Shown in pieces: positions 1-64,000 of a stretch of 64,000 nucleotides of DNA. Below the pieces are notes generated by a model that saw only the letters and a program-made list of their open reading frames with translations, was not told where the DNA came from and ran no database searches. The stretch comes from a virus. The position numbers and the translations under genes are program-made. The stretch lies in IMG/VR virus record IMGVR_UViG_3300044701_003269, positions 64,001 through 128,000 of that record; one strand, 5' to 3'. The stretch's first letter is position 1. Each line of letters opens with the position of its first letter.

Positions 1-108
1 AACTGTAATCTTACCAACAAAGAAATGAAGATTACATTCAATGAATACTGCCGTTTACATCCTCCAACTTATGTTGTAGAATCAGGTAGTCAACTCAGTT
101 TCTTCTGA
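1..108 (+). CDS. 3' end of a hypothetical protein (partial)
   Basis: Open frame from base 1 (NCNLTNKEMKITFNEYCRL...SFF) to TGA at 106-108. Confidence 0.6.
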   Translation, partial: NCNLTNKEMKITFNEYCRLHPPTYVVESGSQLSFF

Positions 109-116
109 GTTTTTAT

Positions 117-398
117 GCGAGTATGGTGGAATCGGTAGACACACCAGACTTATGAAAATTGAGCCTCATTTGAGAAATCTTATGAGTGTAATTCCTCAAA
201 TTCGGTGAAACCTGTAAAATGGCAATACCGAGCCAAGCATCGTAAGATGAAGGTGTAGAGACTAGACGGGGAACACCTAAACCGAAAGGTATGGTGAAGG
301 TATAGTCCAGACCACAAACCGAAAGGGTAGTGAAAACTATAGTGGTACGAAAATCTGTTGGGCGTATGCCCGTGGGAGTTCAAGTCTCCCTACTCGCA
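117..398 (+). tRNA. trnL-UAA: tRNA-Leu(UAA), intron-containing (exons 117-151 and 350-398)
   Basis: Acceptor GCGAGTA/TACTCGC, D arm GTGGAATCGGTAGACAC, anticodon arm CCAGA-CTT^AAAA-TCTGT after joining exons, long variable arm GGGC-GTAT-GCCC, T arm GGGAG-TTCAAGT-CTCCC; no encoded CCA. Confidence 0.95.
152..349 (+). ncRNA. Group I self-splicing intron (trnL-UAA/IC3-like), 198 nt, no internal ORF
   Basis: P1 CUU/GAG with U151.G161 wobble; P AAATTCGGTGAA, Q AATACCGAGC, R GTAGAGACTAGA, S AAGGTATAGTCC; P7 GACTA/TAGTC; P3 TTCCTC/GGGGAA; terminal G349. Confidence 0.93.
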
Positions 399-443
399 CT
401 GAGGTTTATCCTCTAAATACTCAAAAGTAATAGGAATATTACT

Positions 444-713
444 ATGAAGTACAGAATTGATGCCGCTTATGTCTGGTACAATCGCGGAAGACAAATCGTT
501 TTAATGTACTTTATAAATTCTATTCCTTTTACTTTTGACGAACTCCCTGACGAATCTTTATTTGACTTGGAGTTAATTGAATTAGCAGACAAAGAAAGAC
601 GTTTTGAACCTGAAGACTTATATCAATCTTCTTATTACTTAATTTTAGAAGAATGCCACCCTTTGCTTTATGAGTTGGATTTAGAAAATCCAGAGTGTAT
701 GCCTGCTGATTAA
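444..713 (+). CDS. hypothetical protein, 89 aa
   Basis: ORF with upstream AGGA and TAAATA (414-419), lying between the two tRNAs. Confidence 0.8.
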   Translation: MKYRIDAAYVWYNRGRQIVLMYFINSIPFTFDELPDESLFDLELIELADKERRFEPEDLYQSSYYLILEECHPLLYELDLENPECMPAD

Positions 714-715
714 AT

Positions 716-787
716 GCCCTTGTAGCTCAGTGGTAGAGCAACGGTTTTGTAAACCGTTGGCCGTCTGTTCGAATCAGATCGGGGGCT
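716..787 (+). tRNA. trnT-UGU: tRNA-Thr(UGU)
   Basis: GCCCTTG/CGGGGGC acceptor, GCTC-AGTGGTA-GAGC D arm, ACGGT-TT-TGT-AA-ACCGT anticodon arm, GTCTG-TTCGAAT-CAGAT T arm. Confidence 0.95.
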
Positions 788-808
788 TTGAGTTCTATAA
801 AACTCCAA

Positions 809-967
809 ATGTCACTTATTTCACAACAAGACCGCCAAATGGTCATTGAAGCACTTGAGTATTATGTTTACGATATGGAAAAAAATAACTGCAACGATGC
901 GGCAATTTATTCCTACAACACACTCCTTAACTGGATACGACTCGAACACTTCAAACATGAAAATTAA
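809..967 (+). CDS. hypothetical protein, 52 aa (MSLISQQDRQ...)
   Basis: ATG 809 to TAA 967, read by hand; overlaps the next start. Confidence 0.65.
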   Translation: MSLISQQDRQMVIEALEYYVYDMEKNNCNDAAIYSYNTLLNWIRLEHFKHEN

Positions 968-1130
968 TCTTTGGTATTGTGATGGGATGAAGCAATGGCG
1001 GTGGACACTGACTGATTCTTCACGCCCTATTAGCAGACAAGAATCTGGTCAAAGACCTTTTCTTCGTGATGCTATGAACGATGTAGCAAATACCGTAGAA
1101 TATATGTTAGAATGCAAACAAAGTGAGTAG
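957..1130 (+). CDS. hypothetical protein, 57 aa (MKINLWYC...)
   Basis: In-frame ATG of track ORF 846..1130. Confidence 0.7.
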   Translation: MKINLWYCDGMKQWRWTLTDSSRPISRQESGQRPFLRDAMNDVANTVEYMLECKQSE

Positions 1131-1140
1131 AAATACTTAG

Positions 1141-1761
1141 ATGAAATCAGATTTTTATATAGATAGGGTAGGTAAAGAAGAAATAAAAGAACTTCTTTAT
1201 ACCTATCATTATCTTAAAGACGAATCTAAAGATTTCAAATCGCATTTCAACTATGGGCTTTTCAGATCCTCAGTTTCTGATATTCTTAGGGTTGGTGGGT
1301 GCTTGGGCACTTGTATCTTTACTGGGTTACCAGTCCCCGAAATAGCAGTAGGTGCGTTTGGTTTAGAAAGAAACCAACAAGAAGGTATATACGAACTCTC
1401 AAGACTTTGTATACATCCCCTTATTCAAAAAGAAGAATATAACATCACATCTTGGTTCGTTAGTCGTTGCATAAGGAGATTTAAAAAAGATGCCCGCGTT
1501 CGTGCTATTCTTAGTTACGCTGACAATAATCAGCACTCTGGAATTATATACAGAGCTTGTAATTTTCAATACTATGGTTTGACTGATAAGAAATCGGACT
1601 TCTGGATAAAGCAATCTGATGGTTCCTTCATAAAACATTCAAGAGGTCCAATTAAAGGATTAGAAGGTGAATGGAGAGATCGTAGTCGTAAACATAGATA
1701 CCTGATGATATTTGATAAGGAACTGAAGAAAAGGTTGACGTGGGAAGAGAAATCGTGGTAA
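1141..1761 (+). CDS. Mom-like GNAT-fold protein, putative DNA modification enzyme
   Basis: Motifs HYL, YELSRLC, SWFVSR, ILSYAD, HSGIIYRACNF typical of the Mu Mom-like family. Confidence 0.7.
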   Translation: MKSDFYIDRVGKEEIKELLYTYHYLKDESKDFKSHFNYGLFRSSVSDILRVGGCLGTCIFTGLPVPEIAVGAFGLERNQQEGIYELSRLCIHPLIQKEEYNITSWFVSRCIRRFKKDARVRAILSYADNNQHSGIIYRACNFQYYGLTDKKSDFWIKQSDGSFIKHSRGPIKGLEGEWRDRSRKHRYLMIFDKELKKRLTWEEKSW

Positions 1762-1764
1762 AAT
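1735..1764 (+). promoter_or_regulatory. sigma70-type promoter
   Basis: TTGACG-N18-TAAAAT with extended TGn. Confidence 0.55.
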
Positions 1765-1804
1765 AAAAAAGGTGATACTAAACCAAACCCCTTCCGTGTG
1801 ACTT

Positions 1805-1829
1805 GAAAACCTCCCCTGGAGGTTTTCTT
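1805..1829 (+). terminator. intrinsic terminator
   Basis: GAAAACCTCC-CCT-GGAGGTTTTC-TT. Confidence 0.7.
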
Positions 1830-1859
1830 GTAATAAATACTCAAAACTTATTATTAGGT

Positions 1860-2060
1860 ATGACTGAACAACAAAATCATCTTTTTCAAATTGTCGAGCA
1901 ACAAAAACAAATTATTAATGAGATTAATATTCTTAACGGTCAATTAAATTCAAAAAAAGAGCATCTATATAAACTCCAAGGTGCAATTGAATATCTTGAA
2001 GGAATTGGAGTTTCTCTTCCAGAATCAGATACTGAGATTGAAGAAAGTATTGAAGATTAA
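1860..2060 (+). CDS. small coiled-coil protein, 66 aa
   Basis: ATG 1860 after late promoter ATAAATA 1833-1839; heptad pattern and acidic tail. Confidence 0.7.
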   Translation: MTEQQNHLFQIVEQQKQIINEINILNGQLNSKKEHLYKLQGAIEYLEGIGVSLPESDTEIEESIED

Positions 2061-2064
2061 AAAT

Positions 2065-2094
2065 AAAAACCTCCAGGTGCCTGGAGGTTTTTTT
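2065..2094 (+). terminator. intrinsic terminator
   Basis: AAAAACCTCCAG-GTGC-CTGGAGGTTTTTTT. Confidence 0.8.
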
Positions 2095-2099
2095 AATGG

Positions 2100-2106
2100 A
2101 TAAATA
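2100..2106 (+). promoter_or_regulatory. T4-type late promoter (representative copy)
   Basis: ATAAATA 30 nt before the start; the same motif precedes structural genes at 1833, 10800, 14141, 21462, 24798, 28671, 32774, 33219, 38676, 41064 and 41394. Confidence 0.8.
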
Positions 2107-2135
2107 ATCTATAACAGAACTTATAAAAGAATAAG

Positions 2136-5100
2136 ATGGGATTAAGTCGTCTTGATAATTTCCTAAAGAATACACGAGGAGAGATTTTATATGTAGATCC
2201 TTCAAGTGCTGACTCTACTGATTCTATAGAAAATCGTGGAAATAGTTTAACCAGACCTTTTAAAACTATTCAACGTGCATTTATAGAAGCAGCTAGGTTT
2301 TCATATCAGCGTGGATTAGATAATGATAGGTTTGGCAAAACAACTATCATGCTCTACCCAGGAGAGCACATAATTGATAATAGACCAGGATGGATTCCAA
2401 TTTCTACTAACGGAGGAACCTTCCAAACAAGATCTGGCGATATTGAAACAGACTTCCAAGAATTTGATCGCGCAACAAATTTTGATATTAATTCCGAAAA
2501 TAACGTTCTTTATAAGTTCAATAGTATCCACGGTGGTGTAATTGTTCCTCGTGGAACATCTCTTGTTGGTATTGATTTAAGAAAAACAAAAATAAGACCA
2601 AAATATATTCCAGACCCAGTTAATTCAAATATTGAAAGATCTGCAATTTTTAGACTTACTGGTATCTGCTATATGTGGCAGTTCAGTATTCTTGACGCAG
2701 ACCCAAATGGTTCTTGCTTCAAAGATTATACAAGCAACTCTTTTGTTCCTAATTTTTCTCACCATAAGTTAACTGCATTTGAATATGCAGATGGTGTAAA
2801 CAACATTAATATTGATGACAATTTCTTAACCTATTCTGCAGAAAAAACAGACCTTGACATATACTATGAAAAAATTGGAATTGCATATGGTCCTTCAAGT
2901 GGCAGAGAAATTCTTCCAGAAACCATCAGTTCTCCTCTCGATATTCAACCAAAAATTGATGAGTTCCGTATTGTTGGTTCAAAAGGTGGTGATGTTGGAA
3001 TTACTAGTATTAAAGCTGGTAATGGAATAATTCCGACGACTACTGTTACAGTCACTCTAGAAGAAAATGATCTTGGTTTAGATGTTGATACTCCTATTCG
3101 TATTGAAGGAATTAATGCTTCTGGATATGACGGCCAATTTGTTGTCAGTGAAGTTGTAAGTTCTACAGAAATTAAATATCAAGTATCTAATCCGCCAGTA
3201 GAAGCACTTCCTGCAGTTACTGGATCAACCCTTAACATTTCAGTTGATACCGTTACTTCGGCATCTCCATATGTGTTTAATATTTCTATGCGTTCTGTTT
3301 ATGGAATGTGTGGTCTTCATGCAGATGGAAATAAGGCTAATGGATTTAAATCCATGGTCGTTGCACAATTTACTGGTATCGGACTTCAAAAAGATGATAA
3401 TGCATTTGTAAAGTATAATTCAACATCTGGTCTCTATGAAGATAGCACTGTAAGTGGCAATGAGAATATTCATACAGATTCTAGAGCAAGATTTAAACCA
3501 GATTATGAAAACTACCATATTAAGTGCTCCAATGAAGGATTTATTCAGGTAGTTTCTGTTTTTGCTATTGGTTATGCAAATCACTTCCTTGCAGAAACTG
3601 GTGGTGATTTATCAATTACTAACTCCAACTCCAACTTTGGTGCAAAAGCACTAGTATCTTCTGGATTTAGATTAAATGCATTTCCAAAAGACGATGTTGG
3701 CTATATAACTCATATTATTCCACCAAAAGAATATGAACCTACAGAAACAACATTAGAATTTTCTGCTATTGATATTGCAAAAACAGTTGGAATTGCGTCA
3801 ACAAATCGTTTATATCTCTATGAAGAAACTAATCGTTGGATTCCCCCAGATAATGTTCTCGAAGGTTATAGAATAGGTGCTAAACCAGGCGACACTTTAA
3901 ATGTATTGCTATCTCAATCTGGAATTACAACTCAGTTTTCGGCAAGAATTATTATGCCAGATACTGAATTTAGTGGAAATGAAATAACCGCAGAAAAATC
4001 ATATAGAGTTAGCACTTCTGGAGGTTCTAATAGTATTTCTAGTAATATTATTACACTAACAACTTCACATTCATTGAATGATGGCGAAACTGTAAGAGTA
4101 TTGAGCAATAATGGCCAACTTCCTGATGGAATAGTTCCAAATCACGTATACTATGCAATTACTACAGGATTATCTGCTAACCAGTTAAAGATAGCACAAA
4201 GTTTGAATGATGCTTTAGATGGTTCGGAAGTTAGTATTAATAATAAAGGCGGTGTTTTAACGGTTGTAAGTAGAGTATCTGACAAGCACACTGGTGATGT
4301 CGGACACCCTATTCAATGGGATAGTACTGAGGGTCAATGGTATATTAATGTTGCAACTGCTTCGAGTGAGAATTCAATATATTCAAATATAATTGGGTTT
4401 GGAACAACCGGTTTAGGTGATGCATCCTCAAGAACTTTTATTAATCGTCAGTATGATGCAAGAATACTGGATGATTCAATCTATAGGGTTCGTTATGTAA
4501 TTCCAAAAGATTCTCCAGAAACTGCAAGACCTCCTTCAGATGGATTCATTATACAGGAATCAAATTCTACGATTGGAAATACTAATACTGAAATTGCCTA
4601 TCAATTTAATCCATCATCAGTCACACTTTCAAATGTTACTGATCTAAGAAACCAAAAAATAATTGCAAATGCAACTTGGGATGGAACTCAAGCAAATATT
4701 ATTACAGAAATTCCTCACAAATTGCAAGTGGGTTCTGAAGTTAAAATTTTAAATGTTGCAAGCACAGGCAATTTAGCTGGAGCTGCGAATTCTGCATATA
4801 ATGGAACTTTTACCGTAGCGGGAATTAGTAGTTCAAAACACTTTAGTTATGCTCTTGCAAATGATCCTGGAACATTTACAAACGATGTCTCCAGTCGCAC
4901 TTCTTCACTTCCTTACTATCAAAGAAAGAGATATAATACGACTTATGTAATTTACAAGACTAAAGAAATTAAAAGATATATTAAGAACGAACAGGATGGT
5001 ATATATCATTTAACTCTTCTGAATGCATCAAATTCTCCAAATGTTGCTCCATTTGATAATGTCAGACTTATACAACCTATTGTTAATCTTTATCCCCAAT

Positions 5101-7595
5101 TAAATAGAGACAATTTAGTTTCTGATCCAGAAGCAACTGTAAGTTATGCTTTACCCGAACCTATCGGACAAGTAACGATAGATGAACCACAAAATAGTAT
5201 TACAAGAGAAACAATTGAAAAAGTAGTTTCTGATTTTGGATTTGGTGTCGGTGTAGGTATTACTAACATCGTATCAAATGCAACAGGAACAGCACACACG
5301 ATTTTCACCTCAGCAGATCATGGGCTAAACAGACTAACTGGATTCTCTATTGTTAGTGGAGGAACTGGATATGGTACAGGTGTAGGAACTGAAGTCTTCT
5401 ATAATGCTAAACTTATTGGCGGATCAGGCACTGGAGAAAACGCAACTGCAAGAATTACAGTTAATTCTGGATCTGTAACCAACATAAAGATTATGGATGG
5501 TGGTAGTGCTTTTGGTATTGGAAATACTTTCTCTGTTCTTGGAGTTGCAACCACTACTGGATTTTCTCCTGCTACTGTAACGGTAACATCAATTTATGAT
5601 AATACCGATGAAATTATTCAGATTACTGGAATTAGTTCCTTAGGATTTAGAAATTACAATAGTCTCTATAGAATTTCTGCAGTTGATCCTGGTTCTTCAA
5701 ATAAATTTGAAGTTATACCTATATCAGCAGTAACTCCAGTTTCTCAGTCTGGAATTGGTAGTCTTATCACTGTAAATGCTAGTGCTTCTCTGGTTGGCAA
5801 ATCTGTCGGAGTTTCTTCACTAAGATATAACTCAACAACAGGAATTGCAACTGTCACAACAACCAGTAGCCATGGTTTTAATGTTGATAATGTAATTTCC
5901 CTTGGCGGAGCAGACAATTCCCTATATAATGACTCATTTATAGTTAATAGAGTTAATAGTCTATCTTCATTTGAAATTGTAGTTGGAGTAGGAACAACTG
6001 CACCTGCAGGGTCTGGAACAATTTATGCATTTAGAAGAGGTATTGCTTCAAATGCAGGAAATGTAACTGTAACTGATGAAAACATTGATGGACGTTTATA
6101 TGCAAAATATGATAATGTATCCACTACTTTATCTGCTAATATTACAGGACCAACAGTAAATACTATTACTATTCCTGTTACTGGTCTAGACTTAAACGTT
6201 GGAGATTATCTTGAAATAGGTAACGAAATTGTTAGAATTAAATCAACGGTAACGAGTAATATAGTTTCTGTTTATAGAGGTGTTCTTGGAACATCAAGCG
6301 GCACTCATCCTTCTGGAACAATTGTCAGAAGAATTAAACCTTTCCCTGTAGAACTGAGAAGGCACTCTATTATTCGTGCATCAGGACACACATTTGAATA
6401 TGTTGGTTATGGTCCTGGTAATTACTCTACTGCATTCCCAGATCGTCAAGATCGCCAAATTTCACCACAAGAAGAAATAGTTTCTCAATCATTCAAAAAT
6501 GATGGAGGTATCAACTTCTTCAGTGGAATGAATGATAAGGGAACTTCTTATTCTGGCAATAAAAAATTAAGCACCATTTCGGGCCAAGAAGAAATATTTG
6601 ATACTCCTATTCGAACAATTACTGGTGAAGATATTTCTTTCCAACCTTCAATTAACATCACTAGCGCAGTTGAAGGAAACTTCAGCAATTCAATCAGTGT
6701 TGAAGGTGGCCCAGACAATAAAGTAACATCAAAATTTGACGGTCCTGTTGTTTTCTCCAACAAATTAACATCAATATCGGACAAAGGAATAGAAGCACAT
6801 TCATTATTCTTACAAGGTGATGCTACTATTTCTAGAAACTTTACTGTTGGTGTTTCCACCCCAACGAATGCAGGAAACCCTGGAGATGTTGTTTATAAGG
6901 CAACTCCAGAAAGTGGTGGTTATAGTGGTTGGGTTTATACTTCACATAATGACTGGAAGAGATTTGGACCTATTAGTACCTCATCAAGTTCTGTCAATAT
7001 AGTTGTCGATCAAATAGATGCTACATCATTCATTGGAACATTCATTGGGGATGGATCAAATCTGACTAATGTTTCTGATATTTGGGAAGTTGATGCTATT
7101 GGTATTCATACTAATACTCCTATTGGTATTGGAACTACTAGTGCAAGAGCAGGTTTCGGTCTGTATGTTGAAGGTAGTACATCAATTAATGGAACTCTAA
7201 GAGTTTTTGAAATTATTGAAACTGCAACTATTAGTTCTGGCATTTTGACTGCAACAACTCAAAATATTGACTTGGGTGATAATAATGTTTACTATTATAC
7301 TTCAGAGGCCGCGGACAACTGGACTATAAACTTTAGAAGTAATGCTTCTCAGACTTTGAATGACTTCTTGACAGTTGGAGAATCTACAACCGTTGCAATA
7401 TTGACAACTCAAGGATCCACTGCATATTATAACAGCACGGTTCAAATCGATGGTGTAAACCAATCCGTAAAATATTATGGAGGTGTTCCAATAACTTCAG
7501 GAAACCCCAATAGTATTGACGTATATACCTATGTAATTATTAAAACTGCAGCGAATACCTACACGGTTCTTTATTCTCAGTCTCAATATACTTAA
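2136..7595 (+). CDS. large virion structural / tail-fiber-like protein, 1819 aa
   Basis: Long S/T/G-rich beta-structured ORF; N-terminal LYVDP..RPFKTIQRA; late promoter. Confidence 0.8.
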   Translation: MGLSRLDNFLKNTRGEILYVDPSSADSTDSIENRGNSLTRPFKTIQRAFIEAARFSYQRGLDNDRFGKTTIMLYPGEHIIDNRPGWIPISTNGGTFQTRSGDIETDFQEFDRATNFDINSENNVLYKFNSIHGGVIVPRGTSLVGIDLRKTKIRPKYIPDPVNSNIERSAIFRLTGICYMWQFSILDADPNGSCFKDYTSNSFVPNFSHHKLTAFEYADGVNNINIDDNFLTYSAEKTDLDIYYEKIGIAYGPSSGREILPETISSPLDIQPKIDEFRIVGSKGGDVGITSIKAGNGIIPTTTVTVTLEENDLGLDVDTPIRIEGINASGYDGQFVVSEVVSSTEIKYQVSNPPVEALPAVTGSTLNISVDTVTSASPYVFNISMRSVYGMCGLHADGNKANGFKSMVVAQFTGIGLQKDDNAFVKYNSTSGLYEDSTVSGNENIHTDSRARFKPDYENYHIKCSNEGFIQVVSVFAIGYANHFLAETGGDLSITNSNSNFGAKALVSSGFRLNAFPKDDVGYITHIIPPKEYEPTETTLEFSAIDIAKTVGIASTNRLYLYEETNRWIPPDNVLEGYRIGAKPGDTLNVLLSQSGITTQFSARIIMPDTEFSGNEITAEKSYRVSTSGGSNSISSNIITLTTSHSLNDGETVRVLSNNGQLPDGIVPNHVYYAITTGLSANQLKIAQSLNDALDGSEVSINNKGGVLTVVSRVSDKHTGDVGHPIQWDSTEGQWYINVATASSENSIYSNIIGFGTTGLGDASSRTFINRQYDARILDDSIYRVRYVIPKDSPETARPPSDGFIIQESNSTIGNTNTEIAYQFNPSSVTLSNVTDLRNQKIIANATWDGTQANIITEIPHKLQVGSEVKILNVASTGNLAGAANSAYNGTFTVAGISSSKHFSYALANDPGTFTNDVSSRTSSLPYYQRKRYNTTYVIYKTKEIKRYIKNEQDGIYHLTLLNASNSPNVAPFDNVRLIQPIVNLYPQLNRDNLVSDPEATVSYALPEPIGQVTIDEPQNSITRETIEKVVSDFGFGVGVGITNIVSNATGTAHTIFTSADHGLNRLTGFSIVSGGTGYGTGVGTEVFYNAKLIGGSGTGENATARITVNSGSVTNIKIMDGGSAFGIGNTFSVLGVATTTGFSPATVTVTSIYDNTDEIIQITGISSLGFRNYNSLYRISAVDPGSSNKFEVIPISAVTPVSQSGIGSLITVNASASLVGKSVGVSSLRYNSTTGIATVTTTSSHGFNVDNVISLGGADNSLYNDSFIVNRVNSLSSFEIVVGVGTTAPAGSGTIYAFRRGIASNAGNVTVTDENIDGRLYAKYDNVSTTLSANITGPTVNTITIPVTGLDLNVGDYLEIGNEIVRIKSTVTSNIVSVYRGVLGTSSGTHPSGTIVRRIKPFPVELRRHSIIRASGHTFEYVGYGPGNYSTAFPDRQDRQISPQEEIVSQSFKNDGGINFFSGMNDKGTSYSGNKKLSTISGQEEIFDTPIRTITGEDISFQPSINITSAVEGNFSNSISVEGGPDNKVTSKFDGPVVFSNKLTSISDKGIEAHSLFLQGDATISRNFTVGVSTPTNAGNPGDVVYKATPESGGYSGWVYTSHNDWKRFGPISTSSSSVNIVVDQIDATSFIGTFIGDGSNLTNVSDIWEVDAIGIHTNTPIGIGTTSARAGFGLYVEGSTSINGTLRVFEIIETATISSGILTATTQNIDLGDNNVYYYTSEAADNWTINFRSNASQTLNDFLTVGESTTVAILTTQGSTAYYNSTVQIDGVNQSVKYYGGVPITSGNPNSIDVYTYVIIKTAANTYTVLYSQSQYT

Positions 7596-7607
7596 GGAGA
7601 AAGATAA

Positions 7608-10600
7608 ATGAGTCCACTTCTAGGTGCCATAGGAGATGCCTCTGAATACGCATACAGAGGAACACTTGATGATGTCCCTGAGGATTTTAATTTTACTAGT
7701 ATAGTTGATGCGGAGCCAGGTGTAGCATACACAACTGGTCCAATTACAATTACTGGACTCAACAATAAAGTTCAAGTGGTTGTGAGTGCAGGAGCATCAA
7801 TTGCCGTAAACAGTGGTATCTTTACAAGTGGACCAACATTTATAAGAAGTAATGACACAATAGCAATTTATACTCCAACTACTCAAGGAACTGATGATGA
7901 TTTTTCTAAAACTTATACAATAACAGCAACGGTTGGCCAAACTTCAAAAGATTGGACTGTAACAACAAGAGATAAAGATTCATTACCAGATTCTTTTTCA
8001 TTTACAACCGCAACGAATCAGGAACTTGATACTACGGTAACAAGTAATACAATTATTTTATCTGGATTAGAACCAACAGTTTCTTCAGGAGCACTTATTA
8101 CATCTGGTATTGGATCTTTTAGCAAAAATGGAGGAGTTCCAGGAACTGCTTCTACTGTAGGAAATGGGGATTCATTAGCTGTTGTATTACAATCTCCAAT
8201 TGATTATTCAAAAACAAACACAACGACATTGCAAGTTGGTACTTTTAGTACTGATTTTTCTGTTGTAACCAGAGATGCTGATACTACAGTAGACCAATTT
8301 TTCTTTACCAATTTTACAAACGTAGCTATATCATCTTCTTTTGACAGCAACTCAATTACTCTAAGTGGCGCAGATACAAATACTGTAGATGCACCTGTTC
8401 CATTAACTGCAACAGTAACTGGTGGATTTTTGAAAGTAGATAGAGGTGCTATCCCCATTAGAGATTTTAGTGTAGATCCTATTACGGTTTTTAATGGAGA
8501 TACTCTCACCTTAAAAATTAATTCTTCTCCGAGTTATAGTGAAATCAGAAATGCAACATTATCTATCACTGGGGTCAATACTCCTGTTGGGGTTGCAAGC
8601 ACATTTAGCGTTACGACAAGGCCAAATATAAGTGATACTGTAGTAAATAACTTCCAATTCGTAGATAAATCAAATCAAGATAGAGGTGTACTCGTAATTA
8701 GTGATCCAATCACAATTTCTGGCATAACAACAGGTGCTGATGATTTTGCAAGTATTTTTCTAACAAATAATGCTGATGGTGGAGAGTTTAGAATAACAAG
8801 AAATGGAGTCGTTGTCAGAGATTTTGGTACTGCAAATAGTGGAGTTCGCCAAGGAGATCTTGTAGATCTTAGAATTAGAACATCACCAGCATCTGAAGGA
8901 ACTGTTCTTACTAATGTGAATATTGCAGGAACAGATAATAATGATATTAATAATGTTTTTAGTCAAACACGTACTGATACCTGGGTGGTTAAAAGTGCTA
9001 AGAGAAACTGTCCCCTATCTTTACCAACTTTTCAAACCGTTACTGGCGTAAATCCTGGTACAGTTCAATCAGTTACATTTATTCCAGCAGGTTATGATAC
9101 TGACTGTAATGTAAAAGTCAGTACATCAAATTCAAATTCTACTCTTTCTGTAGGAGGTACAACAGGAAATAATTTAGTAGTTGCTCCTGGAGTTGCTTGT
9201 ACGGTATTTTTGACTGCAGGATCATTTGGCCAAAGTAGGACCACAACGATAACGTTAACTGCAAATAATAATATTCCAACTCCAATTTCTACAACATCCA
9301 ATTTCACAGTAACTACAAGAGCATCATCAGATCCCACAATTACTAGGTTTACCGTAACTCCAAGCACAGTTCAATGCGGACAACAAGCAGTCATAGAGTG
9401 GGCTACACAAAATACAGTTTCTATTTCACCTAGTGGATTCTCTGGAGTAACTACATCAGGATTTGCTTTTGTCACACCAACATCAAATACAACTTATTCA
9501 TTAACTGCAACTGGACCTGATGCAACCACACAAACACTAAGTGTGCCGGTTATTGTTACGGGAGTAACTAACGCAACTCTACAAGCAGATTTTCAGTCAA
9601 TTCCTTTTAATGACACTGCAACTTTATTCTGGAGTACTCAAGGTGCAGCATTTATTTCCAATAATTTTGGTGCTCCCAGCAGTCAATTAAGTGGTTCAAA
9701 AGTTGTTGGCCCTTTAAAGCAAACAACAACATATACTCTAACTGCTTTTTCAGGATCTTCGTGTCCAAATTCTCCACAACGATCAGTAACCATCAATGTT
9801 GCTCCCTGTACCGAAGAAGTTACAACAGAAAGTATTGTGTCGGGAGTAGATCTAACATTCACTGTCGCCAATGCTGGTAATGGTTTTGCCGATTATCTTA
9901 CTAGTTTTGGTGGTTTTAATCTTTCTAGTCCAGCAAGAGCACCTATTAGCGGTGGAACCCAAACTTTTCAATCCGGACCTACCCTTGGGTCATATGGTGC
10001 AGGAACTTGCTCTAGTTTTCAATCAGATTCTTGTGTGGCATTCGCTCAATTCAATTCTCCTTCTCAAGCTTGGCAAGTTCCTGCTGGAGTTACTCAAATT
10101 CAAGTAACTGTTCTTGGTGCTGGTGGTGGAGGAGCAGGAGGAGGTTCCTCTGTGAGAGGTGGACGTGGTGGAGATGGAGCTCAAACTTCAATAACTGTAA
10201 ATGTTAGTCCCGGACAATTTGTTAGATATGATGTTGGTGCTGGAGGACAAGGAGGTCCACAATGTGAGTCGGGTAATATTGGTGGGGGTGGTATTGGTGG
10301 TGGACCAGGAGGAACAACATTTGCCAGATTTGATAACGGACAGTTTTGTTATGCAACAGGTGGTGGAGGCGGCCGCAGATCTAACTTCCAAACTCTTGAT
10401 GGATCTCCTGGATTTAGTGATCCTGGAGGAAGTCTTAATTTCAGTAGTGGAGGTCTTGGTGGTACTTCTGGAAACTTCCGTGGAATATGTATCGGCGGTA
10501 GAGGAGGCCAGGGTCAGGGAGGAAGACTTTTCATAACTTATACGCAAAATATAGAGGGCGCAAGTTGGAGTTCTCTTCTTAGCACAATTGTTAATCAGTT

Positions 10601-10766
10601 CCAATCATCTTTTAATAGAAAACCAACTGCGGATGAAGCTTTTGAATATATAAGTCAATACGTAAATTCTAGTATAGATCTTGGTACTTTAGCTTCACGA
10701 ATTTCTTCTTCTGGTGCATTTAGATCTTCTACTGGTCTCATATCTTTTTGTGGCGCTAGATTATAA
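7608..10766 (+). CDS. virion fiber-associated protein with Ig-like repeats and a Gly-rich C-terminal domain, 1052 aa
   Basis: Repeated FxF..SxxITxSG..VTTR units; GAGGGGAGG motifs; RBS AAGGAG. Confidence 0.75.
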   Translation: MSPLLGAIGDASEYAYRGTLDDVPEDFNFTSIVDAEPGVAYTTGPITITGLNNKVQVVVSAGASIAVNSGIFTSGPTFIRSNDTIAIYTPTTQGTDDDFSKTYTITATVGQTSKDWTVTTRDKDSLPDSFSFTTATNQELDTTVTSNTIILSGLEPTVSSGALITSGIGSFSKNGGVPGTASTVGNGDSLAVVLQSPIDYSKTNTTTLQVGTFSTDFSVVTRDADTTVDQFFFTNFTNVAISSSFDSNSITLSGADTNTVDAPVPLTATVTGGFLKVDRGAIPIRDFSVDPITVFNGDTLTLKINSSPSYSEIRNATLSITGVNTPVGVASTFSVTTRPNISDTVVNNFQFVDKSNQDRGVLVISDPITISGITTGADDFASIFLTNNADGGEFRITRNGVVVRDFGTANSGVRQGDLVDLRIRTSPASEGTVLTNVNIAGTDNNDINNVFSQTRTDTWVVKSAKRNCPLSLPTFQTVTGVNPGTVQSVTFIPAGYDTDCNVKVSTSNSNSTLSVGGTTGNNLVVAPGVACTVFLTAGSFGQSRTTTITLTANNNIPTPISTTSNFTVTTRASSDPTITRFTVTPSTVQCGQQAVIEWATQNTVSISPSGFSGVTTSGFAFVTPTSNTTYSLTATGPDATTQTLSVPVIVTGVTNATLQADFQSIPFNDTATLFWSTQGAAFISNNFGAPSSQLSGSKVVGPLKQTTTYTLTAFSGSSCPNSPQRSVTINVAPCTEEVTTESIVSGVDLTFTVANAGNGFADYLTSFGGFNLSSPARAPISGGTQTFQSGPTLGSYGAGTCSSFQSDSCVAFAQFNSPSQAWQVPAGVTQIQVTVLGAGGGGAGGGSSVRGGRGGDGAQTSITVNVSPGQFVRYDVGAGGQGGPQCESGNIGGGGIGGGPGGTTFARFDNGQFCYATGGGGGRRSNFQTLDGSPGFSDPGGSLNFSSGGLGGTSGNFRGICIGGRGGQGQGGRLFITYTQNIEGASWSSLLSTIVNQFQSSFNRKPTADEAFEYISQYVNSSIDLGTLASRISSSGAFRSSTGLISFCGARL

Positions 10767-10831
10767 TAAAACTATAATTATTTAAATGTGTGTCATATCA
10801 TAAATACTTAAAAGTTTCTATACCATAACCA

Positions 10832-11167
10832 ATGGCAGCAGTAAGCGAAGTACATTTAGTTATTCATAAAGGAACTTACTTTGAGGAAACCTTTTCATTA
10901 AGTGCGGAGGATGGTGGTGTTCTTAATTTGACAAACACTACTGCAGTTTCAAAACTCAAAAAGCATCCAACTGCTGGTATTGCTTACACTTTTTCTACCA
11001 CTATTACAGTTGGTGATAGTACTGTAAAGATTTCAATGCCAGGGGCTTTAACTCAAACTTTACCCAGCGGTAGATGTGTTTATGATTTGGTTTTAACATC
11101 TTCTAGTGGATTGCATTCCAAAGTCGTAACAGGAACCGCACTAGTTCAGGAGTCAGTAAGCGTATGA
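10832..11167 (+). CDS. small structural/adaptor protein, 111 aa
   Basis: Late promoter; motif LPSGRCVYDLVL. Confidence 0.75.
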   Translation: MAAVSEVHLVIHKGTYFEETFSLSAEDGGVLNLTNTTAVSKLKKHPTAGIAYTFSTTITVGDSTVKISMPGALTQTLPSGRCVYDLVLTSSSGLHSKVVTGTALVQESVSV

Positions 11168-11457
11168 CTTACCAAGTTAGAGTATCTTCAAAATCTAAAA
11201 TCAAAGCAACCGTAGCATCAGGAGTAATCATGGCTAGAACTCTGGATGAACTATTAGATGTAGATGTCTCTGGAGTAAATGATAAGTATGTGATTATGTA
11301 TGACGCAACAACGCAGAAATATACTGCGGTTAATCCAGATGAAGTTTTCTCTGCAGCAACGTCAGAACCAATTCAACCTGGATTACCTAATGATTTTATG
11401 GATATGTTGGATGACGATTTGGATAACCGTATTGATTTCGATGGCGGCAGTTTTTGA
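11164..11457 (+). CDS. small structural protein ending DFDGGSF, 97 aa
   Basis: ATGA overlap with the previous gene; LDELLDVD motif. Confidence 0.75.
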   Translation: MTYQVRVSSKSKIKATVASGVIMARTLDELLDVDVSGVNDKYVIMYDATTQKYTAVNPDEVFSAATSEPIQPGLPNDFMDMLDDDLDNRIDFDGGSF

Positions 11458-11492
11458 ATACTAAATAATAATATAATAAAAAAAAGAAGAAG

Positions 11493-13901
11493 ATGACTGC
11501 ACCTGTTATTCAGTTTAAGAGGGGTCTTCTTGCTAATCTTCCCGGTTTAAGGGCAGGTGAACCTGGTTTTACTACAGATAGTTACGATCTGTATGTTGGT
11601 CTTACCTCAGAAACATCAACTAATAAATTCTTTGGATCTCATAGATATTGGACTAAGGAAACAGAATCTACTGGAAGTGGATTAAACCTTGTAGAGGGAA
11701 CTTCCAATGGTTCTGATTATATTACTATCCAATCTCCCAATTCTCTTGCTGGAATTGTAACTTATATCCTTCCAGGAGTTCAAGGTGCCGTTCAAAGTGT
11801 ATTAACAAATGATGGAAGTGGAAATCTAACCTGGGCTAGTGGTTCGCTGAACGCAGTATTCAGTGGTATTACTACGATTGGTGGAGATTTTCTTGATGTA
11901 AATGTCAACAGTGATTTTGCTGGCATCACGACATTCAGCAATACCGAAGATAATACATTAGGCGATCCAAATACAGGTGCCGTTCAAATTGACGGTGGTT
12001 TAGGTGTTGATAAGAACGTAACGATTGGAGCAGGCCTCTCTGTTTCTGGAGAATCATACTTTATTGGCACTGCAACCTTCTATGGTGGTACTTTAAATCT
12101 TGGTGATAGTGATGGAGATAATATTAACGTAGCTGGTGAGTTTGTTTCCAATCTAACTCCAAATGCTGACGATACATATGATATTGGCGATAATTCTACA
12201 CCTAAGAGATGGAGACACTCAGCATTCTCTGGTGTAGGTACATTTGCAACTGGTGTTGTTGCCGACAATGTTCGCCTTGGAATTGGAGGTAATGGCGTAG
12301 TTGATACTACATCAGGTTCTCTTTATCTAGATTCGGCAAGTGGAACTACAATAGTTAATGACCGTTTAGATGTTCTTGGTGACTTAGATGTAGCCGGAAA
12401 CGTTTTCATTGGTGGAACAACAGTTACTCTTCGTGGTGAAGATGTCTTCATTGAAAACAAAGATATTGTTCTTGGATATACAACTTCAATAACTCCAAAT
12501 GATACAACTGCAAATCACGCAGGTGTTGCCATTGCATCAACAGAAGGCACTCCGTTAGTACCTTTTGCTGCATCTGGAATTAATACTCTTCCAGACACAT
12601 ATAAGCAATTGATGTGGTTCCGTAGCGGAACTCTTGGATTTGCAACTGATGCATTTGCCTTTAACTATGGTGTGGCAATTGGAACCACAACAATGGCAGA
12701 CGGAGTTCGTCTTGCTGTTGGTTCTAGCGTTACAATATCTGATGATACTATTACGGCACCAAATTTATCATTAACTTCCGCAACAGTAAGCAACTTAACA
12801 CAAGGCAGAGTTGTTCTTGCAGGAGCATCAGGAATTCTTGAAGATAGTGCAAATCTTACTTTTGGCGCGGGTGGTTTAATAGTTGGTGCTGGTGGAATTA
12901 ATGTTACTGGAGTTTCAACATTCTCGACAGATTTGGTTGTTGGTGGTGACGTAAGAATTAACGGCAACGATATTCAAGCATCTGATGGAAATGCTAATAT
13001 CACATTAACTTCCAACACACTAACAGCATTTGCGGGTGATATTAGAGTTAATGGAAATGATATTCAAGCATCCGATGGAAATGCTAATATCACGCTAACT
13101 TCAAATACCCTGACAACATTTGCTGGTGATATTAAGGTCTCCGGTAATGATATTCAAGCATCTGATGGAAATGCTAACATTACATTAACCTCTAATACAT
13201 TAACCACATTTGCTGGTGATATTAAGGTTACTGGTAATGACATTCAAGCATCTGATGGTAACACCAATATTACATTAACCTCTAATACATTAACAACATT
13301 TTCTGGTGACATTAAGGTTACTGGTAATGACATTCAAGCATCTGATGGAACTACTGCCATCACAATGTCCTCCGCAAATGTTACTGTTGCTGGAGACTTA
13401 ACTGTCGGTGGTAGTGATATTAAGGCAGCAGACGGAACTACTGCATTAACACTTGCCAATTCTACTGGTGCTGTTACCACATCAAATGACTTGACCGTTA
13501 GTGGAAATCTTTTTGTTTCTGGCAACACAACTCAAGTCAATACAGCAGCTCTAACTGTAGAAGATAGAACGATTGATTTGGGTATTGTGAATGGTGCTGC
13601 ACCAGCATCTTCAACTACTTGGGATTTGGGTGTCCTTTTTAATTATCATTCAGGTGGTTCTGCAAAGAAATCTGCGGTTATTTGGGAACACGGAGACACC
13701 AGATTTAAGTTTGCAAGTGTTCTCTCTGCAGATACTGATGGTTCTGATAATAGTACTCCACAACTTTCAGTTACAACCTTTGCTCCCATCGAAATTGGTG
13801 CATTATGGGTAAATGATTGTGCTGGTTCCTCTCAGGTTATTTCTTGCACTGGCACTGAAAGATTCCTTGAGAATATCACTATTGATGCTGGAACTTTCTG
13901 A
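11493..13901 (+). CDS. tail-fiber-like protein, 802 aa
   Basis: N-terminal IQFKRG..GEPGF; 30-aa shaft repeats; ends IDAGTF. Confidence 0.8.
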   Translation: MTAPVIQFKRGLLANLPGLRAGEPGFTTDSYDLYVGLTSETSTNKFFGSHRYWTKETESTGSGLNLVEGTSNGSDYITIQSPNSLAGIVTYILPGVQGAVQSVLTNDGSGNLTWASGSLNAVFSGITTIGGDFLDVNVNSDFAGITTFSNTEDNTLGDPNTGAVQIDGGLGVDKNVTIGAGLSVSGESYFIGTATFYGGTLNLGDSDGDNINVAGEFVSNLTPNADDTYDIGDNSTPKRWRHSAFSGVGTFATGVVADNVRLGIGGNGVVDTTSGSLYLDSASGTTIVNDRLDVLGDLDVAGNVFIGGTTVTLRGEDVFIENKDIVLGYTTSITPNDTTANHAGVAIASTEGTPLVPFAASGINTLPDTYKQLMWFRSGTLGFATDAFAFNYGVAIGTTTMADGVRLAVGSSVTISDDTITAPNLSLTSATVSNLTQGRVVLAGASGILEDSANLTFGAGGLIVGAGGINVTGVSTFSTDLVVGGDVRINGNDIQASDGNANITLTSNTLTAFAGDIRVNGNDIQASDGNANITLTSNTLTTFAGDIKVSGNDIQASDGNANITLTSNTLTTFAGDIKVTGNDIQASDGNTNITLTSNTLTTFSGDIKVTGNDIQASDGTTAITMSSANVTVAGDLTVGGSDIKAADGTTALTLANSTGAVTTSNDLTVSGNLFVSGNTTQVNTAALTVEDRTIDLGIVNGAAPASSTTWDLGVLFNYHSGGSAKKSAVIWEHGDTRFKFASVLSADTDGSDNSTPQLSVTTFAPIEIGALWVNDCAGSSQVISCTGTERFLENITIDAGTF
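12945..13350 (+). repeat. 90-nt coding tandem repeat, about 4.5 copies
   Basis: Units start at 12945, 13035, 13125, 13215 and 13305 (GDIKVxGNDIQASDGNANITLTSNTLTTFA). Confidence 0.9.
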
Positions 13902-13923
13902 TAATTTAAATTAGATAATCTCT

Positions 13924-13955
13924 AAATACACCTAGTCAACTAGGTGTATTTTTTT
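13924..13955 (+). terminator. intrinsic terminator overlapping a late promoter
   Basis: AAATACACCTAG-TCAA-CTAGGTGTATTT-TTTT; TAAATA at 13923-13928. Confidence 0.7.
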
Positions 13956-14144
13956 ATGTCTGAAGAAGATTTGAAGTTGGTTCTTTCAAAATATCAACAA
14001 AAAACATTTGAGTTATTCAACCAAAATATTGTATTGGAAACTCAAGTAGAAAAACTAAATTCAACAATACAAGTATTAAATTTAGAATTAGAAAAGTTAA
14101 AGAAGCCTAAAAGAGGAGCAAAAGCGGAGGATGAATTCTCATAA
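13956..14144 (+). CDS. small coiled-coil protein, 62 aa
   Basis: In-frame ATG of track ORF 13944; heptad pattern. Confidence 0.7.
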   Translation: MSEEDLKLVLSKYQQKTFELFNQNIVLETQVEKLNSTIQVLNLELEKLKKPKRGAKAEDEFS

Positions 14145-14200
14145 ATAATAAAAACTCTTATATAAGAGTTTCTACGGTCTCTACCAAAATGAGAGGTTGA

Positions 14201-16063
14201 ATGGCAGATCCAAATATAAGAATTAAACGATCTTCGGTTCCCGGGAAAGTTCCATTACCAGGACAACTTCCTTTAGGAGAACTAGCTCTCAATACTTATG
14301 ATGCAGAATTATTTGCTCGTAGAGAACGTTCAGGCATTGGCACCGATATTGTAAGACTTGGTGCAGGCGCAACAGTTACTAATATTTTATATGTCACACA
14401 AGACGGAAGCGACTCCAACACAGGAAAAAAACTTGGAGACGCAAAAAGAACAATCGGAGCAGCACTCACAACAGCAACAACAGGAACAGTTATTAAAGTT
14501 AGTGCTGGATCTTATATAGAAAATAATCCTCTCACAATACCAGAACAAGTATCAATTGTTGGAGATAGTTTAAGAGAAGTATCAGTATCTCCACAGAATG
14601 CAGATCAAGACTTGTTCTATGTCTCAAATGGCAACTATATTGCAGAAATGTCTTATACAGGCACTCTCAATAATGGAAAGGCAATATTTGCATTCAATCC
14701 AGAAGAAATAGGATATTTCGATCAGTCTCCTTACGTCCAGAACTGCACTAATTTCATTCCAAATAGTATTGGAATGAGAATTGATGGACTAAAAGCCATT
14801 GGTCCAACAAAATCAATGGTTGTTGATAGTTATACTCAATACAATCAAGGTGGTATTGGTGTTTCTATTACTAATGAAGGTTACGCACAACTAGTTTCAA
14901 TCTTCACTATCTGCAACGATACAGCAATCTATTGTGGTAGTGGTGCTGCTTGCGACCTTACAAACTCTAACTCATCATTCGGAAACTTTGGTTTAGTTGC
15001 TGATGGTCTTGGACCACTAAAATATACTGGAATCATTACTGCAGCGGCCGCAGAAAATGCATTTGAGTTTGTATTGGACCTAAATGTTCCAACACTGAAC
15101 GTTACAAACGCACTTTATGATAATACTACGGGTCTTACAACAATTACTGTAGATTCCAACCATAATTTTAATGTTGGAATGGGAGTTTCGATTGTTGGAC
15201 TTGGATTTACTTGCCCTTCAGGTCCTGGAATTGTAACATATCCATCTGGCAATAAAGGATATGTTTTTGAAGTACAAGCAACTCCTTCATCAACTTCTTT
15301 TGAGGTTTATGTTGGTGTTTCTACACTACAACATACTTATGATTCTGGTGGAACTGTAAAGATTAATGCAGTTCGTCCTTTTGACGGTCAGGTGATTTAT
15401 TTTGATTCTTTATATTACACAATTGATGGAGTTACCGTAAGTTCTGGTGGAACTGGATATACAGATAATGTTGATATTACTTTTGATGATCCAAGTGAAC
15501 CTTGGGGTATTCCAGCAACTGCTATTGGAGAAGTTAAAGATGGTGTAGTGACTAATGTTGAAATGATTTCAAATGGAAGAGGATATACAACAGCACCAAC
15601 CGTGACATTTGCTTCTCCCGATGTAGGCATAAACACTGCAACCGGAGAGGCACATTTAGTTCCGACTTATTATGTTATTCAAAGTTCAACACCAATTTCT
15701 GCTGGAATTTGTACCATAACTATTACAGATAATGTTCCTTATGCGATTGGGGTTGGTACAACAGTTCCATTCTTTAAGCAAAGTCGTGTATTAGCTTCAG
15801 GCCACTCAGTTGAATATATTGGTTCTGGAACAAATATTGCTGCAGCTCTTCCTCAGAATGGAGGAATACCAATTCAAGATAATGAAACTGTTTCTCGTAA
15901 TGGTGGTCTGGTTGTTTATACTACAACCGATCAGTCTGGTAATTTTAGAATTGGCGATGGTGTTGTTATTAATCAACAAACTGGAACTATTACCGGAACA
16001 TTTTTCTCAAAGAGTTTATTTTCAACCGTGACGCCTTTCATACTCGCACTAGGAGGAGACTAA
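14201..16063 (+). CDS. tail-fiber-like structural protein, 620 aa
   Basis: IRIKRS..GELALNTYD N-terminus; beta-helix-like segment similar to the 2136 protein (AQLVSIFTIC, TNSNSSFG, ASGH..EY.GSG). Confidence 0.8.
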   Translation: MADPNIRIKRSSVPGKVPLPGQLPLGELALNTYDAELFARRERSGIGTDIVRLGAGATVTNILYVTQDGSDSNTGKKLGDAKRTIGAALTTATTGTVIKVSAGSYIENNPLTIPEQVSIVGDSLREVSVSPQNADQDLFYVSNGNYIAEMSYTGTLNNGKAIFAFNPEEIGYFDQSPYVQNCTNFIPNSIGMRIDGLKAIGPTKSMVVDSYTQYNQGGIGVSITNEGYAQLVSIFTICNDTAIYCGSGAACDLTNSNSSFGNFGLVADGLGPLKYTGIITAAAAENAFEFVLDLNVPTLNVTNALYDNTTGLTTITVDSNHNFNVGMGVSIVGLGFTCPSGPGIVTYPSGNKGYVFEVQATPSSTSFEVYVGVSTLQHTYDSGGTVKINAVRPFDGQVIYFDSLYYTIDGVTVSSGGTGYTDNVDITFDDPSEPWGIPATAIGEVKDGVVTNVEMISNGRGYTTAPTVTFASPDVGINTATGEAHLVPTYYVIQSSTPISAGICTITITDNVPYAIGVGTTVPFFKQSRVLASGHSVEYIGSGTNIAAALPQNGGIPIQDNETVSRNGGLVVYTTTDQSGNFRIGDGVVINQQTGTITGTFFSKSLFSTVTPFILALGGD

Positions 16064-16067
16064 TACA

Positions 16068-16397
16068 ATGGCACTAGCACTTAATATATTTAAAACTGTT
16101 ACATCGATTGTTGATACAACTCCAGTTGTGGTTTATACGGCACCAGTTGGTTATACAGGTGTTGTTCTTTTAGCACAAGTAGCAAATACTGGTGTAACTT
16201 CTGAAGACACAACATTCGTCCATCGTAGAAATTCTACGGATACTGAAATATTAAAATCATTTCCAATTGCTTCGCACGATACTGCAAATCTTCTTGTAGG
16301 AAAATTAGTTCTTGAAAGTGGAGACAAATTAGTTTTATCTGGTAGCAATAATACCAATCTTAAGTTTATTGCAAGTATTTTAGAAACACTCAACTAA
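16068..16397 (+). CDS. fiber adaptor-like protein, 109 aa
   Basis: RBS AGGAGG; similar to 19824 and 30509 (VAN/HN..T..L..GD). Confidence 0.75.
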   Translation: MALALNIFKTVTSIVDTTPVVVYTAPVGYTGVVLLAQVANTGVTSEDTTFVHRRNSTDTEILKSFPIASHDTANLLVGKLVLESGDKLVLSGSNNTNLKFIASILETLN

Positions 16398-16408
16398 TAT
16401 AGAAATCA

Positions 16409-19400
16409 ATGTCTAAGTATACCAGTAATCGTCAAAGAAATTTAAAGATTGGTATTAGTTCTTATACCGATAGTAGTACAGTATTAGAAGTTACTGGTAG
16501 AGTTGGTATTGGTACATCTAATGCTTCTACTAACTTAGATATTAATGGAGACCTGAGAGTTCGTGGAGCACTTTATGATAAGGACAACGAATCGGGTACG
16601 ACAGGGCAAATATTAGTTTCTACTGCTTCTGGTATTGACTGGCAGAATATTGATAGTATTCAAACAATTGAAACTATCATAAACACTTCTCTTACTGGTA
16701 TTAACATAAAAGATGAAGGTGTTGGTATTGGAACAACCTTCACTGCAATTAATTTTATAGGACTCGGAGTAAGTGCATCTGCGAATGGAACAACCGCAGA
16801 TATAACTTTCGAGCAACAGGTAGGTCCTCAAGGTATTCAAGGTACTGAAGGAACTCAGGGCACTCAAGGTATTCAAGGTACTCAAGGTACTCAAGGAATT
16901 CAAGGCAATGAGGGAACTCAGGGCACTCAAGGTATTCAAGGAGTTCAAGGCACTCAAGGTATTCAAGGTACTGAAGGTACTCAGGGTATTGAAGGCCCAG
17001 TAGCAGGTTCTGCATATCAAGTTGTTTATAAAGATGGGTCCAATGTTGCAACAGGATCAACTAATCTGACCTTTAATGGAACTGAGTTAGTCACTTATGA
17101 TTTAACAGTTCTCAATAATACAGATATTAATGGCAATCTGAATGTTGATGGAACTATCACAATTGGTGGTACAACAGCACAATTAAACACTCAACAATTA
17201 ACAGTATCGGACCCAGATATTGTTCTTGGTTTAGGAACTGATTTTTCACCAACAGATATTACCGCAAGTCACGGTGGTATTGCGATTGCATCAACTGAAG
17301 GAACTCCTCTTGTAAGTCTTGCGATTGGTGGCGAAACCAACCCAGACACATATAAGAAAATTATGTGGTTCCGTGGTGGTGATATTGGTGCTGGATATAC
17401 TGATGCTTGGTTATTTAACTATGGAGTTGGTATTGGTTCCACACAAGTTCCAATTGGCGTAAGACTTGCTGCTGGCGGAATGCAAGTTACTGATAGCACC
17501 ATCAGTTCTCCACAACTCAATATCTCTGGCGTTTCTACTTTTGGTGGAGTAATTGAACTTGATGGTGGTTTAAAAGATTTCTATGGAAACACGGGAATAG
17601 GAGGTTCAATTCTTGTTTCTACTGGTACTGGTGTTTCTTGGACCACTCCATTTGCTGCCGGTATCCAGGGTATCCAGGGCACAACAGGTTCTCAAGGTAC
17701 TGAAGGATCTCAGGGTACTCAAGGTATCCAGGGTATTGAAGGATCACAGGGAACTCAAGGTATTCAGGGTATTAAAGGTGAAGATGGTATAATTGGTGTT
17801 AATGGAGCTCAGGGTACTCAAGGTATCCAGGGAATTCAAGGTATTCAGGGAATTCAAGGTTCAACTGGATTAAACGATTGGGAATTAAAAACAAGCACTT
17901 ATACTGCAGTAAGCGGTGACAGATTAATTGCCAATACATCTGGCGGCACTTTTACAATTAATCTTCCATCAAGTCCTTCATTAGGAGATAATGTTGCTAT
18001 TGCTGATGGATCAAACTGGGAAACTACAAATCTAACAGTTAGTAGGAATGGATCAACAATTGAAGGATTGAGTGAAGATTTTACTTTAGATATTACGGGT
18101 ACTGTCGTTCAATTTGTTTATGATGGATCAACTTGGCAGGTTTATGCAAATATTGGAACTCAAGGAACTACAGGAGCACAGGGGACTGCAGGAAGCCAAG
18201 GTATTCAAGGTTTTAGTTTTAATAAAACTATTGATACTTTTACCGCAACTGAGGGCCAAACAACATTTACAGTTAATTATGTTGTTGGATATGTTGATGT
18301 TTATTTGAATGGAGTTCATTTATCAGAATCTGAATTTACGGCAACAAATGGCACATCTATTATTCTTGCTGTAGGAGCTACAGCAGGAGATCTTATAGAT
18401 GTAATTAGTTTTACTGCCGCTGGTCCTCAAGGTACTCAAGGTACTCAAGGTACAACAGGTGCAGGTATTCAAGGTATTCAAGGTATTAAAGGTGAAGATG
18501 GTATAATTGGTGTTAACGGAGCTCAGGGTACTCAAGGTATCCAGGGAATTCAAGGATTTAGTTTTTCTAGACAAGAAACTAGTTTTACAGCAACTGAGGG
18601 GCAAACAACATTTGCAGTTAATTATGTTGTTGGATATGTTGATGTTTATTTGAATGGTATAAGATTAGGTGACGGCGAATACACTGCAACAAATGGAACT
18701 AGTATTGTTCTTACTGTTGGGGCTAGCGATGAGGATATAGTTGATGTAATTTCTTTTGAATCTGCTGGACCTCAAGGTACTCAGGGTACGATAGGTATTC
18801 AAGGTGCAATAGGAGCAGGGGCTCAAGGTATCCAGGGAATTCAAGGAATATCTGGTGCCAACTTTGACAAATCAACAGTAGTATATACAGCAACTGATGG
18901 CCAGACCACATTTGCCGCAACTTATACTGTTGGTTTTGTCGATGTTTATCTAAATGGTATTAGATTATCGCCTTCTCAGTATACCGCAACTAATGGGACT
19001 TCTGTTATTTTATCTGCAGGAGCAAGTTTAGGTGATATTATAGAGTTAGTTACTTACACTGGTGGAACTTTAGGAGCTCAAGGTGCTTCTGGCGTTAGCT
19101 ACGATAAAGCAGTAACTGTATATACTGCAACTGATAGTCAAACAACATTTGCTGTCACTTATACTGTTGGTTTTGTTGATGTCTATTTGAATGGTATAAG
19201 ATTATCACCATCTCAATATACCGCATCTAATGGAACATCAGTCATTTTATCTTCAGGAGCAAGTTTAGGTGATATTTTAGAATTAGTCGCTTACACCGGA
19301 GGAACTTTAGGAGCTCAAGGTATTCAAGGACCTCAAGGAACAACAGGTATCCAAGGTGCTGAAGGTACTCAAGGCACCACTGGAGCACAGGGTACTGAAG

Positions 19401-19792
19401 GTATTCAAGGCATTCAGGGTACTGAAGGTATTCAAGGTACTGAAGGAACTCAAGGAACTCAGGGTACTGAAGGTATTCAAGGCATTCAGGGTACTGAAGG
19501 TATTCAAGGTATTCAAGGCATAATTAGCCCAGTAGCAGGTTCTGCAAATCAAGTTGTTTATAAAGATGGTTCCAATAATTCAACAGGTTCTGATAATTTA
19601 ACTTTTACTGGCACAAATCTTGGAATAGGAACTAATAATCCAATATCAAAACTTACCGTTCAAGGTGACGCAACAATTAGTGGTATTGTTACTGCAAGTG
19701 CTTTTGTTGATGACGGAACAAACCTTCTTACGGAAATCAATACAAAACCATCTACAGGTAAAACTATTGCACTGTCTATTATTTTTGGATGA
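16409..19792 (+). CDS. collagen-like fiber protein with four TATxGQTTF..VDVYLNG domains, 1127 aa
   Basis: Several (Gly-X-Gln)n tracts interleaved with globular repeats. Confidence 0.85.
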   Translation: MSKYTSNRQRNLKIGISSYTDSSTVLEVTGRVGIGTSNASTNLDINGDLRVRGALYDKDNESGTTGQILVSTASGIDWQNIDSIQTIETIINTSLTGINIKDEGVGIGTTFTAINFIGLGVSASANGTTADITFEQQVGPQGIQGTEGTQGTQGIQGTQGTQGIQGNEGTQGTQGIQGVQGTQGIQGTEGTQGIEGPVAGSAYQVVYKDGSNVATGSTNLTFNGTELVTYDLTVLNNTDINGNLNVDGTITIGGTTAQLNTQQLTVSDPDIVLGLGTDFSPTDITASHGGIAIASTEGTPLVSLAIGGETNPDTYKKIMWFRGGDIGAGYTDAWLFNYGVGIGSTQVPIGVRLAAGGMQVTDSTISSPQLNISGVSTFGGVIELDGGLKDFYGNTGIGGSILVSTGTGVSWTTPFAAGIQGIQGTTGSQGTEGSQGTQGIQGIEGSQGTQGIQGIKGEDGIIGVNGAQGTQGIQGIQGIQGIQGSTGLNDWELKTSTYTAVSGDRLIANTSGGTFTINLPSSPSLGDNVAIADGSNWETTNLTVSRNGSTIEGLSEDFTLDITGTVVQFVYDGSTWQVYANIGTQGTTGAQGTAGSQGIQGFSFNKTIDTFTATEGQTTFTVNYVVGYVDVYLNGVHLSESEFTATNGTSIILAVGATAGDLIDVISFTAAGPQGTQGTQGTTGAGIQGIQGIKGEDGIIGVNGAQGTQGIQGIQGFSFSRQETSFTATEGQTTFAVNYVVGYVDVYLNGIRLGDGEYTATNGTSIVLTVGASDEDIVDVISFESAGPQGTQGTIGIQGAIGAGAQGIQGIQGISGANFDKSTVVYTATDGQTTFAATYTVGFVDVYLNGIRLSPSQYTATNGTSVILSAGASLGDIIELVTYTGGTLGAQGASGVSYDKAVTVYTATDSQTTFAVTYTVGFVDVYLNGIRLSPSQYTASNGTSVILSSGASLGDILELVAYTGGTLGAQGIQGPQGTTGIQGAEGTQGTTGAQGTEGIQGIQGTEGIQGTEGTQGTQGTEGIQGIQGTEGIQGIQGIISPVAGSANQVVYKDGSNNSTGSDNLTFTGTNLGIGTNNPISKLTVQGDATISGIVTASAFVDDGTNLLTEINTKPSTGKTIALSIIFG

Positions 19793-19823
19793 TGCTAAAT
19801 AACTATCAAGGAGATTTAAACAA

Positions 19824-20192
19824 ATGGCTGCACCCAATATAGTCAATGTAACAAGCGTCTATGGTAAAACTATGGGTGCTGCTTTAGGAGTAACTCTTAC
19901 TACAAATATTTTAACTTGTCCTGCAAATAAAGTTTTAAAGATTAACTCTATCATCGTTGCGAATGTTGATGGAACAAATAATGCTGATGCGAGTGTAACT
20001 TTTTATGATAGTAGTGCAGCAGCAGGATATAGACTTGCAAGTACCGTTACAGTTCCAGCAGATTCTACTTTAGTTGTACTTGGAAAAGATTCACCAATAT
20101 ACCTTGAAGAATCTGATGAAATTCGTGCAGGTGCAAGTGCATCGGGTGATTTAGAAATTATTATTTCTTATGAAGAACTTGATGATGCTTAA
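19824..20192 (+). CDS. fiber adaptor-like protein, 122 aa
   Basis: MAAPNIVNV..IIVANVDG..IYLEESD; RBS AAGGAG. Confidence 0.8.
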   Translation: MAAPNIVNVTSVYGKTMGAALGVTLTTNILTCPANKVLKINSIIVANVDGTNNADASVTFYDSSAAAGYRLASTVTVPADSTLVVLGKDSPIYLEESDEIRAGASASGDLEIIISYEELDDA

Positions 20193-20207
20193 TAGGAGGT
20201 AAGAACA

Positions 20208-21455
20208 ATGCCAAAATGGTTAGGTGGTATATTTGGGAATACGGTTTCTTCTACTGCTGATGGTACTGAAATAAAAGGAGTTTTTAGTTCTAGTGATCGA
20301 TATTATATGAAACGAGAGGGGGGTGCGGCATTTGCGACTTATTCTGTATCTCCTTCTACAACATCACTTAATGAAGGTTCATCGGTTACTTTTACTGTTA
20401 GTACCTTTAACGTTTCTGACGGTACTACTTTATATTGGACTTTAAATACAGTTTCTGGAACCATCAATGCATCTGATTTTACTGGTGGAGCAACTTCTGG
20501 TTCTTTCACTATTACAAGTAGTTCTGGTTCTGTTGTTCTTACGCTAGCAAATGATTCAACCACAGAAGGTTCAGAATCATTCCAATTACAAGTAAGAAAA
20601 GACAGTACTTTGGGAACTGTTGTTGCAACTAGTTCAACAATAACAATCGGAGATACTTCACTAACTACAGTTACAGCAACTGGTGGAACTGTTATTGATA
20701 GTGATGGATTTAGAATTCACGTCTTTACATCTCCAGGTTCCTTTGTAGTTTCTAATGCAGGTCCGGGAACTGTTGAGTATCTTGTGGTTGCTGGAGGTGG
20801 TGGTGGTGGAACTGGAGATGCTGGTGGAAGAAATGGTGGTGGAGGTGGTGCCGGTGGTTTTAGAACTGCTACTGGATTTTCCATAACTGCAACCACATAT
20901 CCTATTACTGTAGGTGGTGGAGGACCAACAGGAGGTTCTGGTGGTGCTGCTCCTAAGGGAAGTCCTTCAATATTTTCAACAATAACTTCTGCTGGAGGTG
21001 GTGGAGGTGCAGGTGGACTTGTAAGCACAAACGTAGCTGCATCTCCTGGTGGTTCTGGTGGTGGTGGTCAGAATGCATCTGGAGGTAATGGAAATGATCC
21101 ACCAGTTTCACCACCACAAGGAAATGCTGGAGGATCTACTGGAAATGCTTGTGGTGGCGGCGGTGCTGGAGGAGTAGGGTCATCTTCTCCTTCAGGTTCT
21201 GGTGGAGTAGGGTCTCCAATCACTTGGTTACCAGCATCTTATGGAACTCCAGGGCCTGCACCAGGTAGATACTTTGCTGGTGGAGGTGGTGGAGGAATTG
21301 CTGGTACTGGAGGTGCCGGTGGTGGAGGTAACAACATAACACCAGGTACAACAAACACTGGCGGTGGTGGCGGTGGTGGAAGAGGTCCTGGAGGAACTCC
21401 TGTCACTGGTGGTTCTGGTGGTTCCGGAATCGTTGTAATCAGATATCCCATATAA
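20208..21455 (+). CDS. glycine-rich fiber tip/adhesin with a Calx-beta-like domain, 415 aa
   Basis: NEGSSVTFTV..DSTTEGSESF; YLVVAGGGGGG..GGSGIVVIRY. Confidence 0.8.
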   Translation: MPKWLGGIFGNTVSSTADGTEIKGVFSSSDRYYMKREGGAAFATYSVSPSTTSLNEGSSVTFTVSTFNVSDGTTLYWTLNTVSGTINASDFTGGATSGSFTITSSSGSVVLTLANDSTTEGSESFQLQVRKDSTLGTVVATSSTITIGDTSLTTVTATGGTVIDSDGFRIHVFTSPGSFVVSNAGPGTVEYLVVAGGGGGGTGDAGGRNGGGGGAGGFRTATGFSITATTYPITVGGGGPTGGSGGAAPKGSPSIFSTITSAGGGGGAGGLVSTNVAASPGGSGGGGQNASGGNGNDPPVSPPQGNAGGSTGNACGGGGAGGVGSSSPSGSGGVGSPITWLPASYGTPGPAPGRYFAGGGGGGIAGTGGAGGGGNNITPGTTNTGGGGGGGRGPGGTPVTGGSGGSGIVVIRYPI

Positions 21456-21483
21456 AATTTAATAAATACTTAGAAAAAAGTAA

Positions 21484-22983
21484 ATGGATAAGACCAGACA
21501 ATCTGCAAATCTGGTTTCGGAAAATAATATTTTTTCCGATATCACTAATAACAGAGTTGGTATAGCAACCACAAATCCAACATCAACACTTCAAGTCATC
21601 GGTGATGCAACAATTAGTGGTGTTGTTACTGCATCAAGTTTTGTTGGAAATCTAACTGGTACGGCATCCACAGCAACAGAAGCAGGAACTGCTTATGGAC
21701 TAACTGGAAGTCCTAATATTACTGTTGGAACCGTTACTGGTAACTTAACAGGAACTGCTTCTACAGCAACAGAAGCAGGAACTGCTTATGGACTAACCGG
21801 AAGTCCTAATATTACTGTTGGTATTGTTACTTTATCAAGTGCGGTTGTTAGTGGAAACGTAAGTATCGCAGGAACTCTTACATACGAAGATGTAACGAAT
21901 GTAGATTCGATTGGGATTGTAACAGCTCGTGCTGGTATTGTTCTTGGACCAACAGCAAATACAATTCAGTTAGGAACAGGAACCACGATTAGTTCTCCAA
22001 GTTCTGATACATTTACTGTAAGTACTAATGGTAGTGAGAGAGTTAGGGTTGATTCGAGTGGGAGACTGGGTATTGGCAATACGAGTCCTGATACAAAACT
22101 AGATTTAGATGGCGCGTTCTTCTTGCGGCCAACATCAGAGTCATTCCCGTCTGAAAATGGCGGGGGCCTAAGGATTAGATCGGACACGTCGACTCTTGAA
22201 CTACGGGGATTACAATGGACACCCAGTGTTGTTTATTACGATATAAATTATCAGGGACTGCAGCATTACTGGAGTGTTAACGGTAGTGAGAAAGCGCGCA
22301 TCGACAGTTCCGGAAGATTTGGCTTGGGTACGTCGAGTCCTGGAGCAACTCTTGATGTTTCGGAAACTTCATCGGGCGCAACAGTCACAAGTCTGTTCCT
22401 GCGCAACCCTGCTGCTTTAGCTGCTGGAACTGTTTCTCGTCTTGCAATGACTGCTGTCAATACAGGCAGTCGATTTGCATATATAGATGCTGGAGTCACT
22501 GGAGCATCCGATAACGGGCATTATTTAGCCTTTGGAACCAACCCTGCTGGGGGTGCCCCGACAGAAAAAGCCCGAATATCATCATCAGGTGGTTTCTCAG
22601 TAGGAACCACAGCAAACCCTGGAGCAGGAGCAATCTATGCAACAGGAGACATCACTGCATTCTATTCATCAGACATCAGATTAAAGAAAGATATTGAACC
22701 AATCTCAGAACCCATCAAAAAACTGATGGAGATTTCTGGTGTTACTTATAAGTGGAATGAAGAATATCTGAAAGATAAGGATGTTGATGGATACTTTGTA
22801 AGAGAAACTGAAGTTGGTGTGATTGCACAAGATGTTGAGAAAGTTCTCCCAGAAGTTGTTGCAACTCGTGAGAATGGATATAAGGCAGTTAGATATGAGA
22901 AACTGGTTGCTCTTCTGATTGAAGCAGTTAAAGATCAACAAAAACAAATCGACGAACTGAAAGCAAGATTAGAGGAGGTTTGA
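21484..22983 (+). CDS. tail fiber with C-terminal peptidase S74 intramolecular chaperone, 499 aa
   Basis: SSDIRLKKDI..GVIAQDVEKVLPEVV..VRYEKLVALLIEAVK. Confidence 0.88.
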   Translation: MDKTRQSANLVSENNIFSDITNNRVGIATTNPTSTLQVIGDATISGVVTASSFVGNLTGTASTATEAGTAYGLTGSPNITVGTVTGNLTGTASTATEAGTAYGLTGSPNITVGIVTLSSAVVSGNVSIAGTLTYEDVTNVDSIGIVTARAGIVLGPTANTIQLGTGTTISSPSSDTFTVSTNGSERVRVDSSGRLGIGNTSPDTKLDLDGAFFLRPTSESFPSENGGGLRIRSDTSTLELRGLQWTPSVVYYDINYQGLQHYWSVNGSEKARIDSSGRFGLGTSSPGATLDVSETSSGATVTSLFLRNPAALAAGTVSRLAMTAVNTGSRFAYIDAGVTGASDNGHYLAFGTNPAGGAPTEKARISSSGGFSVGTTANPGAGAIYATGDITAFYSSDIRLKKDIEPISEPIKKLMEISGVTYKWNEEYLKDKDVDGYFVRETEVGVIAQDVEKVLPEVVATRENGYKAVRYEKLVALLIEAVKDQQKQIDELKARLEEV

Positions 22984-22986
22984 TAA

Positions 22987-23997
22987 ATGGCAACACCTTC
23001 AGGTCAGATTGCATTTTCTCAGGTAAATGCTGAGTTAGGAGTTTCTCCAACATCAACACAAGCAAATATGGGTTCTGCACCTTTTAGAGGTCTTGCAGGT
23101 GTTCCTTCTGGCCAGATTTCGATGAGCAATCTAAGAGGTAAGAGTAGTTTTAGTGCGACTGGTGGAACTGTTATTGATAGTGGAGGATTTCGAATTCACG
23201 TCTTTACATCTCCAGGATCTTTTGTAGTTTCTGGTTCAGGAACTGTAGACTATCTTGTAGTTGCTGGTGGAGGTAGTGGTGGATCTGATGGAGGGGCCGG
23301 TGGTGGTGCTGGAGGATTTAGAACTGCTACTGGATTTCCTGTAACTGCAACCACATATCCAATTACAATTGGTGGAGGTGGAACTGGAGGAACTGGAGGT
23401 ACAGGTAGTGATGGATCTGTCTCCACCTTTTCTACAGTAACTTCTACTGGTGGTGGAGGAGGTGGGTGGTATGCAATTGGAGCAGGAAATGCTGGCCGAG
23501 CAGGAGGTTCTGGTGGTGGAGGAGGTGGTGGAAGTGGCGGTGGTGGGTCCGCAGGAGCAGGAAATACTCCACCAGTATCTCCACCACAAGGAAATCCTGG
23601 AGGAGCCGGGTTTCCTGGAGGTTGTGCTGGTGGATGCCCTAATGCTGGCGGTGGTGGAGCAGGAGCAGCAGGAGCAGCAGGAGGAACTTCTCCCGGAATT
23701 CCTGGAGGAAATGGAGGTCGAGGTGGTACAGGTTTACCAATCACTTGGTTACCAGCATCTTATGGAACTCCAGGACCTGCACCCGGTAGATACTTTGCTG
23801 GTGGAGGAAGTGGAAATAGTAATAACGGAGCAAATACTCCAGGCGGTGTCGGTGGAGGGGGTAATGGTGGATTTAGAACTTCCGGTCTTGGAAGTCCAGG
23901 AACCACAAATACTGGAGGCGGCGGCGGTGGAAGTGATGTAGGAAACCCTAGTGGAAACGGTGGTTCCGGAATAGTCGCAATCAGATATCCAATCTAA
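22987..23997 (+). CDS. glycine-rich fiber tip/adhesin, 336 aa
   Basis: MATPSGQI..SGQISMSNLRGKS N-terminus; polyglycine motifs. Confidence 0.8.
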   Translation: MATPSGQIAFSQVNAELGVSPTSTQANMGSAPFRGLAGVPSGQISMSNLRGKSSFSATGGTVIDSGGFRIHVFTSPGSFVVSGSGTVDYLVVAGGGSGGSDGGAGGGAGGFRTATGFPVTATTYPITIGGGGTGGTGGTGSDGSVSTFSTVTSTGGGGGGWYAIGAGNAGRAGGSGGGGGGGSGGGGSAGAGNTPPVSPPQGNPGGAGFPGGCAGGCPNAGGGGAGAAGAAGGTSPGIPGGNGGRGGTGLPITWLPASYGTPGPAPGRYFAGGGSGNSNNGANTPGGVGGGGNGGFRTSGLGSPGTTNTGGGGGGSDVGNPSGNGGSGIVAIRYPI

Positions 23998-24013
23998 ATA
24001 AAACAAAAACAAT

Positions 24014-24436
24014 ATGGCTCACTACGCAGAACTGAATGAAAACAATGAAGTAATCTACGTTGCCTATATGGATAACGAGACTATTACTGATGAAAATGAC
24101 AATGAAGTAGAAGAACTTGGTATTCAACATCTTCATACTCATCACGGTGCAGATCGTAGATGGGTAAGAACATCATACAGAGGTAACTTCCGCAATAAGT
24201 ATGCTGGTCTTGGAGATACTTATAGAGAAGATCTTGATATGTTTATTTCTCCCCAACCATTTGCATCTTGGATTTTGAATGAAACGACAGGTCAGTGGGA
24301 AGCACCTACACCTCAACCAGAACTTACTGAAGAACAACTAAATGATGAAACATACACCTATTACTATTTCTGGGATGAAGAAACTCAAAGTTGGTCCTTA
24401 AATCAAATTGAAAAACCAACAGAACAATCTGCATAA
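24014..24436 (+). CDS. small acidic partner of a Gly-rich protein (MAHYAEL family), 140 aa
   Basis: Paralog of 26547 and 32811 (W..TSY..N.R..YAG.G..Y). Confidence 0.8.
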   Translation: MAHYAELNENNEVIYVAYMDNETITDENDNEVEELGIQHLHTHHGADRRWVRTSYRGNFRNKYAGLGDTYREDLDMFISPQPFASWILNETTGQWEAPTPQPELTEEQLNDETYTYYYFWDEETQSWSLNQIEKPTEQSA

Positions 24437-24453
24437 TTTTTGAGGGAGTTATT

Positions 24454-24798
24454 ATGTTTAACTTATTTCGTCAATTTTTCATCAAAAAACCATACACCTG
24501 TTGTATGGAACTTCATAACGCTCTTGGTTGTTATATTTCAATTCATCATCCCTCATCAGGTCCGATTGAAGGATACAACCAGTTTTTCTATGAAAATAAC
24601 TTTATAATTATAAGTAATCTAAGAGAAGAACAAAATGTTTCTGATGTTCTCTCTTCCGTTTATTCCTTTGATATGAAGAGTTCAAACATCAAAATCATTA
24701 AGGGTAAGAAAAAAGTTTATCTACCAAATAAAACATTTGTTTCTTTAGATGAGAACTCTGTGTTTGTTTATGATAAAAGTAAAATTAAAATTGTTTGA
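24454..24798 (+). CDS. hypothetical protein, 114 aa
   Basis: ORF with RBS GAGGGAG. Confidence 0.6.
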   Translation: MFNLFRQFFIKKPYTCCMELHNALGCYISIHHPSSGPIEGYNQFFYENNFIIISNLREEQNVSDVLSSVYSFDMKSSNIKIIKGKKKVYLPNKTFVSLDENSVFVYDKSKIKIV

Positions 24799-24838
24799 TA
24801 AATACTTTAAAAGTAAAGTAAAGTAGTTAATAACACCA

Positions 24839-25708
24839 ATGCCTTCCCTTTCTTCTTTTATAGGTTCATCATACATAGGAGCTCAAGGTGTTCAAGGCAT
24901 TCAGGGAACACAGGGAACACAGGGAATTCAAGGTCTTGATGGTGAATATGCCGCGCAAGGAATACCGGGAACTCAAGGCACTCAAGGTACTACAGGTACT
25001 ACGGGTGCTCAAGGCGATACTGGAACTCAAGGTACTGAAGGAACTCAAGGAACTCAAGGTACTGAAGGAACTCAAGGTTTAGAAGGTCCCCAAGGCATTC
25101 AAGGTACTGAAGGAACTCAAGGTACTGAAGGAACTCAAGGAACTCAAGGTTTAGAAGGTCCCCAAGGCACTGAAGGTATTCAAGGCGCTACTGGAACTCA
25201 AGGTTTAGAAGGTCTCCAAGGTACTCAAGGTATTCAAGGCCCTCAAGGAACTCAAGGTTTAGAAGGTCTCCAAGGTACTCAAGGTACTCAAGGTATTCAA
25301 GGCCCTCAAGGAACACAAGGAACACAAGGAACACAAGGAACACAAGGAACACAAGGAACACAAGGAACACAAGGAACACAAGGTATTCAAGGTACATTTG
25401 GACCATCAACAATACCTCAAAACTCACAAACATCGGCATATGCTCTTGCTATTGGTGATGTAGGAAAACATATTTCTATTACTACAGGCGGAGTTACAGT
25501 TAACTCTGGCATATTCAGTGCAGGTGATGCAGTATCCATATACAATAATTCTTCTGGCAATCAAACAATTACTCAAGGCGGATCAGTGACGATGTATCTT
25601 GTTGGAACAGCAACAACTGGTAATAGAACATTAGCACAAAGAGGTGTTGCTACTATTCTTTGTGTTGCTTCAAATACGTTTGTAATCTTCGGAGGAGGTT
25701 TAACCTGA
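24839..25708 (+). CDS. collagen-like fiber protein, 289 aa
   Basis: Long G-X-Q/E triplet tract followed by a C-terminal globular domain. Confidence 0.85.
   Translation: MPSLSSFIGSSYIGAQGVQGIQGTQGTQGIQGLDGEYAAQGIPGTQGTQGTTGTTGAQGDTGTQGTEGTQGTQGTEGTQGLEGPQGIQGTEGTQGTEGTQGTQGLEGPQGTEGIQGATGTQGLEGLQGTQGIQGPQGTQGLEGLQGTQGTQGIQGPQGTQGTQGTQGTQGTQGTQGTQGTQGIQGTFGPSTIPQNSQTSAYALAIGDVGKHISITTGGVTVNSGIFSAGDAVSIYNNSSGNQTITQGGSVTMYLVGTATTGNRTLAQRGVATILCVASNTFVIFGGGLT
25310..25381 (+). repeat. perfect coding repeat (GGAACACAA)x8
   Basis: Eight identical 9-nt units encoding GTQ. Confidence 0.95.
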
Positions 25709-26538
25709 TGTCAATACTACAAAACTTTTTTGCAAGTGCTGCAGCTGCATCTCCAGTTTCTATTGAAGTTCTTATGATGGCTGGCGGTGGTGCAGCAAAC
25801 AATACAAGTACAAGTATGGGTGATGACGGATTCCCATGGGGCGTTGGTGGCGGCGGTGGCGGGGGGGGTTTATATATCTATTCCACTACTTTAGCTCCTG
25901 GGACAAGTAGAACTGTTACTGTTGGTGGTGGTGGTGCCGTTCCAAGTCCAGCTGGATCTAACACCTCATTTACTGGTGCTTCAGATGCTATTGGTGGAGG
26001 TCGCGGTGCGGGTTCCGTCGGCACCGTCTCAACAGTAGGTTTTCCTGGTGGTTCTGGTGGCGGTAGTATAAATTCACCAGCTGGTGGAGCAGGAACTGCT
26101 GGACAAGGAAATTCTGGAGGTTCCGGAACTAGAGGACCTGCGTCTGGCACTGGCGGCGGCGGCGGCGGAAAGGGGGGAGCAGGATCCGCCGGCACCCCAA
26201 CCGTTGGCGGCACTGGTGGAGCTGGATATAATCTATCTACTTTTAGGGGAGGTAGTTCTCTAACGGTTGCTTTTGGTGGTGGCGGTTCTGCTGGGAATTA
26301 TTACGGATTGAATAGTTTTGGAATTAATGGCGATGGCACAACAAATATCAGCCAGGCAGCAAATACTGGTGGCGGTGGTCGTGGAACTGGTGCACCTGGA
26401 GCATCCGGAAGAGTTATTGTGAGATATGCCGGAACAGTTGCAAAGGCAACTGGTGGAACCATTACTACAGCAAATGTCTCTGGAACTGATTATGTAATTC
26501 ACGATTTCACTGCAACTGGAACTTTTACCGTAACTTAA
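25708..26538 (+). CDS. glycine-rich fiber tip/adhesin, 276 aa
   Basis: Start MSILQNFF at a TGATG overlap; polyglycine motifs. Confidence 0.8.
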   Translation: MSILQNFFASAAAASPVSIEVLMMAGGGAANNTSTSMGDDGFPWGVGGGGGGGGLYIYSTTLAPGTSRTVTVGGGGAVPSPAGSNTSFTGASDAIGGGRGAGSVGTVSTVGFPGGSGGGSINSPAGGAGTAGQGNSGGSGTRGPASGTGGGGGGKGGAGSAGTPTVGGTGGAGYNLSTFRGGSSLTVAFGGGGSAGNYYGLNSFGINGDGTTNISQAANTGGGGRGTGAPGASGRVIVRYAGTVAKATGGTITTANVSGTDYVIHDFTATGTFTVT

Positions 26539-26546
26539 TTAAACTT

Positions 26547-27026
26547 ATGGCACACTTCGCAGAATTAGATCCTGATAATGTAGTCACGAGAGTAATCGTT
26601 GTTTCGAATGATGACATTCTAGATGAAAATGGTAATGAGTCTGAACAAAAAGGAATTGAATTTCTGCACAATTTATTCGGACAAGATACTAAATGGATTC
26701 AAACTTCATTTAATGGAAATTTTAGATATAATTTTGCTGGAATAGGAGACACTTATGATCCAGAAAGTGATGTTTTTATTCCTGAAGGATATTCTTATAA
26801 TGAACAATATCAAAGATATTTGCCTCCTATTCCAGAACAACCACATCCTCTTTGGTGGTATGACCCAGATAGATTAAAGTGGAGGCCACCATTTCCAAAA
26901 CCATATGATACATATCAATATGAATGGGATGAATCTATTTCAAATTGGAGGCAAGTTGAAGGGTCCGAAGGTGAAAGAGCGTGGACTCTTGATATGGAGC
27001 AACCAGTATTCGAAAGAAAATATTAG
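26547..27026 (+). CDS. small acidic partner protein (MAHFAEL family), 159 aa
   Basis: Paralog of 24014 and 32811. Confidence 0.8.
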   Translation: MAHFAELDPDNVVTRVIVVSNDDILDENGNESEQKGIEFLHNLFGQDTKWIQTSFNGNFRYNFAGIGDTYDPESDVFIPEGYSYNEQYQRYLPPIPEQPHPLWWYDPDRLKWRPPFPKPYDTYQYEWDESISNWRQVEGSEGERAWTLDMEQPVFERKY

Positions 27027-27083
27027 AAAAATAATATAAAAGTTGACGTATTATGCTATGATAAGTTAAATATACAATATATT

Positions 27084-27728
27084 ATGGAAAGAAAAATTAA
27101 TATTTTAAAAGATCCATTTCCACATTTGATTATAGAAAATTTCTATGATCAAGGGGAATTGGATCTTATTTGGGAAGAATTAAATTTTTTAAATAAACCG
27201 GGAAAACTTTATGATCCTGGCCATGATCATGGTGCGCAAAATCCAGAAACCAAAGAATTTTATACAAAATCAAAAGCAATTGAATTAGAGACCGCTTATA
27301 ACAATATTAATCTCTCAAATATTATTTCAGTTTCTCAGAAACTTTTTAATCATGGATTTTTAAATATTTTTTACGATAAATTTCCACAATATAAAAAAAT
27401 ATTATATCCAAATTATTGCAAAACTAAAGTTAGATATTATAAAAACAAAGATTATTATGCACCACATATTGACATTAGACACGATTTTTTAGCTTTTAGT
27501 TACTTTTATAAAGAACCTAAAAAGTTTTCTGGTGGGGAATTATTTTTCCCAGAATACGATGATTATGAAGTTGAATGCTCTAATAATAGTTTAATATTAC
27601 TTCCTTCATATCCAATTCATGGAGTTAAATTAGTTACTATAGATGATAATGATTATTCCTCTGGATATAGTCGATATTGTATCTCTCACTTTTTTGGCAT
27701 AGACCATAATACTTTTATTTTAAATTAA
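27084..27728 (+). CDS. 2OG-Fe(II) oxygenase
   Basis: HID..FSGGELFF..HGV..RYCI. Confidence 0.85.
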   Translation: MERKINILKDPFPHLIIENFYDQGELDLIWEELNFLNKPGKLYDPGHDHGAQNPETKEFYTKSKAIELETAYNNINLSNIISVSQKLFNHGFLNIFYDKFPQYKKILYPNYCKTKVRYYKNKDYYAPHIDIRHDFLAFSYFYKEPKKFSGGELFFPEYDDYEVECSNNSLILLPSYPIHGVKLVTIDDNDYSSGYSRYCISHFFGIDHNTFILN

Positions 27729-27740
27729 TACATTTAAATC

Positions 27741-28508
27741 ATGCAAACAGCGTTAAATGCTGGTCAAATATATCATACAGCATACTGTGGTTCTACTTTA
27801 ATGGCATCATTATTGGCAGGATCTTCGACAGTTTATTGTGAACCTCCATGGACCAAGTTATTATTGCAAGACAATCAAGAAGAAATTTTGAATATTTTAG
27901 AAGAACAATTTAAAAAATATGAAGGAAAAATTGTTGTAAAATTTCAAAGTATTCTTTGCTTTGCGTCTAAAAATTTTACTGATAAAAAAATATTTTTACA
28001 TAGAAAGTTGATTCATCATCTATTTAAATATAAATCTTCATCACCCTTAAGGTACGATGATATTTTAATTTATAAGTATCAAATTCATAAAGATCATTGC
28101 CATCCAGCATTAAAACATCTTCACTTTGAAAGTGATTTAGAAAAGATACTGTTTATTTGGGCAAATAATGTTCATTGGATGTTGGAATCTAATAATGTTT
28201 TATGGATTGAATCAAATAATTTTTTTAGAAATAAACAAAAAGTTATGAGTGATGTTTGTAATCATTTAGAATTAGATATGGTTACCAACTTTGAATTATC
28301 TAACTTTTATGTGAAAAGTTTTAATCTAAATGGAAATGAACATAAAATTAACAATTTGGAAATTCCTAATTTAGGAACCTCCAAAACTTTATATCCCTCA
28401 TATGGAATCATTGAAGATGACATGTGTAAGCAATATGATGATATTAATGAATTAATAGAATGGTCACATAAAAATATGCCAACTATATCTAAAGAACTTT
28501 TACAATAA
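27741..28508 (+). CDS. sulfotransferase-like protein
   Basis: N-terminal HTAYCGSTL PAPS-loop-like motif; EP motif; VCNHLEL. Confidence 0.55.
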   Translation: MQTALNAGQIYHTAYCGSTLMASLLAGSSTVYCEPPWTKLLLQDNQEEILNILEEQFKKYEGKIVVKFQSILCFASKNFTDKKIFLHRKLIHHLFKYKSSSPLRYDDILIYKYQIHKDHCHPALKHLHFESDLEKILFIWANNVHWMLESNNVLWIESNNFFRNKQKVMSDVCNHLELDMVTNFELSNFYVKSFNLNGNEHKINNLEIPNLGTSKTLYPSYGIIEDDMCKQYDDINELIEWSHKNMPTISKELLQ

Positions 28509-28625
28509 TTGCAAACTACAAAAGTGGCCAAAGAAATTCTTTATTATGAGTGGATTTATGATCCAGATACTGAGACTTTCACGGATCCACTAGAACCTGA
28601 ACCTGTAAGCGAAGAAACAACTTGA
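28509..28625 (+). pseudogene. 5'-truncated remnant of a paralog of 40800..41018
   Basis: YEWIYDPDTETFTDP..EPVSEETT* versus YGWTYDPNTGTFTEP..EPVTEETT*; no ATG start. Confidence 0.7.
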
Positions 28626-28678
28626 TTTTTAAGAGGGGTAACACCCTCTATTTTTATATAAACTTAATTGATAAATAC
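28599..28678 (+). repeat. 80-bp direct repeat, copy 1 (gene end + terminator + late promoter)
   Basis: 78/80 identical to 40992..41071. Confidence 0.95.
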
Positions 28679-28691
28679 TTATAAAAAGTAA

Positions 28692-29990
28692 ATGAATAAG
28701 ACCAGAAGATCTGCAAACCTGGTTTCTAAAAATAATATTTTTTCTAGTATTACCAACCATAGAGTTGGTATAGGAACCACAATACCACAATATCAACTTG
28801 ATGTTCTTGGTGATATTAATTTCAGCGGATCCTTAAATCAAGGTGGTAGTTCATTTGTTGCATCTAGATGGACTGCTGGAACTGGAGATGATATTTACAG
28901 ATTAAGTGGTGACGTTGGCATAGGAACCACAAATCCTCAATATAGCCTTGATGTTCTTGGAGATATTAACTTCACAGGGACCTTTAGACAAAACGGTAGT
29001 GCATTTGTTGCATCTAGATGGACTGCTGGAACTGGTGACGATATTTATAGACTTAATGGTGATGTTGGAATTGGAATATCAAATCCCCAATATAGCCTTG
29101 ATGTTCTTGGTGATATTAATTTTACAGGGACCTTTAGACAAAACGGTAGTGAATTTGTTGCATCTAGTGTTGCAACCAATTCTGTTGGTCTTGGAACTCA
29201 TACTTATGGTGACTATGTAAAAGATATTATAGGAACTGCAAATCAAATTACAGTTACTTCGGGAACTGGTGAGGGTTCTTCTCCAACACTAAGCATACCA
29301 AATCAATTTACAGCACCACAAGACGTTAGGATTACAAGAGATCTTCAAGTTGATCGTGATTTAAATGTAAATGGTAATATCACAATTGGTGGTACATCAG
29401 CTACATTATTCACCACAGAATTAAAAGTTTATGATGCTGATATTGTTCTTGGTATAAGAACTGATGAAAGTGGTAATGATATCTCAACAGATAATACAGC
29501 TAATCACGGTGGTATCGCTGTAGCATCAACAGAAGGAACACCACTTATCAGTCTTTATGATGTTGGAATAGGAGAAACAAATCCAGCCACATATAAGAAA
29601 ATTATGTGGTTTAAGTCCGGTACTTTTGCTGGACTTGGAACTGATGCTTGGTTGATTAACTACGGCGTCGGTATTGGAAGCACCCAAGTACCTGATGGAG
29701 TAAGACTTGCTGCCGGATCAGTTCAATTTACCGAGAGTGATTTATCGGTTGTCAGAAATATTAATGCAACTGGTATTGTTACTGCTACCAGTTTTAGTGG
29801 TGATGGAAGTTCTATTACTGGTATTGCTCGCGGCGGTGGTTCTGACGAAATCTTTTATGAAAACGGACAGACAGTAACCACAGACTATACAATCAGCACA
29901 TCCAAAAATGCGATGAGTGCAGGGCCCATTGGTATTGCAACAGGAATTACAGTCACTATTCCATCAGGTTCTACCTGGACCATCGTATAA
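28692..29990 (+). CDS. tail-fiber-like protein, 432 aa
   Basis: 50-aa repeats VGIGTTNPQYSLDVLGDINF; C-terminal YENGQTVTTDYTI..WTIV. Confidence 0.85.
   Translation: MNKTRRSANLVSKNNIFSSITNHRVGIGTTIPQYQLDVLGDINFSGSLNQGGSSFVASRWTAGTGDDIYRLSGDVGIGTTNPQYSLDVLGDINFTGTFRQNGSAFVASRWTAGTGDDIYRLNGDVGIGISNPQYSLDVLGDINFTGTFRQNGSEFVASSVATNSVGLGTHTYGDYVKDIIGTANQITVTSGTGEGSSPTLSIPNQFTAPQDVRITRDLQVDRDLNVNGNITIGGTSATLFTTELKVYDADIVLGIRTDESGNDISTDNTANHGGIAVASTEGTPLISLYDVGIGETNPATYKKIMWFKSGTFAGLGTDAWLINYGVGIGSTQVPDGVRLAAGSVQFTESDLSVVRNINATGIVTATSFSGDGSSITGIARGGGSDEIFYENGQTVTTDYTISTSKNAMSAGPIGIATGITVTIPSGSTWTIV
28764..29168 (+). repeat. 150-nt shaft module, about 2.7 copies; also at 33485-33810 and 39339-39488
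   Basis: Units start at 28764, 28914 and 29064; near-identical DNA in two other genes. Confidence 0.9.
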
Positions 29991-30004
29991 GGAGGTAAAA
30001 ACAA

Positions 30005-30487
30005 ATGCCCGTATCAATTAATGGAGATGGTATTGTCTCTGGAGTTACTACCTTTGTTAATACTACAACACCTTTCACTTTTGTAGGTGTTACTACTTTT
30101 GGTTCTATTGAGGCTAATGCTATTAATGCTGGTGTTGTTACTTCTACAAGTTTTGTTGGCAATGTTACTGGTAATGCCACTGGACTATCAGGAACACCAA
30201 ATCTAAATGTTGGTGTTGTTACTGCATCAAGTTTTGTTGGCAATGTTACCGGTAACGTAACAGGAAATGCAACAGGATTAAGTGGAACTCCAAATCTAAA
30301 TGTTGGTGTTGTTACTGCATCAAGTTTTGTTGGCAATGTTACTGGTAATGCCACTGGACTATCAGGAACTCCAAATCTAAATGTTGGTGTTGTTACTGCT
30401 ACTTCTTATTATGGCTCAGGGGCCAATCTTACTAATTTAAATATACCTGCAGGTTTCAATGAACTTGATGCTGCTTTGTTTAACTAA
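30005..30487 (+). CDS. short fiber protein with three internal repeats, 160 aa
   Basis: GVVTASSFVGNVTGNATGLSGTPNLNV x3; RBS AAGGAGG. Confidence 0.8.
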   Translation: MPVSINGDGIVSGVTTFVNTTTPFTFVGVTTFGSIEANAINAGVVTSTSFVGNVTGNATGLSGTPNLNVGVVTASSFVGNVTGNVTGNATGLSGTPNLNVGVVTASSFVGNVTGNATGLSGTPNLNVGVVTATSYYGSGANLTNLNIPAGFNELDAALFN

Positions 30488-30508
30488 ATAGAAATAAAAG
30501 ATGTAAAG

Positions 30509-30922
30509 ATGTCTCTTAGAAGAACTAAATTATTACACATTCAGTCAGTTACAGGTATTGCAACAGTTGGTATTTTTACTGTTGGAACTACCCAAACTGC
30601 TGGTGGTGTTGGTATTGCATCAACTACTTATCTGCGTGGTGTAGTGATGCATAATACAGGTCTTTCAACAGCAACTTCATCACTCTACATTTATCCAAAC
30701 AGCGTTTCATCTCCAGTAACTGGGGTTGGCCAAACAGCATACCGATTATCAAGAATTGATTTGAGATCTAATGAAACATTCTTCTTTGAGACAAATTATC
30801 CGATAGTTCTTGGGCACGGCGATAAGGTAGTTGTAGAAATTACACAACCAGCAGTTACAGTTGGTGGTGCTGGAATTGGTAGTGCTGTAAATTACCAAAT
30901 ACTTGGCGACACTGATATTTGA
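30509..30922 (+). CDS. fiber adaptor-like protein, 137 aa
   Basis: MHNTG..SNETFF..PIVLGHGD; similar to 16068 and 19824. Confidence 0.75.
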   Translation: MSLRRTKLLHIQSVTGIATVGIFTVGTTQTAGGVGIASTTYLRGVVMHNTGLSTATSSLYIYPNSVSSPVTGVGQTAYRLSRIDLRSNETFFFETNYPIVLGHGDKVVVEITQPAVTVGGAGIGSAVNYQILGDTDI

Positions 30923-30935
30923 GGAGGATAGATAA

Positions 30936-32777
30936 ATGGGCGTAAGATCTACTGATTTAGCATCATCTTTCTTTGATCGTTTCTTGAGAACTCAGAATGG
31001 GGGAACTAATCCACCCAATACAGGATTAACAGCAACTGGTGGTGTTATTAGTGATTATACAACTCCTCCAGGAGCAGTTTATAGAGCACACATTTTTACT
31101 TCATCAGGCACTTTTATTGTAAGTTCTATTGGTGATTTTGATGCTACTGTAGAGTATCTCGTAGTTGCTGGTGGTGGGTCTGGCGGAGATACTGGTGGTG
31201 GTGGTGCTGGTGGATTTAGAACTAATGTATCCGGACATCCATTAGCAGGATCAGCATTTCCAGTTAGTATTTCTTCATACCCAGTAGTTGTTGGTGCAGG
31301 TGCTGCTCCCGGAGGGGGGGATACCTTACGGGGTGTTAATGGCAATCCTTCTACTTTTTCTACAATAACTTCTGCTGGTGGTGGAGGAGGAGGGGGAGAA
31401 AGTGCCCCGATTTCTCCTGGTTTGTCTGGTGGATCTGGTGGTGGGGGTGGATATAATTCGCCAGGATCTTTTGGATCTGGTAATACTCCACCAACATCAC
31501 CCCCACAAGGAAATCCTGGCGGAAACGGAGGAACATCTGCTTCCGGTGCTGGGGGAGGTGGTGCTGGCGGCGCTGGTGGTAATGCTTCTGGTGGAACTGC
31601 TGGCGCCGGTGGAATAGGATCTCAAATATCTATTACTGGAATCACTACTTATTATGCAGGAGGTGGCGGAGGAGCATCATCTCCAGGAGTTGCCGGTGCA
31701 GGAGGATTAGGTGGAGGTGGAAATGGTGAGCAGGAGAATGCTGGTGCCGGTGCTGGACAAGAAAACACTGGCGGTGGCGGTGGAGGATTTTGGGGGCAGA
31801 ATCTCCCACTGGGAAATACTGGCAACGGTGGTTCCGGAATCGTAGTAGTCCGTTACCAGATAGGACAATTGACAGCAACTGCAAAAGCAACTGGTGGTGC
31901 TATAAGTTACTTTGGTGGTAAGACAATTCATACCTTTACGAGTTCTGGTACTTTTACCGTTACTAGCCCAACATTAACTTCTGCGGAATACCTGATGGTT
32001 GGTGGCGGCGCTGGTGGAGGTGGAAGACACGGTGGTGGAGGTGGTGCTGGTGGAATGATTTTTGGAAGTCGTCCACTGTCAGTAACTTCATATCCTATTG
32101 TTATTGGATCTGGTGGAATAGGCGTAGAGGGATATTCAAATGGTGGCAATGGGGGTAATACAACTTTTGGCGGAGAAACTGCTAATGGAGGAGGTGGTGG
32201 TGGATATTACAGAGATTCACCTTATGCCGGAATAGCAGGAGCTGCTGGTGGTTCTGGTGGTGGCGGTGGATTTGGTCCCGGTGGTAGTGGTGGAGCATCT
32301 AATCAACCAGCAGGAACATTTGGAACTGCATATGGATTTGGTGGGGGAACTGCAAGTACGAACAATCCTCCTCTAATTTGTGGAGGTGGTGGAGGTGCTG
32401 GTGCAGCAGGAAATCCTTTTACTACTGCCAACGGAGCAGGAGGTGCTGGTAGATTATGGCCAGTTACTGGTTATTACTACGCTGGAGGTGGAGGAGCATC
32501 TTCGTGGGAAGCAAATGCAGGTAATGGTGGAGTAGGTGGTGGAGGTGGAGGTAATGTTGGAAACTTTGGTTCTGTAGGTGTTGGTGGAACAGGAGGATTA
32601 TTTGATGGTGAGAATGGATTACTTTCTGGAAATGATGGTGTATATCGTAGAGGTGGTAATGGAGCTCAATCTACCGGTGGTGGTGGAGGAGGAGGAGGAC
32701 AATCTGCATATCTTTCATATAGATCATCAGGTGGTAATGGTGGTTCCGGAATCGTCATCATCGCATATCCTTCATAA
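30936..32777 (+). CDS. glycine-rich tip/adhesin with two tandem Gly-rich domains, 613 aa
   Basis: Two ATGG..HxFTSSGTF..EYLxVxGGG..GGSGIV units. Confidence 0.82.
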   Translation: MGVRSTDLASSFFDRFLRTQNGGTNPPNTGLTATGGVISDYTTPPGAVYRAHIFTSSGTFIVSSIGDFDATVEYLVVAGGGSGGDTGGGGAGGFRTNVSGHPLAGSAFPVSISSYPVVVGAGAAPGGGDTLRGVNGNPSTFSTITSAGGGGGGGESAPISPGLSGGSGGGGGYNSPGSFGSGNTPPTSPPQGNPGGNGGTSASGAGGGGAGGAGGNASGGTAGAGGIGSQISITGITTYYAGGGGGASSPGVAGAGGLGGGGNGEQENAGAGAGQENTGGGGGGFWGQNLPLGNTGNGGSGIVVVRYQIGQLTATAKATGGAISYFGGKTIHTFTSSGTFTVTSPTLTSAEYLMVGGGAGGGGRHGGGGGAGGMIFGSRPLSVTSYPIVIGSGGIGVEGYSNGGNGGNTTFGGETANGGGGGGYYRDSPYAGIAGAAGGSGGGGGFGPGGSGGASNQPAGTFGTAYGFGGGTASTNNPPLICGGGGGAGAAGNPFTTANGAGGAGRLWPVTGYYYAGGGGASSWEANAGNGGVGGGGGGNVGNFGSVGVGGTGGLFDGENGLLSGNDGVYRRGGNGAQSTGGGGGGGGQSAYLSYRSSGGNGGSGIVIIAYPS

Positions 32778-32810
32778 ATATTCAAAACGAACATTACAGA
32801 TAATTAACCA

Positions 32811-33209
32811 ATGGCACATTTCGCACAACTTGATGAAAACAATATAGTTACTCAAGTCATTGTTGTGAGTAACGAAGATACTTCCGACTCAAACGGAACA
32901 GAAATAGAAGAAATTGGAATTGGTTTCTGTAAAAAACTTCTTGGTGCTAATACAAAATGGAAGCAAACCTCATACAACAACAATATGAGAGTTCGTTATG
33001 CTGGTATTGGTTATTCTTATAATGAAGAACTTGATGCATTTATTCCGCCACAACCATTTGTCTCTTGGGTATTAAATACAGAAACAGCAGATTGGGAATC
33101 TCCAGTTGGCCCTGCTCCAGAACTTACTGAAGTAGAAAGAGAATCAGGTTCTTTCTATCAATGGGATGAAGAAAACACCCAGTGGAATCTTATAACCCCA
33201 GAACAGTAG
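32811..33209 (+). CDS. small acidic partner protein (MAHFAQL family), 132 aa
   Basis: Paralog of 24014 and 26547. Confidence 0.8.
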   Translation: MAHFAQLDENNIVTQVIVVSNEDTSDSNGTEIEEIGIGFCKKLLGANTKWKQTSYNNNMRVRYAGIGYSYNEELDAFIPPQPFVSWVLNTETADWESPVGPAPELTEVERESGSFYQWDEENTQWNLITPEQ

Positions 33210-33250
33210 TAGAAGATAATAAATACTAAAAAGAGTACCATAAGAATATA

Positions 33251-35884
33251 ATGTCTTCACTCAAGTTATACGGATCTACCAGTGGGTATGTTGAGATTGT
33301 CCCAGAAGTAACAGCAGGTAATAATTCGGTTACTCTTCCCAATACTACTGGTTCTATTGCAGTAAAGGATGCGAGTGGTAATCTTGAAGTAGGAACTGGA
33401 GTTACTATTTCTTCTCCAAGTGCTGATACTTTCGCTGTAAGTACTAATGGTAGTGAGAGAGTTAGAGTTGATTCAAGTGGTAATGTTGGTATAGGAACCA
33501 CAATACCACAGTATAACCTTGATGTTCTTGGAGATATTAATTTCAGTGGATCTCTAAATCAAGGTGGTAGTGCATTCGTTGCCTCTAGATGGACTGCAGG
33601 AACTGGTAATGATATCTATAGATTAAGTGGTGATGTTGGAATAGGAACGACAAATCCCCAATATAGCCTTGATGTTCTTGGTGATATTAATTTTACCGGA
33701 ACCTTTAGACAAAACGGTAGTGCATTTGTTGCCTCTAGATGGACTGCTGGAATTGGTGATGATATCTATAGGTTAAGTGGTGATGTTGGAATAGGAACGA
33801 CAAATCCAACAGCAAAACTTGAAGTTGTAGGTAATGTTGTTGCAGATGGATCTGATATTAGAAGTTTATCGGGAACACATTTAGTCTCTTATTCTTCTGT
33901 TTCTGATATTGCTAATTCTGCAAAGAGTATTACTGGATTTAGCACATATCGTCAAGTTGGTGTCTTAACTGCTGGTAGCAATACAAACTCTGGTGATGAC
34001 TTTGGTTATTCAGTTGCAGTAACTGCTGATGGAAACACTATTTTTGTTGGTGCAAGAAAAGATGAAATTGGAGGAAGTAGTAATAGTAGTGGTGCTGTTT
34101 ATGTATTTGATCGTGTAGGCCTAGGTAGTTCTTTCTATCAAGTTGGTATCTTAACAGGATCACTTGCTTCAAATAGTTCCGATTATTTCGGACAAAGTGT
34201 TGCTTGCACTCCTGACGGAAAAACATTAATTGCTTCTGCTCCTTTTGATGAAAGCGGTGGTTTAATGTATGTTTTTGATCGAGTTGGAAATAATTTTAAT
34301 CAAGTTGGAATTTTATCTGCTTCAATTGTAAACACATCTGACGAAAATTTTGGTGTATCTATTGACATAAGTGCTGACGGTAAAACAATTGTTGGTGGTT
34401 ATGATTTCGTATCATTACCTGGATATACCGCAAATTCTGGTGCAGCATTTGTTTGGGAACGTGATGGGAACACATTTACAGAGGTTGGAATTTTAACAGC
34501 AGCAACACCTGAGACTTTTTCTCAATTTGGTGAGGCAGTAGCAATTAGTGGTGATGGTAAAACAATCGTTGTTGGATCTCTTGGGGAAAGTGGTGGCACT
34601 GGTTATGCTTATGGATCTATTAATATTTTTGACCGTGTTGGTGTTGGAACAACGTCAGTATTTAATAGGGTTGGTGTTATAACAGGCACTAAGGCAACTT
34701 CAATAGATGATGATAATTTTGGATGTTCTGTTGATATTAGTTATGATGGAAGTTCAATTATTGTTGGTGATTTTAATGGTGATGTAACTGGTGTTACAAC
34801 AACTGGTACTGCTTCTGTCTATGACAGAGTTGGAAATAATTTTAATCTTGTTGGTATTTTTACTGGATCACGTTCTACAAGGCTTGGATACTTTGGAAAT
34901 ACAGTTGTAATGAGTCCAGATGGTAAGAGAATGTTGGTGACTGCATTAAGTGAGGGAAGTGGGAATGAAGGACTTGTCTATATTTTTGAAAGACAGGGAA
35001 ATACTATTAGTCAAGTTGGCATAGTAACTGGATATAGTCCTGGAATTACATATGATATTGGAACTCCTTTTGATAAGCATCTGGGAATGAGTGCTGATGG
35101 AAAAACAATGGTTCTTGGAGCTCCTGGATCTACTGTTTCTGGAAATGCTAGCGCAGGTGCCGCTTTTGTTTTTGATGAGGTCGAGCAAACATACTTATAT
35201 TCATCTCCTACTGGAAATATCGGTATAGGGGTCACAAATCCAGGTCAGGCCTTAGATGTATCCGGTTCTATAAGATCATCATCACAAATTATATCAACTC
35301 AAGCAAACTCCACAACAACTGGTGGTGGCCAAATATACTTGAATGGTGCAACAGGTAACAGAATTGATTTTAACTCAAATGGTGTTGCTGCTCCTACAAC
35401 AACTACAAGAAGTGCAGGAACCAAGATAGTTTTATATCCAAATATTAGTCCTTCATCTGCAGACTATGGATTTGGTATTGAAGCTTCCACATTATGGTCT
35501 GGAGTTTCATCAAGTGCGGATCAATTCAAATGGTATGCAGGAACCACTAACGTTGCAACTTTGAGTGGCACGGGTACATTTACTACAACAACACTCGTAG
35601 AAACTTCAAGTATCACACTCAAAGAAAATATAAATCCTATTGAGAATGCACTAGATAAGATACTACAATTAAATCCAGTAACTTATGATCGTAAGAACAA
35701 CATAAGTAAGAATGAAGCAGGATTGATTGCAGAAGAAGTTAATGAGATTATTCCAAATATTGTTTCTAAAGACAGTGAAGGAAATCCAAATGGTATCAAT
35801 TACACAAAACTTTCTGTGTATTTGATTGATGCAATTAAGGAACTGAAGAAAGAGATTGAGGACTTAAGAAATGGCAACTCTTAA
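33251..35884 (+). CDS. tail fiber with FG-GAP beta-propeller and C-terminal S74 chaperone, 877 aa
   Basis: Seven FGxSVAxSxDG..GAxxVF-like repeats; SSITLKENINPI..GLIAEEV..INYTKL. Confidence 0.85.
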   Translation: MSSLKLYGSTSGYVEIVPEVTAGNNSVTLPNTTGSIAVKDASGNLEVGTGVTISSPSADTFAVSTNGSERVRVDSSGNVGIGTTIPQYNLDVLGDINFSGSLNQGGSAFVASRWTAGTGNDIYRLSGDVGIGTTNPQYSLDVLGDINFTGTFRQNGSAFVASRWTAGIGDDIYRLSGDVGIGTTNPTAKLEVVGNVVADGSDIRSLSGTHLVSYSSVSDIANSAKSITGFSTYRQVGVLTAGSNTNSGDDFGYSVAVTADGNTIFVGARKDEIGGSSNSSGAVYVFDRVGLGSSFYQVGILTGSLASNSSDYFGQSVACTPDGKTLIASAPFDESGGLMYVFDRVGNNFNQVGILSASIVNTSDENFGVSIDISADGKTIVGGYDFVSLPGYTANSGAAFVWERDGNTFTEVGILTAATPETFSQFGEAVAISGDGKTIVVGSLGESGGTGYAYGSINIFDRVGVGTTSVFNRVGVITGTKATSIDDDNFGCSVDISYDGSSIIVGDFNGDVTGVTTTGTASVYDRVGNNFNLVGIFTGSRSTRLGYFGNTVVMSPDGKRMLVTALSEGSGNEGLVYIFERQGNTISQVGIVTGYSPGITYDIGTPFDKHLGMSADGKTMVLGAPGSTVSGNASAGAAFVFDEVEQTYLYSSPTGNIGIGVTNPGQALDVSGSIRSSSQIISTQANSTTTGGGQIYLNGATGNRIDFNSNGVAAPTTTTRSAGTKIVLYPNISPSSADYGFGIEASTLWSGVSSSADQFKWYAGTTNVATLSGTGTFTTTTLVETSSITLKENINPIENALDKILQLNPVTYDRKNNISKNEAGLIAEEVNEIIPNIVSKDSEGNPNGINYTKLSVYLIDAIKELKKEIEDLRNGNS

Positions 35885-36707
35885 GAACACAATAATTGAT
35901 ACTACTGGAGCTCTTCAACTACCAGTAGGAACCACAGCACAAAGACCGACTGCAGATGCTGGCCATATGAGGTATAACTCATCATTTAAAACAGTAGAGA
36001 CTTATACTGGAACCAGATGGGAGTATATGCCAGATATTGTAAGAACTGGTTTGGTTCTTAATTTAGATGCTGGAGAACCAAGTTCTTATTCTGGTAGTGG
36101 AACTACTTGGACTGATTTAAGTGGCAATAACTTTGTCGGAACTCTTACAAATGGACCAACTTATAGCAGTTCTAATGGTGGGTCTATTGTTTTTGATGGT
36201 TCCAATGATTATGTGAGAATACCTTATAATAGCAACCTCAATCCAACTACTATAACAGTTGGGGCCTGGATAAAAAGAAATCAAGTCGTAAATTACGCTC
36301 ATTTTATTGGACTTCCTATCAGCAATTCAACTTGGAATTCGCCTTATATGTCTTATGGTGTTGAATATATTGGAACCACAGATACAATTAGTTTTCCTCT
36401 AGGATTTACTGATAACACTTTTGCTTATACTGATGCGGCTACTTATGGAAACAATATATGGTTTTATTTTACAGGAACCTACGACAAAAGTAATGTAAAA
36501 GTTTATATTGACGGGGTACTTATTACTACCAGGGCAGAAACTAGAACATTATACAATTCAACTGCTGATTTTTATATTGGCGCTATTAACACTTCTTCTC
36601 AATATCCTTTGAATGGAAACATAGCACAAGTAACCATATACAACAGAGCCCTCTCAGCATCAGAAATCCAACAAAACTATCAGGCACTTAGAGGAAGGTT
36701 TATATAA
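35871..36707 (+). CDS. LamG/concanavalin-like lectin-domain protein, 278 aa
   Basis: LVLNLDAG..SYSGSGTTWTDLSGN..IYNRALSASEI. Confidence 0.85.
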   Translation: MATLKNTIIDTTGALQLPVGTTAQRPTADAGHMRYNSSFKTVETYTGTRWEYMPDIVRTGLVLNLDAGEPSSYSGSGTTWTDLSGNNFVGTLTNGPTYSSSNGGSIVFDGSNDYVRIPYNSNLNPTTITVGAWIKRNQVVNYAHFIGLPISNSTWNSPYMSYGVEYIGTTDTISFPLGFTDNTFAYTDAATYGNNIWFYFTGTYDKSNVKVYIDGVLITTRAETRTLYNSTADFYIGAINTSSQYPLNGNIAQVTIYNRALSASEIQQNYQALRGRFI

Positions 36708-36710
36708 GAA

Positions 36711-37490
36711 ATGGCAACTCTAAAAAATCTTACAATCAACGACACTGGATATTTGCAAATGCCTTCTGGGACAGTTGCACAAAGGCCTGCATCACCTTCT
36801 CAAGGAATGATAAGGTACAATACTGACTATAAAGTAAGTGAATATTATAATGGAACTGAATGGGTTTCCACATCACCAGTACCAATGGTAACTAATGGTT
36901 TAACTCTTTATTTGGATGCCACATCTTATCCTGGTTCTGGTACTACTTGGACTGATTTAAGTGGCAATGGATATAATATGACCCTAACTGGATCATTTAC
37001 ATTTACTGGTGCGGCTCTTCAGTTTAATGGTGGATATGGTTATCTAACATCATTAAACTATTCGACTACTAATTTTACAATAATGGCAGGATCAAGATAT
37101 TCTGGTGCGGCAAGACAAAGAGTTATTTCTTCAATGGGAAATAATTGGTTGTTCGGTCATTGGTCAAATTCAACACAAAAATACTATGCTGAAGGGTGGA
37201 TTACAAATTCAAGTCAAAATGAAAATAGTGACACAAATTGGAGAATATATACGGGATTGGAAAATTATACTTCAGACCAAAGAAGTTTTTATGTTAATAA
37301 CACTGCATTGGTAACTAATTCCACTGCAGGCGCTGCTGGTTTTAATGGATTAAGTGTCGGTATATGGGGATATAACAATACTGAAGGTTCAAATTGCGAA
37401 GTATCTTTTATACTAGTTTATAATAGGTTATTGTCATCAGAAGAGATGACACAAAACTTTAATGCTTTTCGTGGTCGTTTTGGTATCTAA
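36711..37490 (+). CDS. LamG-like lectin-domain protein, 259 aa
   Basis: MATLKN N-terminus; LYLDA..WTDLSGN..VYNRLLS. Confidence 0.85.
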   Translation: MATLKNLTINDTGYLQMPSGTVAQRPASPSQGMIRYNTDYKVSEYYNGTEWVSTSPVPMVTNGLTLYLDATSYPGSGTTWTDLSGNGYNMTLTGSFTFTGAALQFNGGYGYLTSLNYSTTNFTIMAGSRYSGAARQRVISSMGNNWLFGHWSNSTQKYYAEGWITNSSQNENSDTNWRIYTGLENYTSDQRSFYVNNTALVTNSTAGAAGFNGLSVGIWGYNNTEGSNCEVSFILVYNRLLSSEEMTQNFNAFRGRFGI

Positions 37491-37504
37491 ATACCTAAAA
37501 AACA

Positions 37505-37762
37505 ATGTACGACGAAAGAAATTTTGCAATCTTTTCAACAACTGAACTCAACCAAATTAACTTTAGTGAAGTATTAGAAACTTCAGCAGAAACTTGTCGC
37601 ATCAGTACAAATGGTTCTCTCACATTCGTTAAGTGGGATGGAGAAACTGTACCACCATCAGTACAAGCACTTACAACCATTCAGGGTTATTATACTTATG
37701 AGGAAATGTTGAATATTCTTGCCTTACCCGAATGGACTTCACCAGACCTCATTGAACCATAA
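37505..37762 (+). CDS. small acidic protein associated with the LamG genes, 85 aa
   Basis: INFSEVLETS..TFVKW..YTYEEM; TAAATA upstream. Confidence 0.75.
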   Translation: MYDERNFAIFSTTELNQINFSEVLETSAETCRISTNGSLTFVKWDGETVPPSVQALTTIQGYYTYEEMLNILALPEWTSPDLIEP

Positions 37763-37765
37763 GAA

Positions 37766-38623
37766 ATGGCAACTCTAAAAAGCTTAACAGTTAATGATAC
37801 TGGTTTCATAAAATTACCTTCAGGAACCATTGCACAAAGACCTTCATCACCATCTAATAATATGATGAGGTTTAATACTGATTTGGGTTGTAATGAAATG
37901 TACTCTAATGGAAATTGGATGGACCAATTAACAGGAGGCCCTGCAGTTATTAAGAATGGTTTAGTTCTTCATTTAGATGCAGGTGCTCCTAGGTCTTATC
38001 CAGGTTCAGGAACCTTATGGAGAGATTTAAGTGGTAGTGGACTAAATGCATCTGGAACTGCAGCAAACATCACTTCTTCTGGTGCTATTTCTGGAGCATC
38101 TTGGACAACTTCTTCAACCAGTATATTGAATACGGATACTCATTCAATATTTTTTATGTTAAAACTGAATTCTTCTGGAACTTATCCAGAAGGATATACT
38201 GGAAGTTGGGAAAAAATATTTACTTATGCTCCTGCCGGAACTGATAGAAGTCCGGGTGTTTGGAGATATCCAAGTGAAAGAAAAATACATTGGAGATATG
38301 ATCCGGGGAACAGTGATATTGATTTTTCATCAACGGCGAGAGGACTTTATCCTGCTCCGGGAACACCATTTGCATTAAATACTTGGTATTATATAGGAGT
38401 AACTAAAAATGGAGCAACTGCAACAGCATATGTAAATGGTCAAAGTCTTGGTTCTAGTACAGTATCAAACCCAAAAACATCTGGAAATGCAACAGTAATT
38501 ATAAATGAATCTTATACTAGTCAACTTAATAATATAAATTCTGTAGTTGTATATAACAGAGTACTCACAGCAACGGAAGTTTTACACAACTTTAATTCTA
38601 TAAAATCAAGATTTGGTTTATAA
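37766..38623 (+). CDS. LamG-like lectin-domain protein, 285 aa
   Basis: MATLKS N-terminus; LVLHLDAG..WRDLSG..VYNRVLT. Confidence 0.85.
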   Translation: MATLKSLTVNDTGFIKLPSGTIAQRPSSPSNNMMRFNTDLGCNEMYSNGNWMDQLTGGPAVIKNGLVLHLDAGAPRSYPGSGTLWRDLSGSGLNASGTAANITSSGAISGASWTTSSTSILNTDTHSIFFMLKLNSSGTYPEGYTGSWEKIFTYAPAGTDRSPGVWRYPSERKIHWRYDPGNSDIDFSSTARGLYPAPGTPFALNTWYYIGVTKNGATATAYVNGQSLGSSTVSNPKTSGNATVIINESYTSQLNNINSVVVYNRVLTATEVLHNFNSIKSRFGL

Positions 38624-38705
38624 AATAGCCACTCAGATTAAGATATTATAAATCTATTACATCAAACGCAGATCCATAAATATTAAAAAAGTCAATAAGT
38701 AAATA

Positions 38706-39857
38706 ATGTCTACGTTAAGAGCAACGAACATTAAAAATCCAGACAGTAGCAGCAATAATATTGTGCTGGATGGCAGTGGTGGTGTTGTAATCAGTGGAGT
38801 GGCAACTATAACAGCATTAAATGCATTAGAGATTACTGGTGGAATGTTTTTAAGTGGAGTAACTACAGTATCTGCAGGTAGTACCAGTGCTCCATCAATA
38901 ACACCATCGGGGGACAATAATACTGGAGTATTCTTTCCAAGTGCCGATACTTTTGCTGTAAGTACTAATGGTAGTGAGAGAATTAGAATTAATTCGAGTG
39001 GTAATGTTGGTATAGGAACCACAAACCCAACATCATCTAAACTTTTTGTAGATGGTGATACAAAAATTACTGGTATTTTAACGGTTGGTACATCAAGTAT
39101 TATTATCGATGGAACAGGTAATGTAATTAATGTAGGTTCAGGTGTCACTATTCATTATCTTGATGGTGTCCAAGTAGGGCAGAATGTTATACATTCTAGT
39201 GGAATTACTCTCAATAACATCAATTCTTCTGGTGTTTCCACACTTACCAATGGGCCAATATTAGTTGGATCAGCAACCTCAACGGGAACTTCATCACAAA
39301 GACTTCAAGTAACTGGTGGTGCTTATGTAAGCGGTAATATTGGTGTTGGTGTTACTAATCCTCAATATAGCCTTGATGTTCTTGGAGATATTAACTTCAC
39401 AGGGACCTTTAGACAAAACGGTAGTGCATTCGTCGCCTCTAGATGGACTGCTGGAACTGGTGATGATATCTATAGATTAAATGGTAATGTTGGAATAGGA
39501 ACCATAAATCCAACAGAAAAACTTCACGTTGTTGGAGTAGTTTCTGCAACTTCTTATCGTGGTGATGGTTCTCAACTGACGGGCGTTGGTGGAGCATCTG
39601 CTGTTACAGTTCTTACATCAGATACGACTTTATCAAAAGGAACTGCATATATGCTGAATGCATCGGGTCTTATATTAACACTTCCTGCTTCTCCTTCAAC
39701 CGGAGATGCTATAGATATTCTAAATAACGTTAGTGGTATTCATACACTTGCTCGTAATGGTTCTACAATTCAAGGATTAACTGAAGACATGACGTTTGGA
39801 GAGCAAGGGATAAAGTTTAAAGTTTGGTATACTGGTTCAACCTGGAGTCTGTTCTAA
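38706..39857 (+). CDS. tail-fiber-like protein, 383 aa
   Basis: Shared shaft modules; C-terminal TLPASPSTGD..RNGSTI domain. Confidence 0.82.
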   Translation: MSTLRATNIKNPDSSSNNIVLDGSGGVVISGVATITALNALEITGGMFLSGVTTVSAGSTSAPSITPSGDNNTGVFFPSADTFAVSTNGSERIRINSSGNVGIGTTNPTSSKLFVDGDTKITGILTVGTSSIIIDGTGNVINVGSGVTIHYLDGVQVGQNVIHSSGITLNNINSSGVSTLTNGPILVGSATSTGTSSQRLQVTGGAYVSGNIGVGVTNPQYSLDVLGDINFTGTFRQNGSAFVASRWTAGTGDDIYRLNGNVGIGTINPTEKLHVVGVVSATSYRGDGSQLTGVGGASAVTVLTSDTTLSKGTAYMLNASGLILTLPASPSTGDAIDILNNVSGIHTLARNGSTIQGLTEDMTFGEQGIKFKVWYTGSTWSLF

Positions 39858-40783
39858 TGTCTAACATCTCACAATTTTTTGCAGGAAGAAGAAAGCAAAA
39901 CCGCAGAATTATCCATGGTAGTGTTGGAGTAACCACTGTTACTTGGCGAGTTCCTCCCGGTGTAACTGAAGTTGAGGTTCACTGTTGGGGTGGTGGAGGG
40001 GGAACCTTTGGCTATCCGATCGTTGGTGGCGGGGGTGGTGGAGGTTACGTAACCCATGTGTTCCCCGTTACACCTTCAGATAGTTTATTAATCACTGCTG
40101 GAGCAGTAAATGGTGGAACTTCAAGTGTATCAGTTCCAACACAATCCCCGATTTCTCCCATAAGTGCTACTGGTGGAAGCGGCGCATCTTTGCCAAACCC
40201 GGGGTTCTCCGCAGGTGGTGCCGGTGGAGTCGGAGCATACACTATTGCTCCTGGTATTTCAACAGCAAGAACTTTTAGTGCTTCTGGTGGATCTGGGGCC
40301 CCAGCTGAGGGGGGCAATTCCTTTGCCGGAGGCGGCGCAGCTGGAAGTCCTTTTGGTAAAGGTGGAAATGGGTCTTTTGCCCTTAGTCCTAATGGCATAC
40401 CTGGAGGTGGAGGAGGAGGAATAGGTGGACCAGGTAATAGTGGTACATCTGGCGCTGGAGGAGGTTCTTTAGGTGAAGCAAGTGGAGCTATTGGAGGACT
40501 AGGTAAAAATGGATATAAAGTATTCAGTTCCGTAGCTGCTCCTGCAAATGCTGGATTTGTTGAAAATACTTCTGGGGATAGTGATTGGTTCTATGTAGAT
40601 GAAATTTTAGGTGCTGGAGGAAGTGTAAACTCAATTCATGGTGGAGCAGGTGGAGGCGGATGTTTTCCTGGCGGCCGAGGTGGTATTTTAGGTGGTGGTG
40701 CTGGATCAGGGCCTGGAGGCCTCGGAGGAGGAGGTGGTGGCGGTGCCGTCGGAGGTGCCGGTCTCGTAATACTTTACTGGTAA
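39857..40783 (+). CDS. glycine-rich tip/adhesin, 308 aa
   Basis: Start MSNISQFF at a TAATG overlap; WRVPPGVT..WGGGGG. Confidence 0.8.
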   Translation: MSNISQFFAGRRKQNRRIIHGSVGVTTVTWRVPPGVTEVEVHCWGGGGGTFGYPIVGGGGGGGYVTHVFPVTPSDSLLITAGAVNGGTSSVSVPTQSPISPISATGGSGASLPNPGFSAGGAGGVGAYTIAPGISTARTFSASGGSGAPAEGGNSFAGGGAAGSPFGKGGNGSFALSPNGIPGGGGGGIGGPGNSGTSGAGGGSLGEASGAIGGLGKNGYKVFSSVAAPANAGFVENTSGDSDWFYVDEILGAGGSVNSIHGGAGGGGCFPGGRGGILGGGAGSGPGGLGGGGGGGAVGGAGLVILYW

Positions 40784-40799
40784 TAAGGAGGTAACTAAA

Positions 40800-41018
40800 A
40801 TGTCTAAATGGGTAAGAGTAGATTCAAACAACATTGTTCAAGAGGTAATCTCATACAATCCTTTTGAGGTTGTAAACGAAGCTTTTCATTCTTTCTTCCA
40901 TGAGGTATCTGGTGAAGAATCTTATGGGTGGACTTATGATCCTAATACTGGAACCTTTACGGAACCACCACCACTTCCAGAACCACCTGAGGAACCTGTA
41001 ACCGAAGAAACAACTTGA
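40800..41018 (+). CDS. small acidic partner protein, 72 aa
   Basis: RBS AAGGAGG; NNIVQEVI..GWTYD..FTEPP. Confidence 0.8.
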   Translation: MSKWVRVDSNNIVQEVISYNPFEVVNEAFHSFFHEVSGEESYGWTYDPNTGTFTEPPPLPEPPEEPVTEETT

Positions 41019-41071
41019 TTTTTAAGAGGGATAACACCCTCTATTTTTATATAAACTTAATTGATAAATAC
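40992..41071 (+). repeat. 80-bp direct repeat, copy 2
   Basis: 78/80 identical to 28599..28678. Confidence 0.95.
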
Positions 41072-41087
41072 CTAAAAAGCCTCTAAG

Positions 41088-41390
41088 ATGGGAAAGTCCA
41101 GAGATACTGCAAATTTAGTTAGTCAAAATAGTATTTTTGCTGATATTGATGGTGATATTGGAATAGGAACCACAAATCCAACATCAAAACTTCAAGTTGT
41201 TGGTGATGCAACAATTAGTGGTATTGTTACTGCTACAAGTTTCTCAGGTGATGGTTCTCAATTAACAGGACTATCAAGAATATTGACAATTGGTGTGAGA
41301 ACTGGAACAGCAGTAACATTTAGTGTTACCGAATCTTCATTTAATATTTCTGGAAGAGATGGAGATATTCCAATTAATGTCAATGTATAA
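41088..41390 (+). CDS. short fiber connector protein, 100 aa
   Basis: MGKSRDTANLVS N-terminus like 21484 and 28692. Confidence 0.8.
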   Translation: MGKSRDTANLVSQNSIFADIDGDIGIGTTNPTSKLQVVGDATISGIVTATSFSGDGSQLTGLSRILTIGVRTGTAVTFSVTESSFNISGRDGDIPINVNV

Positions 41391-41420
41391 TCAATAAATA
41401 CTTTAAAGTAAAGCATTAAG

Positions 41421-42995
41421 ATGGCTAATAGATTTCCATTAATTGCAAATTCTAGTTCAAATCAAATACAAGAACTTGCTTCTGGCGATAACCTTGATTT
41501 GACTAATTCGGGAATCAATAATGTTGGTAATATTTACTCAGTTGGTGTTGTTACTGCCACAAGTTTTTATGGGGATTTGGATGGAAATGCAACTTATGCA
41601 ACAACTGCTGGTTTAAGTACAGACGCAACAAAGCTTCAAACACCAAGAACGTTTGAAATTACAGGTGATGTAGTTGCCTCTGCAATTTCCTTTGATGGTT
41701 CAGGTAACGTATCATTAGCCGCAACCATTCAACCAAATTCGGTTGGTCTTGGAACTGATACTGAGGGTGAGTATGTAACAAATATCACGGGTACAGCAAA
41801 TCAAATTGAAGTTACTGGTGGAACTGGCGAAGGTTCAACACCAACATTAAGTGTTCCAAGTCAATTCACAGCACCACAAGATGTTACGGTCACTAGAGAT
41901 TTACAAGTCAATCGTGATCTTAATGTAAATGGAAACATTACGATTGGTGGAACTGGTGCAACTCTCTTTACAACTGAGTTTAAAGTTTTTGATCCAGATA
42001 TTGTTCTGGGTTTTAGAACTGATGGTAGTGGTAATGATATCTCAACAGATAATACAGCTAATCACGGTGGTATTGCAATTGCATCCACTGAGGGAACTCC
42101 TCTGATTTCTCTTTATGATGTAGGTGTTGGTGAAACAAATCCTGCCACATATAAGAAAATTATGTGGTTTAAGTCTGGAACATTCTCTGGATTAGGTACT
42201 GATGCTTGGATAAGTAATTATGCAATTGGCATTGGAAGTACTCAAGTACCTAATGGAGTTAGACTTGCTGCTGGTTCAGTTAAATTTACTGAAAATGACT
42301 TATCCGTTGTAAGAAATATTAATGCAACTGGCGTTGTTACTGCAACATCATTTAGTGGTTCTGGATCATCATTAACTGATGTCCCGATTTCTACAGGTAT
42401 TTCTGGACTTGGTGCAAATGTAGCAACATTCTTAGCAACACCTTCATCATCAAACTTAGCATCAGCAGTTACCGGTGAGACTGGTTCTGGAGCATTAGTA
42501 TTTGCCAATACCCCAACATTAGTTACTCCCGATATCGGTGCTGCTACAGGAACTTCTTTGAGTGTTTCGGGACAACTTGTTTCAACTCAAGCAAACTCCA
42601 CAACAACTGGTGGAGGACAGATATACTTGAATGGCGCAACAGGTAACAGAATTGACTTCAATATAAATGGTGTTGCTGCTCCTGCATTTGGAACAAGAAG
42701 TGCGGGAACAAAGATAGCTTTATATCCAGGCCTTGGTGCTTCGAGTGCAGACTATGCACTAGGTATTGAAAGTAGTACATTATGGTCTTCTGTTCCCACT
42801 ACTTCACAACAATTTAAATGGTATGCAGGAACCACCAACGTTGCAACTTTAACGGGATCTGGAAACTTATCATTAACAGGAAACTTAACTTCTAGTTCCG
42901 GAACTCTAGGATCAAATGGCACTGGAAATAGAACAGTTCAAGCCGGAGGATCTCCTAGTGGAGGTTCAGATGGTGACATCTATTATATTTACTAA
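41421..42995 (+). CDS. tail-fiber-like protein, 524 aa
   Basis: Shares modules with 28692 and 33251; ends SPSGGSDGDIYYIY. Confidence 0.82.
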   Translation: MANRFPLIANSSSNQIQELASGDNLDLTNSGINNVGNIYSVGVVTATSFYGDLDGNATYATTAGLSTDATKLQTPRTFEITGDVVASAISFDGSGNVSLAATIQPNSVGLGTDTEGEYVTNITGTANQIEVTGGTGEGSTPTLSVPSQFTAPQDVTVTRDLQVNRDLNVNGNITIGGTGATLFTTEFKVFDPDIVLGFRTDGSGNDISTDNTANHGGIAIASTEGTPLISLYDVGVGETNPATYKKIMWFKSGTFSGLGTDAWISNYAIGIGSTQVPNGVRLAAGSVKFTENDLSVVRNINATGVVTATSFSGSGSSLTDVPISTGISGLGANVATFLATPSSSNLASAVTGETGSGALVFANTPTLVTPDIGAATGTSLSVSGQLVSTQANSTTTGGGQIYLNGATGNRIDFNINGVAAPAFGTRSAGTKIALYPGLGASSADYALGIESSTLWSSVPTTSQQFKWYAGTTNVATLTGSGNLSLTGNLTSSSGTLGSNGTGNRTVQAGGSPSGGSDGDIYYIY

Positions 42996-43006
42996 GGAGA
43001 TAAAAA

Positions 43007-43675
43007 ATGTCTTGGATTCCCACTAATTTACCCGAACCAACAAAGGAATATAATAATTTACAATCAAGTAAAAGATATTTGGTTGATGAAGAAATTGAAA
43101 AAAAACATCCAGGTTGGAAATATGACAATGGAGCTCTAGTTTGTGATGAATATCTTTTCAAAAATAATGGATGGCAACTAATAGTTGATAACTATCCAAC
43201 AGATTCTTCTGGAAAAATAGTTGTAAGAAATCCATCAAATCTTTGGATTAATAGTTCTGAAAATAATACTGTAGAAGTAACTTATAAAATTTATACTATA
43301 CTTGATGATGAATCTGTTGATTCGGATAATTTAAAAACCAAAACTTTAAAAAATCAATTAGATTGGTCATATAATGAAGAAGATTTGACGGTAACAAAAA
43401 CTTATGAAATTACTTATTATACTGATGAAGAACTTAATCAAAAAAAACTTTTTGATCTAAGAACAGCCAGAAATATTATTTTGGGCAGAACTGATTATAT
43501 GATTACACTTGGATATGAAAAAAATAAGACAATATCCCAAAAAATGAAAGATTACAGACAAGGACTGAGAGATATTACTGAAACAATAGATTTGAGTAAG
43601 GTTACTTTTTCTGATATTAGATCAGAAAAATGTTTCCCAGCACATCCACCATTGGAGGAAATATATGACGCTTAA
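43007..43675 (+). CDS. tail fiber assembly chaperone-like protein, 222 aa
   Basis: C-terminal LRTARNIILGRTDY..YRQGLRDIT..FP motif. Confidence 0.7.
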   Translation: MSWIPTNLPEPTKEYNNLQSSKRYLVDEEIEKKHPGWKYDNGALVCDEYLFKNNGWQLIVDNYPTDSSGKIVVRNPSNLWINSSENNTVEVTYKIYTILDDESVDSDNLKTKTLKNQLDWSYNEEDLTVTKTYEITYYTDEELNQKKLFDLRTARNIILGRTDYMITLGYEKNKTISQKMKDYRQGLRDITETIDLSKVTFSDIRSEKCFPAHPPLEEIYDA

Positions 43676-44723
43676 TGTTAGGAGTTCTTCGGTTTGGAGA
43701 GGAATTGCAGATGTATATGTAAAAGTTTCTGGAGTTTGGAGGACTATTCAGCAAGGATGGATTAAACAATCTGGAGTATGGAGAAATTTTTATGTTGCAG
43801 CTGAACCTGCAGAATATGTAATTTTTGGTGGAGATAGTGCTCCCACTACTGGAACTCTCACAGATCTTTCCGGATACACAACTATAAAAATTGGAGGGGT
43901 TGCTGCAGGAGGAAATGGAACTCCAAATCATCCGGGAGGATGTTGCCCCGGAACAGGAGCTGGGGGTGGAGGGGCCGCGAATATTAGAGGTAATAGTTTT
44001 CCTGTTCCAGGAAACTCTATTTCTAGTATCTATTATGAAGTAGGTGGTACAGGAACATCCGGAGATACTTATGTTAAAATAAACGGACCAAGTGGAACTG
44101 ATTTAATTAGATTTGTGGCAGGATCTCCTAATCCCAACCAAACTGCAGGTGCTGGAGGACCAAGTGCTGGAGGTGGTCCAAATTGCATAGCAGGTTCACC
44201 AGGAGCTCCTGGAGCAGATAGATATGGTAACGGTCCGGCAGCAGGCCCTAGTTCTGATGGAGGAACTGCAGGTGGAGGAGGTTCTGGTGGAGCAGTTGAT
44301 AATTTTAGACCAGGAACTACTGGAGGTTCAGGAGGATCAAGTAGTTTTTCATTTTCAGCACCTACATTAATGACCACAATCGGAACTGGTCCTGCGCCAA
44401 CAACTTGGTCAATAGGACCAGGTGGGCCACATGCTGGTGGTGGAGGTGGTTATGGTTCTACATCAAACACCACTAACGGAACAAATGCTGGTAGCGTTTT
44501 ATGGGCTGAAGGTGGTGGTGGATCTGGTGTGTATGCACCACCAGGTAGCGGTAATCCTGGATCAGGAGGTGCAGGTGCGGGTATTAGGTGGAATGATCCT
44601 TCAAACCCCACAAACAATGGAAAGTTTTTTGGTGGAGGAGGAGGTGGATTGGGTTCTTCAGTTAACCCACAAAATGGAAAAGGAGGAAAAGGATTCTTAA
44701 TTATTCAATTACTAACTTCATAA
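43665..44723 (+). CDS. glycine-rich tip/adhesin, 352 aa
   Basis: Three K..GVWR-like N-terminal repeats; polyglycine motifs. Confidence 0.8.
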   Translation: MTLNVRSSSVWRGIADVYVKVSGVWRTIQQGWIKQSGVWRNFYVAAEPAEYVIFGGDSAPTTGTLTDLSGYTTIKIGGVAAGGNGTPNHPGGCCPGTGAGGGGAANIRGNSFPVPGNSISSIYYEVGGTGTSGDTYVKINGPSGTDLIRFVAGSPNPNQTAGAGGPSAGGGPNCIAGSPGAPGADRYGNGPAAGPSSDGGTAGGGGSGGAVDNFRPGTTGGSGGSSSFSFSAPTLMTTIGTGPAPTTWSIGPGGPHAGGGGGYGSTSNTTNGTNAGSVLWAEGGGGSGVYAPPGSGNPGSGGAGAGIRWNDPSNPTNNGKFFGGGGGGLGSSVNPQNGKGGKGFLIIQLLTS

Positions 44724-44733
44724 TAATATTAAT

Positions 44734-45255
44734 ATGATAACTGAAATTTATACTGGTTCTGAGGCTATTTCTATAGCAGATAGAAATACTCTTGAAGATA
44801 TTTTTACATCTGATCTATTTCCTTGGTATTATAACCCAACCACCATAGGGGATAATAAAATTAATAGATCTCAATTTACTCATAGAATATATCTAGATGA
44901 TACTGTTTGTTCTGATCATTATTCTCTAATACATGATATTTTTTCTCGAAAAATACCCGAGTTTGAGACACATAAATTGACTAGAATTAAAGCAAATTTA
45001 AATATAGCTCATTCAAATAGAAGGACACTTCCTCCCCATAGAGATTTGGATGGGAAAGAAGGCGTAATTTACATTTATTATGTAAATGATTCTGATGGAT
45101 CAACTATTTTGTATGATGAGAGAAAAAAAATTAAAGTATATCCAAAAAAAGGCAAACTTATTAGATTTCCTGCTACTACATGGCATACAGGAAATGTTCC
45201 AAGAAAAAATGATAGAAGAATAGTTATTAATTTTGTATTTGAACCTTTAACATAG
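44734..45255 (+). CDS. 2OG-Fe(II) oxygenase
   Basis: PHRD..YYVNDSDG..WHTG..RIVINF. Confidence 0.85.
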   Translation: MITEIYTGSEAISIADRNTLEDIFTSDLFPWYYNPTTIGDNKINRSQFTHRIYLDDTVCSDHYSLIHDIFSRKIPEFETHKLTRIKANLNIAHSNRRTLPPHRDLDGKEGVIYIYYVNDSDGSTILYDERKKIKVYPKKGKLIRFPATTWHTGNVPRKNDRRIVINFVFEPLT

Positions 45256-45847
45256 AATCTCCAACTCCAAATTCTCCTACAGGGAATAAGTTAAAAGCAA
45301 TAGATATTCTTTCTGGATCTTTATAGTTAGTGCATATTCTATGTTGCAGATAACTTGGAAAAATTATCAGATGATTTTTTCTTGGATAAATTGGCCATAT
45401 TCTAGAATTATGAATATTCCATTCAACTGGATCTTCCAACATAAATCTTTGAGCATTTGGTCCATAACCAAATTGTAGAGGGGTATTCATATTGTCAAAG
45501 TAAAAAACCCCACTATACATTGAATTGCAGTGATTATGATATTGTCCAAAAGATCCTCTTAATGATTTCGTAGCCCATGAGGTTGTAATTTCAAAAGTAG
45601 AGTGATATTGTTTTAGAATGTTGTCTTTGTAATGGGTATTGAAATAATCTAGAAATATTTTTTTCTCTTTGGTAAATTTTTTAAAAATATATCTATTTAA
45701 TGAAATTTGTTGATTATATGCTAACTCAGAGGTTATTGGCTTGAACTCTAGATTTTTAACTTGTTCTTTAAACTCTGTAAAATCTTCTTCTACTTCTATA
45801 TCGAGAACTGTTGATGGGAAAAGAGGATAAATTTCATGAGATGTCAT
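45227..45847 (-). CDS. putative 2OG-Fe(II) oxygenase (HxH type)
   Basis: HNH..SGVFY..IFPSYLQH..RISIAFN. Confidence 0.85.
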   Translation of the reverse strand: MTSHEIYPLFPSTVLDIEVEEDFTEFKEQVKNLEFKPITSELAYNQQISLNRYIFKKFTKEKKIFLDYFNTHYKDNILKQYHSTFEITTSWATKSLRGSFGQYHNHCNSMYSGVFYFDNMNTPLQFGYGPNAQRFMLEDPVEWNIHNSRIWPIYPRKNHLIIFPSYLQHRICTNYKDPERISIAFNLFPVGEFGVGDSMLKVQIQN

Positions 45848-45882
45848 ATTATTAGATCAATTTAATCCAATTATAACATAAA

Positions 45883-45912
45883 TTGACATTACTTATCAAC
45901 ATCATATATAAT
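45883..45912 (+). promoter_or_regulatory. sigma70-type promoter
   Basis: TTGACA-N18-TATAAT. Confidence 0.65.
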
Positions 45913-45935
45913 AACACTGAATACATTATTCAAAT

Positions 45936-46571
45936 ATGGCATTTCAATCAATTTGGTACTTTACAAACCTACCAGACAAGATCGTAGATATTATTGAAGA
46001 AGATCTTGCAGAAAACTTTGACCCACAACTCCAAGATTCCAGAGTTGGTGCTGGTGATTATGGAACTGTAGATAAAGATAAAAGAAACGCAAAAAACGCC
46101 TGGGTTCCCACAAATCACTGGGTTGCAGGCTTTGTGTGGCATTATGTTCAACGAGCAAACCGTGAGAACTTTTTATATGACCTGACAAATATTGATGGTG
46201 AATCACTTCAATATACTGTGTATGGGGAAGGTGAGTATTATGGTTGGCATAATGATGCTGGACTTGCTTCTCACTACAAACCAGTTTCTGCAGGTAATCG
46301 TGGAACTGGTGAAGAAATTGCTTCAGATTTCATTAATGAAAACTGTGAGAAAGTAAGAAAGTTGTCTTTCAGTTTGCTTCTTTCTGACCCAGAAACTTAT
46401 GAAGGTGGAAACTTACAACTTCTTTCGGAGAATGGGAAATCTTATATTGCCCCAAGGCAAAGAGGAACGATTATTCTCTTTGATTCTCGTACACAACACC
46501 GAGTTCAGAAAGTAACTAAAGGTGTTCGTAAGAGTTTGGTTGGTTGGACTGTTGGACCTCGTTGGAAGTGA
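45936..46571 (+). CDS. 2OG-Fe(II) oxygenase, prolyl-4-hydroxylase/PKHD-like
   Basis: YGWHND..RKLS..YEGG..HRV..RKSLVGW. Confidence 0.9.
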   Translation: MAFQSIWYFTNLPDKIVDIIEEDLAENFDPQLQDSRVGAGDYGTVDKDKRNAKNAWVPTNHWVAGFVWHYVQRANRENFLYDLTNIDGESLQYTVYGEGEYYGWHNDAGLASHYKPVSAGNRGTGEEIASDFINENCEKVRKLSFSLLLSDPETYEGGNLQLLSENGKSYIAPRQRGTIILFDSRTQHRVQKVTKGVRKSLVGWTVGPRWK

Positions 46572-46574
46572 GTT

Positions 46575-47294
46575 ATGGCAGAAGAAATGACACAAGAACA
46601 GATTGACTGGCAAGAAAAAGTCAATTCTGGTACATCACCAACAAATAACGAAGAGTTTGATAAGAACGGATATCTGGTTCTAAGAAATCTTTGGGATCCG
46701 AAAGATCTTTATTCAGACCCACCAGTAATCAAAGGACAATACAATTACTTTGGAAAGGTTGATAAGTTCAATCACATCCCAGTAGAAAATCAAGTAGAAG
46801 GTTCAACTTCAAGGTATTATTGGCCTCCTTATAAGTTTGCTCATTCTCAAATTCGTCTCAAACTTGAGGAAGCAATTGGTAAGAAACTTTATAATACTTA
46901 CTATTACGATAGGTTTTATAATCCAGGACAAGCACTGACAAATCACGCAGACAGACCAGCTTGTGAGATTTCAGTAACAGTTCATATTGGTTCTAATATC
47001 AGTACTCCTTGGCCTATTTGGATTAAGACACCAGATACTTATGATGATGCCAAAAAGAGAACTTTGGTTATAAAAAAAGGTGAAAATCGTTCAGTGATCT
47101 TAAATCCTGGTGATGGTATGATTTACAAAGGGTGTGAGAGACCACACTGGAGAGATCCAATGCCAACTGAGTATCGTAGAACTTGGTATGGTAAGAAGGT
47201 GGAAAAAGAAGGTTTATATTATCATCAAGTCTTTTTCCATTATGTTCTTGCTGATGGTACAAGAGCCCATTGTGCTAATGATATGGCATCATAA
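46575..47294 (+). CDS. 2OG-Fe(II) oxygenase-like protein
   Basis: HADRPACEISVT..GDGMIYKG..HWR..QVFFHYV. Confidence 0.8.
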   Translation: MAEEMTQEQIDWQEKVNSGTSPTNNEEFDKNGYLVLRNLWDPKDLYSDPPVIKGQYNYFGKVDKFNHIPVENQVEGSTSRYYWPPYKFAHSQIRLKLEEAIGKKLYNTYYYDRFYNPGQALTNHADRPACEISVTVHIGSNISTPWPIWIKTPDTYDDAKKRTLVIKKGENRSVILNPGDGMIYKGCERPHWRDPMPTEYRRTWYGKKVEKEGLYYHQVFFHYVLADGTRAHCANDMAS

Positions 47295-47309
47295 AGTGAC
47301 TAAAGTTTT

Positions 47310-47447
47310 GTGAATGAAAACATTACTGATATTTTGATTGAAGCAATTGAGGATCAGCAAGAGCAAATAAATAGTCTCAAGGAAGAAAATCAATCTTTAA
47401 AAAATAAACTTTATTATGAATTTTGTAAAACTTGCATTGGAAAGTAA
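47310..47447 (+). pseudogene. remnant of the C-terminal coiled coil of an S74-type tail fiber gene
   Basis: VNENITDILIEAIEDQQEQINSLK resembles VRYEKLVALLIEAVKDQQKQIDELK of the 21484 protein. Confidence 0.55.
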
Positions 47448-48390
47448 AGGCAGCATAAAGCCTTTACTTATTAACCCAGAAGATCTTACAGGACCATCAA
47501 TTACAAATCCTTCTGTCTTTGTTTATCAAAATAAGATATTAGTCAATCTTCGCAATGTAAATTACACTTTATATCACTCAGAACTCAATAGATTTGAGCA
47601 TATGTGGGGTCCGTTGTCCTACATTCACCCTGAGAATGATATGCACCTGCGAACGACTAACTACATCGCAGAACTTGATGACAACTTGGATATAGTTCAT
47701 TATTCAAAGATAGATACATCTAAGTTTGATACTTACAAACCACAATGGGACTTTGTGGGACTGGAAGATGTTCGTTTAGTAGAATGGAACGATAAGTTAT
47801 ATGGTATTGGTGTTCGCAGAGATTTAGACACCAAAGGAACTGGAAGAATGGAAATCAGTGAACTTGAGATTTCTGGTTCTGAAGTTAAGGAAGTGTTCCG
47901 ATATAGAATTCCAGGACCACCACCTGATAACGAGTACTGTATGAAGAACTGTACTCCAATCTTAGATAAACCATTTCATCTTTTAAAGTGGACCAATCCA
48001 ACTTGTTTGATGAAGTTTGATATTACTGGAAAAGAAACAGGGGTATTTGAAACAAATTCATATGCACCTACAAATAATGATTTGAGAGGTGGTTCTCAGG
48101 TCATTCCTTATAAAGGTGGTTACTTGTCAATTTTACACGAAACAGACCTTTATAAGAGTGAACAAGGAAGAAAAAACGCAACTTATAGACACCGTTTTGT
48201 GATTTGGAATAAAGATTTTCAAATTATTAAAGTATCCAAACTCTTCTCATTTATGAATATGAAGATTGAGTTTTGTTGTGGTATGGCAGAGTATAAGAAT
48301 GATTATCTCATTACCTTTGGAGCTCAAGATAATGCTGGGTATATTCTAAAAGTTTCTAAGAGTGTAGTGGAGGACTTTATCAATGAGTGA
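47416..48390 (+). CDS. five-bladed beta-propeller glycosidase-like protein (GH130/GH43-like)
   Basis: NPSV, GLEDVRL, KNCTP, LRGGS, IEFCCG, ITFG.QD motifs. Confidence 0.65.
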   Translation: MNFVKLALESKGSIKPLLINPEDLTGPSITNPSVFVYQNKILVNLRNVNYTLYHSELNRFEHMWGPLSYIHPENDMHLRTTNYIAELDDNLDIVHYSKIDTSKFDTYKPQWDFVGLEDVRLVEWNDKLYGIGVRRDLDTKGTGRMEISELEISGSEVKEVFRYRIPGPPPDNEYCMKNCTPILDKPFHLLKWTNPTCLMKFDITGKETGVFETNSYAPTNNDLRGGSQVIPYKGGYLSILHETDLYKSEQGRKNATYRHRFVIWNKDFQIIKVSKLFSFMNMKIEFCCGMAEYKNDYLITFGAQDNAGYILKVSKSVVEDFINE

Positions 48391-49621
48391 ACTAATTCAA
48401 TTTTCTTTAGATACAGAAAATGCAGAGAAGAATTATAATCTTGCCAAATGGTATGAAAATCAGGGACATACTGCACCTGCACTTACATACTATTTGAGAG
48501 CATCTGAAAGGACAGAAGATAAAACATTTGCATATAAGTGTCTAATAAAAGGATATTATTGTTATAATTCTCAAAAATCAAGGGATAATTCTGAAAAAAT
48601 ATTCCTTCAAAATGCAATTTCCCTTCTACCAAAAAGACCTGAGGCATATTTTCTAATTTCTCAATTTTATGAGAGACAAAAGAATTGGCAAGAATCTTAC
48701 ATCTATGCATCATTAGGATTAGAATGTTGTGATTTAGATTTAGAACCATTGGAAGAGAGTAATTATCCAGGAAAGTATGGCCTAATCTTTCAAAAAGCAG
48801 TGTGTGGATATTGGTGGGGTAAGGGACAAGAGGCAAGAATTCTTTTCCAAGATTTGATTGATAATTATCAAATGGAAAAACAGTATTATGACCTTGTAGT
48901 ATCTAATATCACTAAACTTGGTTCAGGTCCGAAAGAAATTGTATTCCGACAATATACTAAAGAAAATTTAGATAAACTCAGATTTAAATTTGATGGTTGC
49001 GAAAACATAAAAGAAAATTATTCACAAGTGTACCAAGATATGTTTACTCTTTTTATGCACGATGGAAAGAGAAATGGAACATACCTTGAAGTAGGAAGTG
49101 GAGACCCATTCTGGCTAAACAATACTTACTTACTTGAGTCACAATTTAACTGGAAAGGAGTTGGTATTGAGTATAACCAATCTCTATGTGAAAAATATAC
49201 CAAAAATCGTAAAAATCCAGTTATTTGTAAAGATGCTCACCAAGTTAATTTTAGAGAACTTCTGAACTCTTCTTTTGGCACTAAAGAAATTGATTACCTA
49301 CAACTTGATTGCGAACCATCAGAATCAACTTATAGAATACTGACATCATTACCCTTAGATGAATATAAGTTTGCTGTGATTACATACGAACACGATTATT
49401 ATGTTGATGTCTCAAGGACATATAGAGATAAATCAAGGGAGTATTTGAAGTCCAAAGGATATAAACTTGTGGTTTCAAATGTTTCACCAACAACTTGGAG
49501 TTCTTTTGAAGACTGGTGGGTTCATCCGGATTTAATTTCCAAGAAAAGAATTAAACAAATTAAAAACAAAGACAAATCTGTTAAAAAAATAGACGATTAT
49601 ATGCTTAGTGGACAGTCATAA
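48383..49621 (+). CDS. TPR plus FkbM-like SAM methyltransferase
   Basis: TPR-like N-terminal half; YSQ..QD, YLEVGSG, NNTYLLE, IDYLQLDCE, EDWW. Confidence 0.75.
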   Translation: MSELIQFSLDTENAEKNYNLAKWYENQGHTAPALTYYLRASERTEDKTFAYKCLIKGYYCYNSQKSRDNSEKIFLQNAISLLPKRPEAYFLISQFYERQKNWQESYIYASLGLECCDLDLEPLEESNYPGKYGLIFQKAVCGYWWGKGQEARILFQDLIDNYQMEKQYYDLVVSNITKLGSGPKEIVFRQYTKENLDKLRFKFDGCENIKENYSQVYQDMFTLFMHDGKRNGTYLEVGSGDPFWLNNTYLLESQFNWKGVGIEYNQSLCEKYTKNRKNPVICKDAHQVNFRELLNSSFGTKEIDYLQLDCEPSESTYRILTSLPLDEYKFAVITYEHDYYVDVSRTYRDKSREYLKSKGYKLVVSNVSPTTWSSFEDWWVHPDLISKKRIKQIKNKDKSVKKIDDYMLSGQS

Positions 49622-49666
49622 AACTGTCACACCCTACCCCTGAAAGACCTTCAGGGGTTTTATAGT
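49611..49666 (+). promoter_or_regulatory. early promoter element: palindrome + hairpin + -10 box
   Basis: GACAGT-N6-ACTGTCAC, hairpin 49636-49658, TATAGT. Confidence 0.75.
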
Positions 49667-49688
49667 AGCCACAGTTCACCAGATACCA

Positions 49689-49793
49689 ATGAGGTATTCC
49701 AACCTAGACCGACTGATTTTTGTTGGTAGTTTTATTTGGGTCGCACACTGGGCGACAAAAGTATCTGAAGTCGTCCTTAAGTCTTTGTTCTGA
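49689..49793 (+). CDS. small membrane protein, 34 aa
   Basis: MRYSNLDRLIFVGSFIW..; TGATG coupling to the next gene. Confidence 0.55.
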   Translation: MRYSNLDRLIFVGSFIWVAHWATKVSEVVLKSLF

Positions 49794-50221
49794 TGTATTC
49801 CCTTGATATTACGGGATATAATGCCCGTAAGAGACGTGTAGAAGACACTGTGGCTTGGTTTCTTGGGAAATACTTACCACGTCATCACATTCACGTTGAA
49901 GTGCTACATAGAGGTCTTCGTAGGGAAGAATCTTATGGGTATTGTTCTGTCTCTGGAGACATTTACAGACCCCGTGAGTTTCTGATTGAAATTGACCCTA
50001 AACTTGACCTTGAGCTTTATACAAAGACAATCATACACGAGTTAATTCATCTTCGTCAATGGGTTCAAGGAACTCTGAAAGAACGTAGAGGAAAGATGTA
50101 TTACAAGGACATTAATTGTGATGACTTAGATTACTGGGAACAACCACACGAAGTAGAAGCTCACTCACTCGAACAGATGTATTACGAAGACTACTTGACG
50201 GATACCCATAAGAGTGTGTAG
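49793..50221 (+). CDS. zincin-like metallopeptidase domain protein
   Basis: HELIH (HExxH), P.E.EA. Confidence 0.75.
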   Translation: MYSLDITGYNARKRRVEDTVAWFLGKYLPRHHIHVEVLHRGLRREESYGYCSVSGDIYRPREFLIEIDPKLDLELYTKTIIHELIHLRQWVQGTLKERRGKMYYKDINCDDLDYWEQPHEVEAHSLEQMYYEDYLTDTHKSV

Positions 50222-50265
50222 AATACCTTTGTCGAGGTTGATAAAAATATAGGCTCATAAAGCTC

Positions 50266-50760
50266 ATGAAAACAGTAGAAAGACACAAATACGATAAGAA
50301 TACCATCGTAAAGACAAGAAGATTAATTTTTAATCCTTATGAATATACTGAAAAGAATATGTGTCTTGTTGTGGGGTTGGTTCGTAGGAACTTAACCCCA
50401 GATTTGTTGAAAGGTAGAAAGAAACTGATGTATCCTGATGATGTAAAGACTAATCCCTGTTACGGTCATTGCTATCATTCCAGTCAAGCATTATTTTATC
50501 TTATGAATACAGACCAGTTAGTTCCAATGAGTGCAGAAGACTACAGAGGAGAAAAGCACTGGTGGTTACAGAATGGTGAAAAGATTTATGATGTAACTGC
50601 AGAGCAATATTATACTGTAGGGAAACTACCTCCTTATGCTTCTGGTAAGAAAACGGCATGGTATGGATGGAAAGGAAGACCACAACAGATTTCATTAGAT
50701 TTGATGGTTAGAGTACTTGGTGAGCGATTAGTGAGTGATGAGACATTCAAGGTCAATTAA
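50266..50760 (+). CDS. hypothetical protein, possible Cys-His-Asp (transglutaminase-like) fold
   Basis: GHCY..HWWL..YDVT. Confidence 0.65.
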   Translation: MKTVERHKYDKNTIVKTRRLIFNPYEYTEKNMCLVVGLVRRNLTPDLLKGRKKLMYPDDVKTNPCYGHCYHSSQALFYLMNTDQLVPMSAEDYRGEKHWWLQNGEKIYDVTAEQYYTVGKLPPYASGKKTAWYGWKGRPQQISLDLMVRVLGERLVSDETFKVN

Positions 50761-50795
50761 AGTTACTTAGCTCTAAAGTGGATCTATAGTGTGAG
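50755..50795 (+). repeat. 41-bp promoter-like repeat, copy 1
   Basis: 38/41 identical to 62241..62281; contains TATAGT. Confidence 0.85.
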
Positions 50796-50832
50796 GGACA
50801 AACGGTTCATACCACTTCCTTCACTGCCACAC

Positions 50833-50861
50833 TTGACAATGCTCTTCTGCTTTGTTATAGT
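50833..50861 (+). promoter_or_regulatory. sigma70-type early promoter
   Basis: TTGACA-N17-TATAGT with extended TG. Confidence 0.8.
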
Positions 50862-50933
50862 AATCACGTTGGAAATTTCCAACACAATGGTTCCGCTGCC
50901 TTAAAGCGTGTTCTTTACTTACAATTGTCAATC

Positions 50934-52145
50934 ATGACCACCGTTTCATATTCCGACAACCAGGTCGGTTCTTTTGCGCAAAAAATCCTTGGAATTAAAC
51001 TTCTAGAGGATTCTAAATTTGCGAAACTTCGTAATATGGTTGAGGATAATCTTGACCAAGTTGAGGTCATTTATCCTGAAGGAGAATGTTCTCTCGATGT
51101 TGAAAATTTTGTTGAAAAACAAAAAAATCAAACTAATGAAAAACAAACCTATTCTGTTTCAGTTCCTGTAAATCTTATTGAATATGCTCAAGGACAAATT
51201 CGTTTAATTCAACCTAGTTTTTGTGAAGAAAATTTCACAAACTATAAATTTAAAGTAAATTTCCAGGAGTCAGAAACTCCGGTGTTTATCTTTAATGAAA
51301 AAACTGGAAGGTTTCAAGTTACTAAAAAACAACATACTACAATGCAAGCTTTGGCAATTGCATCTGCAGTAAATCCTAACATGACGATTAGGGGTCGTGT
51401 TGTTGCTTTTAACTCAGATGTTAATCAAGAAGTCCGCGATCTTGAAGCATCTAATATTTTTTACCGAGAGGTAAAATCTATCAATACCACAAAAGATTGG
51501 GAAAAACTTGAGCACCGCTGTCAACTTCATGAAGAAAGTGCTCTTCGTACTCGCTCCTTTTATCTGAGTATTCCTGGACTTACTTGGCAACCAGTTTCTC
51601 ACGCTTATCCATTGGTGCAAAATTCTAAATGCACCATCACAAAAGTTCGTGAAATGGAACGCCTTGTTGGATGGGCTATTAACGATGACCGTCTAGATGT
51701 TCTGAAGGAGATTGTTGAATCTCTTTCCACAGAAATCAATTGGGACAAAGAATCAGAATCTAAAGAAATTTCTTCATATCTTGTCAAAGCACTTTATAAT
51801 TTTGATAAGATTATGGTTCCAATCTATGAAGAAAAAACTGGTGAAACTTTCGATACAATTGAATTTATTCGCTGGTACTTTAAGAACAAAGTCCGTAAAC
51901 AATCCATGGTGATTGGTAGCACTAAAGATACTAAAGGTGCCTGGCTTCAAGTTCTTCAAGTGTGCAATCGTGTTAACAACTACATGACGAGTGAAGGTTT
52001 CGTTGAAGAAGCTTTCTTCACTTCAAAGAACAAATCTTTTGTTCAGTCTGTAATTAACCTCTGCAATGCAAATCGTAAAAAGGGAAACTTGACTCCAGAA
52101 AAAGAAATCAAAGGTCAAATTACCGCTCGCTGCGATAGTTTCTAA
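50934..52145 (+). CDS. hypothetical protein, 403 aa, possibly ParB-like
   Basis: Long ORF; FQVTKKQHTT resembles the ParB-like DGQHT motif. Confidence 0.75.
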   Translation: MTTVSYSDNQVGSFAQKILGIKLLEDSKFAKLRNMVEDNLDQVEVIYPEGECSLDVENFVEKQKNQTNEKQTYSVSVPVNLIEYAQGQIRLIQPSFCEENFTNYKFKVNFQESETPVFIFNEKTGRFQVTKKQHTTMQALAIASAVNPNMTIRGRVVAFNSDVNQEVRDLEASNIFYREVKSINTTKDWEKLEHRCQLHEESALRTRSFYLSIPGLTWQPVSHAYPLVQNSKCTITKVREMERLVGWAINDDRLDVLKEIVESLSTEINWDKESESKEISSYLVKALYNFDKIMVPIYEEKTGETFDTIEFIRWYFKNKVRKQSMVIGSTKDTKGAWLQVLQVCNRVNNYMTSEGFVEEAFFTSKNKSFVQSVINLCNANRKKGNLTPEKEIKGQITARCDSF

Positions 52146-52146
52146 T

Positions 52147-52201
52147 CCAGTAACCACACTGTCACAAGGGGTCGCTACTGACCCCTTTTTTGTTCTATAA
52201 T
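52147..52201 (+). promoter_or_regulatory. early promoter element with terminator-like hairpin
   Basis: CAGT-N6-ACTGTCACA, AAGGGGTC/GACCCCTT, TATAAT. Confidence 0.75.
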
Positions 52202-52222
52202 ACCTTCAGTTCTTAAAACACC

Positions 52223-52429
52223 ATGCCTACTAAGGTCAAAAAACAACTCATCAATGTTGCACCCAAGAGTTCGAAAGCGAAGAACCGCTTTTCAAATCTG
52301 ATGGATAGACTTCACGCAATGGAAGTAGAGCAAGAGAATGAAACACAATTGTTTGTAGTTTCTATTAACCACCAATACTGCTTTTGGTTGAATAAGGAAA
52401 ATGACCCACATTGGAACATTATTAAATAG
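52223..52429 (+). CDS. hypothetical protein, 68 aa
   Basis: ORF directly after a promoter. Confidence 0.75.
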   Translation: MPTKVKKQLINVAPKSSKAKNRFSNLMDRLHAMEVEQENETQLFVVSINHQYCFWLNKENDPHWNIIK

Positions 52430-52446
52430 CTGTTAGTTGGAAAGTT

Positions 52447-52632
52447 ATGGTTGCCTTACTTGCTACAACTGTAATCAGCTGCTCTGATGCTTTTAGGATT
52501 ATTAATCGCATTGGAAATGTAATCGGACTTTCATATCAACAAAAGATAGAAGTCGTTAAAGTAGTCAGCCAGCACGTTCCTTCCTGTCCTCTGAAAATTA
52601 TTTCTGATGAAAGACCAAAATCCAGTGATTGA
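52447..52632 (+). CDS. hypothetical protein, 61 aa
   Basis: ORF in a tightly packed run. Confidence 0.65.
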   Translation: MVALLATTVISCSDAFRIINRIGNVIGLSYQQKIEVVKVVSQHVPSCPLKIISDERPKSSD

Positions 52633-52801
52633 TGAAGAATCCAAAGACATAAAGTGGAATCGTGGGTTAGATTTGTTTATTGAATCAGTGCATAAACCTG
52701 ATAGTGAGTTGCGACAGTGTGCTCACAATCAAAAATGCTACAATGAGTTAATGGAAGTGCGTGCTACTGTGCTAGAATATCTAAAAACAATAAGAAGATG
52801 A
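52607..52801 (+). CDS. hypothetical protein, 64 aa
   Basis: ORF in a tightly packed run. Confidence 0.7.
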   Translation: MKDQNPVIDEESKDIKWNRGLDLFIESVHKPDSELRQCAHNQKCYNELMEVRATVLEYLKTIRR

Positions 52802-53034
52802 CAGCACAATACATCTATCTCATCATCTTCTTTTGTGTTGGATATTTAATCGTTACAGATCAAAGTGTTGCAAGAGCAGTTGTATTTGTAACTCAAATCC
52901 TTAAGAATAAGTTTCTGGTGTTTAAGTGGTGGTTCATTCATAATCCCCGTCTTCCTTGGGCAAAGTATTCAATGTATAGAAACTCTATGAAGATGGCAGA
53001 GGATCTAATGAAAGAACTTGAGGGCAGACAATAA
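52798..53034 (+). CDS. hypothetical membrane protein, 78 aa
   Basis: ATGA overlap; hydrophobic N-terminus. Confidence 0.7.
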   Translation: MTAQYIYLIIFFCVGYLIVTDQSVARAVVFVTQILKNKFLVFKWWFIHNPRLPWAKYSMYRNSMKMAEDLMKELEGRQ

Positions 53035-53079
53035 ACTGTCACACGACCCATTGATTTTTCTGTCAATGGGTCTTATAGT
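53023..53079 (+). promoter_or_regulatory. early promoter element
   Basis: GGCAGA-N6-ACTGTCACA, hairpin GACCCATTGA/TCAATGGGTC, TTGATT-N17-TATAGT. Confidence 0.75.
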
Positions 53080-53103
53080 ATAAACATTGAAACACCTTTG
53101 AAA

Positions 53104-53529
53104 ATGTCTTATTCTGCCGAGGTCAAATTTTCTTTTGACGCCACATTCACGCCCTCTTATAGTTCTTCATTCTCTGATGATGACTTTATCCCAGAAGAAC
53201 ACTATTTGATTACTGCTCCTGCTGCAGATTTGAATGCAAAGCAGTATTTCAAACTGTTTGAGAAGTTTCTGCTGTGTGTTGGTATGAACCCTGCAAGTAT
53301 TCGTAGTGGTGCTATGTCTCTGGTGTTTAATGAATGGGTTATTGAAGAAGAACAGCGTAAGGTCTGTGAGGAATATGAACTGACAATGAATGAAGACCTC
53401 CACAATAGGTTCATTGAGTGGAAGAAGAATGAAGAAGAACTTGCAGAAAAGATTGCAAACTCTGTGATTGGTGCAATGGGAACTGTACTGTCTGAAGAAG
53501 AACTAACCAACTTGGAGGAAGGTAAGTGA
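53104..53529 (+). CDS. hypothetical protein, 141 aa
   Basis: First ATG after the promoter. Confidence 0.75.
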   Translation: MSYSAEVKFSFDATFTPSYSSSFSDDDFIPEEHYLITAPAADLNAKQYFKLFEKFLLCVGMNPASIRSGAMSLVFNEWVIEEEQRKVCEEYELTMNEDLHNRFIEWKKNEEELAEKIANSVIGAMGTVLSEEELTNLEEGK

Positions 53530-53723
53530 GTGATAGGTCGCAAGAGTTTATGAGTTTCGTATGGGACCAACGAAACAATCAAGGTGCTGATACTGAAGAA
53601 AAACTGGTCGCAGCTATTCTTTCCATTGCTGCCGAATATGTAGTCTCATACAACGCACAGGATGGAAGAGTTGTATTGGATAAAAATGACTTATTGCAAC
53701 TTGCTGAGGAACTAAAGCAATGA
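53526..53723 (+). CDS. hypothetical protein, 65 aa
   Basis: GTGA overlap. Confidence 0.7.
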   Translation: MSDRSQEFMSFVWDQRNNQGADTEEKLVAAILSIAAEYVVSYNAQDGRVVLDKNDLLQLAEELKQ

Positions 53724-53992
53724 AACTGATTTCTTTTAAACACCGTGAAGATTACGGGCACGAATGGTACGTTCAAGTTCTTCATAACAAATACTGGGCG
53801 CTTCTTCAAGCATCCGTTTCTTATAATGATTTTCCGTCGTGGCCCTATATCCAAATAAAATCGGGGATGGGGTCGTTATTAAGTCTTATGGTCTGTGTTT
53901 ATAAACTGGGATTTGATATTGGTATCTGTGAGCACACTTGGAACTTTGAATACCTTAATGAACTTGATGGTGAGGAAGATGAAAAAACTTGA
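53720..53992 (+). CDS. hypothetical protein, 90 aa
   Basis: ATGA overlap. Confidence 0.7.
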   Translation: MKLISFKHREDYGHEWYVQVLHNKYWALLQASVSYNDFPSWPYIQIKSGMGSLLSLMVCVYKLGFDIGICEHTWNFEYLNELDGEEDEKT

Positions 53993-54227
53993 ATTTCGTC
54001 CAGTCACAATCACTTATGTGAGGACTATGATGTTCACACCAACAGCAGAAACATTTGAAGACTGGGATGTAGAACCAACACAAGAGAGTGTTTATGACTG
54101 GGCAGTAGAAGAGTTTCTCACTACAATAGAAGAAGAAGCAAAGGATGGTGAGTGGAGAAACTTTACCATTATTACAGAAGACCAACCACCAGTAGAAGTT
54201 GAATGGGGTGAAGAAGATTATGACTGA
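53979..54227 (+). CDS. hypothetical acidic protein, 82 aa
   Basis: In-frame ATG with GAGG RBS. Confidence 0.7.
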   Translation: MKKLEFRPVTITYVRTMMFTPTAETFEDWDVEPTQESVYDWAVEEFLTTIEEEAKDGEWRNFTIITEDQPPVEVEWGEEDYD

Positions 54228-54438
54228 ACGAGCACAAAAAATCTGGGATACTTACATCAACGGATATTCTGAAGCACTAATGACCCCTGTGGAGAATTTT
54301 TCTACTTATTTGGATAATGATAGTAGAAAGATTATTGCTTCTGTTCTCCGTGAAGTCATCAACCAACTCCAACAAAGCCCTGGTGTGATTATGTGTGCTG
54401 ATGTGTTAGAATTGTGTGAGGAGATTGAAAACTTATGA
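54220..54438 (+). CDS. hypothetical protein, 72 aa
   Basis: In-frame ATG, overlapping the previous stop. Confidence 0.7.
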   Translation: MTERAQKIWDTYINGYSEALMTPVENFSTYLDNDSRKIIASVLREVINQLQQSPGVIMCADVLELCEEIENL

Positions 54439-54725
54439 ACTCCAACATCAAAGACAATCTATTCCAAATTCAAGAGGTTGCTAACAAAGCCCTGGAACTT
54501 CATAAGAACTCCACAGAACGATTTGGTGGTGTAAATTATGCTAACCTACGAGTGGTGGATGTATGGGTGAAGTATAGTATTCACGAAGAGGATTTGGAGT
54601 ATGGTGTGCTGATTGAAGAGTGCTCACCAACTGCTTATGATTTACAGGATTATATGTTAGAATACTTGAAAGATAATCTACCTAATAATTTGGGGTGGAG
54701 CATTTATGTGGAGTTGGATTGGTAA
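54435..54725 (+). CDS. hypothetical protein, 96 aa
   Basis: ATGA overlap. Confidence 0.7.
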   Translation: MNSNIKDNLFQIQEVANKALELHKNSTERFGGVNYANLRVVDVWVKYSIHEEDLEYGVLIEECSPTAYDLQDYMLEYLKDNLPNNLGWSIYVELDW

Positions 54726-54889
54726 TGACTAAAACACAATCAGCATTAGAACGAGTTATTATTGAACTTGATAGTTGGTGTGATAATTGGACTCCCACAT
54801 CTTATAATGACCCTCGCATTAGTTTGAGACAGATTGCTGACCGTGCCCGTAATGTTTTAGAACAGGAGAAAACGAATGAAAGCTGCTAA
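54725..54889 (+). CDS. hypothetical protein, 54 aa
   Basis: TAATG coupling. Confidence 0.65.
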   Translation: MTKTQSALERVIIELDSWCDNWTPTSYNDPRISLRQIADRARNVLEQEKTNESC

Positions 54890-55043
54890 TGTTATCTTTT
54901 ACACTTTGGTGGGTGTTTGTGTAATGGGAATGATTTATAGTAATTCAAAACCAGACAAAACACCACAACATACTTCCACAGTTTCTGGTTCCTCTGGAGA
55001 ACTTAACTGTGGTACATCTTGCACCACTAAAAATGACCCTTGA
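54876..55043 (+). CDS. small membrane-anchored protein, 55 aa
   Basis: MKAANVIFYTLVGVCVMG..; AGGAG RBS; read by hand. Confidence 0.6.
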   Translation: MKAANVIFYTLVGVCVMGMIYSNSKPDKTPQHTSTVSGSSGELNCGTSCTTKNDP

Positions 55044-55299
55044 AGAAATCCTAGAAGAATACGGACAGGAAGTATTAGATACTTACTACGAACTCTTCCC
55101 AGATAAAAACCTATCAAAGTTCCCTGACCGTTTCTGTGGCCCTGTTGGTGATTATGCTGACTTTGTGTTAGACTGTTATCATTCAACTGGTAGTGATGAG
55201 TTAGAAAGTATTGAAGACTTTGAGAACGGAGTCTTTCAAGAGTATTACTATTACTGCCACAATACCAACACTGGATTTGTATTTTATAATGAACGATGA
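55033..55299 (+). CDS. hypothetical acidic protein, 88 aa
   Basis: In-frame ATG of track ORF 55009. Confidence 0.7.
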   Translation: MTLEEILEEYGQEVLDTYYELFPDKNLSKFPDRFCGPVGDYADFVLDCYHSTGSDELESIEDFENGVFQEYYYYCHNTNTGFVFYNER

Positions 55300-55481
55300 C
55301 TGAACGCAACTTTACCAAAGAACTCTTATACACATATTATAATGATATGGAAGGTGGAGATGATGTTGAGAGTATTGACTATCGTTCTCTAATTCACATT
55401 ATCACTGAACTTTGTGATAGAATAGAGCAGTTGGAGAAGGACAATGAACTACGGAAATCTTATGATTGGAGAGGGGTATGA
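55296..55481 (+). CDS. hypothetical protein, 61 aa
   Basis: ATGA overlap. Confidence 0.7.
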   Translation: MTERNFTKELLYTYYNDMEGGDDVESIDYRSLIHIITELCDRIEQLEKDNELRKSYDWRGV

Positions 55482-55717
55482 CTGAAGAAGATAAGTATGC
55501 TCTCAAAGAGTTATTCCGTGGTTTTGGTGTATTTGCTGGTGCCTCTGCTGTCTTTATCGTTATTATTCTTGTGCTTTCTTACTTTGCCTCAGGTGGTGAG
55601 CCATTGAAACCATCTTTTGAAGTAGTTGATGAATACAAAGGATGTGATGTAGTAAGATATGCTCCACATCAGGCAGCAGAGTACAAGTATTTCCTCTATT
55701 GTGAGAAGAATAAATGA
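55478..55717 (+). CDS. hypothetical membrane protein, 79 aa
   Basis: Transmembrane segment; FEVVDEYKGCDVVRY. Confidence 0.7.
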   Translation: MTEEDKYALKELFRGFGVFAGASAVFIVIILVLSYFASGGEPLKPSFEVVDEYKGCDVVRYAPHQAAEYKYFLYCEKNK

Positions 55718-56358
55718 ATGAAGATATGCCTTGGGTCAATCTCACTCAAGAAGAAATAAAAGAACTTCGTAACAAAAAACACGAACTCACTGAATACGGC
55801 AAACAGAGATTGAAAGATCTTATGAATAATGACTTAACCTTTAAAACTAATGGGAAAGAAACATTCAGTATTCCTTCTCAAACTCTTGGAAATCTTACTC
55901 TTGGAACCAAAACACCTGAAACTAAACTTGAAGTAAAGGAAATGAGCCACGAAGAGATGTTAGAAGAGGCAGCACGAAGAGAAGCAGAAAATAAGGCACT
56001 TGCTGCTCTCGATGAACTCTATGAGAAGCACGGTGATGCTATGCTGAAACTTGCTGAGATTGAGAAGGAAGAATGGGAACGCAAAGAACGCAGTGACACT
56101 GTGCTGCGACGGTATAATCACTTCTACAATGAAGAATGTTCTGGTCTTCCTCACGGCACACCAATAACCCCAGAACATATGCAAGCAATGGCACTTGAAT
56201 GTATGATTGATGCTCTCCTTTGTGAGAATATGAATGTAGAGTATAATGCTATTGCTATTGATGATATTAAGGATTTGATTGCACGATTATATCAACAGAG
56301 TAATGAGTTTCTAAAGAGAGTACAAGAATTCAAAGATAGTGCTGATGGAGTAGCATAA
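55714..56358 (+). CDS. hypothetical protein, 214 aa
   Basis: ATGA overlap; long ORF. Confidence 0.75.
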   Translation: MNEDMPWVNLTQEEIKELRNKKHELTEYGKQRLKDLMNNDLTFKTNGKETFSIPSQTLGNLTLGTKTPETKLEVKEMSHEEMLEEAARREAENKALAALDELYEKHGDAMLKLAEIEKEEWERKERSDTVLRRYNHFYNEECSGLPHGTPITPEHMQAMALECMIDALLCENMNVEYNAIAIDDIKDLIARLYQQSNEFLKRVQEFKDSADGVA

Positions 56359-56513
56359 TGGACCTCACATTTAGACAACACATTTTGTTATTATCTGCAA
56401 TCACGGTATTTTATGATGAGGTTGCAAAGACTGATAATTCTGAAATGAAACACGAAATTATGGAACTTGCTGATATTATCCAAGAGTCCGCAGAGAAGAT
56501 GAAAAATGCCTGA
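56358..56513 (+). CDS. hypothetical protein, 51 aa
   Basis: TAATG coupling, GGAG RBS; read by hand. Confidence 0.6.
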   Translation: MDLTFRQHILLLSAITVFYDEVAKTDNSEMKHEIMELADIIQESAEKMKNA

Positions 56514-56778
56514 AATAGACATATCAAAAGTTCTTATAGAAGGTGATACTGCAACCATTATGGGTGTAGAATATAAAAGAATGGAGAACAAAATGAGTCG
56601 CTTCACTGAAAATCCTGATGAGATTGTGTTGAAGAATATTGATCTATTTCACCTGGAAAGTATGAATGAAAGAACACTATGGATTGGTGTATATGGTAAG
56701 GATGGTAAAATCTATCACTTAAACATTTCTGCAGATGGTGATAAACTAAAATACTATTGGAGTCAAGAGGCACCATAA
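56506..56778 (+). CDS. hypothetical protein, 90 aa
   Basis: ORF in a packed run. Confidence 0.65.
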   Translation: MPEIDISKVLIEGDTATIMGVEYKRMENKMSRFTENPDEIVLKNIDLFHLESMNERTLWIGVYGKDGKIYHLNISADGDKLKYYWSQEAP

Positions 56779-56785
56779 ATAACAA

Positions 56786-56837
56786 TACCTGTAAGTCGCA
56801 TTATAGGTGGAAAAGGTGCTTTCGGGCACCTTTTCTT
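56786..56837 (+). ncRNA. candidate ~50-nt small RNA antisense to the endonuclease 5' leader
   Basis: Late promoter ATAAATA 56775-56781; hairpin ACCTGTAA-GTCGCA-TTATAGGT; terminator GAAAAGGTGC-TTTCGG-GCACCTTTTC. Confidence 0.5.
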
Positions 56838-56838
56838 A

Positions 56839-56846
56839 TATAAATA
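56839..56846 (+). promoter_or_regulatory. T4 late promoter TATAAATA
   Basis: Exact consensus, 25 nt upstream of the endonuclease ATG. Confidence 0.85.
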
Positions 56847-56871
56847 GTATTGCGACTTACAGAGTAGAACT

Positions 56872-57489
56872 ATGACTTCACAAAGTCCAAGAATATACAC
56901 ATATAAGATTACCTTTGAAGAAGTTCCTTACTATTACTATGGAGTTCATAAGGAAAAAAAGTTTGATGAGGAGTATTGGGGAACACCAGTAACAAATAAA
57001 TGGTGTTGGGAACTTTATACACCAAAGAAACAAATATTGGAAGTGTTTGATTATACTGATAATGGATGGGTGGAAGCAAATAGAATTGAAAAAATAATAA
57101 TCAAACAATTTTATAATACAGATAGATGGTGTTTGAATGAAAGTTGTGGTGGGGATATTTCGTTAGATATAAGAAGAAAAACTGGTAAAATAATCGGTAA
57201 AATGGTAGGCAAGAAAAATGCTAAAAGAAACAAAGAACTTGGTGTTGCTATTTTTTCACTCACACCAGAACAATTGAGTGAAAATGGTAAAAAAGGAGCA
57301 GCAAAAGTAAAAGAACTTGGTCTTGGGATATTTGGAATGACTATGGAGCAAAAATTAAATGCCGCAAAAACTACAAACTCTCAAAGGTGGATGTGTGTTG
57401 AAACTGGTTTTATTACATCTTCTGGACCACTTACCAGATATCAACAAAAAAGAAATATAGACACTTCTAAACGAGTTAGAATATCATAA
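56872..57489 (+). CDS. free-standing GIY-YIG-like (Seg-type) homing endonuclease
   Basis: RIYTYKIT..YYYGVH..YWGTP..E..I..CLNE nuclease-like domain and basic repeated C-terminal region; late promoter inside an early region. Confidence 0.7.
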   Translation: MTSQSPRIYTYKITFEEVPYYYYGVHKEKKFDEEYWGTPVTNKWCWELYTPKKQILEVFDYTDNGWVEANRIEKIIIKQFYNTDRWCLNESCGGDISLDIRRKTGKIIGKMVGKKNAKRNKELGVAIFSLTPEQLSENGKKGAAKVKELGLGIFGMTMEQKLNAAKTTNSQRWMCVETGFITSSGPLTRYQQKRNIDTSKRVRIS

Positions 57490-57490
57490 G

Positions 57491-57547
57491 GACACTTGAA
57501 GAACTGGCATAAAGGCACTTTACAGGTGCCCTTTTTGATGATATTAT
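57491..57547 (+). promoter_or_regulatory. early promoter element
   Basis: GACACT-N6-ACTGGC, hairpin GGCAC/GTGCC, TTTACA-N17-TATTAT. Confidence 0.7.
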
Positions 57548-57569
57548 ACTTTTATAAGCAACCAAACTG

Positions 57570-57743
57570 ATGAACTACCTTTGTCTTGTTGATGGTCTTG
57601 TTGAGTATAGTAGCACCAGTTTGACTGATTTTGCTCATTACCAACTGATGTATGCCGAAGAACATCGTGATGCTAATGTAGAGTATCTTACTCTGACCGA
57701 TGAAGAGTTTGATGCTTTGTTCCCTGTGGAGGATGAAGAGTGA
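57570..57743 (+). CDS. hypothetical acidic protein, 57 aa
   Basis: MNYLCLVDGLVEY..; read by hand after the promoter. Confidence 0.7.
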   Translation: MNYLCLVDGLVEYSSTSLTDFAHYQLMYAEEHRDANVEYLTLTDEEFDALFPVEDEE

Positions 57744-58078
57744 GACTTGAAGAACCAACAAAATGGGAATATTTCCTTGATGGTTTCCGCAACATTCTGT
57801 GTATTATTGATTGTTATAATGACGGTGATGAATGGGGTTATGATGAGTTCTGGGAAAGTTTAAGTATTGGTTGGTATAGAGAATATATCTTTCCTTATGA
57901 TGACCCATACAATCTAACTATCAGCCCAGAACGTAAGTTGAGATTAGCACAAGAACTACCAACATTTTATGTTTCAGAAGAAGCATATGATGAACTGATA
58001 GAAGCAATTAATAGTCCTCCAAAACCATCACAGGGACTGATTAACCTTATGAACCGTAAAGTACCTTGGGAAGAATGA
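57740..58078 (+). CDS. hypothetical protein, 112 aa
   Basis: GTGA overlap. Confidence 0.7.
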   Translation: MRLEEPTKWEYFLDGFRNILCIIDCYNDGDEWGYDEFWESLSIGWYREYIFPYDDPYNLTISPERKLRLAQELPTFYVSEEAYDELIEAINSPPKPSQGLINLMNRKVPWEE

Positions 58079-58248
58079 CTGATAAATCTAAAATGTTCTA
58101 CAACATTTGGTGTTGTGCTTATAACCGACGAACACTATATAAAGGAACTGCAAGAGAACACAGAGAACACGAAACCGTGAGAATGTGTTTAGATATGAAA
58201 GACGTGAAGTTCTATCAGTTTGATACAGAAAGACCGCACTACATCTAA
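58075..58248 (+). CDS. hypothetical protein, 57 aa
   Basis: ATGA overlap; resembles 60144..60311 (W.CA..R..LY......REH). Confidence 0.65.
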   Translation: MTDKSKMFYNIWCCAYNRRTLYKGTAREHREHETVRMCLDMKDVKFYQFDTERPHYI

Positions 58249-58547
58249 TGACCTGGCCTCAATACATCTTCCAACACCTTATACCAACTTGGTTCTTTTC
58301 CTTTAAGCATAACTTTAGGATTTGGAGTGACTTGATGACTTCAAATTATGAGAGTTATGCACTAATGCGAGAAGATGACCCAGAGGAAGAATGTAAAGAA
58401 TGGTTCTGGACTTCTCTGAATGAAGACGACACATATTCAAAAGATTTTCTTGAGTATCTACAGCAAATGGTAGATGATATTGAAAGTGGAAAGGTTAAGA
58501 CTTATACTTTAGATGAGATAAGTGACCTTTTTAAGGAGGAAGACTGA
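58248..58547 (+). CDS. hypothetical protein, 99 aa
   Basis: TAATG coupling. Confidence 0.7.
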   Translation: MTWPQYIFQHLIPTWFFSFKHNFRIWSDLMTSNYESYALMREDDPEEECKEWFWTSLNEDDTYSKDFLEYLQQMVDDIESGKVKTYTLDEISDLFKEED

Positions 58548-58942
58548 TGGGAATGTATGATACTATCCGTTCTTCATATGACTTGGGAGAACAATTTACA
58601 AATGTAGAGTTACAAACAAAGGATATTGAAGAATGTTATGGTGGCACAATGACTGACTACTGGATAGACCCAGCAGGTTATTTGTGGTGCGGTGATTATA
58701 CTAACACTGCTGCTATGGAAATCTATGAGGAAGGACACCCAAAGTATAATGCTGATAAGTCGTGGTTGAACTTTGAGTGGATACCTACAGGAATTCACGG
58801 TAAGTATAGAGTTCATCCAATTACAAAATACGTAGAGATTTACGCTGCTAAATGGGACGGTGAATGGGCTGACTGGCCCCGTTGCAGAATCCACTTCAAG
58901 TATGGTAGAGTGGTTGAGCACGAACATCTCCCCAGAAATTGA
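58547..58942 (+). CDS. hypothetical phage protein (MGMYD..QTKD type), 131 aa
   Basis: TGATG coupling, AAGGAGG RBS. Confidence 0.75.
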   Translation: MGMYDTIRSSYDLGEQFTNVELQTKDIEECYGGTMTDYWIDPAGYLWCGDYTNTAAMEIYEEGHPKYNADKSWLNFEWIPTGIHGKYRVHPITKYVEIYAAKWDGEWADWPRCRIHFKYGRVVEHEHLPRN

Positions 58943-59256
58943 TTTCTACAGAACTATTCCCCTACGAAAATCACCCATACAGATTAGAGTTTGGTGAAAA
59001 GAAAAACCCTACAGTCTGTTTCTTTTCGTGTGAAGAACACTTGCAAAAATACCTCACACGGTATAAACTGGATGAGAGAACTATTAAACTTGATTACCGT
59101 GATGGAGAACCCGTTGAGTCTGGTAAAAAACAGCAGAACAGTATACAGAAAAGACCTAGAAAGACCAGTGACCGAAGTTCTGGTACAAGTAAAGGACGAA
59201 CCACCCTCGTGGATTCCCCTAGAAACACTACTAGCCCTACAAAGCGTAAGAAATGA
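58939..59256 (+). CDS. hypothetical protein, 105 aa
   Basis: TTGA overlap start. Confidence 0.6.
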   Translation: MISTELFPYENHPYRLEFGEKKNPTVCFFSCEEHLQKYLTRYKLDERTIKLDYRDGEPVESGKKQQNSIQKRPRKTSDRSSGTSKGRTTLVDSPRNTTSPTKRKK

Positions 59257-59269
59257 CATCCAAAACTAA
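59102..59269 (+). CDS. hypothetical protein, 55 aa, overlapping the previous gene
   Basis: MENPLSLVKNSR..PPSWIPLETL. Confidence 0.5.
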   Translation: MENPLSLVKNSRTVYRKDLERPVTEVLVQVKDEPPSWIPLETLLALQSVRNDIQN

Positions 59270-59420
59270 TCTTATTCTTGCTCTGCAGCAAGTAGAAAAC
59301 ATTGGTAATCTTGTGCGAGAGAATAACTATGAAGCATTTTTTACTTCACATCTTTTGCCTATTAAATTTGAACTTGAACGACAACTAACACTACAAAAGA
59401 ATGGAAAAGAAACTATATGA
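59253..59420 (+). CDS. hypothetical protein, 55 aa
   Basis: MTSKTNLILAL..FELERQL; read by hand. Confidence 0.6.
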   Translation: MTSKTNLILALQQVENIGNLVRENNYEAFFTSHLLPIKFELERQLTLQKNGKETI

Positions 59421-59607
59421 TGATGCCTTCTATGTGGAGGAAAAGAAGTATGGGCTTTGGACCTCATCAGATAAAGAAGGTAATGGTATTATCACATCAC
59501 TAACTGAGGAGCAGTGTGTTAGGTCTACACGATGGTATTTGAAAGCAAAGCAGGAGGGATTTGAGGAAACGCAAACATACGATGGCGAAGTAGGAGGCAA
59601 ACTCTAA
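59401..59607 (+). CDS. hypothetical protein, 68 aa
   Basis: Ends YDGEVGGKL. Confidence 0.7.
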   Translation: MEKKLYDDAFYVEEKKYGLWTSSDKEGNGIITSLTEEQCVRSTRWYLKAKQEGFEETQTYDGEVGGKL

Positions 59608-59617
59608 ATATCAGAAG

Positions 59618-59842
59618 ATGCCTATTCTTCGGATGGAAGAACTGCATAAAGGAGATACCGTTAAGTTTGTTGGTTGCTCCAAAGAACAGATAAACTGGGG
59701 CAACAATGATGACCCAAATAAACTACTTTTCGTTGGTGATAAGTATATCATTGAAAAAGTAGAAGTCCATTCATACCACACAAAATTGACACTTCGCGGT
59801 GTTTATGGTAGATTTAACTCAACTTGTTTTAAAAAAGTATGA
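59618..59842 (+). CDS. hypothetical protein, 74 aa
   Basis: ORF in a packed run. Confidence 0.7.
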   Translation: MPILRMEELHKGDTVKFVGCSKEQINWGNNDDPNKLLFVGDKYIIEKVEVHSYHTKLTLRGVYGRFNSTCFKKV

Positions 59843-59947
59843 CTACAAGAACTTTTATTGACAAAAATGGAAACAGTTGGGAGTGGGAAGAAACTCCCGA
59901 AACTGTTGAAGCACTCAAACAATTACATAATACTGTGAAGCAAGTAA

Positions 59948-60178
59948 ATGAACAGCAAACCACTAACGCCTGAAGAAGTCCAGGTAGCAGCAGAGCAATT
60001 CTTTCCACTATTTGATATTGTTCGCAATCGTATGCCCGAAAGTGCTACTATAGAAGACACACTGAAAGTAATGGAAACTGTCTGTGGTCTCGCACACAAA
60101 CTTCGAGCAGAGGAAGAGAAAATCAAGTTCGGATTTAATAAGAATGAAACTAACACCGAACCAGCAACTGTGGGCTGA
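59948..60178 (+). CDS. hypothetical protein, 76 aa
   Basis: ORF in a packed run. Confidence 0.7.
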   Translation: MNSKPLTPEEVQVAAEQFFPLFDIVRNRMPESATIEDTLKVMETVCGLAHKLRAEEEKIKFGFNKNETNTEPATVG

Positions 60179-60311
60179 TGTGTTTAGATGTGCTGTCTAT
60201 CGGTCTAATCTTTACTTTGAAGAGAAAGACCTTGATAGGCACGCAAGAGAGCACACAACAGCAATTTTAGCACTTCAAAAGGGTGAAAAATTTTGGATGA
60301 AATTTCTGTAG
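60144..60311 (+). CDS. hypothetical protein, 55 aa
   Basis: In-frame ATG of track ORF 60084. Confidence 0.6.
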   Translation: MKLTPNQQLWADVFRCAVYRSNLYFEEKDLDRHAREHTTAILALQKGEKFWMKFL

Positions 60312-60462
60312 AGTATCAATACCACGTTTTTGATGAAACAACTCCTTGGTATGAATGGTTAATGTATTGTGAAATCTGCCATCAATTAGACGTTCCAGGT
60401 CAACCTTCCCTGGGACGTTTTATGGCATATCGTAGATATTTAAAATCTGTTGGATTATTATA

Positions 60463-60687
60463 ATGATTCGTAAATTTATCAAATGGTTTATCACACCTTC
60501 ACCTAAGCCTATTGTTGAAGATGTTGACTTGTATGCTAAAATTGTAGAACTTGAGAATCGGATTGCAGACCTAGAATGTGAAAATGTGGAGACATCAAAT
60601 TGTCTTTATGAACTATCAAATCATATTGAGGCAGTTGATGCTCGTATAGATATTTTGTCCGTTGAAGCATTTACAAAAAATGTATGA
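60463..60687 (+). CDS. hypothetical coiled-coil protein, 74 aa
   Basis: ORF in a packed run. Confidence 0.7.
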   Translation: MIRKFIKWFITPSPKPIVEDVDLYAKIVELENRIADLECENVETSNCLYELSNHIEAVDARIDILSVEAFTKNV

Positions 60688-60853
60688 ACTCGACGATTTT
60701 GAAAAAGCACTGTCACATTTTGGAAAAAGAGTTGAAATCATTATTGCACTTGAAATGGGTGGAAAGTTAAATGCTGAAGCTGCTTACAAGAATATTAAAT
60801 ATGAACTCAGAGAACTCAAAAAACTTAGAAAGAAGCACAACAAGGAGATGTAG
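60680..60853 (+). CDS. hypothetical protein resembling a small conserved cyanobacterial protein, 57 aa
   Basis: F..RV..I..LE.GGKL..E.AY..IK pattern. Confidence 0.65.
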   Translation: MYELDDFEKALSHFGKRVEIIIALEMGGKLNAEAAYKNIKYELRELKKLRKKHNKEM

Positions 60854-60973
60854 TAATTGTGGTGAAGTAAAACCACTTGATGAAAATCACTACCAACCTC
60901 TAAAACATTTCAAAGAACACTTTTCGTTCTATTGCAACGAGTGTAACAAACCCAAACCCAAAGAAGATTGATT

Positions 60974-61765
60974 ATGACTGACTTTGATTATAAAAAGTAT
61001 TCACTTGAAAAACTTGAAACTTGGGTGAGAGATGCTGTGTCTTCTGCAGAAGCATCTCCGCACGAAATTTATGAAACCATCACAAAAGTTGTGAAGGACG
61101 AATACTATTACTTCAAAAACCAAACAAGTCGTCTTTATGAACTTCTTAGTTTATTGAATGGTTTTGGTAAGAGTCAATATGAATCTATTTCTGACCCTGA
61201 CTTGTGGGATACTATTAAAGATAGAGAATATTATGAAGGATGGGATTATAAATTAACTTGTGATAAAGATGATAAGTCTCCCGAGTGTCAAAAAGCCTGG
61301 AATGATTTCTGGGAAGAGAACTATTATCCTGAAGAACATTCGCAATACTCTAAAGAAACAGTAGATGATGGTATGCGTCCTTGGGGTCATAGTGATTTGG
61401 AATATCTTGCCAACTCTGTTCTAACTGAAGACCGCATTAGTAATTTTCCTGGAGAACAATACTCTGAAGAAGAACTAAACGCGATGTGTGATAGAGCAGC
61501 ATCGCAACAAGAGAAAGAAAAGTGCCGTGAATATAACCTACGGGAAGCAGAGTATTATGATAAGAGAGCAAAGCTTGACGCAGAGCAAGATAAAGTGGTA
61601 AAATGGCAACTACCTGTTGAAGTTGACGGATTAACTGGTGATTGTTTTATTCAATTCCCAGATGATTTGTTGGAAGCAGCGAATCTAAAAGAAGGCGACC
61701 AAGTAGAATGGGTTGACCTTAAAAATGGTAATTATGAATTGAGGAAAGTAAATGGCACTAAGTGA
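60974..61765 (+). CDS. acidic protein with C-terminal AbrB/MazE-like domain
   Basis: FIQFPDDLLEAANLKEGDQVEW. Confidence 0.7.
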   Translation: MTDFDYKKYSLEKLETWVRDAVSSAEASPHEIYETITKVVKDEYYYFKNQTSRLYELLSLLNGFGKSQYESISDPDLWDTIKDREYYEGWDYKLTCDKDDKSPECQKAWNDFWEENYYPEEHSQYSKETVDDGMRPWGHSDLEYLANSVLTEDRISNFPGEQYSEEELNAMCDRAASQQEKEKCREYNLREAEYYDKRAKLDAEQDKVVKWQLPVEVDGLTGDCFIQFPDDLLEAANLKEGDQVEWVDLKNGNYELRKVNGTK

Positions 61766-61982
61766 ATCCGTAGAACAAAGCTTAAAAGAAGCAGAATCAA
61801 ATTTGAGAAATGCTCTTGCATATTCTGCAAGACAAGAAAAACCTTTTGTAAGTCGTGAGATTTCGGAGATGATTTGTCGAATTGATAGTCTAATCAAAAC
61901 CGACCAACTCCTAGATACACTTGAAAATAGAATGAAAGGATTGGGTGATGATAAAGGTTCTTTTGGAACTTTCTTTAGTTAA
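61752..61982 (+). CDS. hypothetical protein, 76 aa
   Basis: GAGG RBS; LRNALAYSARQE. Confidence 0.75.
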   Translation: MALSESVEQSLKEAESNLRNALAYSARQEKPFVSREISEMICRIDSLIKTDQLLDTLENRMKGLGDDKGSFGTFFS

Positions 61983-62076
61983 GAACTGTTAATACACTCT
62001 AAAGACAATATTAAGAAACCGCACATCTTGCTTAAATACTGTTAGGATATGAAGACAAACGCGGGAGCAAAACAGT

Positions 62077-62241
62077 ATGACTCTTCCATCAAGGGGACAA
62101 GAGAATCTAACAGAAGATGAATGGTATAGAATGACCGCACTTAAAAATGTAATCAATCAAAGACCAGCAGCAGTTGTCCCAGAAAAAATGGAAGAGTTTA
62201 CTGAGTATTTGGTGAGAAGTTTAAAAGAAAAGGGTGGTTGA
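62077..62241 (+). CDS. hypothetical protein, 54 aa
   Basis: MTLPSRGQENLTEDEW..; GGGAG RBS; read by hand. Confidence 0.65.
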   Translation: MTLPSRGQENLTEDEWYRMTALKNVINQRPAAVVPEKMEEFTEYLVRSLKEKGG

Positions 62242-62281
62242 ATTAAAGTTACTTAGCTCCAAAGTGGACCTATAGTGTAAG
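62241..62281 (+). repeat. 41-bp promoter-like repeat, copy 2
   Basis: 38/41 identical to 50755..50795. Confidence 0.85.
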
Positions 62282-62293
62282 CACATCATTGAA

Positions 62294-62704
62294 ATGGCAA
62301 CTCGCGGACGAATCGGACTGGAACTGAAAGACGGTTCTATTCTTTCGGTTTATCATCATTGGGACTCTTATGAATCCTGGTTGGGTCGTATTCTCACCAC
62401 TCACTACAACTCTTATGAGAAAGCTGCAGAGTTGATTGATGGTGGAGATATGAGTTCTGCGTGGACTAATGCAGGTTTCAACAATGAAACTGTCGCACAA
62501 GGTCCGCTGTATTATTCTCAACGCGGTGATGATTGCCCCCCTCGCCTTGATGCTGACCTCTGTGAGTTTCTGCTGCCTGATAATAGCGAAGAGTATGCCT
62601 ATGTCTTCCGCAATAGTGAGTGGGTATGCTATAATATGAATCAGTTTGACGACAGCAAACTGCCTGAAGTTGTTGAAATCCCTAGTGGAGCACTTGCAGT
62701 ATGA
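62294..62704 (+). CDS. hypothetical early protein (MATR..YxHWD type), 136 aa
   Basis: ORF directly after the repeat element. Confidence 0.8.
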   Translation: MATRGRIGLELKDGSILSVYHHWDSYESWLGRILTTHYNSYEKAAELIDGGDMSSAWTNAGFNNETVAQGPLYYSQRGDDCPPRLDADLCEFLLPDNSEEYAYVFRNSEWVCYNMNQFDDSKLPEVVEIPSGALAV

Positions 62705-62853
62705 ATACTTATGAGTTTTGGAATGAATCTGCAGACGAAACTATTGAGATTGAAGCTGATGGATTTGAGGAAGCATCGACCATTATGTTTGGCGATGGAG
62801 AATACGATTCCAAAGATTGGACCCTTCTAACTGTAAACGGTCAGTATTGAACT

Positions 62854-63045
62854 ATGAAAACTTCTACTGCTATTGGCGTTATTATTGGTGCTATTGCTAT
62901 TGTAACTGCCAGCATCTTATTTGAAGCAGCATTGCTTGGATTGATTTTGTCTTGGTTCAACGTATCCTTGACCTTCTGGCAGAACCTTGCTATTGTGGTT
63001 CTTGCTAATATGATTTTCAAAAACACTGGGAGTTCTTCTAAGTGA
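62854..63045 (+). CDS. small membrane protein, 63 aa
   Basis: Two hydrophobic segments. Confidence 0.7.
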   Translation: MKTSTAIGVIIGAIAIVTASILFEAALLGLILSWFNVSLTFWQNLAIVVLANMIFKNTGSSSK

Positions 63046-63553
63046 ATCGCAAATACATTATCACTTTTGCATTGGGATTCCTTGCAATCATTGGATGGAA
63101 TGTGTTTCTAATCCAACGTGATGAGAAACTCTATGATTCATACTATCGCGCAAAAGCGATGGAGAATCTAAAGAAACCACCTTCTGCTGAAATACGGTGA
63201 TTTACTTTCTTCTTATTTCTGCAGCATTTGGGTGGTTCTTTTATGTCCTATTCTCCAAACATTTTGATTACTTAGACGAGAGAAAAAACAAATGATTCCT
63301 AAACTACTTCGAGAGCTGATTATGAACGCCGAACGCGAAAAAGTTGCCCGTGATTTTTGGGACGAGATTGAGCGTCTTGCTGCCGAAAAAGAAGTGACTG
63401 TCGATTATTTCTTAGCTGAGTTTTACTGATGATTTTTATTGCTGGATTTGGTCTTGGTATTCTAGTCACAATCGGAGTTGCACTTATTGTCTCTGGTGAT
63501 ATTGACAACAACACTGATTTTCGTTAAACTTAAGGAGTAATTTACAAACAACA

Positions 63554-63796
63554 ATGGCACAAAAGTTTCTCTACATTGTAGACCACTACATTCCTTTTCC
63601 TTCTAGTGAATATGGCGGACTTTGGAATGTAATTGCAGAAGATGATAACGAATGTTTTGATTTGATTTCTGCAGAAGATGATGGTAATTTCTACGAACAG
63701 CACTATACTGTTCTTCGTGAAAACATCTTAAATGCAAGAACTTATGCACTTGCCGAAGACTTGCAATCCACTGTTGTTGAAAGCTTTACGACCTGA
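63554..63796 (+). CDS. hypothetical protein, 80 aa
   Basis: YIVDHYIPFPSSEYGG. Confidence 0.75.
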   Translation: MAQKFLYIVDHYIPFPSSEYGGLWNVIAEDDNECFDLISAEDDGNFYEQHYTVLRENILNARTYALAEDLQSTVVESFTT

Positions 63797-64000
63797 TGAT
63801 TAATACTACAATCAACCGCCTGGAATTCGATTTGAAAGAACAGTACCAGGCACAAATTAATCGTCTTCAAAATAAGATTAGCGAGCAGGAACAAGAGATT
63901 GCCAAACTCAAAACACTGATTTCTCTTCTTACTATTGAACGAGAGTATGATTGCTGAATTTCCGCACAAAGCCCCAAAAGATTATAGTTATGAGTTCGAA

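Follow-up and report, generated by a model that had tools for sequence, protein, structure and literature searches.

Among group I ribozymes, the standard small model is the IC3 intron of roughly 205 nt in the tRNA-Ile(CAU) gene of Azoarcus sp. BH72. The intron described here is built along the same lines, as a compact IC3 intron in a tRNA anticodon loop with a GAAA L2 loop and a CCUAAx/UAUGG receptor in P8, and its core strings at J3/4-P4, J6/7-P7 and J8/7 appear strongly similar to those of Azoarcus. The two introns differ in the tRNA that is interrupted and in the insertion position. At 198 nt the present intron is also slightly smaller, its P5 consists of 2-3 bp with an 8-nt loop, and two GAAA hairpins branch from its P9, a three-way junction.

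A second point of comparison is the psbA gene of cyanophage S-PM2, in which Zeng, Bonocora and Shub are said to have described, in 2009, a group I intron with an adjacent free-standing endonuclease gene, F-CphI, and to have named the arrangement 'collaborative homing'. Here too an ORF-less group I intron lies in a cyanomyophage gene, and in relatives of this phage a free-standing endonuclease gene stands beside the interrupted gene. In contrast to S-PM2, the target is a tRNA gene rather than a protein gene, the genome itself lacks the endonuclease, and the HNH family found in the relatives, whose cleavage specificity is putative, is also intronic in other phages.

According to a 2014 review of bacterial group I introns, all phage introns found up to then were in protein-coding genes, despite the many tRNAs that phages encode (PMC3984707). 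Devoto et al. (2019) stated that phage tRNA introns were previously unreported and described 'enigmatic' introns in the tRNA genes of Lak megaphages (PMC6784885). Like the intron studied here, those introns interrupt phage-encoded tRNA genes, but they were called enigmatic and were not classed as group I, whereas the present one is a bona fide group I intron. In the open-access literature and bioRxiv we found no description of group I introns in the tRNAs of phages or cyanophages, including under the smallest known introns. The intron as such is an ordinary member of a classical family; the interesting part is its setting and its endonuclease partners.

The split tRNA-Leu(UAA) gene and its group I intron

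The intron lies near the start of the window, by which we mean the whole stretch of DNA analysed, 64,000 nucleotides long (positions 64,001 to 128,000 of IMG/VR record IMGVR_UViG_3300044701_003269). The whole contig of this phage of small cyanobacteria has 174,186 bp (174 kb) and 36.9% G+C, and carries psbA and psbD as well as long tail-fibre genes that resemble those of P-TIM68 and S-BM3. The T4-type major capsid protein (Pfam Gp23) was not found in this 83%-complete contig, in a search that was silent on the control genomes too, and we therefore call the phage a cyanophage that is myovirus-like by its tail fibres rather than T4-like. The contig has 12 tRNA genes, of which only the split gene is a tRNA-Leu(UAA), and in the long ORFs of the phage UUA accounts for 30.7% of leucine codons, more than any other, so this tRNA should matter to the phage. 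The features of the locus are as follows.

1..108, + strand: 3' part of a conserved phage ORF of 59 aa (phrog_1308), which starts 71 nt before the window
54..82, + strand: sigma-70-like promoter match, TTTACA-17-TAGAAT, about 35 nt upstream of the tRNA 5' end
117..151, + strand: tRNA-Leu(UAA) exon 1, with acceptor stem, D arm, 5' half of the anticodon stem, and C32 U33 U34
152..349, + strand: ORF-less, IC3-like group I intron, 198 nt, assigned by Rfam RF00028, helix map and covariation
350..398, + strand: tRNA-Leu(UAA) exon 2, with A35 A36 A37 A38, the 3' half of the anticodon stem, the long variable arm, the T arm, the acceptor 3' strand and the discriminator A398
444..713, + strand: conserved downstream neighbour gene, 89 aa (phrog_4134), used as synteny anchor
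716..787, + strand: tRNA-Thr(UGU), conserved partner of the tRNA-Leu locus

The promoter match is a possible promoter for the tRNA, although the region has no more such sites than expected by chance. The phrog_1308 ORF separates tRNA-Leu from an upstream LAGLIDADG-like gene. About 750 bp downstream of tRNA-Leu, window positions 1141-1761 encode a Mom-family DNA-modification protein (Pfam PF25680, E = 3e-21) that is weakly similar to HNH/homing endonuclease PHROGs.

Exon 1 ends at the 5' splice site, U151, and the intron is placed between anticodon residues U34 and A35, which gives the CUU/a...g/AAAA arrangement of class Leu.3Ug. When 152-349 is deleted, the CU-UAA-AA loop described in the preliminary description is restored exactly, and ARAGORN recognizes the product as a class II tRNA-Leu(taa) of 85 nt in which no arm is disrupted and the variable arm is long. 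The boundaries first proposed for the gene (117-398) and for the intron (152-349) are correct. Run on the window with default settings, ARAGORN missed the split gene and called only the neighbouring tRNA-Thr. Its intron-aware mode called 117-398 as a tRNA-Tyr(ata), i(38,196), a mis-parse with a 196-nt intron; we rejected this call, since a U.G splice pair, a CUUAAAA loop of 7 nt and agreement with intron-less alleles are obtained with the 198-nt parse alone. Exon 2 shares 92-96% identity with the 3' halves of the tRNA-Leu genes of S-SCSM1, S-TIM5 and S-CAM4, and in about 250 GenBank cyanomyophage records the tRNA-Leu is uninterrupted and aligns with exon 1 and exon 2 as two adjoining pieces.

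The Rfam group I intron model (RF00028, Intron_gpI), a search that the preliminary description had proposed as a check, matches positions 142-331 over the full model (1-253) with 62.4 bits and E = 2e-13, against a gathering cut-off of 50 bits, and this is its sole match in the whole virus contig. Among 16 related phage copies, 12 score 53-69 bits. At the gathering threshold the model gave no match in the three GenBank phage copies (L002-L004) and missed four of the 16 viral copies, including one (L256) with an intron 97% identical to that of the window; these are probably misses by the fast filters of the search. The secondary structure comprises the following elements.

146-151/161-166, + strand: P1, with the U151.G161 wobble at the splice site, U150-A162, C149-G163 and an A148.C164 mismatch
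167-173/178-184, + strand: P2, with a GAAA L2 and tandem U.U/U.U
192-197/268-273, + strand: P3
202-207/226-231, + strand: P4
210-212/221-223, + strand: P5, very short (2-3 bp)
232-234/252-254, + strand: P6
238-241/246-249, + strand: P6a, with a GUAA L6a
260-264/303-307, + strand: P7, GACUA/UAGUC
276-277 and 281-283 with 288-290 and 293-294, + strand: P8, with a GAAA L8
311-315/342-346, + strand: P9, a three-way junction bearing two GAAA hairpins
319-320/325-326, + strand: P9a, with a GAAA L9a
327-331/336-340, + strand: P9b, with a GAAA L9b
349, + strand: omega-G, the terminal G, an invariant column of the phage intron alignment

The list includes every element named when the intron was first noticed, namely the U.G pair in P1, P3, P4, P7, the GNRA loops, the terminal G349 and a receptor-like motif in P8, which reads CCUAAA...UAUGG at 276-294. 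The absence of an intron ORF was likewise confirmed: no sense-strand ORF of 60 aa or more lies within 152-349, and the only overlapping frame is antisense, 67 aa long, with a TTG start.

Natural covariation agrees with this model to a degree well beyond chance. When 24 distinct related phage introns are aligned with plain MAFFT, 93.9% of the cells of the P1-P9 model pair, compared with 79.4% in shuffles and 25-41% with slid partners, and 31 of the 57 pairs show compensatory changes. All six pairs of P3 are compensatory; P3, P6 and P7 are 100% paired, P8 is 92-100% paired, and the helix joining P4 and P5 is paired in 94% of cells. The U.G at the 5' splice site is present in every one of the 24 introns. 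The minimum free energy fold recovers P2, P4, P5, P7, P8, P9, P9a and P9b, and the centroid adds P6a (z = -2.31).

Judged by sequence and covariation, positions 152-349 form a genuine group I intron of the IC3 type, structurally intact, within a phage tRNA-Leu(UAA) gene. The core helices, the covariation and the 198-nt length bear out the first reading of the locus as an intact and very compact intron at U34^A35. The intron is very likely functional, although the features of P1, P2 and P5 may mean reduced splicing activity or dependence on a protein chaperone.

Relatives and origin of the intron

No cultured cyanophage in GenBank matched the intron. Its GenBank relatives are the split tRNA-Leu(UAA) genes of three phages, namely two huge uncultured phages, LR756501 (205-nt intron) and LR756511 (700-nt intron), and the Agrobacterium jumbo phage Atu_ph07 (278-nt intron), in which the region is annotated only as hypothetical proteins. 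One 'hypothetical protein' CDS of Atu_ph07 (MF403008.1 112825-112941; L003:793-909) covers the 3' part of the split tRNA-Leu(UAA) and is likely a mis-annotation. Scanning IMG/VR for the P4-P6 core gave at least 119 stretches. Taking IMG/VR, the three GenBank copies and the window together, there are at least 38 split tRNA-Leu(taa) genes with at least 31 distinct introns; among the genes listed, 30 have introns of 192-216 nt, two have introns of 263 and 278 nt, and six have introns of 691-713 nt.

Splits in other tRNAs also occur among the IMG/VR core-scan matches listed. These lie on L023, L029, L030, L043, L054, L062, L070-L072, L085, L089 and L114, with inserts of about 178-210 nt and anticodons such as uuu, ucu, ccg, cau, uca and uga, and some adjoin a match to the intron-core pattern. 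Their boundaries and anticodons are guesses of intron-aware ARAGORN, and several are probably mis-parsed. Two viral contigs with a split tRNA-Leu also hold full-length tmRNA genes by Rfam (L049:7861-8241, - strand, 124.6 bits; L014:390-747, + strand, 118.6 bits).

In prokaryotes, scanned at one genome per species, the core was found in 120 loci, 66 of which are split tRNA-Leu(taa) genes; these come from many phyla, and their introns measure at least 202 nt. In betaproteobacterial tRNA(cat) genes, introns of 202-206 nt match the window intron over 75-136 nt at 72-84%. Among bacterial tRNA introns in general, sizes of about 186-206 nt also occurred, and those in tRNAs other than tRNA-Leu went down to about 186-197 nt. 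The term 'minimal', used in the preliminary description, therefore holds only in part. The intron does fall below the ~205 nt quoted for Azoarcus, but 198 nt is typical of a phage tRNA-Leu lineage in which most introns have 192-216 nt, and bacterial ones go down to ~186 nt. The length is small, yet no record.

The classical cyanobacterial trnL intron shares with the window intron the gene, the U34^A35 site, the U.G and omega-G rules and the P1-P9 plan. The insertion point is the U^AA site of the cyanobacterial and plastid introns, as had been recognized from the start, with the same CUU/a...g/AAAA arrangement, and both the guide sequence AAUUGAGCCU of the window's intron and its J2/3 are similar to those of cyanobacterial introns. 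In contrast, the core (P4, P7, P8 and P9) is of another sequence type, and the cyanobacterial copies sampled are 220-312 nt long, with longer P5, P6 and P9 regions, and are chromosomal, whereas the window's intron is phage-borne.

The shared site could mean that the intron was taken from a cyanobacterial host's trnL(UAA) intron and that the phage shuttles it between cyanobacteria, a link also drawn in the preliminary description. A quick whole-intron tree agrees with this view in placing the window subfamily beside the cyanobacterial clade (SH-aLRT 93), although the branch that leads to that clade is very long, at 0.96 changes per column. The two parts of the intron give different answers. Over the 39-nt P1'-P2-J2/3 segment, identity is 71% to cyanobacterial introns and 53% to other phage introns, whereas over the P3-P9 core it is 63% to cyanobacterial and 80% to other phage introns. 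The core-only tree separates the window's intron from the cyanobacterial lineage and places it in a group (97/87) made up of 26 phage rows and 3 Bacteroidota rows. The AU test rejects a clade that joins the window subfamily with cyanobacteria (p = 0.011, for a group defined only once the first tree was known), and an all-phage clade is not rejected (p = 0.48). The best matches of the phage's psbA (83-84%) are in cyanobacterial genomes of 2.3-2.4 Mb, and none of 61 sampled genomes (1.0-3.9 Mb) of the picocyanobacterial family with the closest psbA has an Rfam match to a group I intron; three other cyanobacteria have 1-2 such introns each. We consider an origin from the host's intron very improbable. 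By core grouping, the intron stands outside the classical cyanobacterial/plastid trnL lineage, and its core, on the sequence comparisons above, belongs to the phage lineage.

The intron looks mosaic, with 152-190 cyanobacterium-like and 191-349 phage-like. The cyanobacterium-like 5' module may reflect either recombination or a shared P1 design. The core tree also places inside the phage group the tRNA-Leu introns of three gut MAGs assigned to Bacteroidales/Rikenellaceae (L211, L222 and L231), which may be prophages or phage contigs binned with bacteria.

Polymorphism at the tRNA-Leu site and the HNH endonucleases

To survey the site we used gene 444-713 as the anchor and took the best 80 syntenic viral loci, which share the order tRNA-Leu(UAA), gene, tRNA-Thr. 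In these 80, tRNA-Leu is intron-less in 65 and has an intron in 12, with one more cut by a contig end; 2-3 gave no call. The intron is thus a presence/absence element at one syntenic site, and the survey supplied the intron-less alleles in related phages that the preliminary description had suggested looking for, some of them with the window's exact flanking exon sequence. At least three intron subtypes occupy the site, of 198 nt (97-99% identity to the window's intron), 199 nt (89%), and 209 and 218 nt (68-77%).

The long introns of 691-713 nt encode an HNH endonuclease ORF (L088, L094, L005, L108 and L004). A homologue of this intronic ORF (47% identity, E = 5e-49) occurs as a free-standing gene between tRNA-Leu and the anchor gene, where it adjoins both intron-plus and intron-minus alleles; L110, the nearest relative, with an intron 99% identical to that of the window, has such a gene. 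The free-standing HNH genes, and the variant tRNA alleles beside some of them, are the following.

L110:3693-4154, - strand: free-standing HNH gene
L322:1000-1464: free-standing HNH gene
L277:1000-1464: free-standing HNH gene
L254:1029-1481: free-standing HNH gene
L259:983-1462: free-standing HNH gene
L326 and L327: free-standing HNH genes
L254, L288, L259, L326 and L327: intron-less alleles beside HNH, with an anticodon arm that departs from the usual GA-CUUAAAA-UC

We found no copy of the HNH family in the window genome, and no HNH gene between tRNA-Leu and 444-713. The window intron encodes no homing endonuclease, and since its genome lacks the HNH family, this copy cannot home alone.

An HNH gene stands beside 3-5 of 13 intron-plus alleles and 5 of 65 intron-minus alleles, counts that come from few, related contigs. 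The 31-39 base pair beside the anticodon loop is changed in all five intron-less HNH-adjacent alleles, as against 11 of the 60 others, a difference that represents about three independent lineages. These variant alleles may be endonuclease-resistant target sites. The pattern hints that the HNH endonuclease recognizes the DNA of the tRNA-Leu anticodon arm and that either an intron or a mutation of the site gives immunity. Downstream of a tRNA-Leu with a 199-nt intron, this slot is taken by a different ORF of 106 aa, Cys/His-rich (CQSC...DLHHID), at L273:1151-1471 and L279:1151-1471, which is possibly another HNH-type nuclease.

The window genome does have one endonuclease-like gene close to the split tRNA, which is free-standing and lies about 190 bp upstream.

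Window -502 to -74 (G000 63498-63926; L001:857-1285): LAGLIDADG-like ORF, 142 aa, motif LVGIFEGEGWF

Its matches to Pfam LAGLIDADG_1 (21.4 bits, cut-off 23.1) and to I-AniI and I-HjeMI in the PDB (E about 1e-3) are weak, and it matches PHROG 5046, which is labelled 'HNH endonuclease', at E = 3e-23. The gene is an insertion of about 500 bp that is unique to the window genome and absent from L110, L083 and L039. None was found at the 80 syntenic loci, and tblastn gave no match in any other intron locus. We considered this gene as a partner of the intron and rejected it: it is absent from all relatives with the same intron, and so is not needed for intron maintenance. It is probably an unrelated free-standing homing gene.

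Explanations for the intron and their implications

The best explanation, to which we give a probability of about 0.8, is that the phage's sole tRNA-Leu(UAA) gene is split by an intact, ORF-less IC3 intron, a selfish element of the homing type that belongs to a phage-borne lineage. The signature of a selfish element lies in the several unrelated subtypes at the site and in the endonuclease genes that travel with them.

Given the observed anatomy and covariation, we infer the steps of splicing from the established chemistry of the group I family. The precursor would fold by pairing AGACUU, at the end of the 5' exon, with the internal guide GAGCCU, which sets U151.G161 at the splice site. An external guanosine would then attack after U151. 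Next, omega-G349 would enter the G-binding site of P7 and the 3'-OH of U151 would attack after G349, and exon joining would yield the normal CUUAAAA anticodon loop. The small core is probably braced by the L2 GAAA loop with the P8 receptor-like motif, together with the GAAA loops of P9a and P9b. As for mobility, the polymorphism of the site and the homology and adjacency of the HNH genes are observed, and it is probable that tRNA-Leu(UAA) DNA without an intron is cut by the HNH endonucleases when phages co-infect a cell. The window copy would have lost its endonuclease, or never had one, and would persist because it splices, in a gene for the leucine codon that the phage uses most.

Two further readings concern what the intron does for its carrier. 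It might benefit the phage, by timing the supply of tRNA-Leu(UAA) through splicing or by shielding the tRNA from anticodon nucleases, and both roles had been proposed in the preliminary description. The likely importance of the tRNA, with UUA as the top leucine codon, would fit such a benefit, as would the 97-99% conservation of intron sequences among a dozen contigs. However, 65 of the best 80 close relatives do without an intron at the same site, several unrelated subtypes occupy that site in the company of endonuclease genes, and no regulatory element was seen at the locus. Nucleases that act on mature tRNA, moreover, would meet the tRNA after splicing in any case. Neither proposed role is supported, and we regard a benefit to the phage as very improbable. 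Still harder to credit is that the intron is a decaying, splicing-defective remnant, which would make tRNA-Leu(UAA) effectively a pseudogene. The mismatches in P1 and P2, the very short P5 and the lack of an endonuclease for maintenance could be read as signs of decay, but these mismatches recur throughout the subfamily, every core helix is intact along with the U.G pair and omega-G, the exons fold into a flawless tRNA, and several near-identical copies exist in different contigs.

The preferred reading, a selfish homing-type intron of a phage lineage, can be extended, more tentatively, to the locus as a whole. The tRNA-Leu(UAA) genes of phages might be a battleground between one HNH family and a lineage of minimal group I introns, an idea that we think possible and would not yet favour. 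The HNH endonuclease would cut the anticodon stem-loop DNA of rival phages, and immunity would come from an intron that splits the site or from mutation of the pair that flanks the loop. The public data hold a series of alleles with neither element, with a free-standing HNH gene and a mutated site, with a free-standing HNH gene and an intron, with an intron alone (the window), and with the HNH gene inside the intron.

With at least 38 split tRNA-Leu genes and at least 31 distinct introns, predicted self-splicing introns in phage tRNA genes are common. One likely reason why they have been missed is that default tRNA finders skip split genes, and for that same reason phage tRNA inventories are under-counted. 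At 192-216 nt these introns are among the smallest natural group I ribozymes, and because natural covariation defines their helices well, the lineage is useful for work on ribozyme structure and engineering. The alleles at one syntenic site that lack an intron, have an intron only, have a free-standing endonuclease or have an intron with an endonuclease make a testable system for the joining of introns with endonucleases and for competition between phages. If the tRNA-Leu genes are indeed contested in the way proposed, the alleles would form a natural series that shows the assembly of a mobile intron from separate parts.
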